Below, piece after piece: positions 1 through 64,000 of a stretch of 64,000 nt of DNA (position 1 is its first letter; each line of letters begins with the position of its first letter). The notes beneath the pieces are model-generated. The model saw nothing but the letters and a program-made list of their open reading frames with translations, had not been told where the DNA came from and ran no database searches. Source of the stretch: an uncultured Chloroflexia bacterium (GTDB lineage: Bacteria; Chloroflexota; Limnocylindria; Limnocylindrales; CSP1-4). Both the position numbers and the translations under genes were made by a program. The stretch covers positions 138,134-202,133 of the forward strand of contig CAVONF010000005.1 of assembly GCA_963697275.1 (NCBI GenBank). The letters are read 5' to 3'.

Positions 1-75
1 CTGCATGGCGCGGGTGATCTGCTTGATGTTGCCTACCGATCCGATGCGACGTCGGATCTCGCGCTGGCTTGGCAC
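1..75 (-). CDS. atpG: F0F1 ATP synthase subunit gamma, N-terminal fragment (continues off the window)
   Basis: The reverse complement of 1-75 reads GTG-PSQREIRRRIGSVGNIKQITRAMQ, a typical AtpG N-terminus. AGGAGG lies at 89-94 (minus strand). The gene sits directly downstream of atpA. Confidence 0.85.
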   Translation of the reverse strand, partial: MPSQREIRRRIGSVGNIKQITRAMQ

Positions 76-96
76 GAGCGGGTGCCTTCCTCCTGA

Positions 97-1634
<1,538 letters not shown>

Positions 1635-1663
1635 GGAGTCGTCGTTCCTCTGGGCTGTGGCGT

Positions 1664-2215
1664 CAGGTGGCGATGGTGGCGAGCTCGGTCGCGCAGCCGC
1701 TCGAGGCGACCGCGGACGGAGCCGTCGATGAGTCGGTCGCCGAGGCGGACCTGGACGCCGCCGAGGAGCTCCGGGTCGAGCAGCGGCTGCAGCTCCACGC
1801 GCCTGCCGGTCATGCGTCGCGAGGCGCTGGCTGGAGGGCCTCGACTCAGCCGTGGCCTCGAGCGGCGCGGCCGTGGTGACGGTGGCCTCGACGATGCCCT
1901 CGCGCCGGCGGTGGAGGCGGCGGAACTCGCGGATGACGGCGGGCAGCAGCTCGAACCGGCCGCGCCGGACGAGCAGCGCCAGCAGGTTGCGCGGCGCGCC
2001 GCGTGACATCCTCGCCCAGGAGGCGCTCCAGCACCTCGATGCGCGACGCGGCGCGGGATGGCCGGGTTGGACAGCAGGCGCATCACCTCGGGCGCGGTGA
2101 GCCGCTCCTCGGCCACGGCGAGGGCGGCCAGCCAGGCTCCACGGAGCTCGTCGCGCTCGGCGATCTCGAAGGCCGCCTCCGCGTAGCGACGGGCCGTGCT
2201 GCGGATCAGCGCCAT
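1664..2215 (-). CDS. atpH: F0F1 ATP synthase subunit delta (frameshifted in this assembly)
   Basis: It starts [19 protein letters not shown] at 2215. Delta-like segments ([47 protein letters not shown]) lie in two frames. The end ELATIAT-stop at 1664 is reconstructed. It lies between atpF and atpA. Confidence 0.75.
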
Positions 2216-2242
2216 GGCGGCCCCCTGCGTGCCGGGTCGTCA

Positions 2243-2828
2243 TCAGTTGCGCTCGTCCCCGCGAGGGCGCCGAGGCCGAGACCTGGGCCAGGAACTCGTT
2301 CACGAGGCGCTTCTCGCGATCGGCGCTCATGGTCTCACCGACGACCTTGCCGGCGGCCATGCAGCGCCAGGTCGGCGACCTGGCCGCGGACGTCGGCGAG
2401 GGCGCGCTTGCGCTCGGCGTCGATGTCGGCCACGGCCTGCTCGCGCAGCCGCTCGATCTCCGCCTGGGTGTCCGCGACGCCCTTCTCGCGGGTCTCGTCG
2501 GAGAGCTTCTGTGCGCGCGCCACGATCTCGCTGGCCTCGCGGCGGGCCTCGGCCAGGACGGCCGCACGCTGGTCGGCGGCCGCCTCGCGGTCGCGCCGGG
2601 CGGCGTCGGCGTCCTTGAGGCCCTGCTCGATGCGCTCGCGACGGTCGGTCAGCCGCTCGCCTACCGGCACGAGCACCAGCTTGTAGGCGATGTAGAAGAA
2701 GACGATGAAGTTGGCGGCGGCGACGATGATCCAGAAGAGGTTGATCGTCAGCCCGCCGCCCTCACCGCTCTCCGCGGCGAGCCTGACGAGCTGGTCGGAC
2801 GCCCCCGTGCGAGGGCCAGGCTGAGCAC
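2243..2828 (-). CDS. atpF: F0F1 ATP synthase subunit b (frameshifted in this assembly)
   Basis: It has a TM segment [26 protein letters not shown] followed by a long charged coiled coil ([36 protein letters not shown]...). The GTG at 2828 and the TGATGA end near 2243 are inferred. One extra base is visible at about 2360 (catGgccgcc). Confidence 0.7.
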
Positions 2829-2831
2829 GGC

Positions 2832-3066
2832 CTACCCGAGCTGACCCGGCAGGAGGAAGACGATGAGCAGGCCGATGACGATGGCGAGCACGCCGAGGCC
2901 TTCGGCGAACGCGGCCAGGATGATGGCCAGGCCGCGGATCGATGCCGGCGGCGTCGGGGTTGCGGCCGATGGCGCTCGACGACATGCCGGCCAGGATGCC
3001 GATGCCGACGGCGGGGCCGATGATGGCGAGGGCAGCGAGTCCCGCGCCGAGAGCTACGTTGTCCAT
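2832..3066 (-). CDS. atpE: F0F1 ATP synthase subunit c (one frameshift near 2940)
   Basis: MDNVALGAGLAALAIIGPAVGIGILAGMSSSAIGRNPDAAG is followed, after a 1-nt frame change, by IRGLAIILAAFAEGLGVLAIVIGLLIVFLLPGQLG-stop. This is the typical two-helix hairpin c-subunit. Confidence 0.85.
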
Positions 3067-3176
3067 GGATGGTCTCCTGTGGTGCTGATCGTGGCCTCAT
3101 TCTGGGTGAGGCCGATATCCGATTGTCCGATCGTCGTGAGTCGTGTCGCTCGTCGCTATCGATCGAGCGTGTTGCG

Positions 3177-4142
3177 TCATGCGGCGCCTGCCATCGCCTC
3201 CTCTCCCTCGTGACCCTCCTCGTCGTGGTGGCTCTCGATGGCGGCCAGGATGAACATGAGCGTCAGCGTGCTGAAGATGAGCGCCTGGACGAAGGTCAGG
3301 ATGATCTCCAGGCCGTAGAGCGCGATCGGCGCCAGGATCCCGGCCGACAGGCCGATGACCACGCCCAGCGCGACCTCGCCGCCGAAGATGTTGCCGAAGA
3401 GTCGCATCGACAGCGTGACCGGCTTGATGAACTCGAGCAGGAGCTCCACGAGGCCCACGAACAGGGCGATGACCCCGGCGCCGATGCCGTTGCGGAACTC
3501 GCCGAAGGGGAAGAACTTGGAGAGGTAGCCACCGAGCCCCAGACGTCGGACGCCCTCGATGTGGAAGACCACGAAGGCCACCAGCGCCAGGCCGATGGTC
3601 ACGTTCAGGTCGCTCGTGGGGGCGCGCAGGCCCTCGATGAAGCCGATGGGCGGTACCAGGCCGCTCCAGTTGAAGGCGAGGATGAGCACGAAGAAGGCGG
3701 CGAAGAGCGGCAGGTAGCGCGCCGCCTGGGCGCCGCCCATGCTGTGGCCGAAGCCGCTGATGGACTCGTAGACCCACTCGACGAAGTTCTGGACGCGGCC
3801 CGGCACGGCCGCGCGCGCGGCGACTGGCGAGGATACCCAGCACGAGCACGAGGACGGTGAGTCAGGATCATCGTCAGCAGCGAGTCGGTGAGGCTCACCT
3901 GGGTGGAGATGAGATCGGTCGAGGGCGCGCCTCGCCGCCAGCGACCCAGACCTCGTGCGGGCGCGGGAAGTGCAGGGTGCCCTCGATGAAGCAGACCGGG
4001 GAGTGCACAGGCGCCCTCGGGGTCCGCCTCGTCGATAGGGCGGCACGATGAGGAACGCGGCGATGTTGACCACGATGAGCAGGCCGATCGAGGAGGCCCA
4101 GCGTTCGCAGCGACAGCCCACGCTGTCGACTCGACACGTCAC
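3177..4142 (-). CDS. atpB: F0F1 ATP synthase subunit a (several frameshifts in the N-terminal third; start uncertain, possibly 4209)
   Basis: The C-terminal 230 aa are in one frame: VPGRVQNFVEWVYESI...LSMRLFGNIFGGE...FVQALIFSTLTLMFI, which includes the conserved Arg-containing helix. N-terminal pieces (IEGTLHFPRPHEVWVAGGEA, SLTDSLLTMILT, LVLGILAS) are spread over three frames. Confidence 0.8.
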   Translation of the reverse strand: MTCRVDSVGCRCERWASSIGLLIVVNIAAFLIVPPYRRGGPRGRLCTPRSASSRAPCTSRARTRSGSLAARRALDRSHLHPGEPHRLAADDDPDSPSSCSCWVSSPVAARAAVPGRVQNFVEWVYESISGFGHSMGGAQAARYLPLFAAFFVLILAFNWSGLVPPIGFIEGLRAPTSDLNVTIGLALVAFVVFHIEGVRRLGLGGYLSKFFPFGEFRNGIGAGVIALFVGLVELLLEFIKPVTLSMRLFGNIFGGEVALGVVIGLSAGILAPIALYGLEIILTFVQALIFSTLTLMFILAAIESHHDEEGHEGEEAMAGAA

Positions 4143-4251
4143 CTCGATGTCGTCGCCGGCGCCGGTCGACCGAATCCTGCTGCTCGGCCGAGACGGGCTC
4201 GTTCGACACTCTCGCTCCCGGCTCGAGGACCCGCCGGGGCGGGCACGCTCG

Positions 4252-4476
4252 TCAGTCTTCCAATCGCTCCAGGAACCTGCTGATCAGTCGCCAGTCGGCC
4301 ACCGCGCCAAGCAAGGCTCCGACCAGGAACCCCAGGACCACGAAGAGCGGCCTGGTGCCCAGCTGCTCGTCAAGCCAGTGGCCTGCGAGCGCGCCGCCGA
4401 GGGTCGTGACGAGGAGGACGAGCCCGATCTCCGAGAAGAGGGCGAAGTACCCGAATGCTTTCCCGTAGCCGTCCAT
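4252..4476 (-). CDS. atpI: AtpZ/AtpI-family small membrane protein preceding the atp operon
   Basis: A 74-aa two-TM protein (MDGYGKAFGYFALFSEIGLVLLVTTLGGALAGHWLD...LFVVLGFLVGALLGAV) immediately upstream of atpB. The ORF could extend to 4524. Confidence 0.6.
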   Translation of the reverse strand: MDGYGKAFGYFALFSEIGLVLLVTTLGGALAGHWLDEQLGTRPLFVVLGFLVGALLGAVADWRLISRFLERLED

Positions 4477-4540
4477 CGGCTCCCAGCGCGAGCGGCGTGG
4501 AGTATAGCAGCGCACCGCGGCCACCGCCCGGGAGGCGCCA

Positions 4541-5785
4541 TCACGAGCCGTGGCCCGGTTCGGTGCGGCTGGATCGGGCCATCACCGGGTCGCTGCCGCC
4601 CCGCCGCTGCCGCCGCCGTCGGGCGGCCGATGGTCCTTCATCTGCGTCCGGATAGGAACTCGCCTCGAGGGCCTCATCGGCACCGGAGCGGAAGGTCACC
4701 AGCAACAGCAGCAGACCGGAGCCCACGACCACGGCCAGGAACGCATAGAGCGGGCCCGCACCACCCGCGAGCACGATGCTCAGCAGCGCCAGCAGGGCGC
4801 AGATGGCGTAGATCAGCAGCACGGCATCCTTGTGGGTGAGTCCCAGGTCCAGCAGGCGATGGTGGAAGTGGCCGCGATCGGGCGTGAAGGGCGACCGTCC
4901 GCTGAGCAGTCGTCGGGTGATGATCCAGAACGTGTCGATGATGGGCACGCCCAGCACGAGCAGCGCGACCGCGACCTTGGCCGTACCGAGGATGGACAGG
5001 ACCGCCAGCGCATAGCCCACGGCCATGACCCCGGTCGTGCCGATGAAGACGCGCGCGGGATGGAAGTTCCAGGGCAGGAAGCCGGCCAGTGCGCCAGCCA
5101 GTGCGGCGCACAGCAGGGCCACCATCGGCGTGTAGGATCCGACGCCACTGGTGAGCGAGATGACGCCCAGGGTCAGCGCCGCGATGAGTGCGACCCCGGT
5201 CGACAGACCGTCGAGGCCGTCGATGAAGTTGATGCTGTTGATCATGCCCACCACCCAGAGCCCCGTGATCAGGACCGCTCCGAGGCCGGCGAAGGTGACG
5301 GTGGGACTGGCCAGCAACCCGCCCAGGAAGTCGAGCGGGTTGGCTACGAAGGTGATGGTCACGCCAAGGATCACGGCGATGCCGGCCAGCAGCACCTGGA
5401 AGACGAACTGCCAGCGGGCGCGGATCTGCCAGCGATCGTCGATGAAGCCGAAGACGGCCGCCAACGCCGAACCGGCCAGCAGCGCCACGAGCTCGTCTCG
5501 CCGGATGACGTCACCACCCCAGACGTAGAGCTGCGGGAACGGGGCGGCCGGGAAGCGTGTCCCGACGAACAGCATGGCCACGATGCCCACGCCGATGAAG
5601 GCGATGACCACAGCCAGGCCGCCGGCGCGCGGGATGGGGCGGCTGTGCACGCGCCGGCCCGAATCGGGCTCGTCCATGGCTCCAGTGACAGCGGCGAATC
5701 GCATCGCCAGCGGCGTCAGCAGGAAGGACGCTGCCGCAGCGGCGACGAGCGCCAGCAGGATGACCGGCAGCTCCTCCAGCCTCAC
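4541..5785 (-). CDS. wecA: Glycosyltransferase family 4 (MraY/WecA-type undecaprenyl-phosphate GlcNAc-1-phosphate transferase)
   Basis: An intact 414-aa polytopic protein with MraY/WecA motifs (FGFIDDRW, NSINFIDGLDGL, FIGTTG). It occupies the rfe/wecA position between glyA/sua5 and the atp operon, as in actinobacteria. Its GTG start overlaps the glyA stop (GTGA). Confidence 0.8.
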   Translation of the reverse strand: MRLEELPVILLALVAAAAASFLLTPLAMRFAAVTGAMDEPDSGRRVHSRPIPRAGGLAVVIAFIGVGIVAMLFVGTRFPAAPFPQLYVWGGDVIRRDELVALLAGSALAAVFGFIDDRWQIRARWQFVFQVLLAGIAVILGVTITFVANPLDFLGGLLASPTVTFAGLGAVLITGLWVVGMINSINFIDGLDGLSTGVALIAALTLGVISLTSGVGSYTPMVALLCAALAGALAGFLPWNFHPARVFIGTTGVMAVGYALAVLSILGTAKVAVALLVLGVPIIDTFWIITRRLLSGRSPFTPDRGHFHHRLLDLGLTHKDAVLLIYAICALLALLSIVLAGGAGPLYAFLAVVVGSGLLLLLVTFRSGADEALEASSYPDADEGPSAARRRRQRRGGSDPVMARSSRTEPGHGS

Positions 5786-7066
5786 GCCTCAGACAGTCCG
5801 GGTACGGGGAAGCGTGCGCAGATCTCCTTCACCGCCGCCGACACTTCGGCCAGGGCCGCCCGATCGTCTCGCTCGCGCAAGGTGCGAGCGAGCAACTGGC
5901 CGACCAGGCGCATCTCAGCCCGGCCAAAGCCGCGCGTGGTGGTCGCAGGTGTCCCCACGCGGATGCCCGGAGGCGGTGTTGGGCGGCAGCGGATCGAATG
6001 GGATGGCGTTCTTGTTGACGGTGATGCCCGACCTCGTCGAGCAGCTGCTCGGCCTGGGCCCCGGTGACACCGAGGGGCGTGACATCGACGAGGATGAGGT
6101 GGTTGTCAGTGCCACCCGATACGAGCTTGGTGCCGTTCTCCCGCAGCGTCTCGTGCCAGCTCCGTGGCGTTCTCGACGGTGCGCTGCTGGTCCCGGCGAA
6201 AGGCATCGCCCTGCGCTTCGAGCAGGGCCACGGCCTTGGCCGCGATGACGTGCATCAGCGGACCACCCTGCGTGCCCGGGAAGACGGCGCGGTCGATGCG
6301 ACGACCCAGCCCGGCCCGTCCGAAGATGAGTCCACCGCGAGGTCCGCGCAGCGTCTTGTGGGTGGTCGTGGTCACGATGTCCGCGTGCGGGAACGGGCTG
6401 GGGTGCAGGCCAGCCGCCACCAGACCAGCGATGTGAGCCATGTCGACCAGCAGGAACGCGTCGACACCACGGGCGATACGCGCCATACGCTCGAAGTCGA
6501 TGATGCGTGGGTAGGCGCTGGCGCCGGCCACCAGCAGCCGCGGGCGCACCGCCTGCGCCTGGCGCTCCAGGGCGTCGTAGTCGATGCGGCTGTCGTACCT
6601 CCGAGACGCCATAGGCATGCACCTCGAAGAAGCGACCGCTGAAGTTGAGCGGGTGGCCGTGAGTCAGATGACCGCCATGCGCGAGGCTCATGCCCAGGAT
6701 GCGATCGCCATGAACGAGCACGGAGAGGTAGGCCGCGATGTTGGCCTGGGCCCCTGAATGCGGCTGCACGTTCACGAACTCGGCGCCGGGAAAGAGTGCC
6801 AGGGCCCGGTCCTCGGCGAGGCGCTCGGCAACGTCCACGAACTCGCAGCCACCGTAGTAGCGCTTGCCGGGCTGGCCCTCGGCGTACTTGTTGTTGAGCC
6901 ACGAGCCGTTGGCTTCGAGCACAGCCCGGGAAGCGTAGTTCTCGCTGGCGATGAGTTCGATCTTCCAGGTCTGGCGATCACGTTCGGCGACCATGGCCGC
7001 CCAGAGCTCGGGATCGACGACGGAGATAGGCTCTTCAGCCAGCTGCTGTTCCACGGTGAAGCTCAT
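5782..7066 (-). CDS. glyA: Serine hydroxymethyltransferase (at least 4 frame changes in this assembly)
   Basis: Conserved SHMT blocks are present: [37 protein letters not shown], the PLP-lysine block [24 protein letters not shown] and [13 protein letters not shown]. They are distributed over ORFs 5915..7066, 6106..6618 and 5829..6206. The end ...PVPGLSEA-stop is at 5782. Confidence 0.9.
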
Positions 7067-7119
7067 GCCTGCTCCGCTGCTGATTCCCTGCGCGACGGTC
7101 AGTGTACCCGCGCCACAGG

Positions 7120-7762
7120 TCAGCCCCCTGCGAGCGCAGCCTCGATCTGCCCGTGGCTGAGCGCGCCCTCACGAAGGACACTGACGGCGCCGTCCCGGTC
7201 CACGGCCACCACACTGGAGACGACACCACCGCGAACGGGGCCATCGTCGAGCACCACCGCGAGCGAGGCACCGATCGACTCGATCAGCTCCGCTGCGGTG
7301 CGCGCCTCGGGCTCGCCGGAGCGATTGGCGGAGGTCACCGCGATGGGACCCAGCCGACGCGCCAGCGCCCGGGGAACCACATGGTCGGGGAGGCGCACGG
7401 CGACTGTGTCACGGCCCCCGGTGAGCAGCTCCGGGAGCAGCTTGTGGCGCCGCGACGGCAACACCAGGGTGAGCGGCCCGGGCCAGAAGCGCTCGGCCAG
7501 CAGTCTGGCACGGTCGCCCAGCACCAGCAGATCGGCCACCTGCTCGAACCCGTCGATGAGCAGGGGGACGCCCTTGTCCTCAGGCCGCTGCTTGGCCGCG
7601 ATGAGTGCGTCCAGGGCCTCGGGGCGAGGCAGCACAGCCGACCCCATACACGGTCTCGGTAGGCAGGCCCACGATGTCGCCCGAGGCCAGTGCCGCTGCG
7701 GCAACGTCGATCGCGCCAAGATCCGCCGCCCGCAGCAGCACGGGACGACTGGCGTCAGCCAT
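7120..7762 (-). CDS. tsaC: L-threonylcarbamoyladenylate synthase, YrdC/Sua5 family (one frameshift near 7620)
   Basis: The N-terminus has GLPTETVYG (ORF 7580..7762). It continues with [10 protein letters not shown]...[10 protein letters not shown]...VAVRLPDH...[14 protein letters not shown] (ORF 7120..7719). It occupies the sua5 position next to prmC. Confidence 0.8.
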
Positions 7763-8691
7763 CAGGACGGCCCAACTGCGCCACCCTGGGGTTGCCGCCG
7801 AGGTCCGGGTGGATACGACAGCTCCACCCCGGCAGCAGCTCAGCGACCGCCTCGAGCATCAGCCCGGACTGGTCGGCGCCCATCTCCAGCAGCACGGTGC
7901 CGTGGCTGACCACGGCCGCCGTCAGCTGGGGCAGCAGGCGCCGGATGATGGCCAGGCCATCCGGGCCTCCGTCGAGCGCTGCGACCGGCTCGAAGCTGGC
8001 GGCCACCGGCAGGAGCGGCAACGACGCGGAGGGGATGTAGGGCAAGTTGGCCACCAGCAGGTCCACCGCTGGCGGTGAGGGCACGACGTCGGTGAGATCA
8101 CCCAGCGCGAAGGTGAACAGGTCCGCCAGGCCGTGGGACACGGCGTTGATGGTGGCCACGGCGATAGCGTCGGCGGAGTGATCGCTGACATGGATGCGCA
8201 CCGTGTCGCCGTAGCGGCGCCGGCGCAGCTCGATCCCGACGGCCACCGGGATCGCTCCGGAGCCGGTGCCCACATCCCAGACGAGGTACGGCCCACGGCC
8301 GCTCTCTCGGGGATGAGCGGTCAGGTCAGCACGGATGCGCTCGATGGCGAGCTCGACCAGCGTCTCGGTCTCGGGGCGTGGGATCGAGCACGCGTCGATC
8401 GACCCTGATGGCGACCCCGTAGAACTCCTTGAGTCCGCGGATGTAGGCCACTGGCTCACCCTTCGCTCGCCGCTCCAGGCAGGCGTCGTAGGCCTCCGCC
8501 TGGCCGGTGCTGAGGAGCACCTCGGGATGAGCGGCCAGCACGCTGCGATCGACGCCCAGGACGAACCCGAGCAGGACCTCAGCGTCCAGGCGGGCGGTCT
8601 CCGATGTGGACTCGTGCAGCCGCGCTGTGGCCTCGGTGAGGGCCTCGCGGACGCTGCGCGCTGGCCGTTCGGCGGTTGGCGGGCGCTCCAT
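7755..8691 (-). CDS. prmC: Peptide-chain-release-factor N5-glutamine methyltransferase (one frameshift near 8400)
   Basis: It contains EPVAYIRGLKEFYG, the SAM-binding block VWDVGTGSGAIPV and the substrate motif NLPYIP. It lies directly downstream of prfA. Confidence 0.85.
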
Positions 8692-8711
8692 GACAGCGGT
8701 GCGCGGTCTGC

Positions 8712-9802
<1,091 letters not shown>

Positions 9803-9806
<4 letters not shown>

Positions 9807-10850
9807 GCCTCCTCCGGGTCGCCCCCGGCAGCAACCCGCTCCTCCGCTGCCAGCCGGGCCTCCACGTCCCTGGCCAGCTCGGCGGCATCGGGGATAGGCT
9901 CGCGCACCGGGTCCCAGCTACCCTCGGGCGCCGTCTCCCCGTTAGCGGCCAGCGCCTCCTGCATGGAGCAGATAGCGACCTCGATCATGGGAGTCGTCAG
10001 GCTGCTTGGTGGTGATGGATTGCAGCCAGATGCCAGGCAGGAAGAGCCAGCGCCAGATGGAGTGGTCGCGGCGCTTGGCGCCCCATTTGAGGACCTCGTA
10101 GGAGACCGCTGCGATGACCGGGATGAGCAGGATCCGGCCGAGGATGGCGATCCACAGTTCGACACCGGCCAGGAAACTGAAGAGCAGGATGCTGACGAGG
10201 ATGAAGATGACCAGGAACTCGGTGCCGCAGCGGGGATGCGCCGTCGGGAAGCGCCGCACGTTCTGCACCGTCAGCGGCAACTCCGCCTCGAGGGTGTGGA
10301 TGGTCATGTGCTCCGCGCCGTGATACTGGAAGACCCGGCCGATCTCAGCCGAGCGACTGACCAGCAGCAGGTAGCCGACGAAGATGATGACCCTGATGGC
10401 GCCTTCGAGGAGGTGCACGACGAAGGCCTCCAGGCCTCCGCTGACATCGCCGAAGAACAACGAGACGCCGCCCTGGGCGACGAGGAGCGGCAGCAGCACG
10501 AAGAGGCCGACCGCCAGCCCGATGGTGAAGAGCATCGTCAGCGCCACGGCCTTGCCGCCGAAGGCGACACCCTCGCCGGCCGCCGCCAGCGAGCCTGAGC
10601 GCATCAGCCACTTGGTGCCGATGACGAGCGTTTCGTAGAGGACCACGACACCGCGGAAGAACGGGGCGCGGGCGAAACGGTTGCGATGGAGGATGCTGTC
10701 GAGCGGCTCCTGGCCCGCGAAGATCTGTCCGTCGGGCCCACGCACGGCGACGCCGATGGCGTTCCTGCCGCGCATGTACACGCCCTCCATGAGGGCCTGA
10801 CCACCGTAGGCGAAGCGTGGCATGTCAGCGCTGCGGGGAGTCTTCGCCAC
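9803..10850 (-). CDS. DUF1385 (YqhQ-like) membrane protein (one frameshift near 9990)
   Basis: YGGQALMEGVYMRG...FQYHGAEHMTIH...HPRCGTEF is typical of DUF1385. The C-terminus continues in ORF 9803..10165. The stop overlaps the prfA start (ATGA). It occupies the rpmE-DUF1385-prfA arrangement. Confidence 0.75.
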
Positions 10851-10895
10851 GATCCAGGGAGGTCATCCCCTGCCCTGCCGGCGAATGGCTCACGA

Positions 10896-11108
10896 TCAGA
10901 GCTTCGCCGAGCGCTCGAGGCGCTTCTGGAAGCGCTCCACCTGGCCGGCGGTGTCCACGATGGTCTGCTTGCCCGTGTAGAAGGGGTGGCAGTTGGAGCA
11001 GATGTCGACGCGGAGCGTCTCCTCCGTGCTGCCCACCGTGAACTCGATGCCGCAGGACGCGCAGCTGACGCGGGCCTGGTAGTACGTGGGGTGTGTGTCG
11101 GCTTTCAT
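10896..11108 (-). CDS. rpmE: 50S ribosomal protein L31
   Basis: A 70-aa protein, MKADTHPTYYQARVSCASCGIEFTVGSTEETLRVDICSNCHPFYTGKQ..., with the Zn-ribbon CxxC...CxxC form. Confidence 0.95.
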   Translation of the reverse strand: MKADTHPTYYQARVSCASCGIEFTVGSTEETLRVDICSNCHPFYTGKQTIVDTAGQVERFQKRLERSAKL

Positions 11109-11130
11109 CCCTGGGGTCCCTCGAGGCTGG

Positions 11131-11397
11131 TCAACTGGCTGCGGCTGCGGCCTCGACGCGGACGCGCTTCTTGTCGCGCCGCGCGTGCTCGAAGCGGACG
11201 CGACCAGTGACCGTAGCGAAGATGGTGTAGTCGCGACCGAGCCCGGCACCGGGGCCTGCCAGGAACGTCATGCCGCGCTGGCGCACGATGATGGAGCCGG
11301 CCGGCACGAGCTGACCGTCTCCGGCCTTGACGCCGAGGCGCTGACCGACGCTGTCACGTCCGTTCTTGGAGCTGGAGCCTGCTTTCTTGTGAGCCAT
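11131..11397 (-). CDS. rpmA: 50S ribosomal protein L27
   Basis: An 88-aa protein, [42 protein letters not shown]... It has no N-terminal pro-peptide. Confidence 0.95.
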
Positions 11398-11401
11398 CGG
11401 G

Positions 11402-12088
11402 TCACTCGTCCTTCCTGGTATCAGCGTCGGCGGATGCCTCGGCCGCACCGGCAGCCGCAGCATCAGCTGCGACGGCGTCCCCGGCCCCTGGGTCCGCGGC
11501 ATCATCGGTCTTGAGCTCGTCAGGGGGCGCGCCGGCTGTGGACTCGGCCGCCTCGGTCTCCGCCGTGGTGGCGCCGGCCACCGTGGCCCTGGACTTCGCT
11601 GTCGCGCCGGTCCTCTTGGCTGGGGCCGCAGTGCCGGGCGGCTGGCTCGCAGCGGCCAGCTTGGCTGCCAGTGCCTTGTCGGCGGCAGCCTTGTCGGCAG
11701 CGGCCTTCTCGGCGGCGGCAGCGGCCTCGGCCTTCTGTGACGCGCTGGACCTGGCGACCTCGGCGGCGCTCTTGCCGTCGAAGGCGATGTCAGAGATGCG
11801 CAGCGTGGTCAGTTCCGCCCGGAAGCCCTTCTTGACACGTCGGCGGGTCTTCTGCTTGTACTTGAAGACGACGATCTTGTCGCCCCGGTCCTGGCCGAGC
11901 ACCTGGGCGGTGACGGTCGCACCATCGACGAGCGGACGCCCGATCGCAGTGACCTCTTCGTCCGCGACGAGCAGGACCCGCCCGAGGGTGATGTCCTCAC
12001 CGGATCGGACATCAAGGCGATCGACCCGGATCTCCGAGCCGAGCTCGACGCGGTACTGCTTGCCGCCTGTTTCGATGACTGCGTACAT
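11402..12088 (-). CDS. rplU: 50S ribosomal protein L21 with a ~125-aa Ala/Asp/Lys-rich C-terminal extension
   Basis: [20 protein letters not shown]...[31 protein letters not shown] is a canonical L21. The same frame continues for about 125 aa of low-complexity sequence and stops 4 nt before rpmA. Confidence 0.9.
11673..11717. repeat. Three tandem copies of a 15-nt unit inside the L21 tail (encodes AADKA-like pentapeptides)
   Basis: gccttgtcggcggca / gccttgtcggcagcg / gccttctcggcggcg are read directly from the sequence. Confidence 0.85.
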
Positions 12089-12275
12089 TGGGGTTCCTGT
12101 CCAGTGGTCGCTGCGTGCTGTGGTTGATCACGAGGCGCGGGGCATAGGCGTCGCAGGCGAAGACGGCGCGACGAGCACCCGGGCGCGAAGGGAGATGGTA
12201 GCTCGACTTGGCGAAGAGCGTCAATGCCGACCGCAGACCGTAGTCGCGGCCAAACCCGCGTCAGGCCCCTAACCG

Positions 12276-13557
12276 TCAGACCGCCCCTGCCTCGACGGGG
12301 TGGTCGTGATGGCGTTCGTCGCGGCGGGCCTTGGGGATGATCCACTGCAGCACGACCGGTGCGATGAGCGTAGTGAGGATCGACCGCCGCCAGGAGGACA
12401 GCGTAGGTCTCGTTGCCGATGAGGGGCTGGCCGGATTCGTCGGTGAGCGTCAGCCCGAGGGCGGCCACGACGATGCCGACCTCACCGCGTGGGATCATGC
12501 CCACGCCGACCACGACGGAGTTCCAGCGCCCCAACCGGAACGAGCCGGCGATGCCGCCGAGCAGCTTGGTGAACACGGCCAGGACAGTGAGGATGAGGAC
12601 GAGCGACAGCAGCCGCACATCGACGAGGGCGCTCAGGTCGATCTTGGCTCCTGTGACCGCGAAGAAGAAGGGCGTGAAGATGCCCACCAGTGGCCGATAG
12701 CCGTGCTCGATCTCCTCACGCACGGGCGTCTCGGCGATGATGAGCCCGACCACGAAGGCGCCGATGATGGCCGCCAGGCCCACGAACTGCGCCAGTAGCG
12801 CGCCCGCGAACATGACGATGAAGACCGGCACGACCGGCGTGTCGGCGAACATTGGCCACACGAAGGCCGAACGCGGGATGCGTCGGCCGAGTGGCGCCAG
12901 GGCCAGCCCCACGACCACGAACACCACGCCCGCCACGAGCACGATGATGGTGTCCGCCCCAAGGTCTCCCCCGGCGAGGCCGGAGACGACCCCGATGGCC
13001 AGCAGGGCCAGGATGTCATCGACGATGGCGGCGCCCAGGATGACCCGGGAGAAGGCCCGATCGAGCACGCCCAGGTCAGCCAGCACCCGACTGGTGATGC
13101 CGATGCTGGTAGCGGCCAGCGCCAGGCCGATGATGGCTGCCGCCAGGACATCACCATCGATGATGACGCCCACCGCGATGCCGGCGACGATGGGCAGCAC
13201 GAAGCCGATGACGCCGACCGCGACGGCCATCGGCCCGACGGCGAAGAGATCGTCGATGCGGACCTCCAGGCCGACCACGAAGAGCAGGATGACCACGCCG
13301 AGCTCGGCGAAGATCTGCGCGTTGAGCGTGACGTCGGCGAGCCCGAGGGCGAACGGCCCGACGACGAAGCCGCCCAGCAGCTCACCGATGACGCCCGGCT
13401 GCCCGATGCGCCGGAAGACCTCTTCTCCGACCTTGGCGGCCAAGAAGAGCACGAAGAGGCTGAAGAGTGCGCTCTCGAAGGCGGCACCCTCTGCCCCACC
13501 CGCGCCAGCCGCGAACGACAGCAGCTCTGGGAGCGCCAATTCCGGGAGGAAGGACAT
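12276..13557 (-). CDS. Cation:proton antiporter, CPA2/Kef-NapA-like membrane domain (one frameshift near 12370)
   Basis: A polytopic protein of about 425 aa with Na_H_Exchanger-type blocks (VGEEVFRRIGQPGVIGELLGGFVVGP, ILGAAIVDDILALL, MIPRGEVGIVVA). The reconstructed end is ILTTLIAPVVLQWIIPKARRDERHHDHPVEAGAV-stop at 12276. Confidence 0.75.
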
Positions 13558-13630
13558 GGCCCGCTAGCCTAGCGGTCGCGGCGATGCCGTGACAGCGGAT
13601 CCGACGTCCTGCTCGTCGCGGCCGAGCCGC

Positions 13631-14773
13631 TCAGGTGGACCTCGAGCGCCGCATGGCCAGCGATTCGAGGATGCCCAGCCCCAGGGCTGCGCTGATGAGC
13701 GAGGCGCCGCCGTGCGTCACGAACGGCAGCGGGATGCCGGTGATGGGCATGACGCCCAGGACCATGCCCACGTTGATGATCATCTGGAACAGCATCATCC
13801 CGGCCAGGCCGCCCGAGAGGGCCAGCGTGAAGTTGTCCTCGGAGCGCCAGCCCACCAGCAGGATGCGCCAGATGAGCAGGGCGAACAGGGTCAGCACCAC
13901 GACACCGCCAAGGAAGCCCAGCTCCTCGCCGACGCGGGCGAACACGAAGTCCGTCGAGCCCACTGGCAGGTCCTGGCCGGCCAGTCCATTGGTCAGCCCT
14001 CGGCCCAGGAAGCCACCCGAGCTGACCGTGATCTGCGACTGCTGCAACTGGTATCCAGCACCGAGCGGGTCGGCTGCCGGATCCAGAAAGGCGATCAGGC
14101 GCTGCTTCTGGTAGTCCTTAAGCAGCAGCGACCAGGCGACCGGCACCATCGCCAGCACCCCCAGCACCGAGACCGCCAGCCAGCGCAGGCTGGCGCCGGA
14201 CATGAAGAGCGCGCCCAGCACGATGGCGCCGAACACCAGCGACGTGCCCAGGTCAGGCTGGATGAGCACGAGTCCCAGCAGGGGCAGCGCGATGAGCCCG
14301 GCGCCGAGGATGGTGCCCACCCTGTTGATGGCCGCCTGGCGTGTGGCGAGGTAATGGGCCAACACCACCGCCAGCAGGATCTTGGCGACCTCGGAGAACT
14401 GGAACTGCAGGCCGAGGATGGAGACCCAGCGTGAGACACCACCAGTGCCGCTGCCGATGAGCAGCGTCAGCAGCAGCAGGCCGATGCTCAGGGCGTAGAT
14501 GGGCCACACGAACGTCCGCAGCCAGTGATGGTCGGCAGCAGCCGAGGCCACGAAGACCACGGCCGCCAGCGCCAGCCAGATGAGGCCACGCGTGAAGATG
14601 GAGCCGGGCTGCAGCGGGTCGGTGGCACTGTTGGTGAAGGCCATGAGCAGGCCCACCACCGTGAGCGACAGCGCGAAGATGGCCAGCTGCAGGTCGAAGC
14701 CGTACCAGCGGCCCTGCCCGTCCCGCGCCGCCAGCGTCCCCACCCGCGCCGGCTCGATGCGCAACGTGCTCAT
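13631..14773 (-). CDS. rodA: Peptidoglycan glycosyltransferase of the SEDS family (RodA/FtsW)
   Basis: An intact 380-aa SEDS protein (SRWVSILGLQFQFSEVAKILL, QPDLGTSLVF, GMPITGIPLPFVTHGGASL). It is directly downstream of the PBP2 gene. Confidence 0.85.
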   Translation of the reverse strand: MSTLRIEPARVGTLAARDGQGRWYGFDLQLAIFALSLTVVGLLMAFTNSATDPLQPGSIFTRGLIWLALAAVVFVASAAADHHWLRTFVWPIYALSIGLLLLTLLIGSGTGGVSRWVSILGLQFQFSEVAKILLAVVLAHYLATRQAAINRVGTILGAGLIALPLLGLVLIQPDLGTSLVFGAIVLGALFMSGASLRWLAVSVLGVLAMVPVAWSLLLKDYQKQRLIAFLDPAADPLGAGYQLQQSQITVSSGGFLGRGLTNGLAGQDLPVGSTDFVFARVGEELGFLGGVVVLTLFALLIWRILLVGWRSEDNFTLALSGGLAGMMLFQMIINVGMVLGVMPITGIPLPFVTHGGASLISAALGLGILESLAMRRSRST

Positions 14774-14776
14774 CGA

Positions 14777-16712
14777 TCAGCCACCGTAGAAGTTGGCACG
14801 CTCGAGCACCCAGCGCTGGCGCAGGTCCACCGAGAGGCCGTAGTGAAGCTGCAGGAAGTACTTGACGATCTCGGTGGCGGCGTTGCCTGCCGTGCGGGAG
14901 TCGTGCACGTAGGCCAGGACCACGAGCTCGGCATCCTCGCGGCGAACGGCCGCCAGGCCCTCGGGGTCGGAGGCGGTCTTGCGCGGCTCGTTGGGCACGA
15001 AGGCCACGAACCAGTTGCTGAAGGGCAGCCGACCCTGCTTGTCGCGGATCGCCGAACTCGGCAGTGCCCGACTTGCCCGCCACCACGATGGGCAGGTCCA
15101 CGAGGTTGTAGGTGTGTCGGATGGTGACGACGCGCCGGGCGGCGACGCGCATGGTGCGCAGCACGCTCTTGTCGATGTCCAGCTCGCGAATGACCTCGGG
15201 CTGGACGCGCTCCACGACGTTGCCGTCGGCGTCCAGGATGCGGCGCACCAGCTGCGGCTTGTAGAGCGTCCCGCCGTTGGCGAGGGCAGCGTAGGCGTTC
15301 AGAACCTGGATGGCACTGCTCATGTTGTAGCCCTGGCCGATGCCCGCCTGGTAGACCTCGCCGGTGTAGTACTGCTCGTTGAGGGTGCGCCGCTTCCAGT
15401 CATTCGTGGGCACGATCCCGGAAACCTCGCCGGGAAGATCGATACCGGTGGGCTTGCCGAAGCCCCATTGGTGCGCCCAGTAGGCCAGGCGATCGATACC
15501 GAGCATGCCGGCCAGGCGGAAGAAGAATGTGTCGCTGGAGTGGGCGAAGCCACCGTAGATGTTGACCAGGCCGAAGCCCTCCTTGTTCCAGTCCCAGTAC
15601 TTCCACTCGCCGATCTCGATGAAGGGCTCGGTCTTGATATTGGTGGTGGGGGAGATCTTGCCGTCCTGGAGGGCGCCCGATCCGGCCACCAGCTTGTAGG
15701 TCGAGCCCGGTGGGTTCTGCTCGCCGATGGCGTGGTTGAGCATGGGGCGTGCCGGGTCGCGCAGCAGCTTCTTGTACTCCGCGTTGGAGATGCCGAGCGC
15801 GAAGGCGTTGTTGTCGTAAGCCGGCAGCGAGACCATGGCCAGGATCTCGCCGTTCTGGGGATTCATGGCCATGACCACGCCGTAGTCGATGCCCACGATG
15901 TCCATGGCCCACTCGAGGGCCTTCTGGGCGTTCTTCTGGACTCTCGTGTCGATGGTCAGCTCCAGCGAGTCGCCCGGCTCGGGCGGTCTCAGTACCACCG
16001 GCGAGCGCACCTCGTTGCCCTGCCGATCGAGCTCGACCTCCTCCAGCCCGAACCTGCCGCGCAGCACCTCCTCGTAGGTCGCCTCCAGACCAGCCTTGCC
16101 GATGAGGTCCTCGGGCCAGTAGTTGCGATCGCGGAGTCGCTGATACTCGGGTCCGGAGATGCGGCCGGTCCAGCCCAGCACATGGGACATGAGCTCGCCG
16201 TAGGGGTAGCTGCGTCGTGCCTCGAGGTCCACCTGCACGCCCGGGAACATGTCCTGGTCTTCGCTGATGATGCGCGCCGTCTCGGTCTCGACGTCGGCGA
16301 TGCGGACTGGCTCGAACTGGGAGCCGATATGCGCGTCCAGACGCTCGATGATCTTGCGAGCCGGGATGTCCGTCAGTCGCGAGAGGCGCTCGGCCACCTC
16401 GGGCCGCAACTCGAATGGCATCTCGGCGGGCACGATACGCAGGACGAAGGTCGGCACGTTCTCGACCAGCAGGCGTCCCTTGCGGTCATACATGAGGCCA
16501 CGCGCGACGGTGACCGGCCGCGCGACGGTCGATTGCTGAGCCGAGAGACCCTGGAACTCCGAGGCCTGCGCCAGCTGCAACTGGAAGAGCCGCAGGCCCA
16601 GCCCGGCGACAGACAGGACGATGGCGACCCCGAAGACGGCCAGGCGGGGTGCCAGACGCCGCCGGTCAGGCCCTTGCTCGATGGTGCGGCCGATGGAGGC
16701 CGGCGTGCTCAT
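14777..16712 (-). CDS. mrdA: Penicillin-binding protein 2 (elongation transpeptidase); frameshift(s) near 15010-15060
   Basis: It has an N-terminal TM segment, a PBP dimerisation domain, the SxxK motif (PGSTYKLVAG) and KSG (VVAGKSGTAEF). The C-terminus continues in ORF 14777..15007. It sits between mreD and rodA. Confidence 0.85.
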
Positions 16713-16716
16713 GCGG

Positions 16717-17220
16717 TCACCACGCCAGCCGCTCGCGTTCGCCGAAGCGCAGGTCGAGGGCACGTACGACCACGACCGCGATAGCAGCCAGCAGCAGGTT
16801 GAGCGCGCCGATCAGGATCAGCTCCGGCAGGGCCAGCCCGGCGAAGGCGACACCGGCCGTCACGCCCAGGATGGCCAACAGCAGCACCTGGTACACGAAG
16901 GTGAGGCTGAAGGTCGTGGCCGAGATGACGATGAGTCGCGGGGGCCACGTCGTGCGCGCCACGAGCAGTGCGAGCGCGGTCAGCAGCACGAGGGTCAGGG
17001 CTGACGAGCCAAGCGCCCTTCCAGGCAGCAGGAGGTCCAGCGCCACACCTCCGACGAACGCCCAGGCCATGCCACTGTCGAAGCCGAGCACCATGGCCAC
17101 AGCGATGCCCACGGCGAACACGAGGTCGGGCTTGACACTGCCCACCTGAAGGTGGGTCAGCACGCTCGACTCGACCACGGCGGCAAGGACGGCTCCCACG
17201 GCAGGAGCCAGGATGCTCAT
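16717..17220 (-). CDS. mreD: Rod shape-determining protein MreD
   Basis: A 167-aa very hydrophobic protein of about 5 TM segments, immediately upstream of mrdA (4-nt gap). The call rests on position and topology. No mreC or mreB lies upstream. Confidence 0.6.
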   Translation of the reverse strand: MSILAPAVGAVLAAVVESSVLTHLQVGSVKPDLVFAVGIAVAMVLGFDSGMAWAFVGGVALDLLLPGRALGSSALTLVLLTALALLVARTTWPPRLIVISATTFSLTFVYQVLLLAILGVTAGVAFAGLALPELILIGALNLLLAAIAVVVVRALDLRFGERERLAW

Positions 17221-17598
17221 CTGGTATGTCGATAGCTCTGGGGTCCACGGCTGGAGTGGCTGCGCCCGAGTCGCCCCTCGCGCCCCGAGCCACTGCAAGC
17301 AGTATAGCCGAGGGTCCTCCCCTTCCCTGGAGGCTGCCTGTGGTCGGGTGACCCTGTCAGTGACCCGGGGGCGGAACACTCGGGTGGGCCAGCTGGGTAC
17401 CGACGGCGCCTCCCCTCTCCTGCGCACGGCGCTGCGACATCGCACAGCGCCACGCTGTCGTGCGTATCATTCGCTACTCAGGCCATCGCCGAGCGGCGGA
17501 TGATCGAGTACGGTCTGTCGTCCCGAGTTGACCTGTGCGATTCCGGATGGAAGGCAGTTTGGCACGAACAAGTGGACAGACGAGAGGCAATTCCTCCG

Positions 17599-17614
17599 TG
17601 TTTCACGTGGAACC
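17599..17614. promoter_or_regulatory. parS-like site (14/16 match to TGTTTCACGTGAAACA)
   Basis: TGTTTCACGTGGAACC is read directly, in the non-coding region upstream of parA. Confidence 0.6.
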
Positions 17615-17983
17615 ATGTGTTGTGGCATCGCGACCACCCCGTCAGGCAGGCAAGCTGATCGCGTGAGGACCCGAGCCTCCCTGCCCAGAGCGAACGCGCG
17701 CGGGAGTCGAGCGGGGCTGCTGGGGACCAGACAGCCACTACCCCGTTGCCCGCCTGTTGTCGTCCAAGCGATACACGTAGGTTCCGCGTACGCGTGTTCC
17801 CCGAAAGACGCCGGCGACCGGCCTGGGGCGTACGCTCGCGAAGCGTGGTTCAGCGGTTCGAGCGAGTTGAGGGCTGACTGGTCGAGCATGGGCGTCGATG
17901 CACGTCGCCAAGTCCGCGGGGCCATGGGTGGGAGCGGCCAGTGATCCAGGTCTCGGCGCTCGATCAAGCCTCCATCTGCCGAC

Positions 17984-17999
17984 CGTTTCACGTGAAACA
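17984..17999. promoter_or_regulatory. parS centromere site (15/16 match to TGTTTCACGTGAAACA)
   Basis: CGTTTCACGTGAAACA is a near-perfect palindrome 340 bp upstream of parA. Confidence 0.8.
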
Positions 18000-18090
18000 T
18001 CCGGTCAGCTGCTCAAGCGCTCAGCTTCCTCTCGATCACGAGGGCCGCAGGGGCAGGCGAACTCCCCGGTCGCGAGCGAGGCGCAGCCGA

Positions 18091-18099
18091 TGTGGACAA
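18091..18099. promoter_or_regulatory. DnaA box (TGTGGACAA, the complement of the high-GC consensus TTGTCCACA)
   Basis: A perfect 9/9 match. Related 9-mers lie at 17241, 17571, 18202, 18244 and 18257. Confidence 0.5.
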
Positions 18100-18303
18100 G
18101 CAGCGGCAAAGGCAGAGGGAAGCGCACGGGAAGCTCGGCGTGCAAGCATCATCAAGCATCGTGTGCCCGAGCATCATGTCGTATAGAACGTGGTCACGCG
18201 CATGTCCACGGGATCGAGGCAGGCTCGGCGACACGGCGGGACGAGCGGACAAGAGCACGGGACAAGGGTGGTGCATCAACGCACCGGAACGATACACAGG
18301 GTA

Positions 18304-18312
18304 GTATCCACA
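18304..18312. promoter_or_regulatory. DnaA box-like 9-mer (GTATCCACA, 8/9 to TTATCCACA)
   Basis: Read directly, 30 nt upstream of the parA start. Confidence 0.45.
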
Positions 18313-18341
18313 CAGTGCATTGCGAAGGGTGTAGGGACTGA

Positions 18342-19186
18342 TTGGGCGAGATCATCGCCTGCGCGAACCAGAAGGGCGGCGTTGGCAAGACGACCACTGT
18401 AGTCAGCCTCGCCGCGTATCTCGCGCTTGACGGACGGAACGTGCTGGTGGTCGACGTAGACCCGCAGGGCAACGCGACCAGCGGACTCGGCATCGACAAG
18501 GACGCCCTTGGTCTGTCCATCTACGACGCTCTGCTTGCGGACGCGGAGCTCGCAGACATCATCCAGCCGACGTCGCTCGAGAATCTGTCCATCCTCCCCT
18601 CGGATCGCAGCCTCGCAGGAGCGGAGGTCGAGCTGGTGCCTACATCCGGACGGGAGCGCCGACTCAAGCAGGTCCTGAGCGCCTCGACGGACGCGTATGA
18701 CTACGTCTTACTGGATTGTCCGCCTTCGCTCGGCCTGCTCACGGTCAATGCCCTGACCGCTGCCCACAGCGTGCTCATCCCGCTCCAGTGCGAGTACTAC
18801 GCACTGGAAGGCCTGAGTCAACTGATGGCCACCATCGAGCTCGTGCGCGACCACCTCAATCCCGGCCTTGTCGCTGAAGGGGATCGTCCTCACCATGCAC
18901 GATGGACGCACCAGCCTGGCCGCAGACGTGACGGCAGAAGTGCGACGCCACCTGGGCGATCAGGTCTTCGACGCGGTCGTACCCAGGAGCGTCCGCCTCG
19001 CTGAGGCTCCCGGGCTATGGCCGGTCCATCGCCGAATACGGCCCCGCGTCGCGTGGCGCCGTTGCGTATCAGGCGATCACGTACGAGTTGCTCACCAGGA
19101 GCGGCCACCATCCGGGCGCGTCGCTCACCGCGGCCAAAGGGAGCTACCAGGCACCGCGGACGGACCGCGAAGCAGAGGAGGTCTGA
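18342..19186 (+). CDS. parA: Chromosome partitioning ATPase ParA/Soj (two frameshifts, near 18870 and 19015)
   Basis: It has a TTG start and the deviant Walker A NQKGGVGKTTT, followed by LLDCPPSLGLLT, SLKGIVLTMHDGRT and RLAEAPGYGRSIAEYGPASRGAVAY, spread over three frames. The stop at 19184-19186 is 2 nt before parB. Confidence 0.85.
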
Positions 19187-19188
19187 CC

Positions 19189-25633
<6,445 letters not shown>

Positions 25634-25634
25634 G

Positions 25635-26708
25635 GTGAGCATCTTCGGCGAGATCGAGCGGCTGCGGCCCGGGGAAGCGCTGGGCCTCTACTGCGGCAAC
25701 GCCAATCCGCTCCTGGCTGCCAGGATCGCCCGCTACCTGGGCATCGATCTGGGCTCGTCCGAGGTCTTCGAGTTCGCCAACGAGAACATCTTCGTGCGCA
25801 TCGTGGACAACGTGCGCGAGAAGGACGTCTTCCTCGTCCAGCCCACCTGCCGGCCGGTCCAGAAGTCGATCATGGAGCTGCTCATCATGATCGACGCCTT
25901 CAAGCGGGCCAGCGCGGGTCGCATCACGGCGGTGGTGCCGTACTACTCGTACGGACGCTCGGACAAGAAGGACCAGCCTCGTGTACCCATCACGGCCCGG
26001 CTCATCGCCGACATGATCAGCGTGGCCGGAGCGGACCGGCTGCTGACCATGGACCTCCACCAGGGCCAGATCCAGGGCTTCTTCAACATCCCCGTCGACG
26101 AGCTCACCGCGGTGCACCTGCTCTCCAACTACTGGCGCCAGAAGGAGCTGGAGAACACCGTGGTGGTCACCGACCTGGGTTACGCCAAGCGTGCCCGCAC
26201 GTTCGCCGAGCTGGTCGGGGCGCCGCTGGCCATCATCGAGAAGCGGCGTGAAGCCAACGACGATCGGGCCCAGGTGCTCAACGTCATCGGTGACGTGCGC
26301 GGCAAGCGCGCCATCATCGTCGACGACGAGGTCGACACCGGCGGCACGCTGGTGGAGACGGTGCACGCGCTGGAGCGCGAAGGCGTCATCGAGATGTACG
26401 GTTGCGCCACGCACGGCGTGCTCTCCGACCCGGCCATCGACCGCATCCGCGACTCCAGCCTGCGCGAGGTGGTCATCACCGACACCATCCCGCTGCCGCC
26501 CTCGCACCGGCTCAGCAACATCAAGGTGCTCTCCGTGGCCCCGCTCATCGGTGAGGCCATCAACCGCATCCACCGGGGCGAGTCGGTCGGCGCGCTATTC
26601 TCTTCGGAGATCCAGCGCACCCAGGCGATGCTGCTGTGGGGCGACAGCGATGAGGAGCCCGCGCTTGTCGACGCGGTCGTGGCCTCGGCCGCGACGTCCG
26701 ATCGCTAG
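25635..26708 (+). CDS. prs: Ribose-phosphate pyrophosphokinase
   Basis: An intact 357-aa ORF with VVPYYSYGRSDKK, DLHQGQIQGFF and the PRPP loop IVDDEVDTGGT. Confidence 0.9.
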   Translation: MSIFGEIERLRPGEALGLYCGNANPLLAARIARYLGIDLGSSEVFEFANENIFVRIVDNVREKDVFLVQPTCRPVQKSIMELLIMIDAFKRASAGRITAVVPYYSYGRSDKKDQPRVPITARLIADMISVAGADRLLTMDLHQGQIQGFFNIPVDELTAVHLLSNYWRQKELENTVVVTDLGYAKRARTFAELVGAPLAIIEKRREANDDRAQVLNVIGDVRGKRAIIVDDEVDTGGTLVETVHALEREGVIEMYGCATHGVLSDPAIDRIRDSSLREVVITDTIPLPPSHRLSNIKVLSVAPLIGEAINRIHRGESVGALFSSEIQRTQAMLLWGDSDEEPALVDAVVASAATSDR

Positions 26709-27015
26709 GAGCAGGGGAGGCCAGGCCGCATGACCGATCGAGCCCACCCGTGGGCCCGAGGGCGATGGCAGCGAGGTGCTGCCGGAGCCGACGTCGGTGG
26801 GGAGTGACCTCGGCGAACGGGCGCCGACGGGCGACTATCGCGATCAGCTGCGCTCACGCCGCTGGAACGCGGCACCGCTGCGCAATCCCGAGGTCCAGAA
26901 GACGGACCCCCGCATCGCGGTCGCGTTCATCGTCATCCTCTGCGCCATCACCCTGGTCGTCCTGGTCGTCGGGTACGGCAGCGGCTTCTGGAGCCTGCCC
27001 GGGGACGAGGGCCCG

Positions 27016-30020
<3,005 letters not shown>

Positions 30021-30273
30021 GGAGCGCGAAGTATAGGGTGCCGGGGCCCCAGGGCCACTGAGGGCGCCTGCGGCGAGGCCACGAACGGCGCCTGCAGGCC
30101 GCTGCGGGAGCCAGCGCTCCGTGCGTTCAGGCAATCTTCGCCGACCCCTTGTGCGCGATGCCGGGTCAATGGGTACACTCGGCGAAACGCCGGAGGCCGT
30201 CCTCCGGCGTCGCCTGTAGCGGCCGTTGCAGGACGTGCCCTGGCAGCCGGACCGATGAGGGAGAGAGACATCA

Positions 30274-30522
30274 GTGAAGCCGTTTTCGGTCGAGCCCGAA
30301 GCCGAGATCGGCGATCCGTCGTTCACCGATCTGATCGCCTGTGAGCGTGACTGCAGGAACTGCAGCTACGCCGCCTGGCTGGACTGCGACGGCAACTGTG
30401 GGGAGTGCGTGCACAACGGCTACTGCCCCTGCGTGAACCCCGTGGTCGCCCGCAGCAAGACCGCGCTCAAGATCATCGAGCTGCGACCCCTGCTGCTGCA
30501 GGATCTGCGCGCTCGACGCTAG
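30274..30522 (+). CDS. Small Cys-rich protein (82 aa, 8 Cys; duplicated CX3CX2C), unknown function
   Basis: It has a GTG start preceded by GAGGGAGAG and high GC3. The Cys spacing is C-x3-C-x2-C-x7-C-x3-C-x2-C-x5-C-x-C. It ends 21 nt before prfB. Confidence 0.55.
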   Translation: MKPFSVEPEAEIGDPSFTDLIACERDCRNCSYAAWLDCDGNCGECVHNGYCPCVNPVVARSKTALKIIELRPLLLQDLRARR

Positions 30523-30543
30523 ACCGGACCACCCCGAGAGCCG

Positions 30544-31651
<1,108 letters not shown>

Positions 31652-31659
<8 letters not shown>

Positions 31660-32532
31660 GCTGCGGCAGGCCACGCCCGCTGACGTCCCGGCCATGCTGG
31701 ACGTCTTCTTTCGGGCCATCGAGGACCTCGATGAGCGCAGGCGGCGGCCACTGCAGCCGCGCAACCCGGCACCGCTGGAGCTGCACTTCCGGCACCTCCT
31801 GGCGACCGATCCCCGATCGTCGATCGTGGCCGATGACCATGGACAGCTGGTGGCCTTCGGGATCGCTCATGGCACGCGACGGGGACGCCTTCCTGTCGTT
31901 CCTCTTCGTCCTCCCGCAGTGGCAGGCTCGCGGCCTGGGACGGGCCGTCATCAGCGAGTGTCTGCACGGTGCCGGCCAGACAGCCCGGCTGGCCACCTGC
32001 GCGGAGGCCAACCAGCCCGTCTCGACCGGCCTCTACGCCTCCCTGGGGCTGGCGCCGCGCGTGCCGATCTACCTGCTTCGCGGAGCGCTCGAGGGCCACG
32101 CGCTGCCACGACTGCCTGCGGATGTCCGGGCCCGCTCGGTCGCGGCTGACGAGGTCGCCCCCCTCGACGACCAGCTGCTGGGCTATCGACGGCCGCAGGA
32201 CCACGCCTTCTGGTCGAGGGCGGCCGCCGCGGCTGGGTGTTCGAGACTGCCGGGGGGCGGCTGCTCGGCTACGGGTACGCTCACCCCAGCGGTCGCATCG
32301 GGCCGGTCGCCGCCGTGGAGCCAGGTGACCTGCCGGCCCTGCTCGGTCACCTCGTGCGGGCCATGCCCGTGCTGGAAGGCCGGCAAGTGGTGATCGGGGG
32401 AGCCGCCAGCAGGCGCTCAGTCCGCTGCTCGCCGCGGGCATGCGCATGGACGGCACGCCCGCGGTCTATTGTGCGCAGCGACCGGGACCCCATTTCGATC
32501 GCTACCTCCCCATGAGCTTCGCGCTTCTGTGA
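31652..32532 (+). CDS. GNAT-family N-acetyltransferase (about 3 frameshifts; start not resolved)
   Basis: ELRQATPADVPAMLDVFF...VADDHGQLVAFG...LFVLPQWQARGLGRAVI carries the acetyl-CoA Q/RxxGxG/A motif. The C-terminal half is spread over ORFs 30996..32393 and 32237..32515. The end ...PMSFALL-stop is at 32532. Confidence 0.6.
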
Positions 32533-32553
32533 CCCTACCGCGCGCCCCTCGGA

Positions 32554-33393
32554 GTGAACATGTCCGACCGACTGATCCTGCCCGACCCCGCGACCGAGCT
32601 CGGCGCCGCCGTGGCGGTGGCCCTGGCCGCCTGTGACGACGCCGACGCCATCTCGATGGCCTGGTTCCGCCAGCGCATCGAGATCGAGGCCAAGCCCGAC
32701 ACCTCGTTCGTCACAGCCGCGGATACGGCCGTCGAGCGCGCCGTCCGCGAGCGCATCAGGGCCCGCTTCCCCGATCACGGCCTGGTCGGCGAGGAGTACG
32801 GGGAGCAGCCATCCGCGAGCGGCCGACGCTGGATCATCGACCCCATCGATGGCACCCACAACTACATGCGCGGCGTGCCCGTCTTCGCGACCCTCCTGGC
32901 GCTCGAGATCGATGGCCGACTGGCCGTCGGAGTGGTCAGCGCCCCGGCGCTGCAGCGACGCTGGTTCTCGTGGCTCGACGGCGGTGCCTGGGCCGTCACC
33001 ACGGTGGCTGGTGGCTGGGACCGCGCCTCGGCGGTGCCCGTCCGCGCCTCCGACATCGACGACGTCGCCGAGGCGTCGGTCGTGTACTCGTCGCTGCCGA
33101 GCATCCTCGGCTCCGGGCTGGCGCCCGGCTTCGTCGACCTGCTGGGTGCTGCCTGGCGCGATCGTGGCCTGGGCGACTTCTACGGCTACATGCTGGTCGC
33201 CGAGGGCGCCGCCGAGGCCATGGTCGAGAGCGAGCTGAAGGTCTGGGACCTGGCCGGCCCGGCGGCCGTGCTGCTGCAGGCCGGTGGCCGTCTGACCGAC
33301 CTCGAGGGCGGCGACGACATGCCGGCGCGCGGCGTCCTGGCCACCAACGGCCGCCTCCATGAGGCTGTCCTGGCCCGGCTGAAGGGCGGCTGA
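32554..33393 (+). CDS. Inositol-monophosphatase-family phosphatase (IMPase/HisN-like)
   Basis: An intact 279-aa ORF with the motifs GEEYG, WIIDPIDGTHNY and WDLAGP. Confidence 0.8.
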   Translation: MNMSDRLILPDPATELGAAVAVALAACDDADAISMAWFRQRIEIEAKPDTSFVTAADTAVERAVRERIRARFPDHGLVGEEYGEQPSASGRRWIIDPIDGTHNYMRGVPVFATLLALEIDGRLAVGVVSAPALQRRWFSWLDGGAWAVTTVAGGWDRASAVPVRASDIDDVAEASVVYSSLPSILGSGLAPGFVDLLGAAWRDRGLGDFYGYMLVAEGAAEAMVESELKVWDLAGPAAVLLQAGGRLTDLEGGDDMPARGVLATNGRLHEAVLARLKGG

Positions 33394-33568
33394 CGGGACT
33401 GCCAGGGCCCTGTGCTACGCTCCCGGCCGATGAGCGACGCCGTATCCCGGGCCGTCGCCGGGCCGCCCGGAGGACCACCTCGAGCCAGCCGGGTACCAGC
33501 CCCAGCCGTGCCCGGCGTCGTGCCACCCGGCCTGGCTGGCCGTGGCCCGGCATGCCTCTGCGCACGCC

Positions 33569-33597
33569 CCCCGGCACCCCCGGCACCCCCGGCATTC
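33569..33597. repeat. Three tandem copies of a 9-nt unit (cccggcacc-like) upstream of ftsE
   Basis: ccccggcacccccggcacccccggcatt is read directly. It would encode (PGT)n if translated. Confidence 0.7.
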
Positions 33598-33620
33598 CCG
33601 GTACTGGCCCGGGTGAGCCG

Positions 33621-34317
33621 GTGGCACTCGACTCGGTGCGCCTCGAGGGCGTCAGCAAGGTCTACCCCAACGGCAAGCAGGCACTCATCGACGTCGACCT
33701 CGTCATCCCGGAGGGCGACTTCGTCTTCCTGGTGGGCCCGTCCGGCGCGGGCAAGTCCACGCTCATCAAGCTGCTCGTCCGTGACGAGAAGGCCAGCCAG
33801 GGCCGGGTCGAGGTCGCCGGCCATCGACCTGGGCAGGATGCGCCGGAAGGACGTGCCGCTGCTGCGCCGCAAGATCGGCATCGTCTTCCAGGACTTCCGG
33901 CTGCTGCCACGCAAGACCGTCTACGAGAACGTCGCCTTCGCGCTCGAGGTGACCGGCACGCCACGGAGCCTGGTCGAGCCGTCCGTGGAGCGCGCCCTCG
34001 CGCTGGTGGGCCTGACCGAGCAGGCGCGCCAGCGTCCCGAGCAGCTGTCGGGTGGCGAGATGCAGCGCACCGCCATCGCGCGGGCCATGGTCCACGACCC
34101 GCGCCTCATCATCGCCGACGAGCCCACCGGCAACCTCGACCCGCTCATCTCCTGGGAGATCATCCAGCTGCTGCTGCGCATCAACGAGATGGGCACGACG
34201 GTGATGATGGCGACCCACGACGCGGAGGTCGTGACGGCGCTGCGGCGGCGCGTCGTGGCACTCGAGGACGGCCGGATCGTGCGTGACGAGGTCGGCGGCT
34301 ACCACCGTGAGTACTGA
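33621..34317 (+). CDS. ftsE: Cell division ABC ATPase FtsE (one frameshift near 33815)
   Basis: The GTG at 33621 gives ALDSVRLEGVSKVYPNG. It has the Walker A GPSGAGKST, the signature LSGGEMQR and the Walker B LIIADEPTGNLD. It is followed by ftsX with an overlap. Confidence 0.9.
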
Positions 34318-35266
34318 GCGGCGGCGTCCGAAGAGTCGTTCGCGTGCCGCTCCGGGCGCGCGCCCGCTCCGGCGACTGATGCGCTTCCTGCGCTTCTCCG
34401 TCCACCAGGCACTCCAGGGCCTGTGGCGCAACCGCGTCATGAACATCGCGGCCACGGTCACGATGACCCTGATGCTGGTGCTGCTCTCGGCGCTGGTCAT
34501 CCTCATCTCCGGCGTGGAGGCCGGCCTGGCGTTCATCGAGTCCAAGGTCGAGGTGCGGGCCGAGCTGCACGACGGGCTGCGCACGGAGTCGGTCGCCGAG
34601 TTCCAGCTGCGCCTCGAGGCACTGCCCGAGGTGGCCTCGACCCGGTACGTCAGCAAGGAGCAGGCGCTCGCCGACTTCCAGGCCGCGCGAGCCGGCGGGC
34701 CAGGCTGACCTCAGTGACCTCTACGGGACTTCAACCCGTTCCCGGCCTACTTCTCGGTCAAGTTGCGCGACCCGCGCCAGTCGCGCTCGGTGGTCGCCCT
34801 GCTGGAGAGCGAGACGAGGCTGGTGCGCAGGGTGCTGGGTCAGCAGACCGGCATCGACCGGCTCGTCAGCTGACCGCGCTGCTGCGCAACCTCGGCGCCA
34901 TCGTGCTCGCCTTCGTGGGCCTGACCGTGCTGCTCATCGTCGTCAACAGCATCCGCATGGCGCTCATGTCGCGCGCCCAGGAGATCGAGATCATGCGCCT
35001 GGTGGGCGCTTCGGACCGCTACGTGCGCTGGCCCTTCATCCTCGAAGGGCGTCTTCATCGGCCTGGCCGGCGCGGTCGTGACGCTGCTCCTGCTGCTGAT
35101 GGCCTCGGGTCCCATCAGCGACCTGGCCAGCGAGATCGCCGGACAGGTGCCGCTGGGCTTCGACAGCTCGCTGACGCTGCAGATCGTGGCCATCGTCACC
35201 GCCGCCGGCCTGGGCCTCGGCGGCGTGGGCGCCTGGATCAGCGTGCGCGCCTACCTGCGCCGCTAG
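34307..35266 (+). CDS. ftsX: Cell division permease-like protein FtsX (about 3 frameshifts)
   Basis: It contains ALQGLWRNRVMNIAATVTM, YVSKEQALADF, NPFPAYFSVKLRDP, LVLAFVGLTVLLIVVNSIRMALMSRAQEIEIMRLVGASDRYVRWPFILEG and a terminal TM segment ending at 35266. Confidence 0.85.
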
Positions 35267-35290
35267 TGCAGCAGACCCCGCCCTCACCAC

Positions 35291-36640
35291 ATGAGCAACC
35301 CATCCGAACCGCCGGCCACCCCAGCAGACCACGGAAGCACGATGGCGTCTCGCTGCTCATCGTCACCGTCGCTGCTGCTGGCGGTGTCGGCGACCGCGCT
35401 CTTCGGCGCCGGCCTCAGCCTGGGCAGCCAGACGCTCGGGCGCGACGCCGACGAGCAGGCGGCCATCGAGGCCTTCGTCGAGACCTACCGGCGCATCAAC
35501 GATGAGTTCGTCGGCGAGTCGGAGCCGGGCGAGCTGCTCGAGGGCGCCATCAGGGGCATGTTCGAGACGCTCGACGATCCCTATTCGGCCTACATCGGCC
35601 CCGACGAGTACGCTGCCACCTTCGACGATATCCGCGGCGAGTTCGAGGGCATCGGCGCCCGCATGGACACCGAGGACGCGGCGGGGCAGGACGTGCGAGC
35701 CCATCGGCGACGACTGCCAGCTGCGGGTCATCGAGGTGCTCCCGGACACGCCGGCGCTGGAGGCCGGTCTGCTGGCCATGGACATCGTCACCGCGGTCGA
35801 CGGTCGCAGCCTCGACGGCCGCACCATCGACGACGCGGTCACGCTCATCCGGGGTCCTCGCGACAGCGAGGTGACGCTGACGCTGCGCCGCGACGGCGAG
35901 GAGGTCGACCTGGCCATCACCCGCGACGTCATCGTCAGCCAGGACGTGCGCCCGGCGCTGCTCGCCGAAGGCGAGGTCGGCTACCTGGGCATCGATGGCT
36001 TCAGCGGCCGCGTGGCGGAGAGCTTCGAGGAGGCCCTGCGGGAGCAGCTCGAGGCGGGCGTCGAGCAGTTCGTCGTGGACGTGCGTGATGACCCTGGCGG
36101 TTTCGTCGATGCAGCCGTGTACATCAGCAGCCAGTTCCTCGCTGCTGGGCCGGTCTTCTGGGAGGAGGACGCCGCAGGCCGGCAGCGCTCCATCGATGTC
36201 GACGGTGGTGGGCTGGCCACTGACCCGAGCATCGAAGTGGTCGTCCTGGTCGACGACGGTACCGCCTCGGCCAGCGAGATCCTGGCCGGCGCGCTGCAGG
36301 ATGCGGGGCGCGCCGTGCTGGTCGGCGAGCGCACCTTCGGCAAGGGCACGGTCCAGGAGTGGACGCAGCTGCCGGGCGAGAATGGCGGCTTTCGTCTCTC
36401 CGTCGCCAAGTGGCTGACCCGTGACCAGACCTGGATCCACGAGGCGGGCCTGCTGCCGGACGTGGAGGTCGCTGCTGGTCGGGGACGCTTCCGCCCTGGG
36501 CTGGCGGGGGTCATCCTGACCAGGCCGCCGTGGCCGATGACGCCCAGCTCCAGCGTGCTATCTCGCTCCTGCTCGACGACGAGGCCGGACCGGCAGAAGC
36601 GGCCGAAGCGCCAGCCCGGGCAGCGCGCGGTCAGGTGTGA
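35291..36640 (+). CDS. S41-family C-terminal processing peptidase (at least 2 frameshifts)
   Basis: It has a PDZ segment (VIEVLPDTPALEAGLLAMDIVTAVDG), the catalytic Ser block DDGTASASEILAGALQD and the Lys block GERTFGKGTVQ. The reconstructed end is ...DDAQLQRAISLLLDDEAG...RGQV-stop at 36640. Confidence 0.85.
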
Positions 36641-36771
36641 GTCCCGCGACCGAGGAACCGCCAGGCTGAGGCGCTCTGTCCAGCGGACCATCACTTCAGG
36701 CGAGGACGCGCTCCTTGCGACGTCTTGACACTTCGGGTACTGTTCGCCAGAACGAAAGGAGGTGGTGTGCA

Positions 36772-36819
36772 ATGCAAGATCGTTTAAGTAGCTGCACCGC
36801 CTCGGAGGTTCGGCGCTAG
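36772..36819 (+). CDS. Candidate 15-codon leader/mini-ORF (MQDRLSSCTASEVRR)
   Basis: AAAGGAGG lies 9 nt upstream of the ATG. The segment is locally AT-rich, with A/T-ending codons including TTA. It is followed by an intrinsic terminator. No homology is claimed. Confidence 0.3.
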   Translation: MQDRLSSCTASEVRR

Positions 36820-36850
36820 TCGAGCCGACCGGGTGGTGTGAGCCACTAGG

Positions 36851-36885
36851 ACGCCGGCCCGCTCGGGCCGGCGTTCGTTTGTCTG
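36851..36885 (+). terminator. Rho-independent terminator 32 nt upstream of smpB
   Basis: A 10-bp GC stem (acgccggccc / gggccggcgt) with the loop gctc and the tail tcgtttgtctg. Confidence 0.7.
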
Positions 36886-36917
36886 CCGTCCAGTCCAGAC
36901 CCTGAGGATGTCGAATC

Positions 36918-37379
36918 ATGGGCAAGACCGTCGCCCAGAACCGCAAAGCCCGCCACGACTACACCATCGAGGAGACGCTCGAGGCCGGCATCGCCCTGAC
37001 CGGGACCGAGATCAAGTCGGTCCGCGAGGGCCATGTCAACCTGCAGGACGCCTACGCGCGCATCGAGCGTGGCGAGGCCTGGCTCGTCGGCGCGCACGTC
37101 GCGCCGTGGTCCGGTGGCAACCGCTACAACCACGAGCCGATGCGTGACCGCAAGCTGCTGCTGCACCGGACCCAGATCGACCAGCTGGCCGGCAAGACCA
37201 GGGCCAAGGGCCTCACGCTGGTGCCGCTGGCCATGTACTTCAACGATCGCGGCCGGGCCAAGGTGCAACTGGGGCTCGCGCGCGGCAAGAAGAACTACGA
37301 CCGCCGTCGGGACATCGCCGCGCGAGATGCGCGCCGCGACATGGACCGCGACATGGCCGACGCTCTCCGCGGACGCTGA
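36918..37379 (+). CDS. smpB: SsrA-binding protein SmpB
   Basis: An intact 153-aa [28 protein letters not shown]...KLLLHRTQI...LVPLAMYF. tmRNA lies 70 nt downstream. Confidence 0.95.
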
Positions 37380-37449
37380 TGGACCTCGTCCGGCCGGCCG
37401 AGCGGGTCTGGACAGAACGGATGTTCGACTGATATCATCGCAGCTGCAA

Positions 37450-37823
37450 GGGGATGCGTGGTCTCGACAGGGCCCCACACCCGAAGAACGCGAGCCGAGG
37501 TGCCGTCAGGCCTCGCTAAACAGGCGGCAAACCTAGAAGTAACTGGCAACCGCCAGCCTGCTCTCGCCCTCGCGGCCTAAGGCCGTAAGGTGAGCGTGGA
37601 AGCAGCCTCCTCCTCGCGGGCTGTGGAAGCGTCATCCAGCGAGGATGCGCTCCGGGTCAGCGTCGCGTAGCCCGGAGCCAAGCCCGCAAGGGAACGTGAC
37701 TGGATCCTGGGCCACGGTGCCGATGCCGGGACACAGGATCGACGACAAAGCATCGGACACGCTCGTAGTGGGCTTCGGACGCAGGTTCTGGACGGGGAGT
37801 TCGACTCTCCCCCATCTCCACCA
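37450..37823 (+). ncRNA. ssrA: tmRNA (SsrA)
   Basis: The 5' GGGGAUG pairs with CAUCUCC-ACCA at the 3' end, including the G3:U wobble. There is a T-arm GGAGTTCGACTCTCC. The internal tag ORF ends ...CAG CCT GCT CTC GCC CTC GCG GCC TAA (..QPALALAA). It sits next to smpB. Confidence 0.9.
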
Positions 37824-37838
37824 GTGCCGACTCGACAC

Positions 37839-37858
37839 GACCCCGCCCGGGCGGGGTC
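37839..37858. terminator. Perfect 20-nt GC palindrome between the tmRNA 3' end and the convergent jag gene (possible bidirectional terminator hairpin)
   Basis: GACCCCGCCCGGGCGGGGTC. There is no clear U-tract on either side. Confidence 0.4.
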
Positions 37859-37915
37859 ATTCGCTATCGGCGGCAAGGCGCGGTCCGGACGGGGTCGCCG
37901 GACGAGGGTCGCCGG

Positions 37916-38840
37916 TCAGGTCCGCAGTACGACCACGCGGCGCATCGGCTCCTCGCCGATCGATTGCGTGGTGATCCCCTCGGTGTCCCGCAGTGCCAGG
38001 TGGACCCAGCGACGCTCCAGGGCCGACATCGGCTCCAGCTGCAGCATCTGGCCGGTCTCCATGACATGCTGGGCCGCTCGCGTGGCCACCTCGATGAGCT
38101 GGCGCTCACGACGGCCGCGGTAGTCCTCGACGTCGACCAGTACGCGCGTCCAGCTGCCCATCTTGCGCGAGAGCATCAGGTTCACGAGGTGCTGCAGCGC
38201 AGAGAGCCGTTCGCCCTTGCGTCCGATGAGGGCACCGAGGGCCTCGCGCTCGTCCTCGTCGACACCATAGACGGTGATCCGGGCCGTGGGGCCCTGCGAA
38301 ACCTCCACGCGCGCCTGGTAGCCCATCAGAGCGACGAGCTGCTCGAGGACTCTCTCGACCAGCGGCGAGGGCCTCAGGGGAAGACTCGGCCTCCTGCGCG
38401 GCCTCCTGCCGGCTGGCAGCGACACCGGCGGCCACGGCCGCCTCGACCTCCGCGGTGGCAGCGCCACTGACCCGGGTGGCCTCGCGCGAAGCGCTGCTGC
38501 CACGGCCGCGTCGACGCTCCCGCTGGTCGGCTCCGCGTCGCTCCCGCTGCCCACCACCGCCCTCACTCGGACCGCCTCGGGGCGGCGCGGCTGTCGGAGC
38601 GGCAGGGGGAGGGGTCGGAGCGGCAGCGGCAGCGGCCTTCCTGGGCGTGGCGCCACCCAGCGCCGACCGCGGCGCGGCGATGATGCGGGCAGGCTCGGCG
38701 CCCATGCCCAGGACGCCCCGGCTCCCCTGTGTGAGGATCTCGAAGTCAAGGTCCTGGAGCCCTGCCACGCCGAACGTCTCGCGCGCAGCGCGCAGGGCTT
38801 CCTCGACGGTCTTGCCCGTGAATTCCTGGTACTCGCTCAT
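37916..38840 (-). CDS. jag: Jag/KhpB RNA-binding protein (Jag_N + KH + R3H) with a long Ala/Pro/Arg-rich linker (one frameshift near 38370)
   Basis: The N-terminus is [24 protein letters not shown]. The C-terminal KH/R3H part is ALIGRKGERLSALQHLVN...LEPMSALERRWVHLAL. It is downstream of yidC with a 4-nt overlap. Confidence 0.85.
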
Positions 38841-40255
38841 CGACGTCTCCCTCGCCGGTGGCTGCGACGCCTGGCCGGCCTGATGGTGCCCGCGGCGCTG
38901 TCCTTGGTCGAGCGCCTGGTGGTCTGGGTCGTACCGCCACCCTCACCGGGCGACGGGGGCTTCGGCTCCGGCATCGTCACCGGGAAGCGCGGTTGATGGT
39001 CCACGGCGAACCGCGGCGTCCAGCCGAAGACGGGGAAGAGGCCGCCGTAGCCGTTGACCAGGAACTGTTGCACGATGCTGAAGACGGTGGTGGTGATCCA
39101 GTAGATGAACAGGCCCGCCGGCAGGATGGCGCCGTAGATGAGCGAGAACGCCGGCAGGATCAGGAAGAGGCGCTGCTGCGTGCGCTGCTGCGGATCATCG
39201 CTGCGGGTCATCATCATGCGCGTCTGGATCAGCTGCAGGACGGCCGAAGCCAGCGCCAGCAGCGAGAGCCCGAAGACGAAGGACGCGCCGGCCTGGCCGA
39301 TGATGGGCAGGAAGATCTCGGGCTCGTTGGCGGGCAGGCCGCCCGGGTAGCCCGGGAACAGGAAGGCCAGCGGCTCGAGCTCGATCTTGGGCAGCCACGC
39401 CAGCCAGGGCACGTCGGGGTTGATGCAGGGGGCGTACGGATCGGCCGGGCTCTGGCACTGGATGTTCACCAGCTGGATGCCGAACGGCGAGAGCATGGAG
39501 CTGATGTCCGGCGCCTTGAGACCCTGGGTGAAGACCTGGTACATGGGCAGCAGCAGAGCCATCTGCAGGACGGCCGGCAGGCAGCCTGAGGCAGGATTGA
39601 CGCCACGGTCCTTGTAGAGCTGCATCTGCTCCGCCGAGATCCTGGCCCGGTCACCCTTGTACTTCTGCTGGATGGCCCGCAGCTCGGGCTGGAGCATCTG
39701 CATGCGCCGCTGCGACACGATCTGGGCCCGGAACACCGGGATGAGCAGGATGCGGATGATGATGGTGAGCAGGATGATGGCGATGCCGATATCGCCGGTG
39801 ATGCTGTAGAGGAACGCCAGGCCCAGGAAGATGGCCTGAAAGATGGGCGTGAACAGCCACGCCAGCAGCGCCAGTGGATCAGCGCCGTGGGGCTGCGCCG
39901 GGCACAGGTTCGGCGGAGGCGCGGGCGAGGCGTTGGGGTCCGGCGTGGCGTTGGGGTCCGGCGTGGGGGTGGGTGCGCAGGGGTCCGCGGAGGAGTGGGC
40001 TCCCGATGGCAACGACGGGCTTGGCCCGCCGGGACCGGCCTCGGCTGGCCCGGCTGTAGCAGAGGCCTGTGCGGTGGCCTCGGCCTGTGCCGCGGCGGCC
40101 GCACCCGGCGAGGGCAGCGGGGACGCGACCGGGTCCTGGGAGAAGGCGGGGCCAGCCATGAGGCTGAGGGCGATGACCGCGATGGCCAAGGCAGCCAGGA
40201 GGTCGAAGGGGGCCAGCCGGAAGGGCGTCGCCAGGGCCGAGCGGAGACGCATCAC
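38837..40255 (-). CDS. yidC: Membrane protein insertase YidC with a ~115-aa Ala/Pro-rich N-terminal extension
   Basis: An intact 472-aa ORF. The conserved core includes [33 protein letters not shown] and [22 protein letters not shown]. Confidence 0.9.
39929..39964. repeat. Perfect 2 x 18-bp tandem duplication inside the yidC N-terminal extension (TPDPNA x2)
   Basis: ggcgttggggtccggcgt occurs twice in tandem. Confidence 0.9.
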
Positions 40256-40482
40256 TTCACCGGGTCGTAGCCGCCGGGCCGCCAGGGACCACAGCTGGCG
40301 ATGCGCTTGGCGCCCATCCAGCTGCCCCTCAGCAGCCCATACTTCTCGATGGCCTGCTCGGTGTACACGGAGCAGGATGGCTCGTAACGGCAGGAGCCCG
40401 CGAACAGGGGCGAGAGGATCTTGCGGTAGAGCCGGATGAAGCCGATGCCAGCCCGCCTGGCGACACTGCTGGCCGTCGTCAC
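40252..40482 (-). CDS. yidD: Membrane protein insertion efficiency factor YidD
   Basis: A 76-aa protein, [35 protein letters not shown]. It overlaps both rnpA and yidC by 4 nt. Confidence 0.9.
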
Positions 40483-40811
40483 GACGTCACCTTGGTCGAG
40501 GTCCGGACCGAGGCGAGCAGCCCTCGCAGCGCGGCGCTGAACTCATCGAACGTGGCCTCGACGCTGGCTGGTCGGGCTACCACGAGGATGTCCCAGCCGT
40601 GCCCGCTGCGGTTCGGGGACGCGCGCAGGATCTCACGGACACGGCGACGCACGCGGTTGCGCTGGACGGCGCCGCCGAGACGCCGTCCGGTCGAGATGCC
40701 ATAGCGGTCGTGGTGAAGGTCATTGGCAACGAAGTGGATGACGATGAACCGGTCGCTGCGGGTACGACCCCTGGCCCCCAGCCGGGCGAAGTCCTCCCGG
40801 GACCGGAGCAT
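40479..40811 (-). CDS. rnpA: Ribonuclease P protein component
   Basis: [27 protein letters not shown]...[11 protein letters not shown]. The ORF is open to 40868, but the ATG at 40811 follows the rpmH stop. Confidence 0.85.
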
Positions 40812-40842
40812 CGGCACGGTCCCCCGTCGAGCTCGACGGGTG

Positions 40843-40980
40843 TCAGACGGTGAGCTTCTTGCGGCCACGCGCGCGCCGCGCGGCCAGCACCCTGCGGCCG
40901 CCCCGGGACTTCATGCGGGCGCGGAACCCGTGTTCCTTGGCGCGGTGGCGCTTCTTGGGTTGGAATGTCTGCTTGGTCAC
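40843..40980 (-). CDS. rpmH: 50S ribosomal protein L34
   Basis: [47 protein letters not shown], 45 aa. It is too short to appear in the ORF track. Confidence 0.9.
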
Positions 40981-41526
40981 TGGGGCTGGGCTCCTCTGGG
41001 CAAGCGGTCGGGCGTGTGACGGGGACCGGCTCGCCCCTGCGGATGAGAACGTCGCATGCCGGGCCGGGCTGGCCAGTGCTGGCCGACCCGGGAGCCGCGC
41101 ATCGCGCTCGGCGGATTATACGCGACAGGCACCCGTGACCGGAGGAGGGCCGGTCGTCGCGGTTGCCGGTGCCCTCTCACCCGCTGTCGGCGGCGCCCGG
41201 GATCACCGCACGAAACCCGGTTCGCGCGGCCACAGGGGCTCAGGCGGCAGTGGGGTGCAGCTGTCGTCAGCAGGGCTGGGGCCCCGGACAGGATACTCCC
41301 CTGGAGTATGTCGAGTCAGCATTGCAGGGATGCGAAACGCGGTGCTAACGTATGCCGCCCCGGTGCCATTCGGAACGCCCGGGGTGCCCAAGGCTGGAGG
41401 CTCCGCAGCGACGACCCGAGGGGGGTCAGCCCGGTCCTCCGAGGGAGGTCGAGCGCGCCACTCGAGTGCTGGGACACCACTCGCTGGGTGCGGAAGCTGT
41501 GTGAAGTACGGGTCACGTTGCCATCG

Positions 41527-42903
41527 ATGGACGCGAAACAGGTCTGGCGAGCCGCGCTCGGTGAGCTCCAGGTGTCGCTGTCCCCGGCCAACTACGAGAC
41601 GTGGCTCAAGGACACGCTGCTCATCGACGTCGACGGAGACCGCTTCTGCGTCGCGGCCCCCAATGGCTTCGCCAAGGACTGGCTGGAGAACCGCTATCGC
41701 TCGCTGATAGCCCAGACCCTCGCTCGCATCGTCGGCTACAGCGTCAATGTCGAGTTCACGGTGCGAGAGCTCGAGGAAATGGGGGCGGCCACAGCTGCTC
41801 CGATCGAGGCGGCCCGTCTGGGCAACCCGAGGGTGCGCGTGGAACCGGGGCGCGTCGGTGCGACCGAGGGCGGCGGCGTCAACCTCAACTCGCGCTACAC
41901 GTTCCGTACCTTCATCGTCGGCTCCGCCAACCGTCTGGCCCATGCGGCCAGCCTCTCGGTCGCCGAGCGCCCCGGGGAAGCCTACAACCCGCTCTTCCTC
42001 TACGGCGGCGTGGGCCTCGGCAAGACACACCTCATGCACGCCATCGGCAACGCTGTCGTGGCTCGCTTCCAGCGCAAGCGTGTCGTCTACGCCACCAGCG
42101 AGAAGTTCACCAACGACTTCATCACCAGCATCCAGCAGGGTCGCATCGACGACTTCCGGGCCCGCTACCGCAAGATCGACCTCCTGCTCATCGATGACAT
42201 CCAGTTCATCGCTGACAAGGAGCGCACCCAGGAAGAGTTCTTCCACACCTTCAACGCCATCCACGAGGACGGCAAGCAGATCGTCCTCTCCAGCGACCGG
42301 CCGCCCAAGCAGATCACCACGCTCGAGGAGCGCCTGCGCAGCCGCTTCGAGTGGGGCCTCATCGCCGACCTGACGGCGCCGGACCTGGAGACCCGCATCG
42401 CCATCCTGCGCACCAAGGCAGAGGAGCAGGGCGTGCGCGTGGACGCCGAGGCCCTCGAGTTCATCGCCCGCAAGGTGGTCTCCAACATCCGCGAGCTGGA
42501 GGGCGCCCTCAACCGCATCGTCGCCTACGCCAGCATGCAGGGCATGCCCATCAGCGTCGACCTGGCCCAGGCCGTGCTCTCCAACGTGCTCTACAGCCCG
42601 CGCAAGCGGGCGGTCACCCCAGAGCGCATCGCTGCCGCCGTGTCCGCGTACTACGACGTGGAGCTCGAGGCGCTACGTGGCCAGAAGCGTGACCGCGCCA
42701 TCGTGGTGCCCCGCCAGATCGCCATGTACCTGATGCGCGAGGAGACCGACGTTTCGCTGCTGCGGATCGGTGCCGAACTGGGTGGGCGCGATCACTCCAC
42801 GGTGCTGCATGCCTGTCGCAAGATCGACCAGGAGGCTGCGCGCAACGAGGAGTTGCGTCGCGAGCTGGCTGCGGTCCGCGAGGCCATCTACTCCGAGCCC
42901 TGA
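41527..42903 (+). CDS. dnaA: Chromosomal replication initiator DnaA
   Basis: MDAKQVWRAALGELQVSLSPANYETWL, the Walker A motif GGVGLGKTHLMHAIGN, the sensor blocks, and the domain IV signature RIGAELGGRDHSTVLHA. It is intact. The ORF is open from 41056, but conservation starts at 41527. Confidence 0.95.
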   Translation: MDAKQVWRAALGELQVSLSPANYETWLKDTLLIDVDGDRFCVAAPNGFAKDWLENRYRSLIAQTLARIVGYSVNVEFTVRELEEMGAATAAPIEAARLGNPRVRVEPGRVGATEGGGVNLNSRYTFRTFIVGSANRLAHAASLSVAERPGEAYNPLFLYGGVGLGKTHLMHAIGNAVVARFQRKRVVYATSEKFTNDFITSIQQGRIDDFRARYRKIDLLLIDDIQFIADKERTQEEFFHTFNAIHEDGKQIVLSSDRPPKQITTLEERLRSRFEWGLIADLTAPDLETRIAILRTKAEEQGVRVDAEALEFIARKVVSNIRELEGALNRIVAYASMQGMPISVDLAQAVLSNVLYSPRKRAVTPERIAAAVSAYYDVELEALRGQKRDRAIVVPRQIAMYLMREETDVSLLRIGAELGGRDHSTVLHACRKIDQEAARNEELRRELAAVREAIYSEP

Positions 42904-43244
42904 GCCGCCTCCCGGTCGACCTCTCGTGGTGAGCTGGCCGGACCTGCCCGCGTGTGGAGAGCGAGTGGACGAACCGCGGTGCCCTGCGCGGCCCAGGGAC
43001 GTGAGCTGGTGGGCCGGCCGGTGAACGGACGGGACGGTCGGTGGACGCCCGCCCCGTCCGTTCACGATCAGCGTCGCTTTGTCCACCGCCTGCTCACGCT
43101 GTGTCCGCGCCCTGCCAGCCCACACTCCGGTCGCGCCCACAGCGTGAGCAGGGGCGACCATCCACAGCATCAACACCATGAAGATGATGATGAGATGAGA
43201 AGATTACAGTCACTCAAGAACATCCCGAAGGAGGCCCGCCGCTC
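42904..43244. other. dnaA-dnaN spacer with DnaA-box-like 9-mers, a 13-bp inverted repeat and an AT-rich tract: candidate oriC
   Basis: The 9-mers are TGTGGAGAG 42953, AGTGGACGA 42964, GGTGGACGC 43040, TTGTCCACC 43079 (8/9) and CCATCCACA 43158. The inverted repeat is gtgaacggacggg/cccgtccgttcac at 43021-43065. The AT-rich run at 43167-43225 contains gaagatgatgatgagatgagaagat. Confidence 0.55.
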
Positions 43245-44366
43245 GTGAAGCTGTCCCTGATGCAGGAGAACCTGGCCCGGGGCCTGTCCCTCGTCAGTCG
43301 AGCCGTCAGTAGTCGAGCCACGCTGCCGGTGCTCTCCAACGTGCTGATCAAGACCCAGGACGGGGGCTTGCGGCTAACCGGCACCAATCTCGAGATCGGC
43401 ATCACGGCCTGGGTGCCCGGGAAGATCGAGGCTGATGGTGCTGTGACCGTGCCCGCCAGGCTCATCACCGATGTCGTCTCCGGCCTGCCCTCGGGCGAGC
43501 GCGTCGATCTCGAGATGGAGAAGGACAACACGCTGCTCATCCGGGCCGGCTCGTACCGCACGCATCTGCGTGGCATCGAGGCCGAGGAGTTTCCCGTCAT
43601 CCCCGGCGCCGGCGACCGACCGACCACGCAAGTCAGTCAGAAGGCACTGCGGCGAGCGCTGGCTGAGGTGACCTTCGCAGCGGCCGCTGACGAGGCACGC
43701 CCCATCCTGACCGGTGTGCTGACACGCCTCTCGGGGGAGACGCTCACCCTAGCCGCCGCCGACAACTACCGCATCGCGGTCAAGACACTCGACCTGCTGC
43801 AGTCGGTCGAGGAGATCAGCGTGGTCATCCCGGCTCGTTCCTACGTCGAGCTCATGCGCATCCTCGGAGACACCGATGAGCCGGCTGACATCATCCTTGC
43901 CCAGGCCAAGAGCCAGGTCATCTTCAGGGTCGATACCACGGAGGTCGTGAGCCGCCTCATCGATGGCCAGTTCCCCAACTACCAGTCGGTGCTGCCCACC
44001 TCCCACAGCACGCGTGCGCTGGTCGATCGCGACGAGCTGCTCAAGGCCGTGCGGCTGTCGGCGCTCATCGCCTCTTCGGCCGCCAACGTCGTGCGCCTCG
44101 GGTTCGGCGAGGAAGACCACCCGGCCTCCATCAGCGTCGCCGCGGCTGCCGACATCGGGGATGCCGAGGGCCAGGTCGAGGTGCAGCTCGAGGGCGATCC
44201 GGTGACCATCGCCTTCAACGCCCGCTACATGGTCGAGGCGCTGCAGAACATGGAGGCCGAGCAGCTCGCCATCGAGCTCAGTGGACCACTGGCTCCGGGG
44301 GTGCTCAAGCCGGTGGACGACCCCGCCTATGTCCATGTCATCATGCCGGTGCGAACGCCATCCTGA
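43245..44366 (+). CDS. dnaN: DNA polymerase III beta sliding clamp
   Basis: An intact 373-aa ORF with a GTG start after GAAGGAGG. It contains LPVLSNVLIKT, RLIDGQFPNYQSVLP and a C-terminal MPVR. Confidence 0.95.
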   Translation: MKLSLMQENLARGLSLVSRAVSSRATLPVLSNVLIKTQDGGLRLTGTNLEIGITAWVPGKIEADGAVTVPARLITDVVSGLPSGERVDLEMEKDNTLLIRAGSYRTHLRGIEAEEFPVIPGAGDRPTTQVSQKALRRALAEVTFAAAADEARPILTGVLTRLSGETLTLAAADNYRIAVKTLDLLQSVEEISVVIPARSYVELMRILGDTDEPADIILAQAKSQVIFRVDTTEVVSRLIDGQFPNYQSVLPTSHSTRALVDRDELLKAVRLSALIASSAANVVRLGFGEEDHPASISVAAAADIGDAEGQVEVQLEGDPVTIAFNARYMVEALQNMEAEQLAIELSGPLAPGVLKPVDDPAYVHVIMPVRTPS

Positions 44367-44430
44367 TTCGCCACGCAGTCGGGACAGTCAGCGCCATCCT
44401 CACAGTGGCCGGTGCGGGCCGCCAGCAGCG

Positions 44431-45574
44431 ATGCCTGTCCAGACGCTCTCACTGAGCGGGTTTCGCAGCTACGACCAGCTCGAGCTGCGCCTCGGTCCGG
44501 GGCCACATGTCGTGGTGGGGCCGCAATGCCGCCGGCAAGACCAACCTCATCGAGGCGCTCTCTGTGCTCTCGTCGGCCCGCTCCCACCGCGGCAGCGCCG
44601 ACGCCGAGATGGTGCGCTGGGGCAGCCGGTTCGCGCGAGCGGCGGCACGCGTGGAGGCTGACGGACGGATCGAGGAAGTGGAGGTCGTCATCCACGCCCG
44701 GCACTCCAGCCCAGCGCCAGCTGGCGGGGCCACGGCCCGCAAGCGCATCCGCATCAACGGTGTCAACCGTCGAGCCAGTTCCCTGTGCGCGATCATGCGC
44801 ACCGTGCTCTTCGCTCCCGAGGACATGCTCCTCGTGGTGGGGTCTCCCTCGCTACGTCGGAATCTCCTCGACGTTCTCGTTGCCCAGCGTGAGGTCACCG
44901 CCAGCGCGGTGATGTCCACCTATGCACGAGCGCTGACACAGCGCAACTCGCTGTTGCGGCGGATCCGCGAGGACGCTGCCGACCGGGACGAGCTGAGCTA
45001 CTGGGACGACGTCATCTGTGACAGCGGCGGCCGCATCCTCGACTGGCGCAGACAGACCCTCGAGGCGCTGGCACGCCCGCTGGCCATGGCGCACCAGGAG
45101 ATCGCACCGCGCGAGCCGACGCTGACCCTGCGCTACGCTCTCCAACGTGGCGCCGGGAGCGGCGGAGAGCCATGCTGCCGCGCTGGACGGCGTCTGCGTG
45201 AGACCGCCGAGAAGGAGATCTGGAACGGCGCGACACTGGTCGGGCCGCATCGGGACGATCTCGTCTTCGAATCAGGTGGCCGCGAGCTGGTGCTCTTCGC
45301 GTCGCGTGGGCAACAACGCACCGCCATCCTGGCGCTGAAACTGGCTGAGCTCGACCTGCTCACCGAGCTCGACGCCCGCCCGCCATTGCTGCTGCTCGAC
45401 GATGTCTTCAGCGAGCTGGACCCGGAGCGGCGCGCCCACCTGGTGCGTCGCATCGGGTCCTTGCCGCAGGCGATCGTGACCACCACCACGGCAGAGGACC
45501 TCGACCCGGCGCTGATCGCGGCCTCGAGCGTCTGGATGGTGCAGCCTGGGTCGGTCCACCCCGTGGCGCGCTGA
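44431..45574 (+). CDS. recF: DNA replication/repair protein RecF (frameshift near 44520)
   Basis: MPVQTLSLSGFRSYDQLEL, the Walker A motif G(P)NAAGKTNLIEAL, the signature FASRGQQRTAILALKLAE and the Walker B LLLLDDVFSELD. Confidence 0.9.
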
Positions 45575-45605
45575 ACACACCCACCGACAGGAGCAGCATC
45601 AGGCC

Positions 45606-45954
45606 ATGACCAACCCGCGCCGCCGGCCCCTCTATCGGATCGGCGATCTGCTGCCCGGCCTGGCCTCGCGCCTGGGACTCGACGAAGAGCTGCGGGCAGC
45701 GCGCGCGATGTCGTCCTGGCAGCGCGTCGTGGCGCGAACAGGCACCGGCTGCCACGGGCGCCTCGCACCTCATCGAGATCCGCCCCCCAGCGCTCGTCGT
45801 CTCCGCCGCCGACGCCGCCACCGGCCAGGAGTTGCGCCTCCACTCCAGCCAGCTACTGGATGCCTTCGCTGGTGCACCCGGGGGCACGCGCCTGCTGGAG
45901 CTCAAGGTCGTGGTTCGACGGCACACGCAGGGGCCTTCGAGGAACCCGCTGTAG
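45606..45954 (+). CDS. DUF721 (DciA-like/RNA-binding) protein typically found after recF (frameshift near 45730)
   Basis: The N-terminus is RIGDLLPGLASRLGLDEELRAARAMSSWQRVV. It continues in another frame with SHLIEIRPPALVVSAADAATGQELRLHSSQLLDAF...LELKVVVRR. The position is conserved. Confidence 0.65.
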
Positions 45955-45966
45955 ACTAGGCCGCCC

Positions 45967-48090
45967 ATGGTCACCCGACTCGAGATCACGCACGGCCTGA
46001 TCGCCGAGCGGGACCGGTTATCGACGTCTGGCGACACGGTCAGCGTCACCCGTCCCACGACCGGCTCGAAGACGCGCACCAAGGGCGTGCTCTTCATCGT
46101 CGCCACGTCGGTCATCTCGGGCCCCCGCGGCCGGGAGGCCACCGCGCTCGTCGCCGAGACCATCCGACACGAGTACTACTACGACGAATCGGCTGGCGTA
46201 CCGATCTGCCTCGAGAAGGCCGTCAGGAGCGCCGACCGGCGTCTGCGCGCCAGCCGTGAGGGCGCCGGGCTCCCAGCCGGGTCCATCGGCGTCGCCGTCG
46301 CCGTCATCCGCACCAACGAGGTCTATCTCGCCACCGTCGGTTCCGCGGAGGCGTATCTCGTCCGCTCCGCGCGGCTGCTCATCCCTGATCGGAGCACGCC
46401 CGGCGGCCTGCCCTCGGACGACGGCCGGCCCATCGACGTCTGGCGCGGCGAGCTCAGCGTCGGTGACGCGGTCCTCCTGGTGGCCCGCAACATGACCGAG
46501 ACCGTCGGCACCGAGGAGCTCAAGAGCGCAGCGCTGACGCTCCATCCCCAGGCCGCGGCGGAGCACCTCCACCACCTCTTCGTCGCGGCTGGCGGCGAGG
46601 GCCCGGATGGCCTCATCGTCGTCGAGGCCAGCGAGCAGACCACCCGGATGCCGCGACGCGCTGCGGCCACCGGGGTGGCGGATGCCTACGGGGATTCGCC
46701 CGGCCCCGTGCCCCCGCCCGGAGCGGCGCTCGTCGGTGCTCGTGGCCCGCTGGGCTGGTCGCTCAACGGCCTGGCTGACCAGATCTGGGAGGTCATGCCT
46801 CGCCGACAGGCCCGCGCGCAGCGGGTGAGCTCGCGGACGTCCCGTGCCGAGACACAGCGCCGGGCGGCGATGGGCGCGATGGCCCTGGTGGTGGTCGTGT
46901 TCCTGCTGGGACTCTTCGTCGTCCTCGCGCCACGCGGAGGCGATGCCACGCGGGTGCCCCAGGTGGCGAGCGGCGATTCTGCGCTCGCGGCGGCGCTCGA
47001 CCGCACTGACCGTGCCGACAATCTCGTCGCGACCGAGCCCGACGCCGCGCTCGACTTCTATCGGGAGGCCTGGGCGGAGGTCGTCCGCGCCCGCAACACC
47101 GGCCTCTCGGCGCCCGCGCTCGATGACCTGGAGCGCCGCGTCCGCAGCGGGCTCGATCGGCTCTACCTGGCGCGCACGCCGGTCACGGAGCGCATCACCA
47201 GCCTGCCTCGCCAGGCCGACCCGCTGGGCCTGGTCGAAGGCCCCCGAGGTGGGGCCTACTACATCGATCGCGCCGACTCCACCGTCAGCCGCGTCAACAC
47301 CAGCAATGGCAAGAGCGCCACGATCGTCCACGAGGGTGACACTCCCGCCGCTGGCGGCTCTTCGAGGATCGGTGTCCCCGTCCAGCTCGAGGCAGGCGGC
47401 CCCGACGTCGTGATCGTCGATGACCAGGCGCGTCCCTGGCGCTGGCGGCCCTCGAACTCGGCCGGGTCGGGCACGCTCAACCGGCTCACCCTCCAGGGCA
47501 GCCCCACGTTCGGTGAGGACCATGGCGACGTGGCCGCCTACTCGCCCTCTACGGGCGGCTACCGGCTCTACGTGGCCGAGCCCTCGCGCAACCAGATCAT
47601 GCGCTATCAGCAGACACTCGACGGCAGTGCCTTCTCGCCACCATCGACCTACCTGGCCACACCCAGCTCCGAGGTCGCCGACTTCACCCAGATCTACGTC
47701 GACTTCGACGTCTACGCGCTGCTCGACAACACGCTGCGGCGCTACCGTCTCGAGAAGTATGACGGCGGCTTCGCACTCGACGAGCCACCCGATGGTGAGG
47801 ATGTGCGGCCCGGGCACGACTATCGACTGGTGGCTGGCAGCGGCAGCGCCTCGAGTGGCGGCCGTGTCTACCTCTACGATGCGCTCCACGCCCGGGTGGT
47901 CGGCTTCGAGAAGGCTGAGGGAACCTACCTCGGCCAGTGGGCGCCGGCGCCTGACGAGCCGCAGATGGACGACGTGCGGGGCATGTACGTGATCCCCGGC
48001 AAGACCGCCAAGAAGAAGCGCAACCCTGACACCCTGGTGTGGATCACCCCGGAGGGCATCTTCTCATCGGTCCTGGCTACGTCCGAATGA
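45967..48090 (+). CDS. Membrane protein: N-terminal degenerate PP2C-like domain, one TM, large extracytoplasmic repeat (beta-propeller-like) domain
   Basis: An intact 707-aa ORF. PP2C-like blocks are present (GVLFIVATSV..., IGVAVAVIRTNEVYLATVGSAEAYLV, GDAVLLVARNMTE), but the DGHGG, SDG and DN metal-ligand motifs are missing. The TM segment is AMGAMALVVVVFLLGLFVVLAP. The C-terminal 380 aa are rich in strand-like repeats. Confidence 0.5.
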   Translation: MVTRLEITHGLIAERDRLSTSGDTVSVTRPTTGSKTRTKGVLFIVATSVISGPRGREATALVAETIRHEYYYDESAGVPICLEKAVRSADRRLRASREGAGLPAGSIGVAVAVIRTNEVYLATVGSAEAYLVRSARLLIPDRSTPGGLPSDDGRPIDVWRGELSVGDAVLLVARNMTETVGTEELKSAALTLHPQAAAEHLHHLFVAAGGEGPDGLIVVEASEQTTRMPRRAAATGVADAYGDSPGPVPPPGAALVGARGPLGWSLNGLADQIWEVMPRRQARAQRVSSRTSRAETQRRAAMGAMALVVVVFLLGLFVVLAPRGGDATRVPQVASGDSALAAALDRTDRADNLVATEPDAALDFYREAWAEVVRARNTGLSAPALDDLERRVRSGLDRLYLARTPVTERITSLPRQADPLGLVEGPRGGAYYIDRADSTVSRVNTSNGKSATIVHEGDTPAAGGSSRIGVPVQLEAGGPDVVIVDDQARPWRWRPSNSAGSGTLNRLTLQGSPTFGEDHGDVAAYSPSTGGYRLYVAEPSRNQIMRYQQTLDGSAFSPPSTYLATPSSEVADFTQIYVDFDVYALLDNTLRRYRLEKYDGGFALDEPPDGEDVRPGHDYRLVAGSGSASSGGRVYLYDALHARVVGFEKAEGTYLGQWAPAPDEPQMDDVRGMYVIPGKTAKKKRNPDTLVWITPEGIFSSVLATSE

Positions 48091-48126
48091 GCCCGCCGGG
48101 GATGGCAGGCCGGTAGAATCGACGCC

Positions 48127-48726
48127 ATGCCTCAGGGACTTCGCGAGATGTTCGTGGAGAGCGTCCGCGTGCACATGCTCTCCTCCCAGCACGTGGTCAT
48201 CCTGCGCGAGGCCGACCAGGAGCGCTACCTGCCCATCTGGATCGGCAGCTGGGAGGCGCAGTCGATCGCCATGAAGCTGCAGGGCATCGAAGCCGAGCGG
48301 CCCCTCACGCATGACCTGCTGGTGAGCATCCTCGAGGAGCTCGGTGCCAGCGTGCGCCGCATCGTCGTCTCCGACCTTGCCGACGAGACCTACCGAGCCC
48401 GGATCGTCCTCGCCTCGAGCGGGGATGACTACGAGATCGACGCGCGCCCCAGCGACGCCATCGCGCTGGCGATCCGGGTCTCGGCCCCCATCTTCGCGAC
48501 CGAAGCCGTGCTCGATCGCGCCAGCGTCATCCCCGAGGCTGACGAGGAGGAGCGCCTGAGTGTGTTCCGGGACTTCGTCAACTCCCTGGAGACCGACCCT
48601 GGTCCCCCGGGTGGAGAGGGTGGGACCGATCGGGGTCCGACGTTCCAGCCACCTGATGAGCGACCGCTCGATGACCGGCTGCCCGACGACCGACCGCGGC
48701 CGGACGACGAGGACACCAAGGGTTAG
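48127..48726 (+). CDS. Bifunctional nuclease (DUF151/BFN) family protein with an acidic Pro-rich tail
   Basis: An intact 199-aa ORF: VVILREADQERYLPIWIGSWEAQSIAMKLQG...RPLTHDLL...IDARPSDAIALAIRVSAPIF. Confidence 0.75.
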   Translation: MPQGLREMFVESVRVHMLSSQHVVILREADQERYLPIWIGSWEAQSIAMKLQGIEAERPLTHDLLVSILEELGASVRRIVVSDLADETYRARIVLASSGDDYEIDARPSDAIALAIRVSAPIFATEAVLDRASVIPEADEEERLSVFRDFVNSLETDPGPPGGEGGTDRGPTFQPPDERPLDDRLPDDRPRPDDEDTKG

Positions 48727-49543
48727 GCCTGCTCACCGCCCCCGTCGCTGATGATGGTGACGCCGCGCCGCAGCGCCGCGTCCGGGTTCGTCCAGAGGCG
48801 CAACCGCAGCGCCCAGAAGTCACGCACGGCACGCAGCACGACCCGGGGATCGGCGCCCGAGGCCCGGCCGGCGGTGCGCGGATAGTGCGGCACGCCCTGC
48901 TCCACGATGACGCCGCCGCGCCGGCCGATCTTGATGAGCAGCTCTGCGGACAGGAAGGCACCACCCGACTCGACCCGCACGCCCTCGAGAGCGCGGCGGC
49001 GGAAGAGCTTGCAGGCGCAATCGGGGTCGCGCACGGTCAGCCCGAAGAAGAGCCGCAGGCAGGCTCGGTAGATGCGGGCGTAGGCGAGGCGGATGGGCGG
49101 ATCGGCGCGACGGATGCGGTAGCCAGCGACCACGTCGGCCGCCACGTCGCTGGCCGCGGATCATCCAGCCGTGACAGCAGCGCTGCGAGGTCCGCGATGC
49201 GGAACTGGCGGTCACCGTCGGTGAAACAGATGAGCGGGTAGCGTGCCGCGCCCAGCCCCGAGCGCACCGCCGAGCCGTAGCCGAGGTTGCCAGCGTGATG
49301 GACGACTCGCACCACGTCGGGTGCTCGGCCGCCAGGCGATCGGCGATCTGCGGCCGTGCCATCGGTGCTGCCGTCGTCGACGCAGATGATCTCGAAACGC
49401 TCCGCCAGCCGGGCCAGCTCCAGCAGCGCCTCCGCCACCAGCGCCTCGATGTTCTCAGCCTCATCGTGGGCAGGGAAGAAGTAGCTCAGCGCAGCGACAC
49501 GCGTCTGCTCGCGCTCGGGCGGGGTGGTCATCGGTTCCGGCAC
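48723..49543 (-). CDS. GT2 glycosyltransferase, polyprenol-phosphate mannose/glucose synthase-like (2-3 frameshifts)
   Basis: It contains SYFFPAHDEAENIEAL, VDDGSTDGT, NLGYGSAVRSG and FTDGDRQF (the DxD motif). The C-terminal half is VVAGYRIRRADPPIRL...ACKLFRR in ORF 48723..49145. Confidence 0.75.
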
Positions 49544-49567
49544 ACCCCCATCCTATGCGGGCCAGCG

Positions 49568-51127
49568 CTATCGTTCCTCCCGTTGCCCCACGACCCGGTA
49601 GAGGTCACCCGGGCTGGGGACCGACGCCACGCGCTCCAGGAGATACCGTGCCGACAGGGGCGCGAGGTCCCGCTCGAGGCGGATGACATAGACGGGGCGC
49701 TCGCCGATGAGCTGGTCGATGGCGCGCTCGACGCTACCGAAGCCGTCATCAAGCACATCACGGTCATCGATGATGACGATGTCGTCACGCCGGCCCTCGA
49801 CCCAGCGCCCGTACCACAGCGGCGTGGAGAACGACCACCATGAGACGATCGCGGCCCGCGGCTCCAGGGCCCCAAGCGTCGCCTCCAGCCAGTCGCGCCC
49901 AAACGTCTCGTCCGAGGCATCGGCGCGGTCGTAACGACCCGGCACGCCCGCCAGCGGGCTCGCGATCAGGACCATCACCAGCAGGCCGACCGTCGCGGCG
50001 TAGGCGATGCGCGTGTGCCCCGGCGGCGATGGCCGGCCCGCCGGCAGCTCCATGGCGTCGGCGCCCCAGGCTGCGCGCAGCGCCTCCCAGATAGCGTCGG
50101 CGGCGAGGGCGATCCAGAGCGTGGCCACGAGCAGCGGCACCAGGTAGTAGCGCTCGATCGAGGCGTTCGCGTAGCCGAGTGCGAAGAGCCACGTGCCCAC
50201 GAACCACAGCGCCGTGAGCGCCAGCAGGCGAGGGTGGCGAAGCGCCCCCAGCGCCGCTCCGGCAGGCACGAGGATGGCCATGAGCCCGAGGTTGCGCACG
50301 ATCTCATCCCAGGCGTTCGCCAGGACATCCGAGAGCGGGGGCAAACCCCCGAAGGAGCCCTGGAACTGCTGGCCCAGGGCCACATACCAGAAGCGCCCCC
50401 ACGTCTCCGGGTCGGCGTAGTCGAGCGGCGGATCCATGGCCGACCGCAGCGGCAGATAGGCATACACGAGCGCCGCCGTCAGCGCCGCTGCTGCCAGGCA
50501 GCCCAGTACCAGGCGCCAGCGTGTCCACAGGATGTGCGGCGCCACGAGCAGCACGTAGACGACGATGCCGGGTGCCAGGAGCAGGGTCAGGGCGTGGTTC
50601 CCGAGCGAGAGGCCGAAGATGACAGCGACGGCCACCAGCCAGCGTCCCGACGTCGCGCTGTCGCCCTGCTGGCGCTGCTGCCAGGCTGCCAGCAGCACCA
50701 GTATCAGGGCGGCCAGGAAGACGTGCAGGGCGTGGGCATCGGCGCGCGTGGACAGGCGCCAGGCGACCGGCGTGACGGCGAAGGTCAGGCCGGCCACCAC
50801 TCCGAGCGGCCAACGCCTGGTCGCCTGCACGACCCGCACCGCGAGCAGGCTGGCCGCCCCGGCCACGAGCAGGGCCGAGAGCAGGTTGGCCCGATAGGCC
50901 TCGTTGCCGAACGGCTGCAGCACGACCGAGGCCAGCCAGGCCAGCAGGGTGTAGGTGGGGTAGCCGGTCGGATGGGCGATGCCCAGCACCGGGCCGATGG
51001 CCTGGAACTCCGCGGTGTCCCAGGTACCCACGTCGGGCAGCAGCGTCGGCACATAGAGGACCAGGGCCAGCATCATCACCATGCCGCCGGCCAGCCCCGC
51101 ACCGACGCGCACCCGTGGGCCTACCAC
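49568..51127 (-). CDS. DUF2723 (TMEM260-like) GT-C fold membrane glycosyltransferase
   Basis: An intact 519-aa ORF. The N-terminus YVPTLLPDVGTWDTAEFQAIGPVLGIAHPTGYPTYTLLAW is characteristic of DUF2723. It has about 9-10 TM segments and a soluble C-terminal domain. Confidence 0.7.
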   Translation of the reverse strand: MVGPRVRVGAGLAGGMVMMLALVLYVPTLLPDVGTWDTAEFQAIGPVLGIAHPTGYPTYTLLAWLASVVLQPFGNEAYRANLLSALLVAGAASLLAVRVVQATRRWPLGVVAGLTFAVTPVAWRLSTRADAHALHVFLAALILVLLAAWQQRQQGDSATSGRWLVAVAVIFGLSLGNHALTLLLAPGIVVYVLLVAPHILWTRWRLVLGCLAAAALTAALVYAYLPLRSAMDPPLDYADPETWGRFWYVALGQQFQGSFGGLPPLSDVLANAWDEIVRNLGLMAILVPAGAALGALRHPRLLALTALWFVGTWLFALGYANASIERYYLVPLLVATLWIALAADAIWEALRAAWGADAMELPAGRPSPPGHTRIAYAATVGLLVMVLIASPLAGVPGRYDRADASDETFGRDWLEATLGALEPRAAIVSWWSFSTPLWYGRWVEGRRDDIVIIDDRDVLDDGFGSVERAIDQLIGERPVYVIRLERDLAPLSARYLLERVASVPSPGDLYRVVGQREER

Positions 51128-52512
51128 CCCAGCGTCACGCCCCAGTAGACTCCCCAGGCATTGACGGCGATCGAGGCGGCCACCAGGCCGAGGCTGATCG
51201 GCCCGATGCCCAGCCGTGCGATGCCCAGGGTCACGAGGATGACCGCGAACGGCGCGAAGTCATTGCTGAAGCGATAGCCGAACTGGACCCAGCCCTGGCT
51301 GAAGTGCATGAGGTCCACGATGGCGATGGCGAGCACGGCCAGGGCCGCACCCGCCACGACGCGTCGTCGCCAGGCGCGCAGCAGGGGCGGGATCACCAGC
51401 AGGTATGCCGGGCTCGTCAGCAGCAGGCTCATGCCCAGCGGGTCGGGGCGCAGGAGCGGGCATTCGGGGTCGAGGAGGATGCCCAGGCCGGGCTCGTCAG
51501 CAGCGCAGGTCGGGTCGTCGAGCAGTGGGCGTTCCGGCGGCCAGGCCAGCATGATGGCGGCGTTCTGGGGTACGTAGCGCGGGTCCTCGATGCCCCAGGC
51601 TGGGTTGACGAGCTCCGGCCGCGGCCGATATTCGACCTGGTAGAGGTACTCGTAGGCGGGATGGAGGAATGCCCCCGCCGTGACCAGGTTGTAGAGCAGC
51701 AGCAGTCCGACCGGGATGAGCGCGCCGAGTCCGGCACTCACAGCCCGGCGCAGCCATGTCCCACCAGCGCCCACGAAGACGAAGAAGGGCGCGCCGAAGA
51801 CCGTCGTCAGGCGAGCCAGTGCCGCGGTGCCGAAGAGGAGACCGGCGGCGAACTGGCCTGTTGGGCGACCGGCGCGCCCCGTGATCTGCGGGACCCTGCC
51901 CCCGGGGTCGCCTCGAACCGCGACGGCGATAGCCGCGAACAGGAACGTGGAGGCGACCACGTGGGCCAGGAACCAGGTGGTGCCCAGCATCGCGGCGTAC
52001 CAGGCCACCGTCCCGAAGCCGTAGAAGAGGGTTCCCAGCAGGGCTGCCGACCGTCGTGGGGTGACTGCGAGCAGCATGACCCAGCAGAGGACGACATTGA
52101 TGGCGCCCAGCACCGCGGCCACGGCAGCGCCGTTCGTGGACAGCCCGAAGACGGCCACGAACGGCAGCAGCACGATGGCCGGCAGCGGAGGGAAGGGCAG
52201 CTGCGCGAGGCCTTCGGCCACGGGGAGCACATCCTGGAAATGCCCGTTCTGGTGGGGCCCCTCGGTGACGGGGTAGGAGATCTCGGCGCGTCCGTGCAGG
52301 AAGGCGTCGGCCTGCCAGACGAAGTGATCGTAGACGCCCGCCCTGCCGGGATTCGAGCCCACGTAGACGGCGAGTGCCACGACGAAGAGCCCCACAGCCA
52401 CGAAGGCCGGGTCGAGGCGTTGCAGGAGCGCCTCGACGCGGCCAGCGGGACCGAGACCGTCAGCGGCCGCCGAGGGGGCTGCATCCGGGCCCGTTGATAT
52501 ACTCGCGCTCAC
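51121..52512 (-). CDS. Polytopic membrane protein, probable GT-C fold glycosyltransferase (ArnT/PMT-like)
   Basis: A 463-aa protein starting at the GTG at 52512 (VSASISTGPD...). It has many TM segments and a periplasmic loop with HFVWQADAFLHGRAEISYP. The rest of ORF 51121..53679 upstream of 52512 is antisense to the next gene. Confidence 0.45.
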   Translation of the reverse strand: MSASISTGPDAAPSAAADGLGPAGRVEALLQRLDPAFVAVGLFVVALAVYVGSNPGRAGVYDHFVWQADAFLHGRAEISYPVTEGPHQNGHFQDVLPVAEGLAQLPFPPLPAIVLLPFVAVFGLSTNGAAVAAVLGAINVVLCWVMLLAVTPRRSAALLGTLFYGFGTVAWYAAMLGTTWFLAHVVASTFLFAAIAVAVRGDPGGRVPQITGRAGRPTGQFAAGLLFGTAALARLTTVFGAPFFVFVGAGGTWLRRAVSAGLGALIPVGLLLLYNLVTAGAFLHPAYEYLYQVEYRPRPELVNPAWGIEDPRYVPQNAAIMLAWPPERPLLDDPTCAADEPGLGILLDPECPLLRPDPLGMSLLLTSPAYLLVIPPLLRAWRRRVVAGAALAVLAIAIVDLMHFSQGWVQFGYRFSNDFAPFAVILVTLGIARLGIGPISLGLVAASIAVNAWGVYWGVTLGW

Positions 52513-52548
52513 CTCATCGCTCTTTCCCCAGGAGGCAGGACGTCGCCG

Positions 52549-54175
52549 GTGACATCGACCCTGGCGCAAGGGGTCGGCCGCAGCCCCGGGGAGTCGGTCC
52601 GTCCCCTCCGAGCGCTCGCCGCGAGCCCCGCTGTCATCATCCTTCTGCTCGGCGGGTTGGCACTGCGGATAACTATCGCATACGTGCTCTTCCCGTCCTC
52701 GGGCTTCGAGAGTGACCTGGCCTCCTTCGCCTCGTGGGCCCTGACGCTCGCCGAGCATGGCCCCGGCGGCTTCTACGCGAACGCCGGCTTCGCCGACTAT
52801 CCACCCGCCTATCTGTACCTGCTCTGGCCCATCGGCCTGCTGGCCAGTCAGGCGGTCGATCAGGTCGCGGTGGCGGGTGGCCTGATCAAGCTGCCACCCA
52901 TCCTGCTCGACGTCGTCGTCGGCTACCTGGTCTACCGGCTCGTGCTGGGGTGGGCCTGGCCGGGCCGGCGCGCCGAGGCCATGGCCCTCGCGGCTGTGGC
53001 GCTCTACCTCTTCAACCCGGTGTCCGTCTACGACTCGGCCCTGTGGGGCCAGAGCGACGCCGCTGGAGCGCTGCTCCTGCTGCTGGGTGCTGCCGCCCTC
53101 ATCCGGGGCAACAGTGAGGGCGCCGCCGCGCTGGCTGCGACTGCCGCCCTGGTCAAGCCACAGTTCGGCGTCGTGCTCATCCCGCTCGTCGCCTTCGTGC
53201 TCGTGAAGCGGCACCTGCTGCGCCCCGGCTCCGGACCCAGGCATCCGCCCTGGGCACCAGCAGCCCTGGCTGGCTGGCTCGCCCGCGAGCAGGGCTGGCT
53301 GCGGCTGGCGACGGCGCTGGCTGCTGCCTGGGCTGCCTTCGTCCTGCTGGCGCTGCCATTCGGCCTCGGCCCCATCGAGTATCTCGAGCGCATGGTCGGC
53401 ACCGCGGGTGGCTACGCCTACCTCACCGTCAATGCCTTCAACCCCTGGGCGCTGGTCGGTTCTGGTGGGATGCCCCCGCTGGCGGAGGTGCTGGGCTGGT
53501 CCGACGACACCATCCCGCTGCTGGGGCCCATCCCGGGCGTCGCCATCGGTGCGGCCCTGCTGGTGGCGGGCTTCCTGTGGGGCACCGTCCGCGGGGCGGT
53601 GCGCGACGACCGCTGGACGCTGCTCGTAGCCCTGACCTTCCTGGCCATCGCCTTCTTCATCCTGCCCACCCGCGTGCATGAGCGGTACATCTTCCCCGCC
53701 ATCGCCGTGATGCCCCTGCTGGCCGTGGTCAGCGGCCGCTGGGCAGTGGCCCTGCTGCTACTGAGTGCCGGGGCCTTCGTCAACCTCCACGCCCTGCTGA
53801 CGCTGCCGCTCTACGGCACCGACAACGTGACCTCACTGCCGCTGGGCGAATGGTTCCGCAGCTCGCCGCTCATCGTGGCTTCCGTCGTGCTGCAGACCGG
53901 CGTCGGCCTGTGGGCCGCGTGGCAGCTGCGCCCCTCGCTGCGCACCAGCCCGGACGGCTTCGACCACGCTGCACAGCTGCGGGTCAGCGGTCCGTCCCTC
54001 GTCGTGCCGATGTCGACCGGCAACGCCCCCCGCACCGCGGCCGCGGTCGATGACGCGCCGGCAGCCTGGGTGCGCGGGCCCAGCGCCCTCGACTGGATCA
54101 TCGAGCGGCTGTCGCGACCATCCATCCGCGCCGACCGCAGCGTCGCGCTGGCCGGTGAGCGCGGCGGTCGCCTCG
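52549..54175 (+). CDS. GT-C fold membrane glycosyltransferase, Gpi18/PIG-V-like (COG5542-type) mannosyltransferase; 3' boundary unresolved (no stop before the PMT gene)
   Basis: FPSSGFESDLASFASWALTLAEHGPGGFYANAGFADYPPAYLYLLWPIG, LVKPQFGVVLIPL and PTRVHERYIFPAIAV are typical of this family. The frame stays open into the next gene. Confidence 0.55.
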
Positions 54176-57100
54176 ATGGCAAGGACCTGGCTCATCGTCG
54201 CGGTGCTCGTGCTGCTGGCCATCGTCGTCCGTGGCTACCGCCTGGAGCAGCCGGTGGGCATGTACTTCGACGAGGTCTACCACGCTCGTACTGCCACCGA
54301 GTTCCTGCAGCACTGGGAGTACGGGCAGCCCCACGACATCTACGAGTTCACCCACCCGCACCTGGCCAAGTACGCCATGGCCTGGGGCATCCGGCTCGCC
54401 GGCGGCAACGAGATCACGAGCCTGACGGAGCTGGGCGTGCCCGTCGAGGACGCGGCCATCGAGCGGCGCTGGTCAGCGCCGGAGTCGCCGGGGCAACGAC
54501 GCGGCGACCGCCTCTACGTCGCCACCGGCGAAGCCCTGCGCGTCTACGACCTGTCCAGCCGTGAGCTCGTCGATGAGCTGGCTATCGCCGCCACCGCCCT
54601 GGCCGTGGACGACGATAGCCACACGCTCTACATCGCGGACCCGGCCGGAGGTCTCCTGCGGCTGGACACGCCGGGCCTCGAACAGCGCAGCGACGACCAG
54701 CGCGACGATGGCGGGCGGGAGGTCTTCTCGGCCGGCCCGGGTGCGCCCATCGAGCAACTCCTGGTCACGGACACTTCGCTGGTCGCCATCACTCGCGGCT
54801 CCATCAGCACGTTCGACACCGAGTCCGGCGTGCCGCTCTCGGAGCGCTTCGCCTTCGCGGTCGCCGATGCCGTCGAACTCCCCTGGGTCGAGCGGGTCGT
54901 CGTGGACACTCGCCTGGTGAGCGATCGGGCGGCGACCGCCCGGCGTCTCAGTGAGGCCCTCGATGACGAGCGCGACCGCGTCGCGCGATTGCTGCAGGCC
55001 GACGGTTTCGTGGTCGTGGACGCGTACCTCTCCGACGCGGAGGCCGCGGCGGTGCGCGAGGCGATGGACCAGGGCCTCCTCGCGGGCGTCGGCATCGAGA
55101 ACGCGCCACTGCTGGCGGTGGCCGCGCCGACCGGCGTCTCCATCCTCGATGCCTGGACGCTCGACCTCATCGAGGAGCTGCCCACGACTGAGCCGGTGAC
55201 GGCCCTGGCGCTGGTGGAGGAGGGCCTCTCGGAGCCGACGCTCTACGCGGCCGTCGGCGATCGCCTGGACATCTATGCCATCGGCGAGAACGGCCCGAGC
55301 CTGCCCGACACGCTGAGGATGCCGGGCCCGATCCGCGACCTGGCCTGGAATGAGCCGGCCAACCTGGTCCACGCCCTCGGTGACGCGCCCGAGGGCGGCC
55401 CGACCGTGTACGTGGTCGAGCCGCACGGCAATGCCGTCTTCCTCGACGTACCGCTGCCGGAGGAGCCGGCACACTTGCTCGCTGACACGCAACCGGACCG
55501 GCCGGACGATGATCGCGGCGAGCTCCTGGCGATAGCCCCGGGGGGAACCGTGGCCAGGATCGGGATCGAGGGCAACGCCTTCGGCTGGCGACTGCCCGGC
55601 ATGCTGCTGGGTGCGCTCGCAGCCGGCCTGCTCTATCTGCTCGCCAGGATCCTCTTCGCGCGGCGAAGCGTCGGCGTCATCGCCGCTGTCCTGGTGGTTG
55701 CCGAGGGCATGTTCTTCGCCAATTCGCGCATCGGCATGAACGACGTCTACGTGACCACCTTCGTCATCGCCGCCGCACTGGCCTTCGCGCCGCTGTACCT
55801 GGCGCCACGGCGAGCGTGGTCGACCGTACCTCTTCTGCTGGCTGCCGGGCTGGCCCTGGGGCTGGCGCTGGCCTCCAAGTGGGTGGCGCTCTACGCCATC
55901 GGCGGGCTGGTGTTGCTGGTGCTGCTCCGCTCTGGCCTGGGGCGGCTGATCGCGCTCCTGGGCCTGATCTCGCTGACGGCGCTGCTCGGCGCGATGGCCA
56001 TCCGGCCGGCACCGATCGACGATCCCAGCCGCAACTGGGTGTTCCTGGCGCTGATGCTGCTCCTGACCGGCCTCCTGGCGGCAGGGATGGTGCGAAGGCC
56101 GCTGCCGGTCAGTCGCGGCGAGGTCTGGCTGGCCATCGCGGGGCCCCTCGTGGTCGGCGTGCCCATGGTGGCGCTGGGCCTGGCTGGGTCACCGGCTGAG
56201 GCCGCATCGTCCGGTGAGCTGGCTGGACTGCTCGATGACGGCCGTCTGCTGGTCGTCGGTGCTGCCATGATCGTGGTGGGCTCGTGTGCCGGCCTCATCG
56301 CCTGGCTCGCCGGTCGCCTCGGACGCGGACCGTTCGGTGGCAGTGAGACGGCCGCGGCACGTGACGTCAGCGGCTGGCTGCATCCCGCTCGGCTGGGCGG
56401 CATCCCCTGGCTGTTCACGCTGGCCTGTCTGACCCTGCTGCCCTGGCCCTCTACGTCATCGCCTACGCGCCCTGGGTGGAGCTGGGCAATCAGTGGGGCC
56501 TGCCGTTGATCGGGAGCCTGCCCTTCCTGCCCGAGGGCGGCGATGCCGGCCAGACGCTGCCGGAGCTGACGCGGTCGATCTACGAGTACCACGACAACCT
56601 GCGCGCTGAGCACGCCGCCTCCTCGCCCTGGTGGGCCTGGCCGCTGGACCTCAAGCCGGTCTGGTTCTTCTCCGAGAGCTACGCCGAACCGACGACGGGG
56701 CTCATCTACGACACGGGCAACCTGGTCATCTTCTGGCTGGGCATCGCCGGGATGGGCTTCGCCGGCTGGGCGGCCTGGCACCGACGCAGCCTGTCCCTGG
56801 CGCTGGTGGTCATCATGTGGGCGGCGCTGTGGCTGCCCTGGGCACGCATCGACCGGGCCACGTTCCAGTACCACGTCTACGCCAGCCTGCCGTTCCTGGT
56901 GCTGGCCCTGGCCTACTTCCTGGCGGAGCTGTGGCACGGTCCCAGCGTCCGGGTCTGGTGGCTGGCGCGCCTGACCGGCGCCCTGGCCATCCTCGCCATC
57001 CCGTTGCTGTGGCTGTTGCGCACCCCGCTGTGCATCCTCGCCGGCACGGCGGTGGCCCATCCGGAGGGCGTCGCCTGCGCCTCGGAGGTGACGCGCACGG

Positions 57101-57736
57101 CGCAGCTCAGCCAGGCCGGTGTAGCCGCACTCCTCATCGTGATCGCCGGCGCGGTGACCGCGTCGCTGCTCGCCTGGCGAGCGGGCCACCTCCCAGCTGG
57201 ACGCGGTCGGGGTGGCCGCCAGCGGTCACTCCTGGTCGCGATCGTCCTCGTGGCCCTGGCGACGCTCGGCTGCAGTCATGGCCGCTCTGCTGTTCCTCGA
57301 CTCGGCCTCGCCGATGGCGTTGACGTTGAGTTCCGACCTGCTGGCGCTGACCGGCCTGCTCGTCCTCGCGGTCCCGGCCGTGATGGTGCTGCGGGCCCGT
57401 GATCCGCGCCGCTACGTCATCGCGGCGCTGGCGGTCGCACTACTCTGGCTGCTCGTCTGGTATCCCAATATCTCCGGCCTGCCCCTGCCCACGGACCTGG
57501 CGCACATGTACCAGGGCATCCTGCCCACCTGGAACTGGGACTTCCAGTTCGCCGTGAACACCGACCCCGCGGTCGAGGGTGGCCTCCTCGACCTGAGCAC
57601 CCTGCTCGTGGGCGTCGTGGCCATCGTGGTCGTCATCGGTGCCGGAGCCGTGGCGTGGCGCTGGGGCAGCCCCGGAGTGTCACCCCAAGCGGTCCCCATG
57701 GTGACTCGAGACCCGTCGAGCCCGCCAGCCCCGTAG
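54176..57736 (+). CDS. Protein O-mannosyltransferase family (GT39, PMT / phospholipid-carrier-dependent glycosyltransferase) with a ~390-aa insertion; 2 frameshifts (near 56450 and 57220)
   Basis: It has the catalytic loop MYFDEVYHARTATEF, THPHLAKYAMAWG, then after the insertion NAFGWRLPGMLLGAL, and the PMT C-terminal 4-TM module (YEYHDNLRAEHAASSPWWAWPLDLKPVWF, YPNISGLPLP). It is joined from ORFs 54050..56509, 56476..57402 and 57212..57736. The true start may be the upstream GTG at 54070. Confidence 0.75.
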
Positions 57737-59005
57737 CTGGCCGGCAACCGACACGCCCGCACCCTGGGCCCGACCTCGATCGGCGACCTGGGCTCTAGGA
57801 GCGGCTGGGGCTGGACCACAGGCCCGGGCTGACCGGGGCGCGTGGCGGCTGCTCGGGGATTCTGCTGTGAAGCCCGACGGCAAGGCATCGGCCGCGGCCA
57901 GGCGCCTGATCACGAAGCCGTAGTAGTCCTCGACCTTGGCGGTGACCGCCTCCCAGCTGAACTGCAGAGCGCGCGCCCGGCCCGATTCGCCCATGCGCTG
58001 CCGCAACACCGGATCGCGCAGCAGCGTGCCCAGGGCGGCCGCCAGGCCCTCGACGTCCCGCGGTGGCACCAGCACGGCCTGCTCGTTGCGCCGTACCACG
58101 CCCTTGTAGCCGTGGATATCGCTGCACACCACGGGCACTCCGGCGGCCATGGCCTCGAGCAGCACGATACCGAACGATTCCTGGCCCGTGGCCGGCGAGG
58201 CATAGATGTCAGCCGTGGCGAAGGCGCGCGCCTTGTCGTGTTCCGAGAGGCGCCCCAGCATCTCGACGCCCCCGAGCCGCCGGGAGCGGATGTAGCGACG
58301 CGCCTCGCTCGCCTGGGGGCCGTGGCCCACCACCAGCAAGCGGCAGCCGAGGCCCTCCAGGCGCAGCTGGTAGTAGGCACGCAGCAGGTACATCAGGCCC
58401 TTGCGATTCTCGAAGCGACCGACGAAGAGGATGTTGGGGATGCCGTCTCGCCAGCGCGCGAAGGGAGGCACATCCCGGTACTGCGCCAGGTCCACGCCGT
58501 TGGGGATGACCTTGTAGTCACCCGGGAAGAAGCGGCCGATGAAGTGGCGGGCTGCGGCACTGACCGCGATGCGACCGTGGAGGCGCCTGGCGAAGCGCTT
58601 CATGGTGCGCTTGCCGAACTCGTAGGACGGGCTGAAGCCCGAGTAGGCATGGAAGGTGGCCACGTTGACAGACTGAGAGTGGCGCAGGATCTGCAGCGAC
58701 AGGAAGGGCACGAACGGTTCGTGGAAATGGATGACATCGAAACGCTCACGCTCGAGCATCTCGGTCACCAGCTGGCCGTATCGGTGCGAGACCGTTAGCG
58801 TGCCTATCGAGCCATTGGTGGGGACGCTCCAGCCGTAGCCGAGGCGGATGATGTCGCCCTCGCTGGAGCGCTGCGGCCCGTGCGTGCTGCTGATGATGCG
58901 CACGTCATGCCCGCGCCTGACGAGGTTCTCGTAGAGGTAGCCGACGTGGGCGTTGACACCGCCAGGCACCGGGAAGATGTACGGGGTGACCAGCCCGATC
59001 TTCAT
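57680..59005 (-). CDS. pimA: GT4 glycosyltransferase, phosphatidylinositol alpha-mannosyltransferase-like
   Basis: MKIGLVTPYIFPVPGGVNAHV... and the EX7E block GQESFGIVLLEAMAAGVPVV. It follows pgsA and the acyltransferases, as in the mycobacterial PIM operon. The C-terminal ~60 aa look like read-through. Confidence 0.75.
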   Translation of the reverse strand: MKIGLVTPYIFPVPGGVNAHVGYLYENLVRRGHDVRIISSTHGPQRSSEGDIIRLGYGWSVPTNGSIGTLTVSHRYGQLVTEMLERERFDVIHFHEPFVPFLSLQILRHSQSVNVATFHAYSGFSPSYEFGKRTMKRFARRLHGRIAVSAAARHFIGRFFPGDYKVIPNGVDLAQYRDVPPFARWRDGIPNILFVGRFENRKGLMYLLRAYYQLRLEGLGCRLLVVGHGPQASEARRYIRSRRLGGVEMLGRLSEHDKARAFATADIYASPATGQESFGIVLLEAMAAGVPVVCSDIHGYKGVVRRNEQAVLVPPRDVEGLAAALGTLLRDPVLRQRMGESGRARALQFSWEAVTAKVEDYYGFVIRRLAAADALPSGFTAESPSSRHAPRSARACGPAPAAPRAQVADRGRAQGAGVSVAGQLRGWRARRVSSHHGDRLG

Positions 59006-59841
59006 GGGCGCCGATCCAGCGATAGACCGGCAGCGACGCGGTCGAAGTGGACGGGCCGCTCTCTGCCACCCGGATAGCCCAGGTCGCGGCCGGTGCCGTC
59101 ACGCCGCATCTTGCCGCGCACCTCGTCGCGGACCGCCGCGGCGTTCTTGCGCTGCTGTCGCGCGAACATCTGCAGCTGCTCCTGCCAGCTGTACGCTCGA
59201 CCCTCCCAGGCCGTGTCGCGAGCCGCCAGCGCGACGCGCAGATCCTCCGCCGAGCGGCCCCGGAAGACGGTCACGGCGCTGCCGACCTTGTCGGCGCTGT
59301 GGGCATCGGAGCCAGCCAGCGCGGCGATGCCGAGCTCCTCTGCGAGCGCCGGGGCCTTGTGGCTCCAGCGCATCCGCGCCGTGGTCGGGTTGAAGCCCTC
59401 GAGCCCATCGGGGTGGAAGATGGGGTCGGCTTCGTCCATCAGCTTGCGGATGGAGCGCTCGCTGGCGCACAGCGGATAGGGGGGCAGGGGGTGGGCGATG
59501 ATGGCCACGCCACCCTGCTCGTGGATCATGGCGATGGAATCCCTGAGCGAGTGCCAGGGCCGGATGCGCTTCCTGAGCCACAGGCCCACCAGGTGCCCGC
59601 CGCGCGTGCTGACCTCCTCGCCGACGACGACCTCGATGGGCAGGCCCCGTCCCAGCGCGATCTCCCTGGCCGCGACGGCGGCATCGATGCGTTCGTGATC
59701 GGCGATGCCGATGGCGTCGAGGCCCTTGGCGATGGCCGACGCCAGGATGGTCTCCACGTCCGAGATGCCATCCGAGGCGAGGGTGTGGATGTGCGGGTCC
59801 ATGCGGAAGAGCGGTGCCGCGAGGCGGCCCGGGTCGGCCAT
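59002..59841 (-). CDS. PHP-domain metal-dependent phosphoesterase
   Basis: MDPHIHTLASDG (the HxH motif), IADHE, AIIAHP and GSDAH are PHP metal-ligand blocks. The stop overlaps the pimA ATG (ATGA). The gene may start at the GTG at 59923, overlapping the upstream stop, if one indel near 59840 is assumed. Confidence 0.75.
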   Translation of the reverse strand: MADPGRLAAPLFRMDPHIHTLASDGISDVETILASAIAKGLDAIGIADHERIDAAVAAREIALGRGLPIEVVVGEEVSTRGGHLVGLWLRKRIRPWHSLRDSIAMIHEQGGVAIIAHPLPPYPLCASERSIRKLMDEADPIFHPDGLEGFNPTTARMRWSHKAPALAEELGIAALAGSDAHSADKVGSAVTVFRGRSAEDLRVALAARDTAWEGRAYSWQEQLQMFARQQRKNAAAVRDEVRGKMRRDGTGRDLGYPGGRERPVHFDRVAAGLSLDRRP

Positions 59842-59919
59842 GTCCTCGGGGTCGTGCCTGCTCCTCCGGGCCGGCTGGTAGCTGCTCTGTGCGGTCGCTC
59901 GTCAGTGTCTCGTCCTCGG

Positions 59920-60864
59920 TCACCCCTCGTCCTCATCGTTCCAGATCGGGAAGAACAGTGTGGTCCATTGTTCGGGAGCCCGCGCGATGATGCGCTCGAA
60001 GGCACGCGCCTCCTGCTCGATGATCGATCGCGTGGCCTCCCGGCGCGTGGCGCCTGGCCGGGGCCGGATGGGCACGGTGTGCCCCAGCCACTCGCCCGGT
60101 GCGGTGCGCTCGATGGCATGCAGGTAGATGGGTGCACCTGTCTGGACGGAGAGCACGGCGGGCCCGATGGGCAGGCGGACCGGAGCCCCGAACAGCTCGA
60201 CCCTGACACCGCTGCCGACGATGTTGCGATCGGCCACGACTGCCGCAGCCTCGCCCCGCTCGAGTGCCGCCACGAGGTGCTCTGCCGCGTCACGCAGGGG
60301 CACGATGGTGACACCGAGCTCGTTGCGGACGTGGTCGAAGTAGGCCCGCGCCAGGGGTGCGGTGACGAACTCCATGGGCCCGGTCACCGGGAGCACTCCG
60401 ACTCGCGATCCGTAGAGCGCGGAGAGGTCCACCGCGCCGAAGTGCAGGGACATGTGGATGAGGCCGACCTCGCCGGGTGGCCGAGCCGACATGGCCTCCT
60501 GACTGGCGGCCGGGTCACTGGCCACGAACCGGGCCTTGAGCTCCGCGCCGCTGTAGCGCGGCCCCAGTGCCGCCTCGGCGTAACCCACGACCCAGTGCCC
60601 GAAGGCGGCCCGCACCAGGCGATCCAACGCCCGTGGGTCGCGTGCCGCGGCAGCCACGCGCGGGCCGGCCATGTCGTTGGCCACCAGCCAGGCGCACACA
60701 CGCGCCAGGTTCTGACGCACCTGCCGGCGCCGTGCCGGCAGCAACAGGGATAGCCCCGCCCCGAGTGCGAAGGCGATGCGGTAGATGGGCTTGTCGGGGA
60801 GCCGGCGCGCCACCCACAGCGCAGCGAGCAGCAGGCGGAAGGCCATCCGCTGCGGGATCGTCAA
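59920..60864 (-). CDS. Lysophospholipid/lipid A-type acyltransferase (LPLAT; PIM acyltransferase PatA-like)
   Basis: An intact 314-aa ORF with the HX4D motif (HFGAVD) and the HtrB/LpxL-like length and layout. It is located between pgsA and pimA. Confidence 0.7.
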   Translation of the reverse strand: MTIPQRMAFRLLLAALWVARRLPDKPIYRIAFALGAGLSLLLPARRRQVRQNLARVCAWLVANDMAGPRVAAAARDPRALDRLVRAAFGHWVVGYAEAALGPRYSGAELKARFVASDPAASQEAMSARPPGEVGLIHMSLHFGAVDLSALYGSRVGVLPVTGPMEFVTAPLARAYFDHVRNELGVTIVPLRDAAEHLVAALERGEAAAVVADRNIVGSGVRVELFGAPVRLPIGPAVLSVQTGAPIYLHAIERTAPGEWLGHTVPIRPRPGATRREATRSIIEQEARAFERIIARAPEQWTTLFFPIWNDEDEG

Positions 60865-60903
60865 CGGCGGTGCCGGCGGGAGATCCGGGCGGGGTCTCGC
60901 TCA

Positions 60904-61914
60904 TCAGTCCTCGCCGACCTGGAGCATCGAGGCAGCCCTGCTCGCCAGCGCATCGGCCTCACCGCGGCTGGCCGGCCACATCGGCTTGAACGTGTACCAC
61001 TGCTCGGGGCCCGCGGAGACCATGTCCTGCAGCGCATCCGCGATGGCCTGCGTAGCCCTGGCCAGCTCCCGCGGCGACGCATCGGCGACCTCGATGGGAT
61101 CGTACATGAGGGCCTGATAGGTCCCGTCCGCCTGACGTCGCGCGACCACGGGCACGATCACGGCTCGCGTCCTGGCTGCCAGCATGGCCGGCCCCTCAGG
61201 CAGCGTGGCCCACGCGCCGAAGAGCCTCACGGGCAGGTCGTCCGGCCGGTAGCCCCAGTCCACGACCATGCCCAGCACGCAAGGCCGGCGCAGGACGCGG
61301 AAGATGTCGCGCAGTCGCCGCCACGGGATGATGGTGACGCCCCAGCGGGCACGCGAGCGAGTGAGCAGCGCGAAGAGTTCGGGGAAGGCCGAAATCGTCG
61401 GCCAGGCCATAGACGGGGATACCCCGCTGTGCATAGGCACCGGCGAAGACCTCGATGCTGCCGATGTGGCCGCTCACGGCGATGATGGCGCGTTCCTCGG
61501 CCTGGCAGCGCTGCCACAGGGCCATGAAGCGCTCGTGGTGCGCGCCCTCTGGCTGGAGCAGGCGGCGCGGCTCATCGGCGGGCAGGCTGGGCAGGCGCAT
61601 CAGCTCCAGGGCGAAGCGCGAGTAGGTCGCGTAGATGCCGCGGGCCAGGCGGCGACGTCAGGATGCCCGACGGGCAGGCCCAGCACGTGGGATGCGTTGG
61701 CGAGGATGATGCGTCGCTTGGCCGGCCAGAGGTAGTAGCCCATCAGGAACAGCCAGCGCGACACCGGCTCGGAGGCCTGCAGTGGGACCCGCGCCAGCGC
61801 TGCCGAGGCAGTCCGGTACAGCAGCACCACCGCTCGCTCCCAGGCGCGGGACGCGACTCGTCTGAGCCGGCCTTGCCGGGAGCGGCGATGCGGTGCGTAT
61901 TCGACGCCGGACAC
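60904..61914 (-). CDS. Second LPLAT-family acyltransferase, tandem paralogue (about 3 frameshifts)
   Basis: Pieces lie in ORFs 61600..61914, 61196..61600 and 60904..61440: YYLWPAKRRIILANASHVLG, SGHIGSIEVF (an HX4E variant), VVDWGYRPDDLPVRLFGAWATLPEGPAMLA. Confidence 0.6.
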
Positions 61915-61951
61915 GTCCCTCCTGCGCGCTGCGCTCCCGGCCGGTGGCTGG

Positions 61952-62612
61952 CTAGGACTCGCGTGGCTGTGACGTGACGAACAGGATGCGCTGGATCACG
62001 GTGACGGTGGCGAGCACGGCGATGAGGCCCAGCCCGAGCGCCAGGATGAGGCTGCCGGTGTCTCCGAGGATCCGCGGTCACGCCGCCGGTGAGCCCGGCG
62101 CCGACCAGGCCGATGCCCAGGATGACGGTACGGATCTCGCGCGGCGCCAGGCCGACGGCGGCCATGCCCGTGCCGCTGGAGAAGCCCAGGGATTCGCTCT
62201 TGGCCCGGGTATAGCTGACCATGAAGGCCGAGACGAGCGCGGCGGCCGCGAGCCAGGCGCCCAGGTCGAAGCCCGCCTGCGTGCTGCCGATGACGATGCC
62301 CAGGTAGACCACGCCCTCACCCCAGCGGTCGAAGGTGCTGTCCATGAAGGCGCCCAGCCGGCTGACCTGGCCGGTGGCCCGGGCGACGGCGCCGTCGAAC
62401 ATGTCGAAGCCGGCGCCCACGGTGGCGATGATGCCCGCCAGCAACCACCACTCCACGGCTGCCAGCAACGCCCCGGCGCCGGCGATGCCGAAACCGATCA
62501 GGGTCAGCATGTTGGGCGTGAGGCCGGCACGGCTCATGGCCAGGGCCAGCGGCTCGAGCCTGGCGCGGATGCCCGAGCGCTGCTCGGGCGAGATGAACGA
62601 TCCCTTGCTCAT
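61952..62612 (-). CDS. pgsA: CDP-alcohol phosphatidyltransferase, phosphatidylinositol-phosphate synthase-like (one frameshift near 62080)
   Basis: MSKGSF...TPNMLTL and the motif DMFDGAVARATGQVSRLGAFMDSTFDRWGE (D-x2-DG-x2-AR...G-x3-D-x3-D). The reconstructed end is ...VIQRILFVTSQPRES-stop. Confidence 0.8.
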
Positions 62613-62616
62613 GCTG

Positions 62617-62949
62617 TCAGCCTGCCAGGCCCAGGAGTGCGCGCTCGCGCTCGTGGAAGCGCTGCAGGGCCTCACGGCTGAGGCTGCAGATGACCTCCCG
62701 GCCGGACCGCCGCGTCTTCACCAGGCCCGCCGCGCGGAGGCGACGCAGATGCCATGACACGAGCGGCTGGGAGAGGTGGACGTGGCGCATCAGGTCGCTG
62801 ACGGTGCCCTCGCCGCTGGCGAGGCGCTGCACGATGCGCAGGCGCGTCGGGTCAGCCAGGGCCTTGTGGACCACAGCCACCTCCCTGAGGTCGCGTGGTG
62901 GATCGGTGATGGTGGCGATGGCGCTGCGGATGCGAGCGGGACTGGGCAC
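62617..62949 (-). CDS. ArsR/SmtB-family transcriptional regulator (start uncertain; ORF open to 63108)
   Basis: It has the winged HTH ALADPTRLRIVQRLASGEGTVSDLMRHVHLSQPLVSWHLRRLRAAGLV. It is 4 nt upstream of pgsA and divergent from the MFS gene. Confidence 0.75.
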   Translation of the reverse strand: MPSPARIRSAIATITDPPRDLREVAVVHKALADPTRLRIVQRLASGEGTVSDLMRHVHLSQPLVSWHLRRLRAAGLVKTRRSGREVICSLSREALQRFHERERALLGLAG

Positions 62950-63135
62950 CGCGCCGGACCTCCTGGTCGACTCGCGAGGGCGAGGTTTCACATAAGCGCT
63001 CGTTGATGCTATCGGGCCGAAGTGCCCCCTGTCAAACCGGTCTCGACCCCCACGCCCGGGTCCCGGGCGCACCGTGGCATCCACCTGGCGCGGCTCGGCC
63101 GCGCGCACGCGAGCGTCTGACGCAGGATATGCGCC

Positions 63136-64000
63136 GTGAGCCCCGCTTCCCGGATGATCATGCTGGCCGCGCTCAGCCTGGGCGTGCTACTGGTCGGCAT
63201 CGAGCTGTTCATCACCGCGGTGGCACTGCCGCAGATCTTCTTCGATCTGTCCGGCTGGGGTGAGCTGCGGCGGGCCTCCTGGATCATCACGGCCTACCTG
63301 GTGGCCTACATCGCGGCCATGCCGCTGGCGGGGCGAGCCGCGGATCGCTTCGGGCTGCCCCGGCTCATGTTCATCGCTCTCGCCGTGTTCGGGATCGGCT
63401 CCTTCATCTGTGGGGCCTCCCAGACGCTGGAGCAGCTCATCGCGGGCCGCGCCATCCAGGGCGCCGGCGCCGGCGCCATCCTCCCGCTGGCCACGGCCGG
63501 CGCCAGCCACCTCTACGGCGGCCACGCGCGCTCCCGAGCGCTCGGCTTCATCGGCGGAGCGACGTTCCTGGGCATGGCCGTGGGTCCCGTGCTGGGCGTC
63601 CTGGTCCTGGAGACCCTGCAGCTGCGTGATGCGCTCGCCTCGATCGGCATCTGGGGCGGCGCGGCGGTCGACTATCTGACGCCCGCCTGGCGCTGGGTCT
63701 TCTACATCACCGCGCCGCTCTCGCTGCTGGCGCTCATCTACATCTGGGCCGCGGCACCGGACTGGGACGTGGAGCCGGGCCGGACCAGCATGGACGCGGT
63801 CGGAGCGGTCCTCTTCAGCGTCGCGCTGACGAGCGGCCTGCTGGCCATCACCCTCGTCGGCGACGAGCCCGAGGGTGACCTGCCTGTCATCGGCATCTCC
63901 GCCGCGCTGGCCCTCGTCAGCGGCGTCCTGGCGGTGCGCCAGATGCTCCGGGCCCCGGAGCCCTTCCTGGACCTGCGGCTCCTCCGTGACCGCGTCTTCA
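63136..64000 (+). CDS. MFS transporter (DHA2/EmrB-like), N-terminal part; runs off the window
   Basis: My own translation from the GTG at 63136 gives SPASRMIMLAALSLGVLLVGIELFITAVALPQI...AAMPLAGRAADRFGLPR (MFS motif A-like)...GRAIQGAGAGAILP. There is no stop up to 64000. It is not in the ORF track because it is open-ended. Confidence 0.75.
   Translation, partial: MSPASRMIMLAALSLGVLLVGIELFITAVALPQIFFDLSGWGELRRASWIITAYLVAYIAAMPLAGRAADRFGLPRLMFIALAVFGIGSFICGASQTLEQLIAGRAIQGAGAGAILPLATAGASHLYGGHARSRALGFIGGATFLGMAVGPVLGVLVLETLQLRDALASIGIWGGAAVDYLTPAWRWVFYITAPLSLLALIYIWAAAPDWDVEPGRTSMDAVGAVLFSVALTSGLLAITLVGDEPEGDLPVIGISAALALVSGVLAVRQMLRAPEPFLDLRLLRDRVF

Follow-up and report, generated by a model that had tools for sequence, protein, structure and literature searches.

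A probable chromosomal centromere with a conserved DnaA box upstream of the parAB-gyrBA genes in Limnocylindria-type Chloroflexota

Introduction

A 1.1-kb gap (positions 17221-18341) separates the leftward mreD-PBP2-rodA operon from the rightward parA-parB-gyrB-gyrA-prs genes in a 64-kb stretch of DNA from an uncultured Chloroflexia bacterium. The whole stretch is hereafter referred to as the window. A first-pass annotation of the window regarded this gap as a candidate origin and centromere in one. Is the gap an origin, a centromere, or both? Comparison with 15 distinct relatives, which are Limnocylindria-type Chloroflexota, suggests that it is quite probably a chromosomal centromere lying within the divergent control region of the two operons, with the likely origin some 25 kb to its right.

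Results and discussion

Gene order and non-coding character of the gap

The GC3-supported ORFs of 1-17.4 kb all lie on the minus strand. The genes in 18342-26708, namely parA, parB, gyrB, a DNA-alkylation-repair-like gene, gyrA, and prs, lie on the plus strand, confirming the strand switch described in the first-pass annotation. The gap is lower in GC than the window (65% vs. about 69%), also as described. The claimed absence of coding holds as well: codon-position GC periodicity is missing across 17221-18341 and present in both flanks, and a Pfam search of the three long ORFs inside the gap returned no family match. A 232-residue ORF called in the gap of two relatives (L085 and L086) is familyless and unconserved. 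A broken or hidden gene was rejected, given the missing codon periodicity, the lack of a Pfam match, and the little conservation between the motifs. An Rfam search of the gap at E ≤ 1 gave nothing beyond one chance microRNA match, and a known RNA was thereby rejected.

Searches for related loci based on ParA were swamped by other phyla, and a genome scan based on MreD yielded 12 loci. Exact-protein look-ups with Prs and RodA found no match; start-codon or frameshift differences are probably responsible. The gene order is kept in all 15 distinct relatives, where the gap measures 0.6-1.1 kb. A comparison that had been drawn with actinobacterial gene order is inapplicable, as the organism is a Limnocylindria-type member of the Chloroflexota. 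An ORF at 45967-48090 was considered as gyrB and rejected: it has no family match, and the real gyrB and gyrA come after parB.

All nine motifs named in the first-pass annotation are present where it had placed them. The features of the gap and of the adjoining parAB genes are as follows.

17221-17310, minus strand: leader/promoter block of the mreD-PBP2-rodA operon
17599-17614, strand not applicable: parS1, TGTTTCACGTGGAACC
17984-17999, strand not applicable: parS2, CGTTTCACGTGAAACA
18091-18099, minus strand: perfect DnaA box, TTGTCCACA on the minus strand and TGTGGACAA on the parA-sense strand
18102-18110, minus strand: second DnaA-box position in tandem with the first and 2 bp from it, which reads AGCGGCAAA in the window and is decayed there
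18257-18265, minus strand: promoter-proximal DnaA-box position, decayed in the window (ACGGGACAA, three mismatches)
18269-18285, plus strand: inverted repeat TGGTGCATCAACGCACC (GGTGC-N6-GCACC)
18302-18307, plus strand: -10-like hexamer TAGTAT of the parA promoter
18342-19185 (end approximate), plus strand: parA, encoding a Soj-type Walker ATPase
19190-20060 (coordinates approximate), plus strand: parB

Two parS sites upstream of parA and parB

Both parS sites match the 16-bp palindrome TGTTNCACGTGAAACA, with one mismatch at 17984 and two at 17599. The two mismatches of parS1 are to TGTTTCACGTGAAACA, and it has one mismatch to the degenerate consensus TGTTNCACGTGNAACA. parS2 is located 343 bp upstream of the parA start. 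The 64 kb contain no other parS match with up to three mismatches; 0.02 are expected, and none of 100 shuffles reached two. Two sites are present in 13 of the 15 distinct relatives and one in the remaining two. A first site is found in 13 relatives, and parS2 is kept in every one, 150-410 bp upstream of parA. In 13 relatives, the 275 kb surrounding dnaN were searched for parS, and none was found.

A Walker-type ParA and a cognate ParB are encoded directly downstream. The parA product matches Pfam AAA_31/CbiA/ParA and contains KGGVGKT. The parB product matches ParB_N, HTH_ParB, and TIGR00180 (parB_part), and contains GERRLRAA in its N-terminal domain. In the window, parA is broken by two 1-base insertions in homopolymer runs, at 18861 and 19012 (relative to L081, from a three-frame reading), and parB is frameshifted near 19850. 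In the relatives both genes are intact, encoding 280 residues for ParA and 288-294 for ParB. It is unlikely that parA, parB, and gyrA are pseudogenes, because the two parA indels are single bases in homopolymer runs and the genes of short-read relatives are intact. The assembly contains homopolymer indel errors, and individual bases within the motifs could therefore be incorrect.

The centromere half of the proposal has good support: parA-parB is immediately preceded by two consensus parS sites, parS is kept in the relatives, and none occurs around dnaN in the 13 relatives searched. ParB-CTP clamps would load at the two sites and slide onto the flanking DNA. The partition complex formed there would be moved by ParA and would probably recruit SMC. 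Because ParB would bind so near the parA promoter, it probably also feeds back on parAB expression.

The locus resembles chromosomal ParABS centromeres in that a 16-bp palindrome of the universal consensus is found just ahead of the genes that encode a Walker-type ParA and an HTH/CTPase-type ParB. The palindrome is also no more than about 25 kb from the predicted origin and is kept in relatives. The locus differs in having just two sites; the rest of the 64-kb window has none, nor do the 20 kb around dnaN. In addition, the usual position of rsmG-parA-parB is after jag, whereas parAB in the window is inverted relative to rpmH-rnpA-yidC-jag. A further difference is that parAB heads an operon in which gyrB and gyrA are included.

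A conserved DnaA box between parS2 and the parA promoter

The perfect high-GC DnaA box reported at 18091 is indeed present and is the sole perfect TTGTCCACA in the 64-kb window. It lies 91 bp to the right of parS2; the conserved motif is found 56-174 bp from parS2. A box with at most one mismatch and in the same orientation is found in 11 of the 15 distinct relatives, with diverging flanks, and the 9-mer is the exact high-GC DnaA consensus in seven distinct relatives as well as in the window. This distal box is missing from the other four (L176, L177, L179, and L180) and is therefore not indispensable.

Two further box positions are recognizable in relatives. The box at 18091 is often followed, 2 bp further on, by the box-like 9-mer TGCGGATAA; the tandem position reads so, with one mismatch, in L082, L171, and L172. 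The position at 18257, which abuts GTGGTGC, holds one-mismatch boxes in L082, L173, and L174 (AGTGGATAA, CGTGGACAA, and GGTGGACAA, respectively). Outside the mreD leader, boxes with at most one mismatch are co-oriented by 20 to 3.

The gap had also been credited with about seven DnaA-like 9-mers. It does contain seven sites with at most two mismatches, compared with 2.4 expected (Poisson P = 0.012), but the enrichment is modest. The density of such sites is only about threefold above background, about 3% of equal-sized sliding windows reach the same count, and coding DNA at 20-21 kb has nine. Three of the named 9-mers carry three mismatches. The one at 17241 falls within the covarying RNA hairpin leader of mreD. 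Six of the seven clustered 9-mers are not conserved as DnaA boxes in relatives, an outcome that the first-pass annotation had itself taken to count against its proposal. The gap holds one perfect box and one one-mismatch box that overlaps the parA -10 hexamer, and only the box at 18091 is conserved.

The parA promoter and a possible role of DnaA

The inverted repeat TGGTGCATCAACGCACC is located about 20 nt upstream of the -10-like hexamer, where it could serve as an operator or as the -35 region of the parA promoter. Most relatives have the repeat, with variations; it is least clear in L083, L084, L088, L179, and L180. The hexamer overlaps the 9-mer GTATCCACA at 18304. The pattern TAnnAT is kept at the -10 position (TACTAT, TACAAT, TAACAT, TAGAAT, and TAAAAT in relatives), but the CCACA part of the 9-mer is not. 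A stringent sigma-70 promoter scan of the gap found no full promoter, and a terminator scan was likewise empty; the promoter assignments are therefore based solely on the conserved -10-like hexamers. A consensus DnaA box is placed outside the likely oriC and upstream of a -10-like hexamer, at a distance of 211 bp.

The conserved, co-oriented boxes probably let DnaA regulate the parAB-gyrase operon, by analogy with Pseudomonas oriCII. DnaA bound upstream of the parA promoter would act as a transcription or architectural factor. Such an action would couple segregation and gyrase gene expression, or the behavior of the centromere, to the initiation state. We tentatively consider a more specific version, in which the boxes between parS2 and the parA promoter would constitute a dedicated device for DnaA control of the parAB and gyrBA operon at the centromere. 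If so, initiation, centromere loading, and supercoiling capacity would be set jointly. A weaker version would regard the site as a latent element resembling an origin, a possible Chloroflexota counterpart of Pseudomonas oriCII.

Precedents for a link between DnaA and segregation genes exist in two systems. In P. aeruginosa, DnaA boxes upstream of gidAB-parAB raise expression of the operon, and oriCII, with five or more boxes, replicates when on a plasmid (PMC13438810). Like oriCII, the gap has DnaA boxes upstream of the promoter of a ParA/ParB operon, is near but separate from the real origin, appears origin-like to a sequence reader, and is conserved within its family. Unlike oriCII, the gap has one to three predicted boxes, no AT-rich element, and no gidAB, and it contains parS. 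At the centromere of Caulobacter crescentus, DnaA binding and a segregation phenotype were shown experimentally (Mera et al. 2014, as cited in PMC11151105). As in the gap, a DnaA site there lies beside parS, at a distance from the origin that ranges from a few to tens of kb, which suggests coupling between initiation and segregation; the DnaA site of the gap, by contrast, is predicted from its conserved motif. A DnaA box by parS, heading a parAB-gyrBA operon, would be a third, phylogenetically remote DnaA-segregation link after Caulobacter and Pseudomonas, and provides a modest but testable lead.

Two other readings of the box have to be weighed. In one, the gap is a parS-bearing divergent promoter region and nothing else, with TGTGGACAA serving as the operator of another regulator or as a -35-like TTGACA instead of a functional DnaA site. 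The motif includes TGGACA, L082 shows a perfect TTGACA, and four relatives do without the motif. More distant Chloroflexota also have parS upstream of parA without any DnaA box. However, no relative has a TAnnnT hexamer 16-18 bp downstream of the motif, and TGTGGACAA was rejected as a -35 element on account of this missing -10 hexamer. The reading is also at odds with the exact DnaA consensus in the seven relatives and the window, the second box-like 9-mer that often follows, the third box at the promoter in three relatives, and the single orientation shared by these boxes. We consider it unlikely.

In the other reading, the boxes form a DnaA-titrating cluster like those of B. subtilis or datA of E. 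coli, which would sit beside the ParB-bound centromere and damp initiation instead of regulating transcription. Origin-proximal clusters outside oriC in B. subtilis restrain initiation and interact genetically with Spo0J/Soj (PMC3245932). The gap is 25 kb from the predicted oriC, and its boxes are tandem and co-oriented, as this reading would have it. They number one to three per genome, however. Known titration loci hold far more. Since one box position abuts the parA promoter, transcriptional control fits better than titration, and a titrating role is quite improbable.

The gap compared with the dnaA-dnaN spacer as a replication origin

If the gap were a replication origin, or a second origin-like element able to fire, DnaA would assemble on the boxes and open the moderately AT-rich patch at 18140-18200. 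The strand switch and the perfect, conserved DnaA box speak for this possibility, as does the modest enrichment of DnaA-like 9-mers (P about 0.01). Origins distant from dnaA exist; E. coli oriC adjoins gidA. Pseudomonas oriCII, which is away from dnaA, replicates once cloned on a plasmid (PMC13438810).

The conserved box of the gap is a single one, however, and a scan of both orientations found no DnaA-trio array within 16 bp of any box in the gap of the window. Five relatives have isolated matches of the minimum length (three trios) in their gaps, which is chance level. The patch at 18140-18200, described as AT-rich, does fall to 52% GC over 60 bp, but it is not the lowest of the window, as 43164-43223 has 38%, and it is poorly conserved among relatives. 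The lowest GC of any 40-bp stretch of the gap is 47% in the window and 45-50% over the window and six relatives, compared with 35% and 33-40% in the dnaA-dnaN spacers of the same genomes.

GC skew does not separate the two origin positions, because it follows the coding strand within the 64 kb. Both bulk and third-codon-position skew do so, and the two candidate positions are alike in this respect. Per-gene third-position skew under the two origin hypotheses gave Mann-Whitney P values of 0.18 and 0.52.

The dnaA-dnaN spacer contains the following feature.

43158-43206, plus strand: likely oriC unwinding module, with tandem DnaA boxes, a 3-periodic trio array, and the lowest GC

The module reads CCATCCACA, GC, ATCAACA, CC, and ATG AAG ATG ATG ATG AGATGAGAAGATTA, so that the tandem DnaA boxes abut a 3-periodic GAT/ATG array. 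The spacer has four DnaA boxes with at most two mismatches in 339 bp (0.74 expected), and at lengths of 40, 60, and 100 bp its GC content falls lower than anywhere else in the window. ATGAAGATGATGATGAGATGAGAAGATTA is almost invariant in close relatives, and five more box positions in the spacer are conserved. An examination of 78 related genomes showed that this module precedes dnaN in most of them.

A strict trio test was applied, based on the published orientation and spacing of the DnaA-box/DnaA-trio module: a DnaA box with at most two mismatches had to be accompanied, on the trio strand and no more than 16 bp away, by at least three NAN trios. Scans were run both on the strand of TTATCCACA and on the opposite strand. 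The canonical trio strand is the one opposite to TTATCCACA, according to the R1/13-mer layout of E. coli. The test is passed by 43 of the 78 relatives and by 1 of 79 control segments. The window's own spacer has three contiguous trios. They begin 17 bp from a two-mismatch box, the limit being 16, so that the site passes only if a 17-bp spacer is allowed, and 8 bp from a three-mismatch second box. An isolated first trio is positioned 2 bp past the three-mismatch second box, with one non-conforming triplet behind it. The other strand carries nine in-register NAN trios, compared with a maximum of five in shuffles.

The basal unwinding system of oriC is composed of DnaA boxes, a spacer, DnaA-trios, and AT-rich DNA (PMC8287927, PMC10721633). 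The dnaA-dnaN spacer likewise has tandem co-oriented boxes, a short GC spacer, and a 3-periodic array whose middle-position adenine is on the expected strand. As in B. subtilis oriC, its AT-rich flank lies directly upstream of dnaN. Two differences are apparent. First, on the canonical strand the trios of the window are 3'-TAC-5' (5'-GAT-3' on the opposite strand) instead of 3'-GAT-5'. Second, the window's copy is interrupted by one trio. The gap at 17221-18341 is without any feature of this system.

The replication origin is thus most likely located between dnaA and dnaN, about 25 kb from the gap. Replication would start in this spacer, where a deeply conserved module sets tandem boxes against an array resembling DnaA-trios and where the region has its only markedly AT-rich DNA. 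According to contig coordinates, the spacing between the gap and dnaN is about 25-27 kb and is kept on six contigs that carry both loci. Long related contigs with both loci include CAVZWI010000001.1 (1.75 Mb; dnaN at about 602.8 kb and mreD/parA at about 576.8 kb), CAWBQS010000003.1 (2.19 Mb), and CAVRTH010000019.1 (1.14 Mb). With one conserved box, no adjoining trio array, and no AT-rich unwinding element, the origin half of the original proposal is unsupported, and an origin in the gap is highly improbable.

A centromere and a probable origin are hereby placed in an abundant uncultured lineage of soil and freshwater Chloroflexota. These positions may be useful for orienting metagenome-assembled genomes, for baselines of replication-rate (peak-to-trough) estimates, and for annotation. 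The locus also calls for caution: the combination of a strand switch, a perfect DnaA box, and parS is insufficient for calling an origin.

A covarying RNA hairpin in the mreD leader

The opposite end of the gap is occupied by the leader/promoter block of the mreD-PBP2-rodA operon, which is near-invariant in alignments A1 and A2. The block contains a covarying RNA hairpin at 17244-17296 and an invariant 3' tail, AGCCGUGGA, with UAUCGAC immediately before the ATG. It also contains the invariant GGCTATACT, with the -10-like TATACT, which corresponds to plus-strand AGTATA at 17303-17308. The 9-mer GGGTCCACG at 17241, listed earlier as DnaA-box-like, is part of this block.

In the hairpin alignment, 90% of the cells are paired, and compensatory changes are seen in 10 of the 14 pairs. 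None of 500 shuffles reached these values, and slid controls gave 31-45%. A search of 16 relative loci with the covariance model R1 found a match ahead of mreD in 14 of them. The hairpin has no Rfam match. This leader is an unlisted candidate cis-regulatory RNA for the cell-wall elongation genes mreD, PBP2, and rodA.

The region between mreD and parA

The non-coding segment between mreD and parA, termed the gap, is a parS centromere within a divergent control region. As an element it is of an ordinary kind, found here in a little-known phylum, with two additions of modest interest: a conserved DnaA box module heading the parAB-gyrase operon, and an unlisted structured leader upstream of mreD. 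The window has a GC content of ~69% and belongs to a 551-kb contig. Gene identities around the gap derive from Pfam and NCBIfam profile matches, and the main features are as follows.

Features of the window in positional order
13631-14773, minus: rodA
between rodA and mreD, minus: PBP2
16717-17220, minus: mreD
17221-18341 (1121 bp): gap between mreD and parA
17244-17296, minus: covarying RNA hairpin inside block 17221-17310, directly upstream of mreD-PBP2-rodA
from 18342, plus: parA
after parA to 26708, plus: parB, gyrB, a DNA-alkylation-repair-like gene, gyrA and prs, in that order
right of prs, minus: secA
37450-37823: tmRNA gene, tag GNRQPALALAA
right of the tmRNA gene, minus: jag-yidC-yidD-rnpA-rpmH
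~41528 (start of coding periodicity) to 42903: dnaA
42906-43244 (339 bp): dnaA-dnaN spacer
43158-43206: likely oriC unwinding module, with DnaA boxes in tandem, GAT/ATG trios in a 3-periodic array and the window's lowest-GC stretch
43245-44366: dnaN, followed by recF

The gene after parB is a true gyrB (TIGR01059, score above cut-off). The true gyrB and gyrA, both NCBIfam equivalogs, share the gene string 18342-26708 with parA and parB and are not located after recF; the alkylation-repair-like gene separates them. A 707-residue ORF after recF (45967-48090) matches no Pfam or NCBIfam family. The tmRNA gene sits between a small upstream ORF (36906-37379) and jag, within the 25 kb separating the centromere from dnaA.

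Apparent frameshifts interrupt parA (two, at 18861 and 19012), parB (one, at ~19850) and gyrA (one, at ~24000-24500). Comparison with a close relative shows that each of the two parA indels examined adds one base to a homopolymer run, and the three proteins are intact in relatives (280, 288 and 855 residues for ParA, ParB and GyrA). Long-read assembly errors are therefore the most likely cause of the frameshifts, rather than pseudogene formation, and caution is due with single-base details in the rest of the window.

parS sites

The gap lacks the codon-position GC periodicity present in both flanks. None of its long ORFs has a Pfam match, and an Rfam search of it returned nothing credible. The two reported parS sites (17599-17614 and 17984-17999, the latter termed parS2 and lying 343 bp upstream of the parA start) are the sole matches with up to three mismatches in 64 kb, where 0.02 would be expected.

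Homologues of the window's MreD, ParA and DnaN belong to genomes assembled from metagenomes under the labels Chloroflexota or 'Candidatus Limnocylindrales'. The same locus was compared in 15 distinct relatives (MreD identity to the window's protein, 58-90%). All 15 keep the order mreD-gap-parA-parB-gyrB-gyrA-prs-secA, with a gap of 0.63-1.1 kb containing two parS sites in 13 relatives and one in two. No parS was found in 275 kb around dnaN from 13 relatives. More distant Chloroflexota also have parS upstream of parA, and there no DnaA box is present. By analogy with the protein families, ParB-CTP would load at both parS sites and then spread over the surroundings, and ParA would move the ParB-parS complex. 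Transcription of each operon probably runs outward, from a conserved -10-like hexamer at its end of the gap.

Between the two good sites, GGTTCCGCGTACGCGT (17779-17794) resembles a degenerate parS half-site and may be a decayed third parS. C-rich motifs of the CCTCCCCT type occur at 17314-17329 and 17406-17423 (GGGGAGG on the minus strand). In the window they have no start codon downstream at ribosome-binding-site distance; similar motifs recur in most relatives' gaps, within otherwise unconserved spacer.

Location of the replication origin

The gap had been proposed as both centromere and origin. The underlying observations are largely real and every motif position is borne out, but only the centromere is supported; the origin is not. 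TGTGGACAA at 18091 is indeed the sole perfect TTGTCCACA in the window. The 'about seven' DnaA-like 9-mers correspond, when up to two mismatches are allowed, to seven sites where 2.4 would be expected (P=0.012), a weaker enrichment than claimed; ~3% of equal-sized sliding windows, coding DNA included, match this count, and three of the listed 9-mers carry three mismatches. The supposed AT-rich patch at 18140-18200 is 52% GC, and the lowest-GC part of the window lies elsewhere. In the window and six relatives, GC within the gap falls no lower than 45-50% over 40 bp. Near the boxes of the window's gap, neither orientation shows a run of three or more DnaA-trios, and relatives' gaps contain isolated minimum-length matches only. 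Judged by its sequence, the gap is without the requirements of an origin beyond one good DnaA box.

Within its 339 bp, the dnaA-dnaN spacer holds four boxes at up to two mismatches, where 0.74 would be expected (P=0.007), and close relatives share six conserved box positions. Its dnaN end reads CCATCCACA-GC-ATCAACA-CC-ATG AAG ATG ATG ATG AGATGAGAAGATTA and includes the GC minima of the 64 kb at scales of 40, 60 and 100 bp. The module '..TCCACA-CC-ATGATGATG...ATGAGAAGATA' upstream of dnaN is recurrent across the 78 related genomes examined (DnaN identity down to 64%). Trios lie on the strand where the box reads TGTGGATAA, as in the E. coli R1/13-mer layout; in this canonical orientation the spacer module is (CAT)n-GG-TGTGGAC on the minus strand. 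As published, the basal unwinding system comprises a box carrying no more than two mismatches and three or more NAN trios, separated by a spacer of up to 16 bp (PMC8287927). In a strict box/trio test, 43 of the 78 relatives pass, compared with 1 of 79 control segments. The window's module passes only if a 17-bp spacer is allowed, because its array is interrupted and an extra degenerate box is present. The opposite strand of the module carries nine in-register NAN trios, against at most five in shuffles. oriC is therefore placed, with fairly high confidence, at the dnaA-dnaN spacer.

The coordinates of six contigs that carry both loci put 25-27 kb between the gap and dnaN. GC skew across the 64 kb is uninformative. 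The non-coding stretch from rpmH to the start of dnaA coding periodicity (40980-41527) is unusually long at ~550 bp and contains two DnaA-like 9-mers only (up to two mismatches). The 5' end of the 615-residue dnaA ORF has probably been called too far upstream.

DnaA boxes upstream of parA

Eleven of the 15 relatives have the DnaA box of 18091-18099, similarly oriented and with at most one mismatch, 13-174 bp to the right of parS2 (anchored on parS2; the flanks are unalignable); the other four lack this distal box. In several relatives a tandem second box follows 2 bp after the first (TGCGGATAA); it has decayed to AGCGGCAAA in the window. A third box adjoins the parA promoter in three related loci (L082, L173 and L174), at the position of the window's ACGGGACAA (18257), which now has three mismatches. 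By our own tally of boxes with at most one mismatch, excluding the mreD leader, 20 are co-oriented versus 3. A conserved -10-like hexamer, TAnnAT, is overlapped by the 9-mer GTATCCACA (18304), whose CCACA part varies among relatives; AGTGGACAG, ATGTCCACG and AGCGGACAA are not conserved.

Through the co-oriented boxes upstream of the parA promoter, DnaA most likely regulates the parA-parB-gyrB-gyrA operon, by analogy with Pseudomonas. There, DnaA has been shown to regulate the gidAB-parAB operon through the oriCII boxes upstream of it; oriCII is origin-like and replicates when cloned on a plasmid, and is dispensable for chromosome replication (PMC13438810). DnaA could also act on centromere behaviour, as described for Caulobacter in work cited by PMC11151105 (Mera 2014), or the boxes could titrate DnaA, for which the DnaA-box clusters of B. 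subtilis provide a precedent (PMC3245932).

The parA promoter additionally contains a conserved inverted repeat, GGTGC-N6-GCACC (18269-18285), ~20 nt upstream of the -10-like hexamer. The repeat recurs in most relatives and may be the operator of some regulator.

Hairpin leader upstream of mreD

The listed 9-mer GGGTCCACG (17241) is the reverse complement of the invariant CGUGGACCC, the tail of a conserved block directly upstream of mreD. The block contains a hairpin with an invariant loop, GGGGCGA, and an invariant tail, AGCCGUGGA. The outer helix varies by clade while complementarity is kept (GUGGCU/AGCCAC, GUGACG/CGUCAC and GCGGCA/UGCCGC). A covariance model matches the hairpin in 14 of 16 relative loci searched. 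Pairing extends to 90% of cells, with compensatory changes at 10 of 14 pairs; none of 500 shuffles equals this, and slid controls reach 31-45%. These figures come with the caveat of an alignment fitted to the model. From its G-U pairs, the structure belongs to the mreD-sense strand. The hairpin is not in Rfam and is a candidate cis-regulatory leader of the cell-wall elongation genes. The invariant GGCTATACT of the block may be a -10 hexamer or else belong to the RNA itself.
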